Source: a virus | Lineage: Duplodnaviria > Caudoviricetes | DNA length: 26,145 nt | IMG/VR virus record: IMGVR_UViG_3300027571_000066 | Location: 1 to 26,145 of that record | Direction: 5' to 3' (one strand) | Shown: positions 1-26,145 of the stretch, in pieces | Layout of the letters: every line of letters begins with the position of its first letter | Numbering within the stretch: position 1 is the first letter of the stretch | Made by a program: the position numbers and the translations under genes | The notes under the pieces: generated by a model | What the model saw: the letters and a program-made list of their open reading frames with translations, nothing else | The model's database searches: none | What the model was told of the DNA's origin: nothing

Positions 1-1
1 G

Positions 2-2875
2 AGCTATTAAACGTAAAGGAGGATACTTATTCACAAACACCTGAATATCTTTACCAAAGCTGCCTAGTGGTTCAGTGAAGGTGTTCTCTCTTGCTCTTTT
101 AAGAGCTGTCTCCACAATAGGGTTAACGACTGATTTGTCTTTCTGCATTTTAATGGCATCAAGCACAGCATCATCAACAGCTTTTTCAACTAAAGCGTCA
201 AAGGTTTTTGTATCTTTATCTTTATACTTTCCTTCTGCCTTCCACTTCTTAACAATCTCTCTGTAAGCTACTGATCTAAAGGTTAACTGTTTAAATATTT
301 CATCACCAGCCGCTAGACCTCTAAAGGATAGTCTAAATAAGTTACCAACCCAATCAGAGAAAGGTGTGTTCTTTGCCTCTTCCCAACTAAGTTTACGTAA
401 GTCTATTTCCTTAGTGCCTACTGCAATACGGTCTACTTGTCCGTCAACTTCCTCTCGAACTTTAAACTCAGGGTCAAGGACATTCTTAGCCGTTTGTAGG
501 GCTTCCCAACCAGCTCTTAAAGATGTTCCAGCGTACTTACCGTAGCCATAGAACTGTCTAGCTGCGTCTACTAACTGAGTTTTATCACCTCTAGCTAATC
601 CTATTAAACCACCACCAGCTTGTTCAAAGACATCTATGAGGGGTATTATAGTGTTAGCCATTAAGTTAGTGGCTTGTGTTTTCCACGACAAGAGTAAGTT
701 ACCAACGTAGTATTCGTTAAACTGTTCCATTCTATTCTTGAACTTGTCTACAAATCTAGCATTACGTGGGTTTGTCTTAGCAGCATTAGTTATAGCCTGA
801 CTAAGTGCTTGTCCGTCTAGTGCTAATAAATCAGAAGGCATAGCGTTAATGTCATCCTGAGAATAGCGCATGATACGACCAGACTCACTTAACAGTCCTT
901 TATGATATGCGTAAGTTTGTTGGAAAGCCTGAGCAAGCTCGTTAGCTTTTCTTACTGTCTCTACATCACCAGCTTTATAAGCAGCAGTGTTTACTAAGTC
1001 ATCGTGAGCTTTAAGTATGGTATCACCCAGACTACGTACACCCATATAGAAAGTGCTGTCTGTTGTTAGTTCCTTTAAGCCCTTAACATAGTCAATAAGA
1101 GAACCTTTATTAAACTCAGGGTCTTTTATTAGTTTACTTATTAAGGCTTGTCCTTTCTTAACAGCAGTTGCTACTGGCACAGTGATTACTTCATCACCTG
1201 TACGTAAACTCCCACTCTCGGCTCTAGCTTCTTTTGTAGCTTCGTCCAGACCTTCTTTAGTTTTAGGAATTGTTGCTTCTTCGGTAACACCTTTAACTTC
1301 AATGTTCTCTGGTTTATTTACATCTTCTTTTGGTTTAGTATTAAGTGTTTCTATCTTCTCTAACTTAATGTGTTCTTTAGGATTCCAAAATATCTCTACA
1401 TGGTGTTCCTTAGTGTTAGTGAACCCGCCACCTTTATGCGAATACCCTTGAAAACCTTTTTGTTCTAAAAGGTATTTAAAGCCATCAAACATTTCCTGTA
1501 CTTCATCAGCAGGGATACCTTCACTGCCTGACCATTCTCTCAGGTCATCAAAGACATCACGGACTGTAGGGTTTGCGGGAAGGTCTTCTAACCACTCACG
1601 ATTAAACTCTGTAGTTTCAGATAACATATCAATAGTTTCATCATTTAAGGGCTGGTCAAGATCATATAGTTTTGCATTTTTAGTTTTAATAACTCTATAT
1701 CTTGTTGGGTTACCACCCTTACCTTTTTTACTGTAACCGCCAGCAACGTCTAGGGCATCGGTTGTATAAAAACCTTGTCCATAAATGTTCATGCTGGAGT
1801 AGGAGTCATACCCCTCACCTAACTTACCTAACTCTGTAGATGTTCCGTGGTACTGTTGTCCCTGACCTCTAGTATCTCTCTCTACTATTTTAGGTTCAGT
1901 ATCTACACCTTTAACTTCAATGTTCTCTGGTTTGCTGGGTTCTACTTTAGCTTCGCCTTTGAAAGTTGCCGCATCCTCTTTGAGAGGTATAAGTTGTTCT
2001 GCTTCTTCTACCTCATCAGCAACCTCTTTCATCAAGCTGTCAGCTTTCTCTGTGTTGCCGTTAATGTTTTCGTTCTTAGCGTCTTTAGCTTTCTTCGTTG
2101 CTCTTGCTAGTTTAAATACCAGCTCGAAAGACAGACCAATGATCGAGCCTTCAACAGCATTCTTAAATCTGCCTTCTGCATCGCTGTCATCTGGATCAGC
2201 CGCTAGGTAATCTGTGAGTGCTGTCTCTATACCAAAGTGTTGTGCAAGGTTAGACAGTCGTGCTTCATGTGGATCAAAGACAACAGCGTCTGCCATTGCT
2301 CCTTGTGCGGTAGCCTTGACAATCTTACCTGTAGTGGTTGCCGCTTGGAAAGGTTTTAAGAACTTACCCGCACCAACAAAGCCTGTAACAAACTGTGCTA
2401 CTGGAGCTACGAACTCTGCTGTAGGTGTATCAAACCCATCGTCCCGTGTCGGGAAGAGGTGATCCATATCTACAAGATTGTTAGCATTAAGTGCTTGTAA
2501 GTCAGACCATTCATCAGGTTTCATGTAAGATATTTTCTTACCAAACATAGAAAAGAGGTGTACGCCATTCTCATCTTGAAAAGACTTTAGTCTGTCATCA
2601 TCTCCCTCGCCTGTAATAGCTACACCGCCTAAAGGTATAATACTTTCTAAAAACTCACCTGACTCTTTTATAGATGAGCCTACACCCTTAACGACAGCTT
2701 CAGGTATCTCTGCGATGTTCTCAAGAACTGTTGTACCTTCTTCTTGTACTGGCTCTGGTTGAGTTGTAGGATTGTTCAGTTGTTCGTACTGGTCTCTAAA
2801 CTCTCTGGCTTTGTCTAGGTTGCCGTTGTTTATTTCTTCTTGGGCTGACCTTAATAATTCAATGCCTGTAGCCAT
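2..2875 (-). CDS. Large internal virion (ejection) protein, T7 gp16-like position; 3' end beyond window edge; contains an ADP-ribosyltransferase-like domain at ~1379-1858
   Basis: Absent from the ORF track because it has no stop in the window. ATG at 2875 (MATGIELLRSAQEE...) has an AGGAG SD; no in-frame stop in the parts I read (958 codons to the edge). Segments DYLAADPDDSDAEGRFKNAVEG, NEYYVGNLLLSWKTQATNL and RGLAAGDEIFKQLTFR resemble marine podovirus internal virion proteins. It is the last gene of the internal-virion block. Confidence 0.85.
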   Translation of the reverse strand, partial: MATGIELLRSAQEEINNGNLDKAREFRDQYEQLNNPTTQPEPVQEEGTTVLENIAEIPEAVVKGVGSSIKESGEFLESIIPLGGVAITGEGDDDRLKSFQDENGVHLFSMFGKKISYMKPDEWSDLQALNANNLVDMDHLFPTRDDGFDTPTAEFVAPVAQFVTGFVGAGKFLKPFQAATTTGKIVKATAQGAMADAVVFDPHEARLSNLAQHFGIETALTDYLAADPDDSDAEGRFKNAVEGSIIGLSFELVFKLARATKKAKDAKNENINGNTEKADSLMKEVADEVEEAEQLIPLKEDAATFKGEAKVEPSKPENIEVKGVDTEPKIVERDTRGQGQQYHGTSTELGKLGEGYDSYSSMNIYGQGFYTTDALDVAGGYSKKGKGGNPTRYRVIKTKNAKLYDLDQPLNDETIDMLSETTEFNREWLEDLPANPTVRDVFDDLREWSGSEGIPADEVQEMFDGFKYLLEQKGFQGYSHKGGGFTNTKEHHVEIFWNPKEHIKLEKIETLNTKPKEDVNKPENIEVKGVTEEATIPKTKEGLDEATKEARAESGSLRTGDEVITVPVATAVKKGQALISKLIKDPEFNKGSLIDYVKGLKELTTDSTFYMGVRSLGDTILKAHDDLVNTAAYKAGDVETVRKANELAQAFQQTYAYHKGLLSESGRIMRYSQDDINAMPSDLLALDGQALSQAITNAAKTNPRNARFVDKFKNRMEQFNEYYVGNLLLSWKTQATNLMANTIIPLIDVFEQAGGGLIGLARGDKTQLVDAARQFYGYGKYAGTSLRAGWEALQTAKNVLDPEFKVREEVDGQVDRIAVGTKEIDLRKLSWEEAKNTPFSDWVGNLFRLSFRGLAAGDEIFKQLTFRSVAYREIVKKWKAEGKYKDKDTKTFDALVEKAVDDAVLDAIKMQKDKSVVNPIVETALKRARENTFTEPLGSFGKDIQVFVNKYPPLRLIA
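1287..1315. repeat. 29-bp direct repeat, copy 1 (ACACCTTTAACTTCAATGTTCTCTGGTTT)
   Basis: Identical to 1905-1933; both copies encode KPENIEVKGV in the large ORF. Confidence 0.95.
1905..1933. repeat. 29-bp direct repeat, copy 2
   Basis: Identical to 1287-1315; offset 618 bp (206 codons), so in frame. Confidence 0.95.
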
Positions 2876-2887
2876 AGTAATCTCCTA

Positions 2888-4327
2888 TTAATTTAAAGCA
2901 CCGTCAACTGCTGCCTTTAGTCTTATTTCTTCAGGACTCATAAAGTCATCTTCGCCAATTAATTTCTTATAGCCTTGTAGTTTTTGTATAACCTTAAACA
3001 AAGCTTCGTTCCTCTCAGGTAATTTCATATCATGCCATTCAGGGCTAGTAGATAACGCTAAGAAATCCTCTTCAAACATTAATCGTAGAGGGGCAAATCG
3101 AGGAGCTTCTACAAACATATCAAGGACGCTGTTATCTCTAACCAAGGTTTTAACTATTTCATTAGCTCTTACATAAGCTTTACCTTGATAAGGGTTTTGT
3201 CTTGGGGCTTGTGTTAAGAAAGTGTTTAGTAAGCCTTCATCTAAACGACTTGAGTTTCTATTTAGCCAATCAATCTTATCAGGTGCTTGGATGTAGCCAT
3301 CGTATAGGTCAATCATATCTCCAGCATCAATCTCTTCTGTTGAAAGACTCTTGTAAGCTTTGTATATCTTATCAGCATCAGAAGCGGCAGTACCTACACC
3401 AGCATCCTCAGCGGTCTTAACAGCAGCTATTAAATTTTCTGTAGTTGCTTCGCCAGTAGTGAAAAGATTTCCTATAGTAGACTGTAGTGTTACTTTAGCT
3501 TGTTTAACACTCGCTACCTTCTCTGAGGCTAATCTATTTTGTTCAGCCCGCATACGAGACTGTACAGCTTCTCGTTGCCTGAAAGCTAAATCGTATTCAT
3601 CGTTAGATAGGATTGTACGCTGACCTTCTACTTCACCAAGAAGTAAAGAGTATAGACGAAAGTCTCCATCTTCGTTTGCAGAGCGTAGTGCAGTAGACAT
3701 GAGAAGCTTCTTTGCTTCCTGTGGTGATCTATCCATTGACTGAATAGACTCGTCCATGTCTTTAAATAATTTAAGAAACTCTGGTGACGATGCGCTTAAG
3801 GTTTCCCCTCTTAGTGCGTTAATAGCAAAGTTACCAAGCTCTACATCTTCCTCACCTATTTCAAAAGATTTTACAGATGTGCCGTATGTAGTGTAAAAGT
3901 TACCGCCTATTACCTTATTAAATGAATTTTTAGCTGTGTCGGTAGTTAAAGAGGATAGTGTATCTTGATAGGCTGGGTTACTTGATGTGAACGCTTCCCA
4001 TACTTCAGCACTGGTTGGTCTTTTACCATCTTTAATGCTGTAATCATAAGTTTCTGCAAACTCCTGAACAGCAGGGATAAGCTCGCTAGAGGCGTTAGAA
4101 GCTCTCAGCAGCTCTAAATTTGTTACTTGTTCTTTTGCTTTACTAGTTAAATTTTTACCAACTTGTGAAACAGTACCAGCAGCAGAGTCAAGAGCCGCAG
4201 CTACTTGCATACCTTTGGTATTTCTTTCACCTTGGACAAATGTGTCCACTTGTCTAGCAGTAACCTGATAATCAGGCGCAGCCGCAGCATTACGCCAATT
4301 TACTGATTTATCTATTGAGGTTGCCAT
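2888..4327 (-). CDS. Internal virion protein (T7 gp15-like position)
   Basis: 479 aa, probably helical. Lies between the gp14-like and gp16-like genes; N-terminal 'PDYQVTARQVDTFVQ' resembles marine podovirus core proteins. Call rests mainly on synteny. Confidence 0.65.
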   Translation of the reverse strand: MATSIDKSVNWRNAAAAPDYQVTARQVDTFVQGERNTKGMQVAAALDSAAGTVSQVGKNLTSKAKEQVTNLELLRASNASSELIPAVQEFAETYDYSIKDGKRPTSAEVWEAFTSSNPAYQDTLSSLTTDTAKNSFNKVIGGNFYTTYGTSVKSFEIGEEDVELGNFAINALRGETLSASSPEFLKLFKDMDESIQSMDRSPQEAKKLLMSTALRSANEDGDFRLYSLLLGEVEGQRTILSNDEYDLAFRQREAVQSRMRAEQNRLASEKVASVKQAKVTLQSTIGNLFTTGEATTENLIAAVKTAEDAGVGTAASDADKIYKAYKSLSTEEIDAGDMIDLYDGYIQAPDKIDWLNRNSSRLDEGLLNTFLTQAPRQNPYQGKAYVRANEIVKTLVRDNSVLDMFVEAPRFAPLRLMFEEDFLALSTSPEWHDMKLPERNEALFKVIQKLQGYKKLIGEDDFMSPEEIRLKAAVDGALN

Positions 4328-4337
4328 TTAGTTTTTC

Positions 4338-4937
4338 CTATGAATAATTACTGTAGCCTTGAGCTGCCCCAAGTACCGATTGTCCTATCTTTAATCCTGT
4401 TGCTGTAGAGCTTGGTTTAGAGACTGAGTTAATTCTTGACTGGGTTCTTGTTCTTGCGCCTAGCCTTTCTTCTCTTAAACCTTGCACAGTGTTATCAAAG
4501 TTTCTATCAACAGTGGTATTAGCCATTAGACCTTGACGCTCGATGTCTTGGATGACTGCATTGTTGTTTAAGATTGCACCGCTTTCCGCACCAGCTACAG
4601 TTGCTCGTGCCGCCATCTCTCTTGTTTCTAAATCTGTTTGTAGTTTCTTTTCGGCAGCCGCTGTGTCTTCTTGAGCCTCTTGGAGGTTTAGCTGTCGATC
4701 ATTATCTATTTGTGCTTGTAGGGCGTTCTGTCTGTTGGCGGCTTCTTGTGCTTCCTGAGCTTTATGCGCTTGAGAAGCGGACGCAACTCCCATTACACCT
4801 GAAGCCACACTAGCGAATTGCCCAAGTGTTGCTGTAGCTGCTGCAACATTAGCTGCCGCTGCTGCTGTACCCACTGCCGCTGTTGCTGTAGCACCGCTAC
4901 TTGCTATTGTAGCTATGGCTGTTATTGGATCACACAT
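4338..4937 (-). CDS. Internal virion protein B (T7 gp14-like)
   Basis: 199 aa, starts MCDP, Ala-rich N-terminus, Gln/Glu-rich coiled region and 'ARATVAGAESG' motif; follows the gp13-like gene. Confidence 0.8.
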   Translation of the reverse strand: MCDPITAIATIASSGATATAAVGTAAAAANVAAATATLGQFASVASGVMGVASASQAHKAQEAQEAANRQNALQAQIDNDRQLNLQEAQEDTAAAEKKLQTDLETREMAARATVAGAESGAILNNNAVIQDIERQGLMANTTVDRNFDNTVQGLREERLGARTRTQSRINSVSKPSSTATGLKIGQSVLGAAQGYSNYS

Positions 4938-5397
4938 TTTCTTTTATCCTCACAAATTGGTAGAAGGGTTGTTTTCCTACTCCGTATTCTTTTTCTAGTT
5001 TGATGAACTGAAAGCCTAGTGCTTTTAACCATCTCATCGATACTGTATTTTCTGCGTGTACGTAGTTAAGCAAGAGTGGGTGTTGGTCGTTCTTTTCCTC
5101 CACCCACTTTGCTGAAACTGGTAGCATCACCTTTTTGGTCTCAGGTAGTTTATGAGAACCTAACAACCAAGGACTTGCAAATATACCACAATCAGACAAC
5201 CCAAACATTCCCACTACATCACCATCCTCATGGATGATACTAAAGCATTCAGGAGCAGAAGCGTTATAGCTTTCCTGTAATGCCCTTAAGGGTGTAAGCC
5301 CGTTACTAGCCATTACTTCCTTAGCGTCTTGTTCACGCATAGCTGGGGCTAGTTCTCGGCAATCCTGAAATGTTGCTTTTCTATAGTAGTGTGTCAT
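4930..5397 (-). CDS. Internal virion protein A (T7 gp13-like, DUF2833/GNAT-like)
   Basis: Likely start at MTHYYR (5397), just after the tail tube B stop; 155 aa. Motifs 'MREQDAKEV', 'PWLLGS' and 'LLNYVHAENTVSMRWLKALGF' are typical of this family. Confidence 0.85.
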   Translation of the reverse strand: MTHYYRKATFQDCRELAPAMREQDAKEVMASNGLTPLRALQESYNASAPECFSIIHEDGDVVGMFGLSDCGIFASPWLLGSHKLPETKKVMLPVSAKWVEEKNDQHPLLLNYVHAENTVSMRWLKALGFQFIKLEKEYGVGKQPFYQFVRIKENV

Positions 5398-5399
5398 AT

Positions 5400-8177
5400 T
5401 TAGAGTCTCTGGTTTCGTAGTACGATATACCCCTCCCACTCTGCACTTTGGAACGTGCTGGGAAGGTGTGAGTCGTTAGTTATTGTTATAGCTGTGTCTG
5501 TTGCCCGTGCTTGCACCCCAACTTGGAACGCTCCGTCATCGATAACAGCAGACTGATCTAAAAGGTTGTGTTGGTTATCTAATACACGCCCTGTAAAGTG
5601 TGAGGTAATTGGAGACCTACCTACGGAGTCTACAGTAACGTCAAAGTGTCCCGTGTCATTATAGTTAAACGACATCTTCCTTAACTGGAAGCGGGCAAGC
5701 TGTGTTGAGTCACCTTGTGTTGGTTTAAACACTTGCTCTGACATTTGATACTTAAATGTATAGGGTACTCCTACAACTAAAGTACGGTTGGTGAATAACT
5801 CATTGTTTTGATCGAAGGTTGGATTAGCTGGGTCAAACGACCCTAAAGATAGACCGTCCTGATCAATAGCTATTAAACCAACTGTAGGCACTCCATCAGG
5901 TAGATTGAACTGAGTAATGGGGGTGGCTTGCCAATCAGCGTTTGTTAATTTATATTGCCTATCTAATAAGACTTCAGTGTGGTCATATTTAACATCAAGT
6001 ATCTCGTATCTGCCATCTTCAAATGTAAAATACATTAAATTGTTGGTAAAGAAGATGTGGGCTATGTCTTCTGTAAATATCCACTTAGACCAAGCACTTT
6101 GTAACCGTTCCTCTGCAGAATTGTACCACTTATAAATGTAACATTCTTTCTTGTTGGTAGAAGTAAGGCAAGCGAGCATATCCTCATTAGAGGACGAAGC
6201 AAATTGTCTTACATTTCCTTCAAGGTATGATGGAACGTGTGAGGTAACGGAAGCAGCATCTCTGACTTCTGTGGTTTCTCTTGTGAAGAACTCACGTACT
6301 CCTGCGTAACCGCTTGATTGTGTGGCAAAGAATACACTGTTACCCGCACCTACTGGTGGGGCTGTTAGATCACATTCATACTTTGTTGATTGATCTACTG
6401 TAATTTCAGAAGGTGTTAACAACTGACTAGCAGATAATGTGAACTGGTTAAGCTCTGAGAATAACAAAAGGTTATCCTGAATAGGCACAGCAGCTTTAAG
6501 CTCAGACACTTCATTCTGACTGACTGATACATCAATAGGATCAGAGTCTAGTAATGAACGTACTGTTGTGCGCCAGAAGTTGAAGTAACCACTAGCCTCA
6601 CTAAAGATCACATTCTCTCCTGAAAGAACACCTAAGCGGTTTCTGTGGAAGAATATGTCTGATATCTTTTGCCCAACAAAACTAGGAGCAGTGTTTGTGT
6701 TATCATCACCAGCTTTGCGCTCATCCCACTCTCCTTGACTAAAGCTAAAACTAAGTCCAGCACTCTGCCTCAAGGTGTGGGGCATTGTTGTTAGGTCGAA
6801 GTAGTTCTCTAGGTTAGGGGCTACAGACTCTTTCCAATAACCAGAGCCAGCCGAACCTTGAAAGACCACATGAAAGTCATCTTCTTTCTTTTGGTTGTCC
6901 CCTACTACTCCCAACCTAAACCCATGGTCACATTGGTTGGGTAGGTCTGTGAATGATTTAGCATTTCCTTTAAAAGCTTTGAGATTAGTACCACCGTCAT
7001 CATCTGTAACAGTAATGTCGAAATCTCCAAAAGATCCAGAAGCCAAAGTGTTAACGATGAAGTAAGCATCTTTGTTAGCCGTGGCGGGTGTCACATAACC
7101 GTCTGTTGAGTTTGCAGAATCAAGAAAAGTTATAGATCCGCTATCTCTGTGATAAGCTGTTATAATATTGGTTCTATAGGTTCTTGAAGTTGATAATACT
7201 GAGTGTGGGAGTTCTAGTACCGTGTTACTAATACGCTTCCAGCCGTTTGCTCCAGTTACATCGTAGGGTATAGTAGTGCCACCCACCACTACAACAATGC
7301 TATTACTGTCAATATTGGATTGTGTTATTGGTATTGCATTTGTGGTGGTTATACGCTTAAGTGCTGTTATGGCAGAAGACGAAGTACCCGAACTTGCTGC
7401 GTTAAAGGTTTCAACCACTCTTGCGCCAAGCTCCGTCTCAATCTTTTCACGAAGAGAGGCAGAACCCTCACTCATTATTTTACTTACTTTAAGCTCATTA
7501 TCGTTGTGGTTTGTACCGCTTGCTATTATGTTTTGAGCCGAAGACTGCTCAACCGCTATTACGCCTGAACTCTCTTTTGACTCAACCCTTACAGTATATG
7601 TTCTACCATAGTTTACACTCTTAAGGTAGACTAAGGCTTGATTGAGATCGTTGGCGGGGCTTATAAGATCGCTCATCTCTACTGTCTTTTCTTTGTTAAC
7701 AATGAACGTAGCATCAGCAACAGAGGTAGAGGTAATTTTAGAAGTATTGTAAGGTAAGTATGATGTATCATCACTATTATGGGAAAGCCAATTACCGTTT
7801 GCAAGCCAGCTACTATGACCTGATTGGTATCGTAAATTGCCATCAAGGTCGTAAACGTGTACTCTACGGTTGTTTGTTATAACAACATGATATTGCTCAT
7901 CATCACTTCTCTTGTATGTGTGGAAGTACGCAGTATCTAATCCTGTTAAATCTACGTAGTCACTCCTAGAGTGCAGGTTGCCTTGAGAAGAGCTTGAAGC
8001 CCCACTGAGACACTTTAACTTTTGTACAAACTTTGTAGGTGGGCGTTTCTTAAGACCATCAACCACATCCGAGAAACCGTTTTCCTGTACTTCTCCCTGA
8101 CTCTCTAATCGTAGAGCTGCGGGTTGTTGACTAACCCCGTTAATGAGGTTGGGTATGCTTTTAGAAACTAAAGCCAT
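5400..8177 (-). CDS. Tail tubular protein B (nozzle, T7 gp12-like)
   Basis: 925 aa. N-terminal 'SIPNLINGVSQQP', 'GLKKRPPT', 'TMPH', 'GDDNTNTAPSFVG', 'FFHRNRLG' and 'QSAWSKW' are hallmark gp12 motifs. Confidence 0.95.
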   Translation of the reverse strand: MALVSKSIPNLINGVSQQPAALRLESQGEVQENGFSDVVDGLKKRPPTKFVQKLKCLSGASSSSQGNLHSRSDYVDLTGLDTAYFHTYKRSDDEQYHVVITNNRRVHVYDLDGNLRYQSGHSSWLANGNWLSHNSDDTSYLPYNTSKITSTSVADATFIVNKEKTVEMSDLISPANDLNQALVYLKSVNYGRTYTVRVESKESSGVIAVEQSSAQNIIASGTNHNDNELKVSKIMSEGSASLREKIETELGARVVETFNAASSGTSSSAITALKRITTTNAIPITQSNIDSNSIVVVVGGTTIPYDVTGANGWKRISNTVLELPHSVLSTSRTYRTNIITAYHRDSGSITFLDSANSTDGYVTPATANKDAYFIVNTLASGSFGDFDITVTDDDGGTNLKAFKGNAKSFTDLPNQCDHGFRLGVVGDNQKKEDDFHVVFQGSAGSGYWKESVAPNLENYFDLTTMPHTLRQSAGLSFSFSQGEWDERKAGDDNTNTAPSFVGQKISDIFFHRNRLGVLSGENVIFSEASGYFNFWRTTVRSLLDSDPIDVSVSQNEVSELKAAVPIQDNLLLFSELNQFTLSASQLLTPSEITVDQSTKYECDLTAPPVGAGNSVFFATQSSGYAGVREFFTRETTEVRDAASVTSHVPSYLEGNVRQFASSSNEDMLACLTSTNKKECYIYKWYNSAEERLQSAWSKWIFTEDIAHIFFTNNLMYFTFEDGRYEILDVKYDHTEVLLDRQYKLTNADWQATPITQFNLPDGVPTVGLIAIDQDGLSLGSFDPANPTFDQNNELFTNRTLVVGVPYTFKYQMSEQVFKPTQGDSTQLARFQLRKMSFNYNDTGHFDVTVDSVGRSPITSHFTGRVLDNQHNLLDQSAVIDDGAFQVGVQARATDTAITITNDSHLPSTFQSAEWEGYIVLRNQRL

Positions 8178-8792
8178 TTAGATCACCTTGTGTCCGATTG
8201 AACGATCAAGAACACTGTACGTGCTTCCATCGTCAAATATGTTATAGTCCCCGTTCTCGCTTTCCATTTCTTTCAAAGCGAATAGGGCTTGTTGCTCATC
8301 AGCTCTGTTCATGGCTGAGAGGTTATCGCTACCGACTACTCTTTCTTGGAATAATCGTGCAGCTTTAATTGTTATGTATCGTCTTGCTACTTCAGGAAGC
8401 TGCTCAAAATCTAGATGAACCACAATATCTAGTGTAAGAGGTTTGTTAATTACAAAAGTGTGTTTAACTTTGTCGTACATATAAGAACCACGTTGTATGT
8501 ACTCACTCTCTGCGCTTCTGTATTTAGTCACGGATTTAGCTAAATCTGCCCGCAAAACTGGGGCTGGATCAGAAAAAAGTTGTATATATCCATTAGAGAG
8601 AGGGTTAAATACCCAGTCTGGCTCACTGTTGAAGTTCCAGCCAAATGACTGAACATCTCTTGAAACTTCATTGAGTACAGTCTCAGCCGTTTCAGCATCA
8701 ACTAAACCAGAACTTAAGCTGTTGACTGGTGCTTCGCCAATGGTCGAGAGCATAGAGTTTACAGCCTGAAGCTGTGTTGTTGGAGTTGTCAT
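8178..8792 (-). CDS. Tail tubular protein A (gatekeeper, T7 gp11-like)
   Basis: Likely start at MTTPTT (8792) with GAGG SD; 204 aa. Motifs 'LQAVNSMLSTIGEAPVNSL', 'VQSFGWNFN' and 'FEQLPEVARRYI'. Confidence 0.95.
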   Translation of the reverse strand: MTTPTTQLQAVNSMLSTIGEAPVNSLSSGLVDAETAETVLNEVSRDVQSFGWNFNSEPDWVFNPLSNGYIQLFSDPAPVLRADLAKSVTKYRSAESEYIQRGSYMYDKVKHTFVINKPLTLDIVVHLDFEQLPEVARRYITIKAARLFQERVVGSDNLSAMNRADEQQALFALKEMESENGDYNIFDDGSTYSVLDRSIGHKVI

Positions 8793-8816
8793 GTTTACCT
8801 CAATGAAAAAATAAAG

Positions 8817-8842
8817 AAAAAACACCCCCCGAAGGAGGTGTT
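8817..8842 (-). terminator. Intrinsic terminator after the major capsid gene (Tphi-like position)
   Basis: Minus strand reads AACACCTCC-TTCG-GGGGGTGTT followed by TTTTCTTTATTTTTT; C(UUCG)G tetraloop. Confidence 0.85.
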
Positions 8843-8864
8843 CTTAAAGTTTACTAAACTAATC

Positions 8865-9782
8865 TTACGTAGCGTTAGTCAGTTTAACAGCACACTCAGG
8901 ACGTAATGAGCTGTGACCCATTGCGTAGCGAGCTACCATTAGTGTACCTTGTCGTGAAACTTGGTACTCTGATTCAACGCCTAAGTCTAATAGCTTAACT
9001 GTTGCAGCAGCATCTTTAGTGAATACTAAGCCTTTAGAACCTGAAGGCAGGTTGTTAGACATATACACTTTTGCGCCACCGATCAAAGGAACAGTACCAG
9101 TGTTCAAGTTACCACCTGTACCGAAGTCTTTGTTCATTACACCAGCGATGTTAGAATTAGTGCCAGAGAACATTTTGTAGTAAGTTTCTGCGTCAAGGAC
9201 AACAGACTTCTCACCAGTTACGTTCTTAACATCTAGAGCTTCTAGAGCTTTGAAGATAGCATCAGCTACATCAGTACCAGTAGAAGCAGAAGGAGTTTCA
9301 GCAATTTCAATATCAGCATTGTTCTTGTTAGCACCTTGAGCATACTCAGCAGTATCAGCAGTAGCATCAGCGATAGCAGAGAATACAGCTGTATCCGCAG
9401 CTTTAGCTAGAGCAGTACCGATCTCAGAAGAGTAGATAGAGCGAACATCATAGTGGTTCATAGCTTCATCAATTTTCGCAATGAAAACGGAAGAAGTTAG
9501 AAGATCATTGATGTTAACTACTTTCTCACTGTGAGCGATAGCACTTGGTACTACCTCGTTACCAGCCGCAAGAGTTGCAGTAGTAGCGATACCTGTTAGT
9601 GGGAACTGTGCGCTAGAACCTGAAGAGATTGTGCGTACACGGTGTAGTGGCATTGCGATGTTGTTAGTATTGAAAGCTGTAAGCACTTCGCCCGTAAACG
9701 TCTTTAGAAAGAGTTCCTTGGCATTAGCACCAGTAGCAGCGTTTTCACCCAATCGTGAGGGTGCAGCATAGTTGCTAGACAT
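8865..9782 (-). CDS. Major capsid protein (T7 gp10-like)
   Basis: 305 aa. Motifs 'LFLKTFTGEVLTAF', 'VRTISSGSSAQFP', 'IDEAMNHYDVRSIYS' and 'YAMGHSSLRPECA' match the T7 gp10 family. Confidence 0.97.
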   Translation of the reverse strand: MSSNYAAPSRLGENAATGANAKELFLKTFTGEVLTAFNTNNIAMPLHRVRTISSGSSAQFPLTGIATTATLAAGNEVVPSAIAHSEKVVNINDLLTSSVFIAKIDEAMNHYDVRSIYSSEIGTALAKAADTAVFSAIADATADTAEYAQGANKNNADIEIAETPSASTGTDVADAIFKALEALDVKNVTGEKSVVLDAETYYKMFSGTNSNIAGVMNKDFGTGGNLNTGTVPLIGGAKVYMSNNLPSGSKGLVFTKDAAATVKLLDLGVESEYQVSRQGTLMVARYAMGHSSLRPECAVKLTNAT

Positions 9783-9908
9783 AATATTTTACCTTTTGTT
9801 AAATGTTTAAATGAATGTTTAATGTTTAGTCACTTAACACTTAATCTTTCCGCTTAGATTGTCCCCGCAGGGGTCAAAGGTAATTAATTGTTGTGTTTCG
9901 TTCCTGTT

Positions 9909-9930
9909 AAAAAAGCCCCCCGAAGAGGGC
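9909..9930 (-). terminator. Terminator-like hairpin between scaffold and capsid genes
   Basis: Minus strand reads GCCCTC-TTCG-GGGGGC-TTTTTT, 9 nt after the scaffold stop codon. Confidence 0.75.
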
Positions 9931-9939
9931 ATAAAGAGA

Positions 9940-10725
9940 CTATTGTATGTTGCTTCGAGCTATCTTAGTCGAAACAGACTGACGGTATGCTGGATCACTG
10001 TTGTATCGTGGGTCGCTCATAGCTTGGGTCACTTCTGCCCAAGAACTATAATTACCGCCTGTTGAGTTACTGGATTGTCCACCTATTAAAGATGGGTCTG
10101 TACCCTCCGCAGCTTGATACTGAGTTTGTAATCCCGACACAGCCAACTTGACCATATCAACGTCTCCTGAACCTACAGCTCGATCAAAGGCAGCGATTTC
10201 GTTATCCGATAAGTTATCGCCCGCCCAGTTAATCATGTCACTATAAGCCTGTTCACCGCCTACACTTTCATAGACAGCTTTTTGATAGTTGTTTGCTAGG
10301 GCTTCTTGTCCCTGTATCCAACTGTTTACCAAATCTTGTGGGAAACCAGCTTCAGTTAGCTTTGTATAAGCATCTTCCGATAGTTGTCCCTGTTCGTTAT
10401 ACTCCGCCTGTAAAGAATCAAAATCAACGCCAGCGTTTTCTACGGCTTCTCTAACGTCACTTGCTTCTTGTTGTGGAGTTGGTTCGGATGCAGCTTCAGG
10501 CTCAACGCCTTCCTCTACACTTTCCCCACCTAACTTTTTCTCTAGATGACCATAAGCTTCAGCCATCTGTTCTGCATTTTTAAACTTCTCAGGCAACCAA
10601 TCTGGTCGATCACCTTGGGACGGGTCGTTTAACCTGTCCAGTTCGTCACTCTTAGCAACCATCTCATCGATGTGTTCTTGTGACTCTGTTTGTTCTTCGT
10701 GTGTACTAATGCTTTCTTGATTCAT
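9940..10725 (-). CDS. Capsid assembly (scaffolding) protein (T7 gp9-like)
   Basis: 261 aa, acidic. Motifs 'RPDWLPEKF', 'VGGEQAYSDMINWA' and 'AMSDPRYNSDPAYR'; located between portal and capsid. Confidence 0.95.
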   Translation of the reverse strand: MNQESISTHEEQTESQEHIDEMVAKSDELDRLNDPSQGDRPDWLPEKFKNAEQMAEAYGHLEKKLGGESVEEGVEPEAASEPTPQQEASDVREAVENAGVDFDSLQAEYNEQGQLSEDAYTKLTEAGFPQDLVNSWIQGQEALANNYQKAVYESVGGEQAYSDMINWAGDNLSDNEIAAFDRAVGSGDVDMVKLAVSGLQTQYQAAEGTDPSLIGGQSSNSTGGNYSSWAEVTQAMSDPRYNSDPAYRQSVSTKIARSNIQ

Positions 10726-10742
10726 AATAGTCTCTTTTAGTT

Positions 10743-12299
10743 TTATTCTTCAGCTTGCTGTTGTTGTGCAGCTTCAGTCATGCCTTTAATAGCAGGGGCT
10801 ACGCCCTTCTCTGCCATTGCCATCATTTGCTGTTGTTGCATCTGTTCTTGCATAGCTTGTTGTTCTTGCATCTTCTGCTCATCAGATTTCACAAGACCCT
10901 GTGTATCAATACCTAGCGATGCGCCAAGACGATCTAAGTAGTCTCCAATGTTTAACTCACTAGCAATAACTTGCTGTCCTAGTGGTTGTAGCATTTGTAA
11001 GAACTGGCTTAGTTTGTTTAAGTCCTGTCCACGACCAAGAGCTTCTAGACCAGTAACGATCTGTGGCTTCAAGGTGTCTTTAGGAAACTTAGGCATCTTA
11101 CCTTCTTTCTGCATCTTTGCTAGAAGGAGGTTGACTAGGGGAACTTGGAACTCTTGTGATAGTACAGAGTAAATGCCACCTAGAGCTGTCTCTAGCTCTT
11201 GTGCCATGTATCGTACTTCTTCTGCTGTTACTCTCTCAGCTTGTCGTTGAACAGAGCTGTTAAGTAGGAAGGCAAAAGATAAGCGTTCTGTAATCTTCTG
11301 CATTGTTTCTTGTGCTACTCTAAAGTCATTAAACTTATTGGCTTGTAAAGTAGTTACATCATTAGCATCACCAGAGACAATACCACCGTTAGGGGCATCT
11401 GCAATACTTCTCATCTTAGTCGTACCGTTTGGTCTTACTAAGAATAAGAGTTTAGCACTGGCAGCACTGCCTTCGACAATAGCTTTGGTTAATGCTTCTA
11501 GTGATTTTAAATCACCTACGATTTCTTCACAGAAAGAACGACCATAGTGGTTGCCATCAACAGCAATAAAGCGTAGTGCCATCCAAGGTAGTTTGTCTTC
11601 TGTGTAAGAACCTTTAGTGCTTTCAATTACATAGTCGTGTACTTCTTGATGCACTTCAAACTTCTTACCAACTTTTTTAATACAGGTAAAAATATCACAT
11701 TCTTTTTTACTGGTATCTAATTCATAGTCAGGGTTTTCTGTTAAAGCCTGTAAGACATCTTTAGGCAGCGCATCATACGCTACTGTTTCTTTGGTGATAA
11801 TCTTTAAGATGTTGCCCATCGTGTCTCGTTGGACAACGTAACGATCTAGTCTAAATACTTTCATTCCACCCTTGGGCGGCATATGGACTAAAGCGTTACC
11901 CGCTACTATTAATTGCTTAAGTGCCTCGAATGTTGGAACTCGAATGGCTTTTGATTCTATGACTTGTGTTGCTGATCTTTCAATACGAGCTAGTGCTTCT
12001 TCTGCCTTACCTCTGGCATCACCGCCTAACTCTACTAGATCATAATCATCTATAGTTAAACGAAAGAATGCTTGGTTAGGAGGGAGAAGGGTCATCAGTA
12101 GTTTAGAAGCAAGATTGTTTACACCTCTTGCACCCACTGACTGATAAGGGGTATTGTACTGAGTTGACCCTGTATGCCCTTCAGGGGGCATAAGTGTAGG
12201 GATTGTTAACTCCGCACAAGACCTCGCTCGTGTAAGAAAAGCATCACGATCTGCCGCCATGTTCTCATAAGCTTTGGCTATAGATTGATCGTGCATCAT
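10743..12299 (-). CDS. Head-tail connector (portal, T7 gp8-like)
   Basis: 518 aa. Motifs 'PYQSVGARGVNNLASKL', 'YGRS', 'ERVTAEEVR' and 'TGLEALGRGQD'. Confidence 0.97.
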   Translation of the reverse strand: MMHDQSIAKAYENMAADRDAFLTRARSCAELTIPTLMPPEGHTGSTQYNTPYQSVGARGVNNLASKLLMTLLPPNQAFFRLTIDDYDLVELGGDARGKAEEALARIERSATQVIESKAIRVPTFEALKQLIVAGNALVHMPPKGGMKVFRLDRYVVQRDTMGNILKIITKETVAYDALPKDVLQALTENPDYELDTSKKECDIFTCIKKVGKKFEVHQEVHDYVIESTKGSYTEDKLPWMALRFIAVDGNHYGRSFCEEIVGDLKSLEALTKAIVEGSAASAKLLFLVRPNGTTKMRSIADAPNGGIVSGDANDVTTLQANKFNDFRVAQETMQKITERLSFAFLLNSSVQRQAERVTAEEVRYMAQELETALGGIYSVLSQEFQVPLVNLLLAKMQKEGKMPKFPKDTLKPQIVTGLEALGRGQDLNKLSQFLQMLQPLGQQVIASELNIGDYLDRLGASLGIDTQGLVKSDEQKMQEQQAMQEQMQQQQMMAMAEKGVAPAIKGMTEAAQQQQAEE

Positions 12300-12306
12300 T
12301 TATATC

Positions 12307-12525
12307 CTATTTTTTAATTGACAAACCAGAGCCGCTGCCTGATCCTTTATATTGTGCGCCAGAGCTACCACGACCAAGTTGACCTTTAGCACCTTTACGC
12401 TTTTTCTTCAAAGCGGTGGCGTTAGAGTCTACAGCATCCTCAAGTTCAGCAGGAGCTTTCTCTGGTGGGGGTGGTGCTACTACAGTGGGTGGTGGTGGTG
12501 GGGGTTTAGGGCTTGATAAACACAT
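12307..12525 (-). CDS. Small Pro/Lys-rich virion protein (T7 gp7.3-like position)
   Basis: 72 aa, MC start, polyproline tract, KKKRKG; immediately upstream of portal. Confidence 0.7.
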   Translation of the reverse strand: MCLSSPKPPPPPPTVVAPPPPEKAPAELEDAVDSNATALKKKRKGAKGQLGRGSSGAQYKGSGSGSGLSIKK

Positions 12526-12527
12526 AA

Positions 12528-12707
12528 TTAAATCTCTTCTGGTTGGTCATTCTCTAACATGAGTTCCATGCGTTCAATGACGGATTGTTGCCCCTGTAAA
12601 AATGCTATATCATTCTCTGATATATTTCTTTTATTAGGGAGTTTATTGGGAAAAAGTTTCCTTAAATATTGTACTAAATCTTCACTTATGAATATGTTAT
12701 TCTTCAT
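12528..12707 (-). CDS. Small hypothetical protein, first gene after the late promoter
   Basis: Not in the ORF track (59 aa): MKNNIFISEDLVQYLRKLFPNKLPNKRNISENDIAFLQGQQSVIERMELMLENDQPEEI. It exactly fills the gap between promoter and gp7.3-like gene; the 'L..LFP...GQ.SVI' pattern resembles small pre-portal podovirus proteins. Confidence 0.75.
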   Translation of the reverse strand: MKNNIFISEDLVQYLRKLFPNKLPNKRNISENDIAFLQGQQSVIERMELMLENDQPEEI

Positions 12708-12717
12708 TTGTTACTCT

Positions 12718-12736
12718 CTATAGGGGGTGGTTAGAG
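12718..12736 (-). promoter_or_regulatory. Phage RNA polymerase promoter for the structural module (CTCTAACCACCCCCTATAG)
   Basis: Identical 19-mer at 20943-20961; ends in CTATAG like T7-family promoters; intergenic at a module boundary. Confidence 0.85.
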
Positions 12737-12821
12737 CCAGCCCAGTTATGACGGGAAGTGTAGCCAGACGTTAGCGATGATGTGGAGGCAAGTTACTACC
12801 TCCAACACCGTTATCCAGTTC

Positions 12822-14702
12822 CTATATTTCGCATGAACCTGACGAGCAAGCCAACTCCTGAGTTCCAGTAGTGGTGTCCTCTTTTTCATATTCACCTAGC
12901 CTGTCCCATTCAATCTCTGAAGGGGTCTCTCGTTTAAGTTCCATATACCTGTCCTTATCAATTGCTTCATAAGGAGCTTGAGCATACACATGGTCAGTGC
13001 GTGGTAGGAAGCTAATGCCTGAGCAGCTATCTAGTCGTTCCCATAGCCATTGTCCTGCCGCTAGGAACTCATCATCGGAGTAATATATAGTAACACTAGG
13101 TTTATGTTCACACCAATGTTCCTGATATATCTCCCACAAATCTAACTGTTGTTTGACGTTAAGTTCACTAACACAAGTTGCACCCTTGGGAGCTTTCACA
13201 GGGAAGTCAAACACGTAGTTCTCTGTGTTCATTACATCCTTCTCCCACGACACACCTGAGTCTTTTAGGAATGCAGAGATAGGGTCTTTCCCATCGCTAC
13301 GTACTCGTCTTATATAATAAGGAGAGAACCTAGCATGAATACCACTAGCACTGTCTACCAGTTGGGACACTGTACCTGACGGCTTCACACACGTAATAGC
13401 TGTCGATTGGTTAACACCTAACTCAGCCGCAAAGTGCTTGTTGGTTTGTACAGCAATCTTCTTCAGTTTCTCTAGTGTCTCTTTCAAGACAACAAGGCTA
13501 CCCTTACCAGATAACAACTTGTGATCCATGATGCCTGTCATACTTACACCAAGTAAACATTCTTCTTGTGTGTTGTTCTTCCAGACAGAGCGTACATACC
13601 TAAAGTCAGTTAGCGTTGACTGTAGCGTTCCTAAGATTGTTGCTAGTCGTGTCTTACGTTCTAAAGATTCTTGTGTGTCATCAGCACGTACTACAATCTC
13701 AGACAAGTTACATACCTGTGCAGAGCGTAGGATAATCTCACTACAGGGGTTAGTCCCAAAGTCGTGACCTATATCTCTACGTCCATTTCTCTCTGCTTGT
13801 TTCTTTGCAGCAGTACGGGAGAAGATACCTCGCTCCCCTGCTTTAGATTTATAGAGTGCTACCCATTCTTCCAGAAAGGTTTCATACTCTGGCTTCTCAT
13901 TGTAGACGGCACTGTTGTTTGCCAAGGCTCTTTGCGTTTGTGTCTCCCACCAATTCCCAGACTTCGCATGACGCATACGGTCATCAGACAAGTTAGATAG
14001 AGAGATGAGAGCAGACCTACGCACACCACCAACAACAACGATTTCAGCAATTTTACAAACAACGTCATGGCATTCAATACTCGTTAGCTTACGTCCAGCA
14101 GCGTTCTTGAAAGTAGAAACAGTAAACTCGAAAAGCCTAACCAAAGGATCAGCCCCGCTCGATCTACCACCAAATGTTTTAAGCCTTTCACCTTTAGCCC
14201 GTAACTTAGAGACATCCCAAGTAGGCACTTGACCCGAATACAAAAGACTAACCAACTCACGGAAAGCTTTAGCCCAACCAATTTTACTGTCTTGGACATG
14301 GATTGTAGTTTCTGTTTCATGGAACTCCTCACTGATTGTTGGTAACTTGGCTACAGACTGCCTCTCTACGGAGAAGCCTACACCTGTGCCACACATTAGT
14401 ACATAGAGTATCTCATCAAATACTCTGGGGTTATCTACGGCAACGTAGGAACAATTAAACCCTGCCATGTTGTCTCGCTTCAGTGCCTCACCCGCTGTCA
14501 TTAGACAACGCATGGATGGCATAATCTCTTGCTTGTAGATAGCATCAAAGAGTTCATACGCTAGTGTAGTATCTAACTGTCCTCGATCTACCCAGAAGTT
14601 AATGTACCGCTGTACAGTTTCCTTCCATGTCTCTCTTCTGTTATCTTCTTCCCGCCACCTAGCGTAACGGGATTTGTGTATGTATTGTTGATATGAATCC
14701 AT
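12822..14702 (-). CDS. nrdJ: Ribonucleotide reductase, class II (adenosylcobalamin-dependent, monomeric type)
   Basis: 626 aa. Motifs 'PSMR', 'FNCSY', 'GTGVGFSV', 'VVGGVRRSA', catalytic 'TNPCSEI', 'CVKPSGT' and C-terminal Cys pair 'ACSSGSCEI'. No ATP-cone and no beta-subunit gene nearby. Confidence 0.88.
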   Translation of the reverse strand: MDSYQQYIHKSRYARWREEDNRRETWKETVQRYINFWVDRGQLDTTLAYELFDAIYKQEIMPSMRCLMTAGEALKRDNMAGFNCSYVAVDNPRVFDEILYVLMCGTGVGFSVERQSVAKLPTISEEFHETETTIHVQDSKIGWAKAFRELVSLLYSGQVPTWDVSKLRAKGERLKTFGGRSSGADPLVRLFEFTVSTFKNAAGRKLTSIECHDVVCKIAEIVVVGGVRRSALISLSNLSDDRMRHAKSGNWWETQTQRALANNSAVYNEKPEYETFLEEWVALYKSKAGERGIFSRTAAKKQAERNGRRDIGHDFGTNPCSEIILRSAQVCNLSEIVVRADDTQESLERKTRLATILGTLQSTLTDFRYVRSVWKNNTQEECLLGVSMTGIMDHKLLSGKGSLVVLKETLEKLKKIAVQTNKHFAAELGVNQSTAITCVKPSGTVSQLVDSASGIHARFSPYYIRRVRSDGKDPISAFLKDSGVSWEKDVMNTENYVFDFPVKAPKGATCVSELNVKQQLDLWEIYQEHWCEHKPSVTIYYSDDEFLAAGQWLWERLDSCSGISFLPRTDHVYAQAPYEAIDKDRYMELKRETPSEIEWDRLGEYEKEDTTTGTQELACSSGSCEI

Positions 14703-15070
14703 TATCGGTCATCTCCTGAGCCTTGTAGCGTATCGTTAATCTTACGCTTGTATAGTTTGTTTAAATTATTAAATGCAATGTCACTCAGATTCAGTCCTGC
14801 TTCGTCTGTCAGCATGGCTAGATACCAGAACACATCTCCTAGCTCTGATGCTAATTGTTCTTTAAAGTTAGCTGGTTCTCCATCCCTAATCTTTTTCTTA
14901 ACCTTCCCTGCTACTTCACCAGCCTCACTTGCTAGACCCATAGTTAGATATACTAGCGATGAGTCTTTAGGGAAGACGGCTGTGGCGGCACACTTACTTT
15001 GATACCAGTCAAACCCTTCAAACATTCCTGTAATTTGTTCATAACTTGCTCCACCTAAATCGTTTCTCAT
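14702..15070 (-). CDS. MazG-like nucleotide pyrophosphohydrolase
   Basis: Likely start at MRNDLG (15070, ATGA overlap with the upstream gene); 122 aa. Motifs 'GLASEAGEV', 'ELGDVFWY', 'NLNKL..R' and 'GSGDDR'. Confidence 0.88.
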   Translation of the reverse strand: MRNDLGGASYEQITGMFEGFDWYQSKCAATAVFPKDSSLVYLTMGLASEAGEVAGKVKKKIRDGEPANFKEQLASELGDVFWYLAMLTDEAGLNLSDIAFNNLNKLYKRKINDTLQGSGDDR

Positions 15071-15348
15071 CCCCAGTTCTCCCCTTCGGTTTTTTCCATT
15101 AATTCGATCATCTTGTTTAAGTACCAGACAGCCTTCTTTGCATCTTGAATAGGCTTGCCTTTGTTCCAAAGCCTTGTGCTGGTGTATTTAATTACGTTAC
15201 CGTGACAATAGGAGATAGCATCAAACTCCCCTAGCACATCTACAATGTAATCTATTGTTTCTATCTTCCCTGCATTGTAATGCTCTGGGCTGTTGACAGG
15301 ATCAGCGGCTCTTTCTGTTACCTTAACTTCTGAAATTACTGCATCCAT
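15067..15348 (-). CDS. DUF3310 family protein (T7 gp1.7 nucleotide kinase-like)
   Basis: 93 aa with 'DPVNSPEHY...IETID...GNVIKY...DAKKAVWYL'. Confidence 0.88.
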   Translation of the reverse strand: MDAVISEVKVTERAADPVNSPEHYNAGKIETIDYIVDVLGEFDAISYCHGNVIKYTSTRLWNKGKPIQDAKKAVWYLNKMIELMEKTEGENWG

Positions 15349-16061
15349 AAACTTACCTCCTTAGTTTTAAAATCATATTCACCGTCACGTAGTATACGAG
15401 CCAGTCTTGCGTTCTCTATGGCAACCTCTTCACCAAAACCTTTATCAGCAAAAGCATCAACAACTGTTTGCCATGTTGCGCCATTCTCTTGAAGCAGCTT
15501 ATCTGCTGTCTTCGCTCCAACAGTAGGGCAACCTTTGTAGTTATCGGTCGAGTCACCTATTAATGTTTGGTACAAGAACCAGTAGTCAGCTTCCTCTTGA
15601 TCTACTTCAGTAACTTTACCGTCAAGTAAGTGGTAGGCAGGGATGGTTAACAGGTCTTTGTCTATAGACCAGATTACTGTATTCTTATCCGCACTGCCTA
15701 GTATTCCTAATAGGTCATCTGCCTCTAGCTTATCCTCAACTTTGCCATTGTAATTATCTGACAAATATTTTTTAGCAAAATTTAGAAGCATGGGTTTGCG
15801 TGTACCTTTACGGTTCGCTTTGTAATAAGGGGCTACATCTTTGCGGTACAACTTGTCACCAGACAAACACGTAATCACTTCATCACAACCAGACTCCTCT
15901 ATAATCTTAGCCATGAAGTCCTCCATCGATGCTATGACATCTTTCTCGTGAGCGTGTAATGTCCACACCCCGTTGCCCCAGTCGATAGGAGTCTCTGCAA
16001 TGACAGCAGCTTTGTACGCTACAATGTCACCATCTACTAATAGTGTCCTAGTATTCTTCAT
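15336..16061 (-). CDS. 5'-3' exonuclease (T7 gp6-like)
   Basis: 241 aa. Motifs 'LVDGD', 'YKANR', 'LEADD', 'IDKDL' and 'GDSTDNYKGCPTVG'. Confidence 0.93.
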   Translation of the reverse strand: MKNTRTLLVDGDIVAYKAAVIAETPIDWGNGVWTLHAHEKDVIASMEDFMAKIIEESGCDEVITCLSGDKLYRKDVAPYYKANRKGTRKPMLLNFAKKYLSDNYNGKVEDKLEADDLLGILGSADKNTVIWSIDKDLLTIPAYHLLDGKVTEVDQEEADYWFLYQTLIGDSTDNYKGCPTVGAKTADKLLQENGATWQTVVDAFADKGFGEEVAIENARLARILRDGEYDFKTKEVSLWMQ

Positions 16062-16218
16062 CGTCTTCTGCCTCCTTGTTTATCTCTCTCATCATTCGCA
16101 TACCGTGTTTTGCCATCTGGTAATCAATCAGGGATTCAATAGCCCACTTGACTCCAACGGCTACACTGACAAAAGCAAAACTTGCAACCAGTATGATGTT
16201 CAGTATGTTTGTTTCCAT
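16048..16218 (-). CDS. Small predicted single-pass membrane protein
   Basis: Not in the ORF track (56 aa): METNILNIILVASFAFVSVAVGVKWAIESLIDYQMAKHGMRMMREINKEAEDDEEY. Fills the gap between nuclease and exonuclease; has a hydrophobic N-terminal stretch. Confidence 0.65.
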   Translation of the reverse strand: METNILNIILVASFAFVSVAVGVKWAIESLIDYQMAKHGMRMMREINKEAEDDEEY

Positions 16219-16220
16219 AT

Positions 16221-16529
16221 CTATACCCTGTGTTTCTGTAGTCTTAGTTTACGAGTAACAGGATCAAACAGAAGGAACTGTACTCCTAGCTCTTTTTGTA
16301 AAGGTGTCCGTGAACTAGCGTAGCTTCCACGCTTAGTTTCTTTATTCATCTTCACATCAAACAAGTAAACCTCTCCATCCTTTATGCCTATGATGTCTAC
16401 AGCTCCTGTTGAGCCAGCATTGTAGAACACTTCAAAGCCTTCATCCCACAACCATGTGATTGCATAGAACTCTGCAACATCACCAAGCCTACTCGGACTA
16501 GTGAGTTTCTGCCCAACTTCTGCCGACAT
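16221..16529 (-). CDS. PD-(D/E)XK family nuclease (Hjc-like)
   Basis: Pattern 'GDVAE...GFEV....VDII.......FDVK'. Start uncertain; ATG 16529 (MSAEVG, 102 aa) overlaps the DNA polymerase 3' end. Confidence 0.7.
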   Translation of the reverse strand: MSAEVGQKLTSPSRLGDVAEFYAITWLWDEGFEVFYNAGSTGAVDIIGIKDGEVYLFDVKMNKETKRGSYASSRTPLQKELGVQFLLFDPVTRKLRLQKHRV

Positions 16530-18210
16530 CGAACTCTGAGTCGAGAGGGCATTTGAAGTTGTAGTGTTGTTCTGTCTTTTTAATTGCTTCTTTAGTGATC
16601 GCACCTATGTCATCCTCCAAGCCTTCCTTAACTATGATTTGTACTTCATCATGCACAAACGCCACTATCGAAACTTCTTCGTTAGTGTAGCCTTTAGCAC
16701 GTATCATCTTCTCGATGGTTGCGTACCAATGCTTGCAGACAATAGCTCCTGCTGATTGAAGTAATGTATTGAGAGCTGCATGGGGGTGACGTATAGGTAT
16801 AATCCTACCATCAAGACCATTAATAGACTTCTCACCTTGTTGTGTTTCTAGTCGTAACTTAATTGCATCGGTTAACTTCTTGAGAGCTGGGGTCTTGGCA
16901 AGGAAGCGTTTCTTAATTTGACCGCCTTCTTTTTTACCCTTACCTATGATCTCTCCAATCTTCTCATTCCCTGCTCCGTACAAGAAACCATAGATGAATG
17001 TCTTAGCTTGTGGGCGTGTAGCTAACCCTGCCGCATTCTGATTTGCTGTATGGATATCACCTTCTAAAATTTCTTTGCCATATTTACCACCGTCATACCG
17101 TGACATATAATGAGCAAGACAACGTAACTCTAAACCACTTGCATCAGCCCCAAGTAAGGTGAAACCTTTCGGTGCGTGAAATAGTGAGCGACATTCCTTC
17201 CCAAAGGCGGCAGATCCTGATGGCACTTGAGCGACATTTGGATCACTATGTGTACACCTAGAAGTAACAGCACCCATGTGATTAACTCGACCATGTATCC
17301 GTCCCTTCTTTTCGAGCTTGAGCCATGCTTGTTTACCATTGCCTAATTGTCCTAATCTTTTGTTTAGCATTAAGAACTCTGTTAGCATCTTAGCTTCGGG
17401 CATATCAATTCCCGCCAAGATTTTTTCGTCAACTTTTGGCTCTCCTGATGGAGTAAACTCTTGTGGTGTCCAACCCTTCTTCATTAGCCTATCGGCAATC
17501 TGCTGTCTCGATGCAGGGTTGAACGGTATTGTTTTTGTTTTGGTCTTTAGCTCAATGATCGTTGGCTCTAAGGTGTTAACCAGTTCAGTTTCAATCTCTT
17601 GCTTTCTAGCAGAGAGTTGGGTGTACAGTTTCTGTGCCGCTTCCACATCAAAGGGAAAGCCTGTCTGTTCTTGTTGGAACAACATCTTCGCCATCTCATG
17701 CTCAAGCTGCATTGGTTCATGTGGGTAACGCTTACGTTGTATCATCTCGTATAGCTTTACGTTAAGACCAACATCCTGTTTACAATACTCTAACATTTCG
17801 GGGGTGAACTCTTCCCAAGCATCTTCTTGCTCACCGTAGCTACCCTTATGGTAGTTAAGCCTTTCACCCCATGCCTTGAGTGAGTGTGAACCAATTAGTC
17901 TGTTAGCTACTGTTCGCTTAAGTAGGTCTTTTTCTTTTAGGTTTGACCATATAAGTCTAGAAGCTACTAAGGTATCAAACACCTCACCTTCGTATTTAAA
18001 GCCATACAGTTTCTCTAGTACGGGCAGATCAAAACCAATTACGTTATGACCACCAATCTCAGGTGCTTGTGCTAGTACAGTGAGACCTTCTTGCAAAGAC
18101 TCACCGTGATAACTATACACCTTACCTGTCTTAGTATCTTGTATAACTAGGCAGTGTATCTTTGTTACATCCTGTAGTAATCCATCTGTTTCAATATCAA
18201 ATATCAGCAT
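16498..18210 (-). CDS. DNA polymerase family A (T7 gp5-like) with 3'-5' exonuclease
   Basis: 570 aa. ExoI 'FDIETDG', ExoII 'HNVIGFD', ExoIII 'YCKQDV', motif A 'DASGLELR', motif B 'RPQAKTFIYGFLYG', motif C 'VHDE'. Confidence 0.97.
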   Translation of the reverse strand: MLIFDIETDGLLQDVTKIHCLVIQDTKTGKVYSYHGESLQEGLTVLAQAPEIGGHNVIGFDLPVLEKLYGFKYEGEVFDTLVASRLIWSNLKEKDLLKRTVANRLIGSHSLKAWGERLNYHKGSYGEQEDAWEEFTPEMLEYCKQDVGLNVKLYEMIQRKRYPHEPMQLEHEMAKMLFQQEQTGFPFDVEAAQKLYTQLSARKQEIETELVNTLEPTIIELKTKTKTIPFNPASRQQIADRLMKKGWTPQEFTPSGEPKVDEKILAGIDMPEAKMLTEFLMLNKRLGQLGNGKQAWLKLEKKGRIHGRVNHMGAVTSRCTHSDPNVAQVPSGSAAFGKECRSLFHAPKGFTLLGADASGLELRCLAHYMSRYDGGKYGKEILEGDIHTANQNAAGLATRPQAKTFIYGFLYGAGNEKIGEIIGKGKKEGGQIKKRFLAKTPALKKLTDAIKLRLETQQGEKSINGLDGRIIPIRHPHAALNTLLQSAGAIVCKHWYATIEKMIRAKGYTNEEVSIVAFVHDEVQIIVKEGLEDDIGAITKEAIKKTEQHYNFKCPLDSEFDVGRSWAETH

Positions 18211-18231
18211 ACAATCCTCTCGCTGGAGTGA

Positions 18232-19800
18232 TTAAAAAGGTACATCAAATTCCTCTGACATACGACCTGTTGTGGTGGAATAGTGAAGCTGTCCTGCTAC
18301 ACCTGTATCACCTGACCATCTGTTCTTTAAGATACGGACGGTTGTTACATTAGAAGTCTCAGCATCCTGTTGATTACGTTCTAATCCTATTACGATGTCA
18401 CTTAGTTGTGCGATAGCCGCACTACCTCGTAACTGGGACAATGAAGTTAACTGCCCTTCTTCATGTCCTTTGTCACCACTAGGTCTACGTAAATGAGACA
18501 CGACAATCAATCCGATATTTAATTCTTCAGTTAGTGACCGCAAATTGGTCATCATGTTGTCTATGATCCGTCTCTCATCTCCACCTTCGATGCCTGACAC
18601 AACAATACTAATGTGATCCAGTATAATGTACTGACAACCACACCCTCTTGCTAGGTATCTAATCTTACCCAATAGGTTCTCGCTCTCAGTCGATCCCCAA
18701 TGGTCATACATAAACACACGCCCTGTTCCTAGAGTTGCATCAAAGGCTTCTCTAAGCTCCTCTGTCTCAACTTCTTCAAGATGTACGGGTTTGCCTAAGT
18801 GTAAGGACATCAGTCCCTGTGCTGTACGCTTGCTAGATTCTTCGAGTGCTACATAACCTATCGTAGCTCCTTCATTGAGAAGGTGGTAAGCAAACTCTCT
18901 TGTGAGTTGTGACTTACCTAAACCTGAACCAGCCGTAACAGTTACGATTTCACCTAATCGACAACCGCCTATCTTGTTGTTGAGCCCATCATAAGGATAG
19001 GGTACTGTGTGTACTTCTTTCTCTGTTGATACTACTTCCCATAAGTCTTCACCATTGATGATACCGTCAGGGGCAAACTCTTTTGCTCCCCAGAACGCAT
19101 CAATAAGTTCTGCCTGTCTTCCTGCCTGTAGCATCTCACTCGCATCCTTGAGTGGTAGCTTGGCAATCTTAGCCTTGCGTGGTGATAGTAGTGCCGCACA
19201 CTCTAGTGCTGCTTTCTTACCTACATCATCTTGGTCAAACATAAAGACAACCTGTTCGAACTTCTCTAACCATTCGATAGATTTTTTAATGTCTTTAACT
19301 GCTCCTGCCGCACCTGTCTTAATAGAGACAACTGCCCACTTGTTATCAAAAGCCTGAGACATGGATAGTGCATCTAACTCACCCTCTACAACGACACAGC
19401 TTTTACCACCGTCTCGCCAAAGGTTCTGTCCAAACAATACAGCTTTCTTTAAATCACCTACGACAGCAAAAGTTTTATCAGGGTAGCGGAGCTTCTGTGC
19501 TACTGTGTTGCCGTCAGCATCTTTGAAGTTTGCTACGTGCATTCCGTCTGCCACTTGATAATCCCAAAACCTTGTAGTCTTCTCTGTTAAGTTTCTTTTA
19601 ATCAGAGGTTGATAAGACCCTGTTTTGAATATTGTATCTTTCACTGCGTTCTCTACCAATCTGACCTCCTCTTGGGATTGCCCATAAGTTTTACAATTAA
19701 AGCAGTAGGTGTGACCATCAGAGTACAAGCTGTTTGCATCTGATGAACCACACTTACTACATGGAGTGTGCATAATAAAATCACTCTCCTGCTTTTCCAT
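18232..19800 (-). CDS. DNA primase/helicase (T7 gp4-like)
   Basis: 522 aa. Zn finger CSKC...CFNC, TOPRIM 'EGELD' and 'FDQD', Walker A 'AGSGLGKS', 'ILDH', 'LRGSAAIAQLSD' and 'KNR'. Confidence 0.97.
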   Translation of the reverse strand: MEKQESDFIMHTPCSKCGSSDANSLYSDGHTYCFNCKTYGQSQEEVRLVENAVKDTIFKTGSYQPLIKRNLTEKTTRFWDYQVADGMHVANFKDADGNTVAQKLRYPDKTFAVVGDLKKAVLFGQNLWRDGGKSCVVVEGELDALSMSQAFDNKWAVVSIKTGAAGAVKDIKKSIEWLEKFEQVVFMFDQDDVGKKAALECAALLSPRKAKIAKLPLKDASEMLQAGRQAELIDAFWGAKEFAPDGIINGEDLWEVVSTEKEVHTVPYPYDGLNNKIGGCRLGEIVTVTAGSGLGKSQLTREFAYHLLNEGATIGYVALEESSKRTAQGLMSLHLGKPVHLEEVETEELREAFDATLGTGRVFMYDHWGSTESENLLGKIRYLARGCGCQYIILDHISIVVSGIEGGDERRIIDNMMTNLRSLTEELNIGLIVVSHLRRPSGDKGHEEGQLTSLSQLRGSAAIAQLSDIVIGLERNQQDAETSNVTTVRILKNRWSGDTGVAGQLHYSTTTGRMSEEFDVPF

Positions 19801-19945
19801 TTAAGTCCTCGATGATTTTCTTTTGCTGTTCTGGGGTGTATGAAATCCAGTGCTTGATTTGCTCCAAACTTCTCCCACACCCCTCACAGCGTTTATCTTT
19901 AAGTTTACATTTACGGACACAAGGAGACTCAACTGAACCACTCAT
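19781..19945 (-). CDS. Small Cys-rich protein, DUF1289-like
   Basis: Not in the ORF track (54 aa): MSGSVESPCVRKCKLKDKRCEGCGRSLEQIKHWISYTPEQQKKIIEDLNGKAGE. Shows the SPCxxxC...CxGCxR...I..W signature and fills the endonuclease-primase gap. Confidence 0.8.
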   Translation of the reverse strand: MSGSVESPCVRKCKLKDKRCEGCGRSLEQIKHWISYTPEQQKKIIEDLNGKAGE

Positions 19946-20300
19946 CAGGGATCATCCCCTCTGCGTAAATGAAGTTATGTTTTTCTGCCCACTCTGCACA
20001 AGTCATCTTAGTCCCGTCTTTGCGTTTCTTTGCGCCTTGTACTGGGCTGTTGTTTCTTTGAAATAAGAACCGTATATCTAAGTCAGGGTGTTGTTCCTTT
20101 ATGTTACGCATCTTACGTTGCGCTTCTGATCGGAAGTAACCCTTAACCTCAACATAAATATCTCCAATCTTTAGATCGGGTATATAATTTCTCTTTACCG
20201 TGAAGGGTAGCTTACAAGGTTCATACTCATAAGCTATCCCACGGTAGTCAAGGTCTGCTTGCACACGTTCCTCTAGGGTCGATCTAGAAGTCAGCGGCAT
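19929..20300 (-). CDS. Endonuclease I / Holliday junction resolvase (T7 gp3-like)
   Basis: Likely start at MPLTSR (20300); 123 aa. Motifs 'RSTLEE', 'YEYE', 'YIPD', 'EVKG', 'HPDLDIRFLF' and 'WAEKHNF'. Confidence 0.92.
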   Translation of the reverse strand: MPLTSRSTLEERVQADLDYRGIAYEYEPCKLPFTVKRNYIPDLKIGDIYVEVKGYFRSEAQRKMRNIKEQHPDLDIRFLFQRNNSPVQGAKKRKDGTKMTCAEWAEKHNFIYAEGMIPDEWFS

Positions 20301-20901
20301 CAGCAAAGACCTCGGTTGTTGATGAAGTTTCGGCATTAGCGGAGGGGGCTACGAAGCCATCTTCTTCATCGAACACACTTGAAGCTGAGTTACCATACTC
20401 AACCAAATCTATTACCTGTACTGCCTTTAGTCGTAGAGACACGCCTACCTTCTTGGTTGACTGCATCACGTAAGGGATAGGTTCAAACGCTACCTTTACC
20501 TTTGAGCCATTACCAATCAGCGTGTCACCTGTGAGTGGTGTCTTCTTCGCATCAAGCACAACAGGCTCTTGCTCATACCAACTGCCATCTCTCTTTTGGA
20601 CTTTAGCTTTTAGTTTGAATTTAAACTCTACGTTACCTGTAGGGTCTCCTGTGTCTCTGTCGTATACTACGGACATGACATCTTGTGTGGTCAGAGAGTT
20701 CTTAAGAGGTGGTTTCTCTTTAACTGCTTTCTTAAATGTCTCTTGAATTAGTTCCTCTAATTTCTCACACATTGGAGCGGCATCTGCTTCTGTCATTTGA
20801 AGATTGATACTGTAATCACCGTTTGGATTAAACTTTGTATCAGGCTCAAATACTTTCGCCCATGCTGCTTTTCCTTCTAATACTAAAATGTTCTTCGCCA
20901 T
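20284..20901 (-). CDS. Single-stranded DNA-binding protein (T7 gp2.5-like)
   Basis: 205 aa. Motifs 'PDTKFNPNGDY', 'IGNGS', 'GVSLRLKAVQVIDLVE' and an acidic tail ending in Phe. Confidence 0.92.
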   Translation of the reverse strand: MAKNILVLEGKAAWAKVFEPDTKFNPNGDYSINLQMTEADAAPMCEKLEELIQETFKKAVKEKPPLKNSLTTQDVMSVVYDRDTGDPTGNVEFKFKLKAKVQKRDGSWYEQEPVVLDAKKTPLTGDTLIGNGSKVKVAFEPIPYVMQSTKKVGVSLRLKAVQVIDLVEYGNSASSVFDEEDGFVAPSANAETSSTTEVFADAADF

Positions 20902-20942
20902 ATATTTATTATCCTATTAAGTTAAAGTTTATTCGGGGATTG

Positions 20943-20961
20943 CTATAGGGGGTGGTTAGAG
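20943..20961 (-). promoter_or_regulatory. Phage RNA polymerase promoter for the replication module (CTCTAACCACCCCCTATAG)
   Basis: Identical to 12718-12736; begins 2 nt after the RNAP stop codon and lies upstream of SSB. Confidence 0.85.
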
Positions 20962-20963
20962 AA

Positions 20964-22622
20964 TTAAGCAAAAAAGTAATCACTCTGTAGCACCTCCTCA
21001 ATGTTTAAAGTTCCCCGTGGTGGAGGTTCAGGTATTTCTGTACCCTCCGTTAACGTACTTACTGCGCTATCGTAGAGATTTTGCAGTACATCGTTATCTC
21101 TATACATCTCAACAAACGCTTCTCTTAACTTATCGTTAAGTTTCACCATGTTGGGACTGTGTGTGCCATAGCTGTCGTGTACCATAGCAAAGTCTGTTAT
21201 GCCTTCCTTCAAACACTTATCGACTGTGAACGTCAAAGCCGCAGCATCTAGGCTATGTGTGAAGTTAGGACTAGCACCGCTAACACTCTTGCGTGAGTCT
21301 ACTGTCTTCTCTAGTGGCTGTCTGTAGTTCAGCTTAACTGTAGAACCGCTTAAGTGTGTCCAGATGCGTAGCTTCTTGGTGTTACTGTACGACTGTCTCA
21401 CTAATAACCCTGTTGGTGTCTCCCACTCAAAGGGTCTGCCCTGCTTACTGTACAACTTTGCAATGCTCTTGATGTAGTCCATTACTTTATGAGCCGAGAC
21501 AATAACCTCATTGATGGCTTTCCAGACAAACTTAGCCAAGTATGTGGCTGGTTGCCAGAAGTCATCACCCCAAGGGTTGTTGCCCTTACATTTTTCTTCC
21601 AGTGCTTCCAGTATGTAGTCTCTACAACTGTGTTGTGTCCCTGAGTAGGGTACAATCATCACAGGTCTCTTACATATCTTTCTACACACACCAATGTTTA
21701 GTAGCTCAGTGGCTAGTGTTGTACCTTCTTGCTGTAACAGTTCCGTTGTTCTCTTTGCTACATCCGTGTAAATGTCTTGAGGTGTAGCGTGTGGTGTTAG
21801 GTTTACTGCCTTACCACCCTCAAGGTCTCTGAGCATTGCTGAGAGGTGTTGTAAGCCATTGCACGAGCCATCACTAGCACAGGGTAGGTGCGTTTCGAAA
21901 TGCTCCCCAAACTGTCTAGCGTTGCTGTACAATGCCCACTCGTAACACCATGCAAGTGCTTGCCAAGGTTTATCTGCTTCCTGCCACCATCTGTTAGACA
22001 AAGGATCGTTATAAACATCGACAGCGTTATCTACGTTCATGTACGCCCACATCTCTCGATCTTCTAAACTTACCTTATCTACTCCAAATACATTAGCACC
22101 ATGTATAGCCAACCACTTAGCTTCCTCATCGTTTGTGATATTAGCTGGGTTAGCAAACTCTAGTAGTGCTTTACTGTAGTCTGCATTTTGTGGTGAAAGG
22201 AAAGACTCTACAGGATACTTACGACCCCTGAAGTCTAACTGCCATACATACCACATATTCTCTATGTCTTTATACTGTTCGGCAAGTTGAATAGTACGCT
22301 CTACCTGAATCCGTTTGGACATAGACTTATTGTTGTAGCTGTGTATCTTGTTACGCTCTGACTTAAATGCCTTAAAGACTGCTGTCTCCTCATCGTTAAG
22401 GTATTTAGGTTCTTTACTAAAAGGATACTTAGGCAATGCTAAGTTATCTCTTGGTGGTAAACCTTCCCATGACTGACCACTGTCCCAACACTGACGTAGG
22501 GTATCGACAACAAACTCATTGATACGCCAAGGTGTTCTCTGTAGTGCGTTAACACACTGGTACTCTAGAGACAGGTCACGGTCTTTCAGAGCATTGATGT
22601 AATCTTGTGCTGTCTGTCTCAT
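20964..22622 (-). CDS. T7-type RNA polymerase, C-terminal catalytic fragment
   Basis: 552 aa with 'DFRGR', motif A 'DGSCNGLQH', motif B 'RKICKRPVMIVPY', 'PNFTHSLDA', motif C 'VHDSYG' and C-terminal 'YFFA'. GAGG SD upstream of the ATG. Confidence 0.93.
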   Translation of the reverse strand: MRQTAQDYINALKDRDLSLEYQCVNALQRTPWRINEFVVDTLRQCWDSGQSWEGLPPRDNLALPKYPFSKEPKYLNDEETAVFKAFKSERNKIHSYNNKSMSKRIQVERTIQLAEQYKDIENMWYVWQLDFRGRKYPVESFLSPQNADYSKALLEFANPANITNDEEAKWLAIHGANVFGVDKVSLEDREMWAYMNVDNAVDVYNDPLSNRWWQEADKPWQALAWCYEWALYSNARQFGEHFETHLPCASDGSCNGLQHLSAMLRDLEGGKAVNLTPHATPQDIYTDVAKRTTELLQQEGTTLATELLNIGVCRKICKRPVMIVPYSGTQHSCRDYILEALEEKCKGNNPWGDDFWQPATYLAKFVWKAINEVIVSAHKVMDYIKSIAKLYSKQGRPFEWETPTGLLVRQSYSNTKKLRIWTHLSGSTVKLNYRQPLEKTVDSRKSVSGASPNFTHSLDAAALTFTVDKCLKEGITDFAMVHDSYGTHSPNMVKLNDKLREAFVEMYRDNDVLQNLYDSAVSTLTEGTEIPEPPPRGTLNIEEVLQSDYFFA

Positions 22623-23401
22623 GCGTGTACCCTCACAAATGGCAAGTTGTTTATGTGTTCAGAGTAGTAACCACCACCCCAGAATGAATCCCAATCCTTT
22701 GGCTCGATAATACAAGGGCAATACCTTGGTAGTGCTACCTCGTTAGTCTCGTTAAACGCTTTGATCCACTCCTCTGTCTCTTGCGTTGGTACTACATGAT
22801 AAATGGTTTTCCTTTTCTGTATCTTCTTCTCCAGTTTAACAATACCTGTAGCAGTAATGATTAGATCAACCAGTTTAATACCCACGTTAATACGTTCCTG
22901 ACTTGTCCATGTAGGTAGGTCAACACCGTCACTATTAATCTTGTGGTCGAGACCGTAACGCTTGTGTAAGAAACCTTTATCTGATTTCTTGTTAGCTTCC
23001 TTGATCATGTTGGTAGCTACTTCCTTGTCTATCTGTAACCAGACATCTAATCTTTTCTGCGTTTCAATTTGTATACCAATGGTTCGACAAACTTTTAATA
23101 GCGTACCATTGTTTGCTAGGCTGTCGATCAAACATACTAAAGCTAGATAAGCTACCTTACCCGCATCCATACCCTTGAGTAAACTTTTGGATGTACTTCG
23201 GTTGTATCGTTTATCTACCTTACAGTGTTCTTCTATAGCCTCTTGTACAGGGTCAAGGATACCTTTGATAATGGTTCTACCATGCTTAGTCTTTGACCCT
23301 AATTCCTTTCCCAATAAATCCTGTAACTGCTTGTGGTAACGATCAATCCCTGACTGCACCATCTGATACTCTAGGTCTATCTGTTCTTCCAATGTTGCCA
23401 T
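22619..23401 (-). CDS. T7-type RNA polymerase, N-terminal domain fragment
   Basis: Likely start at MATLEE (23401, AAGGAGG SD); 260 aa. C-terminus 'PRYCPCIIEPKDWDSFWGGGYY...LPFVRVHA' aligns by eye with T7 RNAP 'PMFQPCVVPPKPWTGITGGGYW...LALVRTHS' (residues ~266-301). Confidence 0.9.
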   Translation of the reverse strand: MATLEEQIDLEYQMVQSGIDRYHKQLQDLLGKELGSKTKHGRTIIKGILDPVQEAIEEHCKVDKRYNRSTSKSLLKGMDAGKVAYLALVCLIDSLANNGTLLKVCRTIGIQIETQKRLDVWLQIDKEVATNMIKEANKKSDKGFLHKRYGLDHKINSDGVDLPTWTSQERINVGIKLVDLIITATGIVKLEKKIQKRKTIYHVVPTQETEEWIKAFNETNEVALPRYCPCIIEPKDWDSFWGGGYYSEHINNLPFVRVHA

Positions 23402-23548
23402 AATGCCTCCTTTTGGGACACGTATTAGTTTTACTGTGGCTTTACTCATAACTACCTACGTTAGCGGAGCAAAGGATTATGTGGAATGTGTTACTCATTA
23501 TCATCTTTTGTTAATCTTGTTACGGTGGCGTGATAAGGTTTCATGGGC

Positions 23549-23586
<38 letters not shown>

Positions 23587-23630
23587 ATCTAGGTTTTGAG
23601 CCATTCTTGAAATCTTTAACACGCCACTTC

Positions 23631-23660
23631 GGACACTTTAGGACACTTAAGGACACAAGC
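23631..23660. repeat. Three tandem 10-bp units (GGACACTTTA, GGACACTTAA, GGACACAAGC); putative integrase arm sites
   Basis: Directly visible between integrase stop and att core. A fourth GGACAC is at 23416-23421 on the other side of the core. Confidence 0.75.
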
Positions 23661-24673
23661 TAATCTTCAAGTAAATTAGACCCACCAACCATAGTTGACG
23701 TATCCCATTTAGCATACTTGAGAGTGGTTGCAATATTTTTATGACCCATGTAACGCATGATGTTAGCAGTGTCCCAACCCTTCTCTGTTAGCCTTGTTGC
23801 TGTCGTATGTCTCCAAGTGTGCCAACACTTTTTAGTAAGACCTAAACCATCTCTCACCCTGTCCCAAGCTAGTCTGTGCTTGTACAATGGATCGTTAAAA
23901 GTCTTACGTTTGCGTAGTACCTCCTCTACTCTTTTAGTTATAGGCATCAGTAGTGGTTCACCGTTCTTTCTGTCTGGTATGTAAGCACCATACATCTGAG
24001 AACCATCAGCTCTAGTTTGCTGTAGCTTGATAAGATTATCCCCATCAATCTTCAACACCTCAGAAGCCCTCATGCCTGTGTCTACTGCCACGATAGCATA
24101 GTCACGTAGGTAATCTTCACCTAACCTCTCAAACTCGCTTAGAATGGCATTCTCTTCGTCCTTAGAGAAGTATTCAATACGTTCCCTACCTTTCTCACTC
24201 TGCCGTTTAAACTTCGGTACAGAAGTAAGTGCGCCTTCGTCTACCGCATTATCTAAACACTTTTTAAGACAAGATATGTGTCTGTTAACAGTAGATGGAG
24301 CATATCCTTGGTTCTCACGCATCCATCTGATCCAGTCAAACACTGTAGTAGTGCTGATACGATTGATGGGTGACTTCTCGCCCCAGTATTTACAGACAAT
24401 ACTCTGAATAAACATAACCTGTCGCTCATTCTTTGTATTAGCCCAGTAGTTCTCATGGCAACGATCAAACGCATAGCGTAACGTCCACCCTGATGCCTTA
24501 CCAGTCTCTCTGTTAACTTCCATAGCTGTGGGCATATTCCCTTGGGCTATCTCCCTTTGCCACATTGCCTCCAGTACAGTAGCATCTTCCTTAGTGGAGA
24601 GAGTTCGCCTGAACTTCTTCCCTTTGTATGTAACATAGGCTTCCCACCCGTTACCTCTTTGATTAACACTCAT
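23660..24673 (-). CDS. int: Tyrosine recombinase (phage integrase)
   Basis: 337 aa. Catalytic R in 'DTGMRASE', K in 'DRKNG', 'HTWRH', 'MGH...TLKY'; N-terminal arm-binding-like beta region. Confidence 0.93.
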   Translation of the reverse strand: MSVNQRGNGWEAYVTYKGKKFRRTLSTKEDATVLEAMWQREIAQGNMPTAMEVNRETGKASGWTLRYAFDRCHENYWANTKNERQVMFIQSIVCKYWGEKSPINRISTTTVFDWIRWMRENQGYAPSTVNRHISCLKKCLDNAVDEGALTSVPKFKRQSEKGRERIEYFSKDEENAILSEFERLGEDYLRDYAIVAVDTGMRASEVLKIDGDNLIKLQQTRADGSQMYGAYIPDRKNGEPLLMPITKRVEEVLRKRKTFNDPLYKHRLAWDRVRDGLGLTKKCWHTWRHTTATRLTEKGWDTANIMRYMGHKNIATTLKYAKWDTSTMVGGSNLLED

Positions 24674-24981
24674 AGTCTTATCCTCCTCGCTAAGGCTCTG
24701 CCTCGCTTTGTTACCTCGATATACTTCTCAATACGTCTATCGGGATTCTCGTATAGTTTAACTAAATCGTGATCTACTAATACTCGTAAGTTTCTACTAG
24801 CACTAGCACTGGATGTATCCATGAACTCACCAACATCCATAACTCTCAGCGTCTCTGCGTTAACGAAAGTACGTTGAGCGATAATTAAAAAGGCATACAC
24901 AGTTTGAATGTGCATCCATGCGTCAATCTTCCTGAACTCTGTTAGTATTCTTATGTGTTCTTTTAAGTCTCGACCAGACAA
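24670..24981 (-). CDS. MarR-like winged-helix transcriptional regulator
   Basis: 103 aa, TTG start with AGGAGG SD. 'SSASASRNLRVL...DRRIEKYIEVTKRG' is a wHTH pattern; ATGA overlap with int. Confidence 0.8.
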   Translation of the reverse strand: MSGRDLKEHIRILTEFRKIDAWMHIQTVYAFLIIAQRTFVNAETLRVMDVGEFMDTSSASASRNLRVLVDHDLVKLYENPDRRIEKYIEVTKRGRALARRIRL

Positions 24982-25102
24982 TACACCCTCCTAACCAACT
25001 GACAATAAAGTCAGCCTTTGTTCTACATATCCTTGGCAGTTTGTACCGTCCCCACAGGCACTTACCCAAGGATATTTCATTACTACCAACTTTTAATAGC
25101 AT
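24923..25102 (-). CDS. Hypothetical protein
   Basis: Not in the ORF track (59 aa): MLLKVGSNEISLGKCLWGRYKLPRICRTKADFIVSWLGGCIVWSRLKRTHKNTNRVQED. Strong AAGGAG SD; overlaps the start of the regulator gene. Confidence 0.55.
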   Translation of the reverse strand: MLLKVGSNEISLGKCLWGRYKLPRICRTKADFIVSWLGGCIVWSRLKRTHKNTNRVQED

Positions 25103-25173
25103 TATAACTCCTTTGTCAAGTTTCTACGGTAGCGTATATAAGCACTAAAGGTGGATAAGCAAGAACAATCGAT

Positions 25174-25332
25174 TCACTTTGAATCACTTTTTTTACTTGA
25201 CTTGAATCCTGAATCCACTTTTTCTGTGGGTAACTTTTTCTTCCCAAAGATAGCATCCCAGTTAGACTCATACTTTTCTTTATCTACTTTTCGGGGGCGT
25301 GAGCCTTTACCCCCATGCGTTGCTTCACTCAT
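25174..25332 (-). CDS. Small basic hypothetical protein
   Basis: Not in the ORF track (52 aa): MSEATHGGKGSRPRKVDKEKYESNWDAIFGKKK...; ATGA overlap with the upstream ORF. The 'GKGS.PR...Y..NWD.IF' pattern is one I recall from small marine phage proteins. Confidence 0.75.
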   Translation of the reverse strand: MSEATHGGKGSRPRKVDKEKYESNWDAIFGKKKLPTEKVDSGFKSSKKSDSK

Positions 25333-25520
25333 ACGCCTTGTTTCTCCATTGCTTTAATCATTATATCTAGGTAGTCCCTGCCACCCTCTCGTACTACAGT
25401 CTGTAGCTTATCCTGTACGGCTTTACCTTTAGTATAGACCTTATGATCGTCAGTATACCAATAGGTAAAGTCTTGCTTCCTACACATTACTTCAAATTCC
25501 TTTAGTGTTGGTAGACTCAT
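25329..25520 (-). CDS. Hypothetical early protein
   Basis: Likely start at MSLPTL (25520, GAGGAG SD, ATGA overlap); 63 aa, with 'DFTYWYTDDHKVY.KG'. Confidence 0.7.
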   Translation of the reverse strand: MSLPTLKEFEVMCRKQDFTYWYTDDHKVYTKGKAVQDKLQTVVREGGRDYLDIMIKAMEKQGV

Positions 25521-25780
25521 GACCAATTCTCCTCTAGCTTGATTTCTTTCATCTCGTTGCCGTGGAACTGGTTGTAATCGTTACACTGGTGCGCCACTAC
25601 TTTCCATTCCTTGTCCTGCTCTTGGTAGTAGACAATAACCTCTATTTGACTGTTCCAGTTAAACCTGTACTCGCTATCGCCTAAGACCTCACTCCTAGTC
25701 TTACCAGCTATAGAAATACCCGCAAAGATGCCCTGTACAAACTCTCTAATCAAGAGCATCTTTTTCATGTTAATCCACAT
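25517..25780 (-). CDS. Hypothetical early protein
   Basis: 87 aa, GAGGAG SD, tightly packed between its neighbours. Confidence 0.65.
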   Translation of the reverse strand: MWINMKKMLLIREFVQGIFAGISIAGKTRSEVLGDSEYRFNWNSQIEVIVYYQEQDKEWKVVAHQCNDYNQFHGNEMKEIKLEENWS

Positions 25781-25782
25781 CT

Positions 25783-25995
25783 TTAAGACTCCTCTAGTGT
25801 GTATTGTGCTATCTGTGTGGACTCACCAAATCTATTCTTAAATGTGATGATCTCACTAGTTATGTTATGACCTAACTTTTTAAGCTCACTAATTCTGTTA
25901 GGCACTCGCCAAATCCCTAGCTTGCTAAGACCCTCAAAAGAATTGATGGTTTTATGCTCTACTAGGTAGGATAATAATCTATTTCGTTGGTTCAT
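25783..25995 (-). CDS. Helix-turn-helix protein (HTH_39-like)
   Basis: 70 aa, GAGG SD; 'Q..RLL.YL....I...E....LGI.R...RISELK..G..I...Y.L' pattern. Confidence 0.75.
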   Translation of the reverse strand: MNQRNRLLSYLVEHKTINSFEGLSKLGIWRVPNRISELKKLGHNITSEIITFKNRFGESTQIAQYTLEES

Positions 25996-26004
25996 GTTGC
26001 ACCT

Positions 26005-26145
26005 CTAAAAGTTAGTTACAATTTGGGTTACGCCTCTACGCTTCTCTGACTCTAAATAATCTAGCCAGTGAGTCTCAGGGTCTTGGTCATTATCTTCTAA
26101 GTCCCAAAGCCGTGAACGCTCTTTGCGTATAGCTGTATTAATATC
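26005..26145 (-). CDS. Hypothetical protein, 5' end beyond window edge
   Basis: Open frame from the right edge (DINTAIRKERSRLWDLED...VTNF, then stop) ending at the SD of the next gene. Confidence 0.55.
   Translation of the reverse strand, partial: DINTAIRKERSRLWDLEDNDQDPETHWLDYLESEKRRGVTQIVTNF

Follow-up and report, generated by a model that had tools for sequence, protein, structure and literature searches.

The window analysed here, that is the whole 26,145-nucleotide stretch of the record IMGVR_UViG_3300027571_000066 of a marine T7-like phage (Caudoviricetes), opens with a large minus-strand gene (2-2875, its 3' end cut by the window) for an internal virion (ejection) protein in the position of gp16. 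Upstream on the same strand lie the gp15-position, gp14 and gp13 genes (2888-5439) that fix this assignment: these neighbours include matches to PF24072 (T7_gp14) and PF11090/phrog_308 (gp13), and the 479-aa product of the ORF at 2888-4327, for which no family match was found, is taken as gp15 by position only. The gp16-position gene is the largest core gene, lies 3' of gp13-gp15 and precedes the tail fibre; in locus L033 it is followed by tail fibre, holin and endolysin genes. Its product measures 1362 aa in the full-length filled form (P0002) and 1156 aa in the empty form described below, and matches the internal virion protein profile PHROG 6651 (phrog_6651) with E-values of 1e-10 and 2.9e-18, respectively. 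The original prediction of a T7-like ejection protein gene is thus borne out by gene position, with gp13 and gp14 upstream, and by the profile match. The protein is likely injected into the host; as for membrane-spanning segments, expected between its N- and C-terminal parts, its hydropathy peaks reach only 1.38 and 1.12 (residues 155 and 239), both before the insert. The RNA polymerases nearest to that of the phage are only 38-40% identical, and a search of genome contigs returned no relative of the empty protein, only portal matches of 45-50% in mixed MAGs. The window holds no tRNA, and NCBIfam gave no match for 9 proteins.

Within this gene, two identical 29-mers stand at 1905-1933 (copy 1, the N-terminal border, residues 315-324) and 1287-1315 (copy 2, the C-terminal border, residues 521-530), both on the minus strand and, as had been noted from the sequence, 618 bp or 206 codons apart in frame. 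The exact match cannot be extended on either side, and beyond it runs a one-sided loose similarity of about 20 bp more (49 nt at 82%). This pair is the longest exact repeat of the window, compared with a maximum of 18 and a mean of 14.4 in 100 triplet shuffles; no third copy of the 29-mer exists elsewhere in the record, and it occurs exactly only in the window's own species. Both copies had been read as KPENIEVKGV, of which KPENIEVKG is encoded in full and the final Val codon contributes only its first two bases to the 29-mer. They enclose a unique insert of 589 bp (1316-1904, minus strand), which together with one repeat copy forms the 618-bp in-frame cassette that is missing from empty alleles. 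Because a contig of X6, a run without a possible-source flag, spans both copies with 0 differences, and contigs of X16 and X17 (together one sample) bridge both, the repeat is not the assembly artefact that the original prediction had named as its possible undoing.

The insert encodes a domain (1360-1876, minus strand; about residues 334-505) for which we predict an ART-fold enzyme; its Pfam score falls short of the cut-off and no catalytic acid is conserved. The relevant part of PMC5512222 defines the ART-PolyVal/Tox-ART-HYD2 clade by a strand-1 His, a strand-2 Tyr and a strand-5 Asp. Among 78 domain carriers, H343-G344, with the strand-1 His, is found in 77, and Y370 and Y381 of strand 2 each in all 78; H480 and H491 are also conserved. 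Unlike in the polyvalent ARTs, no strand-5 acid is conserved over residues 488-500 (H491 75/78, V493 75/78, E494 21/78), a position that is our own mapping, the hhalign alignment to a canonical member having stopped short of this strand. The Pfam model PF18760 (ART-PolyVal) scores 17.7 bits, below its curated cut-off of 31.2; it matches 12 of 17 aligned members at E <= 0.01, with P0007 above the cut-off at 33.9. The structure model of the domain (mean pLDDT 71.8) has as its best BFVD match an ART-PolyVal-like protein (E 1.7e-3, probability 0.99) and matches, at 0.95, an Atlas cluster in which 22% of members carry ART-PolyVal; solved or characterised ART-fold chains match weakly (Z 2.2-3.4). 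The best solved-structure match is an ejection-protein chain of cyanophage A4 (9K3A; Z 8.0, rmsd 4.1, 155 aligned), which is not assignable to one domain because it spans chain residues 464-1605, and a Z near 8 can come from common arrangements. No solved-structure relative was found by sequence, and 50,697 annotated phage records held no match of the domain. That it acts as an injected, active effector is our prediction.

Recombination between the copies had been expected to remove 206 codons and leave the frame intact, and alleles of exactly this kind exist. Relatives with a single repeat copy and no domain comprise L002, L032 and runs X19 and X20, and seven proteins are empty (P0083, P0123-P0127 and P0150). 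In X19 and X20 contigs the junction is precise, with 1286 joined to 1905 and 618 bp skipped (contig depth 32 and 26, both runs from one study). The downstream flank of empty L002 is 99.6% identical in nucleotides to the window over 986 bp, filled and empty protein pairs differ at 0-1 positions across 1156 aa, and filled and empty alleles interleave on three backbone trees. Outgroup proteins P0128-P0130 (74-77% identity) are empty in 3/3, and L003/L004 carry a single repeat copy with 6/29 mismatches. The filled P0082 branches deepest within the species; the capture may therefore be older than the species itself, and all of its empties may be secondary losses. The allele calls for runs come from assembled contigs in 8 of 24 listed runs; X15 and X18, with pieces of the insert and no junction-bridging contig, count for neither allele, and five recipient-cluster fragments (P0081, P0085, P0086, P0092 and P0093) do not cover the site. 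Run X5 has, next to the filled allele at depth 17.4, a 31-bp contig of depth 3 that is compatible with either copy, and its assembly graph is interrupted at both; we infer an empty junction there, the 31st base not being displayed. As the evidence is contigs and not raw reads, this minor junction might be a chimera formed in the library, and X5 is itself among the possible source runs of the window.

The repeat copies themselves drift. Copy 2 of the sister allele P0082 reads KPES instead of KPEN, and the filled allele of X16/X17 is altered in copy 1 at 1906 and 1910; as sister alleles thus have non-identical copies, the suggestion that identity is actively maintained is unsupported. The right junction zone (1316-1343, minus strand), made up of 7 bp (1316-1322) and the site of a 21-bp (7-codon) tandem unit, has one additional unit in X16 and three in P0082. 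The domain of P0082 is a divergent allele, at 87.9% identity versus 98.3% for that of P0003 from another gp16 family, and domain alleles thus appear to have been exchanged. Compared with L026, the domain shows 12 synonymous versus 4 non-synonymous codon changes over 192 codons, and seems to be under constraint. Alleles seen within the species were either filled or empty, with no foreign domain among them, and a distant family member, P0132, has a Zeta-toxin-like kinase at the same site. The question raised originally, whether a different domain could occupy the site, is answered by the P0082 allele, by this kinase and by three domains of a second phage group.

The scaffolds of P0003 and of the window's protein have no blastp match to each other. 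The segment common to both families (1323-1906, minus strand; P0003, L026 and L027) has other flanks there and no repeat, and over 1323-1919 the window is 96.3% identical in nucleotides to these donor-type loci, in which gp13 is 92% identical to that of the window. The donor-type form, with loose contig ends at 1323 and 1906, occurs side by side with the empty allele in two samples, X19 and X20. The same domain at 98% without a repeat in another gp16 family, together with the empty outgroups, points to a repeat that arose from the linker of this gene itself and was likely duplicated at capture. The donor-type family likewise has empty outgroups (L034-L036), so that the transfer may have run in either direction. 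The 7 bp at 1316-1322 match neither the donor-type form nor the empty allele, and 8 of the 15 bp preceding copy 2 disagree with the sequence expected from a clean crossover at a 9-bp match. We consider it probable (about 0.7) that the 618-bp block is a gain/loss cassette carrying a predicted ART-fold domain within the linker of a likely ejected protein, its 29-bp repeat being that protein's own linker, likely duplicated upon capture.

Capture would have drawn on a co-infecting relative, through two staggered crossovers at short imperfect homologies: the first at the 3' end of the motif, where the recipient has EVKGV and the donor-type form ETKVV or DAKAV, and the second just 5' of the motif, where donor-type and empty alleles share a match of 9 bp in register. 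The bases between the crossovers would be duplicated and the reading frame kept. The repeats could then let general phage recombination or slippage delete the block exactly, and crossovers within them or in the flanks could place it on empty backbones or swap domain alleles. Deletion between short direct repeats reportedly occurs in T7 DNA in a laboratory assay (the work of Kong and Masker in 1994), which would give a T7-like genome a conventional way to lose the block precisely; that assay is silent on the gain or swap of natural domains, as opposed to the natural cassettes described here. A re-mobilised cassette would carry its own repeats along, by which the repeat becomes a shared joint, the state found in the second phage group. 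Scar and hotspot, originally posed as alternatives, are not alternatives: the repeat appears to be the scar of capture in this lineage, and would then act as an exchange site. Once ejected, the domain, C-terminal to weakly hydrophobic N-terminal segments, is predicted to bind NAD+ and either mono-ADP-ribosylate a host target or hydrolyse NAD+, which may help against some hosts and be dispensable on others.

In the second phage group, sequence comparison shows swapping itself. Loci L040, L041 and L042 carry three unrelated domains at one repeat-bounded site, with flanks 95.9-97.5% identical in nucleotides and in-frame repeat spacings of 582 and 324 bp in this group. The same 33-bp joint adjoins seven types of domain across gp16-like genes that are distant or unrelated, with 14 copies in 8 of the 10 loci examined. 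One of these genes stacks two cassettes: G001 has three in-frame joint copies, all confined to its gp16-position gene. The repeats measure 34-45 bp, with partial copies in L042, L044, L048 and L049, and L042 has no complete right-hand copy. An exact 24-nt pattern was used to retrieve five of these loci, which makes one copy in each identical by design. A third case exists at the protein level: an 11-residue motif occurs three times in P0026, and the stretch separating its first and second copies is precisely what P0147 is missing. Polyvalent proteins combine at least two disparate effector domains in one polypeptide encoded among virion genes; the window's protein has one such domain, and the G001 gp16-position protein and P0026 have two or more. 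Comparing the domain family with two second-group cassettes, hhalign gave probabilities of 1.9 and 5.2, no evidence of kinship. Such repeats probably enable phages to gain, lose and swap injected, predicted enzymes by recombination. More tentatively, and as a view we would hold only as possible, T7-like marine phages may practise an integron-like, integrase-free exchange of cassettes inside gp16, in which in-frame joints born at capture spread between unrelated scaffolds and injected domains from a shared pool are added, stacked, exchanged and removed again, possibly as circles of 300-800 bp, with host defence driving balancing selection.

It is unlikely, in our judgement, that the repeat is only a neutral scar of one old illegitimate insertion, the empties being passive deletions and the repeat playing no part in gain or exchange. 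Such a history would account for the empty outgroups, the confinement of the exact 29-mer to its own species, the drift of the copies in sister alleles and the purely filled or empty states within the species. It would also fit the rarity of repeats around other copies of the domain: 65 of 69 testable carriers have no flanking repeat (at least 7 identities in 10 residues; 9 of the 78 carriers were omitted because boundary patterns were unmatched or a flank was missing), so the domain can move without repeats. At 13 other carrier loci, exact matches between the flanks reached no more than 14 bp, and an approximate test on 5 of those 13 found a repeat in L021. Against a mere scar, however, stand the apparent constraint on the domain, the exchange of its alleles, and the second group, in which one domain takes the place of another between repeats and scaffolds of different families share the joint.

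A dedicated, selected switch, in which a site-specific recombinase such as the phage's own tyrosine integrase moves cassettes as circles in the manner of an integron, is more doubtful still. The genome does encode such an integrase (23660-24673), the sole recombinase seen in a record that is 64% complete; empty-allele junctions are precise, and three-joint, two-cassette arrays exist. However, the integrase lies about 21.7 kb from the repeats, the 29-mer lacks any further copy in the record, both repeat families are devoid of a hairpin or dyad (z-scores 0.05, 1.36, -1.41 and -0.23), and we found no signature of a dedicated recombinase. The repeats are wholly different between lineages and vary in length (29 bp, 34-45 bp, partial copies), which fits homology-driven exchange. 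Among other candidates, we rejected an intein (no splicing or homing-endonuclease match in Pfam, PHROG or NCBIfam; the insert starts with Asp and is followed by Lys), a transposon with target-site duplication (no transposase match; the 25 longest inverted repeats do not lie at the insert ends) and an att-like site, along with integron and shufflon (no dyad or hairpin, no adjacent recombinase).

That the repeats are peptide signals, such as protease cleavage or chaperone sites releasing the domains, with DNA identity as a by-product, seems very improbable. Each motif does flank a domain on both sides, and processing of polyvalent proteins is proposed in the relevant part of PMC5512222. Yet the 14 second-group copies differ from the reference copy by 23 non-synonymous and 8 synonymous codon differences, third bases of the core codons are unchanged even in copies not used for the search, and the motif is unrelated between lineages and, in that of the window, an ordinary linker that has drifted in the outgroups. 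Hardly credible, finally, is that empty or swapped alleles are assembly collapses or chimeras at the repeat: the evidence is from contigs and repeats of 29-45 bp lie near common k-mer sizes, but empty contigs have flank SNPs of their own (1955, 1976, 1982 and others), X19 and X20 yielded them without any filled-junction contig, outgroups are empty with a diverged single copy, and L042 offers no complete right-hand copy to mis-join at.

Known systems share parts of this arrangement. As in polyvalent proteins with ART domains (PF18760; Iyer et al. 2017, PMC5512222, in the part used here) and head-packaged ARTs such as T4 Alt, a large virion-associated protein bears an ART-like domain predicted to act at entry; that part of the paper also has Zeta-toxin kinase and GNAT-like domains as alternative cargo, with the same domain accreted repeatedly and independently. 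It raises cassette recombination merely as a possibility, for a Verrucomicrobium locus, and gives no nucleotide mechanism ('direct repeat' and 'linker' each have 0 occurrences there), whereas here junctions, empties, a near-identical donor-type copy and swapped cargo are visible. The gene position is that of T7 gp16 and mosaic ejection proteins (Swanson et al. 2022, PMC8954989), for which domain swapping of peptidoglycan hydrolases has been described; those swaps concern terminal hydrolase domains of gp15/gp16 over long times, in contrast to the internal, population-polymorphic and repeat-bounded domain found here. The chain matched by our domain model belongs to the cyanophage A4 pre-ejectosome (PMC12002296, PDB 9K3A), a paper with 0 mentions of ADP-ribosylation. 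In the PeSL cassettes or mini-circles of T4-type phages (Arbiol et al. 2010, PMC2839356), short repeats likewise drive insertion, deletion and replacement of modules, possibly through circles, but PeSLs are intergenic promoter-terminator elements that move whole genes, whereas the present repeats are coding, in frame and unstructured and bound domains within one structural gene. Similar in layout are the collagen-like repeats of Streptococcus thermophilus phage antireceptors (the relevant part of PMC5601072, citing Duplessis and Moineau 2001), intragenic coding repeats that flank exchangeable virion-protein domains; there, low-complexity arrays flank a receptor-binding region of a tail protein, unlike the predicted enzyme of an ejection protein and the single duplicated linker, able to spread between scaffolds, of the present case.

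The acquisition of enzyme domains by polyvalent and ejection proteins has so far been inferred from protein architectures, and can here be followed at base resolution, from empty site and donor-type copy to duplication and turnover in living populations. Natural pairs that are isogenic apart from the domain offer a direct test of the role of an injected ART-like domain. In-frame repeats in gp16-position genes provide a search handle, which has led to seven cargo types so far, several without a family match, and repeat-bounded cargo may be regarded as candidates for counter-defence at the time of entry. The case also marks an ejection-protein linker as a place that tolerates 100-490 inserted residues.

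The longest exact repeat in the window is a pair of identical 29-mers (copy 1, 1905-1933; copy 2, 1287-1315), in frame and spaced by 618 bp, just as the original prediction had described; in triplet shuffles (n = 100) the longest exact repeat reached at most 18 bp. The copies encode residues 315-324 and 521-530 of a minus-strand ORF (2..2875), whose full form is a protein of 1362 aa (P0002). The record, 26 kb long and 64% complete, encodes T7-like RNA polymerase, primase-helicase, DNA polymerase, portal, capsid, tube, nozzle, gp13 and gp14. The ORF lies after the gp15 position, with tail fibre, holin and endolysin coming next in an overlapping contig, and its product matches an internal virion protein profile; it is therefore the gp16-position gene. 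All 20 of the 20 sequencing runs containing the window stretch are marine or viral metagenomes. We propose, with a probability of roughly 70%, that the insert was captured as a cassette that can be gained and lost, the repeat being a duplicated linker at which exchange takes place.

Relatives with one copy and no domain had been predicted, and they exist. In one related locus (L002) a single repeat copy stands precisely between the left flank of copy 1 and the right-hand flank of copy 2, and a second locus (L032) has the same empty junction. Among the 8 of 24 listed runs compared at the junctions, contigs of X19 and X20 (two samples of one study) skip exactly 618 bp, while X6 and X16/X17 (one sample) have the filled form; X15 and X18 are uninformative there and were counted for neither allele. 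X5, from which the window itself may derive, has the filled form plus a 31-bp contig at depth 3 versus 17.4, which we read as the empty junction beside the filled allele. The 15-member P0002 cluster and the close matches comprise nine filled proteins (one at the right junction only), six empty ones and five fragments off the site; P0150 is a seventh empty protein. Outgroups at 74-77% identity are empty in three of three cases, and the outgroup loci L003/L004 hold one repeat copy with 6 mismatches. From these empty alleles, and from the outgroups with their single diverged copy, it follows that the 29-bp motif is the scaffold's own linker, its second copy having probably arrived with the insert.

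The proposed swappable cassette keeps its support from empty alleles and swapped domains; "actively maintained", one of the two options offered for the identity of its repeats, is unsupported. Across the population the two copies do not always agree, as copy 1 has two changes in X16/X17, P0084 has one repeat change and P0082 has one, in copy 2. No signature of a site-specific recombination system was found at the repeats or the insert ends. On three backbone trees the filled proteins are interspersed among the empty ones, with filled/empty pairs showing 0-1 differences over 1156 aa, and P0082, the deepest member of the species, is filled and has a domain allele of 88% identity. This fits capture near the species root, after which loss and recombination happened repeatedly; a conceivable alternative is that capture was recent and recombination wide. 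Independently of cassette state, at least two or three divergent types of allele exist for the C-terminal 200 residues (1160-1360 of P0002). L002 is 94-99.6% identical to the window across gp14-gp16, lacks about 105 bp at the gp14 start (window 4795-4900) and is in part only 80% identical in the nozzle gene (window 5400-8177); judged from these alignments, the differences in gp14 and the nozzle gene appear to be further mosaic blocks of the same population.

Of 541 candidates, 78 are longer proteins that contain the domain, and these fall into 21 scaffold groups. That of P0003 is 98.3% identical to the domain of P0002, and the P0003 scaffold has no blastp match to P0002; the corresponding loci L026/L027 match window 1323-1919 at 96.3% nucleotide identity and have no repeat. 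These donor-type loci are kin to the window's phage (gp13, 92% nucleotide identity), and in X19 and X20 their context co-occurs with the empty recipient. The direction of transfer is not fixed, because the P0003 family likewise has empty outgroups (L034, 83%; L035/L036, 66%). Recipient and donor-type sequences are alike over a few codons at the left junction and share 9 bp in register at the right one; if crossovers were staggered between matches this short, the repeat would be duplicated. In the filled allele, 8 of the 15 bp preceding copy 2 depart from what a clean crossover at the 9-bp match would give, and next to them lies a 21-bp unit with additional copies in X16 and P0082. Short proteins of 260-380 aa, some complete, also contain the domain (P0140, P0142-P0146, P0007), which shows that it is not confined to scaffolds of gp16 size.

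A different domain at the same site, also predicted, is found in the window's own family: P0132 (~35% identity) carries a Zeta-toxin-like kinase there, and another member, P0133, carries nothing. Repeats flanking the domain (at least 7 identities in 10 residues) occur in 4 of 69 testable carriers, two of them with 10 identities including the window's own, and are absent in the other 65; in the controls, 2 cases arose among 1380 shuffles and none among 1500 cross-pairs. Such repeats are rare among carriers but above chance. A third case consists of two proteins: P0026 has three copies of an 11-residue motif separating a segment that is GNAT-like by eye, with no Pfam match, from the ART-like domain, and in P0147 precisely this GNAT-like segment, bounded by the first and second copies, is missing.

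A second phage group, entered through a DNA-level repeat case (L021, the same as L040), has gp16-like scaffolds without a match to the window's. Here too a single site holds different domains, with three unrelated ones in L040, L041 and L042 between flanks 95.9-97.5% identical; the repeats of L040 and L041 are 34-45 bp long and lie in frame, spaced by 582 and 324 bp. A 24-nt pattern for this joint retrieved seven viral contigs, five of them new. Fourteen joint copies occur in 8 of 10 loci; over 33 bp, 11 of them have 0-4 mismatches and the other three have 5-7. Each of the five loci retrieved with the pattern includes one copy that is identical by construction, and the junctions are those of assembled contigs; L042 and L044 have partial copies only. 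The N-terminal scaffolds of the ten loci are 96%, 72-75% or 26-36% identical, or do not match. In the genome G001 the coding joint of L040-L051 is present in three in-frame copies (G001:C1:6950-8436) that bound two cassettes; the gene that contains them, of 1963 aa, lies between the gp15 position and the tail fibre, and no other copy occurs elsewhere in the 30.6 kb. The 11 cargo segments fall into seven types. Three (L042, L050 and the first of L051) have weak ART-PolyVal matches, two belong to the window's domain family, and that of L041 has weak Atlas leads only, to PARP- and Arr-like clusters. No family match was found for the cargo of L045/L049/second of L051, L048 and L044, which are candidate new injected enzymes. 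A network of cassette exchange among gp16 genes through shared joints is a tentative reading of these loci.

The window's domain conserves H343-G344, an NIYGQGFYTTD block with Y370, Y381, H480 and H491. The His-Gly and the two Tyr 11 apart are reminiscent of the NAD+ site in PARP-type enzymes, and mono-ARTs lacking the acidic residue are known; we predict an H-Y-type ART-like enzyme. The strand-5 Asp of the ART-PolyVal clade was not found in the domain, and Pfam gave DUF3990 and ART-PolyVal, both below cut-off. Its model (mean pLDDT 71.8) matches ART-PolyVal-like viral models and an ejection-protein chain of cyanophage A4 (PDB 9K3A chain B; probability 0.99, E 0.011; Z 8.0), with weak matches (Z 2.2-3.4) to MbcT, NatT, diphtheria toxin, ParT and PARPs. 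The A4 chain, probably gp27 from its length and PMC12002296, may hold an unannotated ART-fold domain. In T7 gp16 the portion beyond the membrane segments lies on the cytoplasmic side (PMC8954989), and the insert follows weak hydrophobic peaks at residues 155 and 239, so cytoplasmic delivery is plausible by analogy. A preprint reports an ejectosome protein that counteracts CBASS (bioRxiv 10.1101/2025.07.23.666291).

Polyvalent proteins, mosaic ejection proteins and repeat-mediated shuffling are already known (related literature: PMC5512222, PMC9503650, PMC8954989, PMC12002296, PMC2839356, PMC5601072, PMC5630979); their combination here and the base-level evidence for it appear new. In the literature searched, in which subscription papers were thinly covered, no title or opening of an abstract describes in-frame effector cassettes bounded by repeats within gp16-like genes, and the supplements of PMC5512222 may list such architectures.

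Elsewhere in the window, two minus-strand ORFs of 276 aa (22619-23449) and 552 aa (20964-22622), with a 4-bp overlap, together encode the T7-like RNA polymerase. G009 likewise has the N-terminal part as a frame of its own, 278 aa long and 65% identical, which makes the split look natural; in G007 (826 aa) this part is not separate. One copy of a 19-bp exact repeat lies upstream of the portal module (12718-12736) and the other downstream of the gene for RNA polymerase (20943-20961); on the coding strand it ends like a T7-type promoter, so it is probably the phage promoter. A tyrosine integrase (23660-24673) before the RNA polymerase makes a temperate lifestyle likely, and a class II ribonucleotide reductase (12822-14702) and MazG (14702-15169) are also encoded, all three on the minus strand.

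Follow-up and report, generated by a model that had tools for sequence, protein, structure and literature searches.

The window, that is, the whole stretch of DNA analyzed here (26,145 nucleotides), is a 26-kb record of a marine T7-like phage and is about 64% complete. Its minus strand codes for an integrase, a single-stranded DNA (ssDNA)-binding protein, endonuclease I, a primase-helicase, a DNA polymerase, and the portal, capsid and tail proteins. The T7-type enzyme is the textbook example of a one-chain RNA polymerase; in the window it is encoded by two genes, termed N and C below. The relevant features are as follows.

10743-12299, minus strand: portal gene
12718..12736, minus strand: second copy of the promoter (a perfect 19-mer), ahead of the head-gene block
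20943..20961, minus strand: T7-type phage promoter, perfect copy, just after the C stop and ahead of the ssDNA-binding protein gene
20964..22622, minus strand: C gene, 552 aa, with thumb, palm, fingers, catalytic motifs and specificity loop (T7 ~302-883; Pfam PF00940 RNA_pol)
21318..21380, minus strand: specificity loop, C residues 415-435, in which W421 corresponds to T7 N748 (alignment to T7)
22619..22634, minus strand: junction, with GAGG inside the N coding sequence followed by an ATGA stop/start overlap (from the sequence; kept in the clade)
22622..22729, minus strand: N residues 225-260 (T7 P266-S301), predicted anchor on the C subunit (conservation and co-fold)
22619..23401, minus strand: N gene, 260 aa, with the promoter-binding N-terminal domain and the whole C-linker (T7 ~30-301; Pfam PF14700 RPOL_N)
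23406..23411, minus strand: AGGAGG, Shine-Dalgarno-like sequence of the N gene, 4 nt upstream of the ATG at 23401 (from the sequence)
23549..23587, minus strand: likely attP core, the 5' half of a tRNA-Phe-like sequence located between the integrase and N genes (from the sequence)
23660..24673, minus strand: tyrosine integrase (Pfam PF00589), without counterpart in several split-bearing relatives

The N and C open reading frames overlap at the ATGA (22619-22622), and the GAGG (22631-22634) lies 8 nt ahead of the C ATG. The N gene starts at the ATG at 23401; an alternative start at 23449 gives a longer product (276 aa) and is not the conserved start. N aligns with T7 residues 34-300 and C, by profile, with residues 298-883, and their ranges on PHROG 414 are contiguous (positions 2-267 and 266-816). 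The catalytic residues checked are all located in C, where D130/R134 correspond to T7 D421/R425, D251 to D537, R314/K318/Y326 to R627/K631/Y639, H482/D483 to H811/D812, and F551 to F882. C carries the DxxGR, A, B and C motifs and the C-terminal aromatic tail of an Autographiviridae T7-type RNA polymerase, and the repeated cognate promoters and the T7-type gene neighbourhood are also those of an Autographiviridae polymerase; the single polypeptide expected of such an enzyme is replaced here by two genes. The promoter 19-mer occurs twice in the window, against 0.01 occurrences expected by chance. Two claims of a sequence-only reading of this DNA, that the catalytic motifs are intact and that two perfect promoters are present, are thus upheld by the residue-by-residue alignment to T7 and by this count. 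Its remark that ATGA coupling is common to ordinary gene pairs holds as well: in four other pairs of the window an ATGA lies in frame at the upstream stop.

Several further observations concern the gene context. Positions 12822-15169 contain genes for a ribonucleotide reductase of class II (B12-dependent type) and for MazG-like proteins. The T7-type lysozyme gene is absent between endonuclease and primase in the window, and the pelagiphages fetched have one there. The coding strand at positions 1-2887 is without a long open reading frame, in a region expected to carry the continuation of the internal virion protein genes. No tRNA was detected in the window by ARAGORN, Rfam gave no match at E up to 1 for positions 20800-24000, and scans for sigma-70 promoters and terminators remained at chance level. 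Two RNA-library runs covered the whole stretch evenly, and coverage of this kind is no proof of transcription.

Relatives were collected by three IMG/VR scans, the third of which comprised the best 80 of 536 stretches, and from six GenBank regions. Among the matches listed, 157 loci comprise 145 with a split polymerase, five with a fused one and seven with one half only. The IMG/VR loci represent 99 contigs (distinct contigs, counted by hand) among the matches listed, with 89 split at the window's site, four fused and six with one half; the loci are related to one another, so that such counts are inflated and independence is overstated. The sequence-only reading had raised the possibility of a single-base sequencing deletion, with the break position in relatives as one check. 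Of the 93 distinct IMG/VR contigs with both halves among the matches listed, 89 break at the window's site, with N identities of 52-100%, and the four fused contigs are distant (43% identical in C and 30% in N). Lengths of 256-279 aa are shared by 81 of the 86 N relatives in the protein collection (143-455 aa searched), and a search of longer proteins with N gave one match, at 23% identity, among 1155 candidates. The C relatives behave similarly: with fused lengths allowed in the search, the 120 best comprise 115 proteins of 552-559 aa and five shorter ones. More distant stand-alone N proteins likewise end near T7 300-304.

A break due to sequencing or assembly error, or one that marks a dead gene, is scarcely tenable in view of these data. 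In a single contig the loss of one base would look alike, and two loci (L105 and L121) do carry additional private frameshifts 170-200 codons into C, which are most likely assembly errors. Yet the identical break recurs in 89 contigs among the matches listed, down to 52% identity, and in assembled Logan contigs from all four runs that were checked the junction is bridged with no indel. Both halves are under purifying selection, as dN/dS is 0.03-0.09 in N and C in 9 informative of 10 close comparisons against the window. The promoter covaries with the specificity loop (see below). G001, a complete relative that has terminal repeats, carries three cognate promoter sites, and no second polymerase was found among its 39 open reading frames scanned. 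The recurrent break and the bridged junction exclude the sequencing-deletion alternative, and the window contains a naturally occurring, conserved two-gene polymerase.

Some proteins at the margins of the clade deserve mention. P0213 (790 aa) and P0216 (808 aa), each from one contig, are fused polymerases that branch at the base of the split clade or within it. P0236 (271 aa) and P0272 (263 aa) are stand-alone N-domain proteins outside both split groups in the N tree, and are possibly further independent fissions, or fragments. The phage collection searched holds no cultured member of the window's clade, the best matches being about 40% identical. A species-genome scan for a host returned 18 loci, all 23-33% identical and none in the split clade; 17 of these read as one frame and one is degraded. 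One C relative is labelled Porticoccaceae in a metagenome-assembled genome, which is too weak for naming the host.

The form of the junction bears on how the two halves are translated. In the 89 contigs, 80 junctions have a 4-nt overlap (79 ATGA, 1 GTGA), four read TGATG, four have an 8-nt gap and one (L034), possibly a misassembly, shows a gap of 19 nt together with a short duplication. Wherever the overlap is 4 nt, the TGA is preceded by A (79) or G (1), which yields a start codon. The -4, -1 and +8 junctions (88 of the 89 contigs) all place C in the -1 frame, and a hairpin, seen without a shuffle control, can form downstream of the window junction; both would suit a programmed -1 frameshift that yields a fused polymerase and leaves free N as a by-product. 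Such a frameshift is nevertheless very unlikely. A slippery heptamer occurs in only 1 of 60 distinct gene pairs, so that the conserved heptamer of a programmed -1 frameshift is lacking, and the open -1 frame through the junction that such a frameshift requires is interrupted in L145. All 80 of the -4 overlaps keep a start codon, and in L145 a TAA stands directly ahead of the C start in the C frame, so that no -1 shift can join the chains. A fused chain would also hold about five more linker residues than T7 or P0213.

Selection at the C start argues against frameshifting as well. Mean Shine-Dalgarno pairing is -5.4 kcal/mol at C starts, compared to -1.6 kcal/mol at internal ATGs (60 vs 686), using a generic anti-Shine-Dalgarno motif. 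The junction codon is AGG in 50 of 60 pairs, compared to 190 of 753 for the other arginine codons of N, and is under selection. The set used for the Shine-Dalgarno, heptamer and dN/dS comparisons left out L145, L148-150 (C of 544 aa), L034, L105, L121 and incomplete pairs. The junction variants (GTGA, TGATG and the 8-nt gap with an in-frame stop) point to separate translation over frameshifting. Ribosomes that stop at the TGA would presumably restart at the overlapping ATG, and the Shine-Dalgarno-like sequence in the last N codons may aid this restart.

The position of the cut is structurally meaningful. Alignment to T7 confirms that the break falls at the 301/302 seam, near the boundary between the N-terminal and polymerase domains, as the sequence-only reading had placed it by eye. 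Its statement that engineered T7 polymerase tolerates bisection there agrees with the legend of Supplementary Fig. S3 and the source data of Segall-Shapiro 2014 (PMC4299498). In that work random bisection of T7 polymerase revealed a narrow seam at 301-302, and the enzyme cut at 301 or 302 is active when the fragments are co-expressed; the mean signal of the 301 and 302 cuts was 793 and 530 units, vs 2488 at residue 179, so that the 301 cut gives about a third of the 179-cut signal. In T7 the C-linker spans residues 251-296, with a hinge near P266 (PMC3961267). P225 of N is the counterpart of P266, and since N keeps this residue and ends at T7 301, the hinge stays within one chain.

Residues 225-260 are the most conserved stretch of N (column conservation 0.80 vs 0.65 for residues 1-224). 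The N model matches the T7 N-terminal domain fold with a TM of 0.79-0.81; as a monomer it resembles the T7 elongation conformation, which is taken as the model's preference and does not count as evidence. Co-folding of N and C gave a score of 0.82, while the best of three controls reached 0.00; among solved complexes 116 of 157 attain the mark used, and among mismatched pairs 2 of 215 do so. The runs share at least 57% of contacts, with a partner pLDDT of at least 70, and the closest predicted contacts set N 225-260 on C residues 1-32 and 98-142. The two halves of a split gene tend to pass such a test via their likeness to solved T7 structures, and the co-fold thus shows likeness rather than binding. 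The heterodimer of N and C that the sequence-only reading proposed is the most likely state of the two proteins.

Split polymerases in T7-like phages are already in print. According to Chen 2019 (PMC6811365, 10.1101/672428), the polymerase genes of group III pelagiphages are all in two fragments except in HTVC011P, and the interruption is not recent; the paper devotes three sentences to the split, without mapping or test. A literature search for the window's clade or this cut, mainly in open-access sources, returned only this work. GenBank holds split polymerases from Gjalp, Eyrgjafa, HTVC041P, HTVC025P, MedDCM-OCT-S30-C28 and KM23-C739. The HTVC019Pvirus group III (HTVC025P, uv-Fonsiphage-EPL) resembles the window in having two genes cut at the boundary between the N-terminal domain and the catalytic body, and in its gene neighbourhood. 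The two groups differ in the details, however. The group III C chain begins close to T7 292, some 10 residues ahead of the window cut, so that the strand T7 293-300 belongs to C in group III and to N in the window; group III N proteins are 298-329 aa as annotated, compared to 260 aa; and group III junctions are 20-32 nt overlaps, a 1-nt gap or inserted genes, in contrast to ATGA. Identity between the window and group III is about 25% for N and 35% for C.

A single clade of group III and the window's group was rejected even when two fused proteins were allowed inside it (AU p = 0.008; C tree, LG+G4, quick search, 45 rows, no mixture model). The N tree likewise separates the two groups, with weak deep support. 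These trees suggest that the two splits probably arose independently. HTVC011P groups among the split pelagiphages, and a clade of the split ones that excludes it is rejected (AU p = 0.0003). Within its single 880-aa open reading frame, at L153:3945-3990, the internal start of the C gene of its split relatives and the codons that follow are preserved in a different frame, and the sequence is one base shorter there than in HTVC041P. Nested position and out-of-frame internal start together indicate that this single frame is likely a natural re-fusion or a record error. In HTVC025P, two small genes of 48 and 85 aa lie between the polymerase halves (L154:3921-4419).

Coliphage N4 provides another two-subunit relative. 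Its RNAPII is a proven heterodimer of gp15 (269 aa) and gp16 (404 aa; PDB 6DT7), 673 aa in total compared to 812 in the window, and as in the window the two subunits cover non-overlapping parts of T7 polymerase (PMC4496689). The N4 cut, however, falls after the thumb and DxxGR motif (PMC4496689), which are thus part of the first subunit in N4 and of the C subunit in the window; it maps close to C residue 165 of the window, some 160 residues further on, according to PHROG 2051, weak PDB matches and the same review. N4 RNAPII depends on gp2 and on an AT-rich -7/+2 promoter, and it is found alongside a virion polymerase, whereas the window has T7-type promoters and a T7 gene set. No giant virion RNA polymerase was seen in the fetched stretches of G001, where the largest open reading frame is 1088 aa; the window itself is about 64% complete. 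The window polymerase falls outside the N4 RNAPII family. It is like T7 in fold, catalytic residues and promoter type, and its cut equals the engineered 301/302 cut within a few residues of alignment error. T7 polymerase is one chain in nature, while the window's cut is genomic and clade-wide, and the C protein of the window has an evolved start site and about five additional N-terminal residues compared to T7.

The proposal that N is a separable subunit for specificity or for lysis-lysogeny control can be weighed against the promoters. A related promoter motif is found at the corresponding place after C in relatives. In T7, the N748D substitution changes the preferred promoter to that of T3 (PMC11477551). 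Across 32 chosen split loci, lysine or arginine at the T7-748 position is accompanied by G at -11 or -10; 17 loci have the two features and 13 lack the two, so that 30 follow this rule. The trait was selected after viewing the alignment. The T7-748 column is the best of either subunit, with two errors vs six for the best N column. Automatic promoter placement was poor in 4 of the 32 (L016, L018, L108 and L151), and both exceptions are among these. When only independent pairs are considered, four of five agree with the rule and none disagrees (p = 0.125). L008 has C/C at -11/-10 together with Asp, as in the T3 rule.

Tyrosine integrase and likely attP lie just upstream of N in the window, and other contigs have tRNA-like loose ends that start at 23549. 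In pelagiphages attP sits between integrase and polymerase (Zhao 2018, 10.1101/410191). Relatives have other tRNA halves at the corresponding place. After integration at the tRNA-Phe-like site, the host tRNA promoter would point to the polymerase genes. A metagenome scan for the attachment junction returned eight loci, all in the phage (attP) form. An integrase match lies upstream in 39 of the 52 loci with enough upstream DNA, and N evolves about 1.3 times as fast as C. Both observations, the integrase and likely attP in the window, and the non-adjacent halves of HTVC025P would fit a regulatory N, the supply or exchange of which switches transcription, for example between lysis and lysogeny.

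This role is, however, quite improbable. The ATGA overlap in the window leaves no space for separate control, and the specificity loop, whose T7-748 residue tracks promoter positions -11/-10 in 30 of the 32 loci, is located in C. Trees of N and C from 58 pairs share 19 strong splits and show no strongly supported conflict. Tyrosine integrase was found by Pfam and protein search in none of the three split-bearing genomes that are 98-100% complete, while the positive control has one; as complete genomes without integrase keep the split, it does not track lysogeny. Thus, that part of the earlier interpretation which saw a possible regulatory or specificity role for N is not sustained, while a natural, conserved two-gene polymerase, and the likely heterodimer, stand. 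A related idea sees the fission as put to use and not just tolerated: N would be a sigma-like initiation subunit able to dissociate, so that it could be kept in short supply, swapped or let go, and the recurrent fission at this seam (with the likely re-fusion in HTVC011P) would represent selected shifts between one and two chains. This idea appears unlikely, if slightly less so.

The polymerase of the window, conserved as two genes with intact catalytic residues, cognate promoters and selection on both halves, is probably made by coupled but separate translation of N and C, and the sequence comparisons and models suggest that these form one constitutive heterodimer which would act like single-chain T7 polymerase. 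With the cut after the C-linker, the rotation hinge of the N-terminal domain would remain within the N chain; N 225-260 is predicted to grip C at its first helix and its DxxGR strand; and promoter choice would be made mainly by the specificity loop in C. HTVC025P, with its halves parted by two small genes, counts in favor of this explanation, although it represents another lineage with another cut. Counted against it are P0213 and P0216, fused yet at the base of or inside the clade, and the weaker signal of the engineered T7 301 cut compared to the 179 cut. The fission is probably best seen as a change tolerated at a seam where the structure permits it, not as a means of regulation, and marine T7-like phages have likely arrived at it at least twice.

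The window and 32 related loci form a natural set of orthogonal promoter-polymerase pairs, and for synthetic biology the clade is a source of evolved split polymerases whose promoters vary and are linked to the loop by a readable rule. A large marine clade keeps a two-piece polymerase at the bisection seam, so that a seam known from engineering is in use in nature, and the cut of the second lineage, some 10 residues away, suggests convergence. According to a review of N4 (PMC4496689), the origin and the advantage of a heterodimeric enzyme relative to a single-chain one are unclear; the cultured split and fused near relatives HTVC041P and HTVC011P make this question testable.
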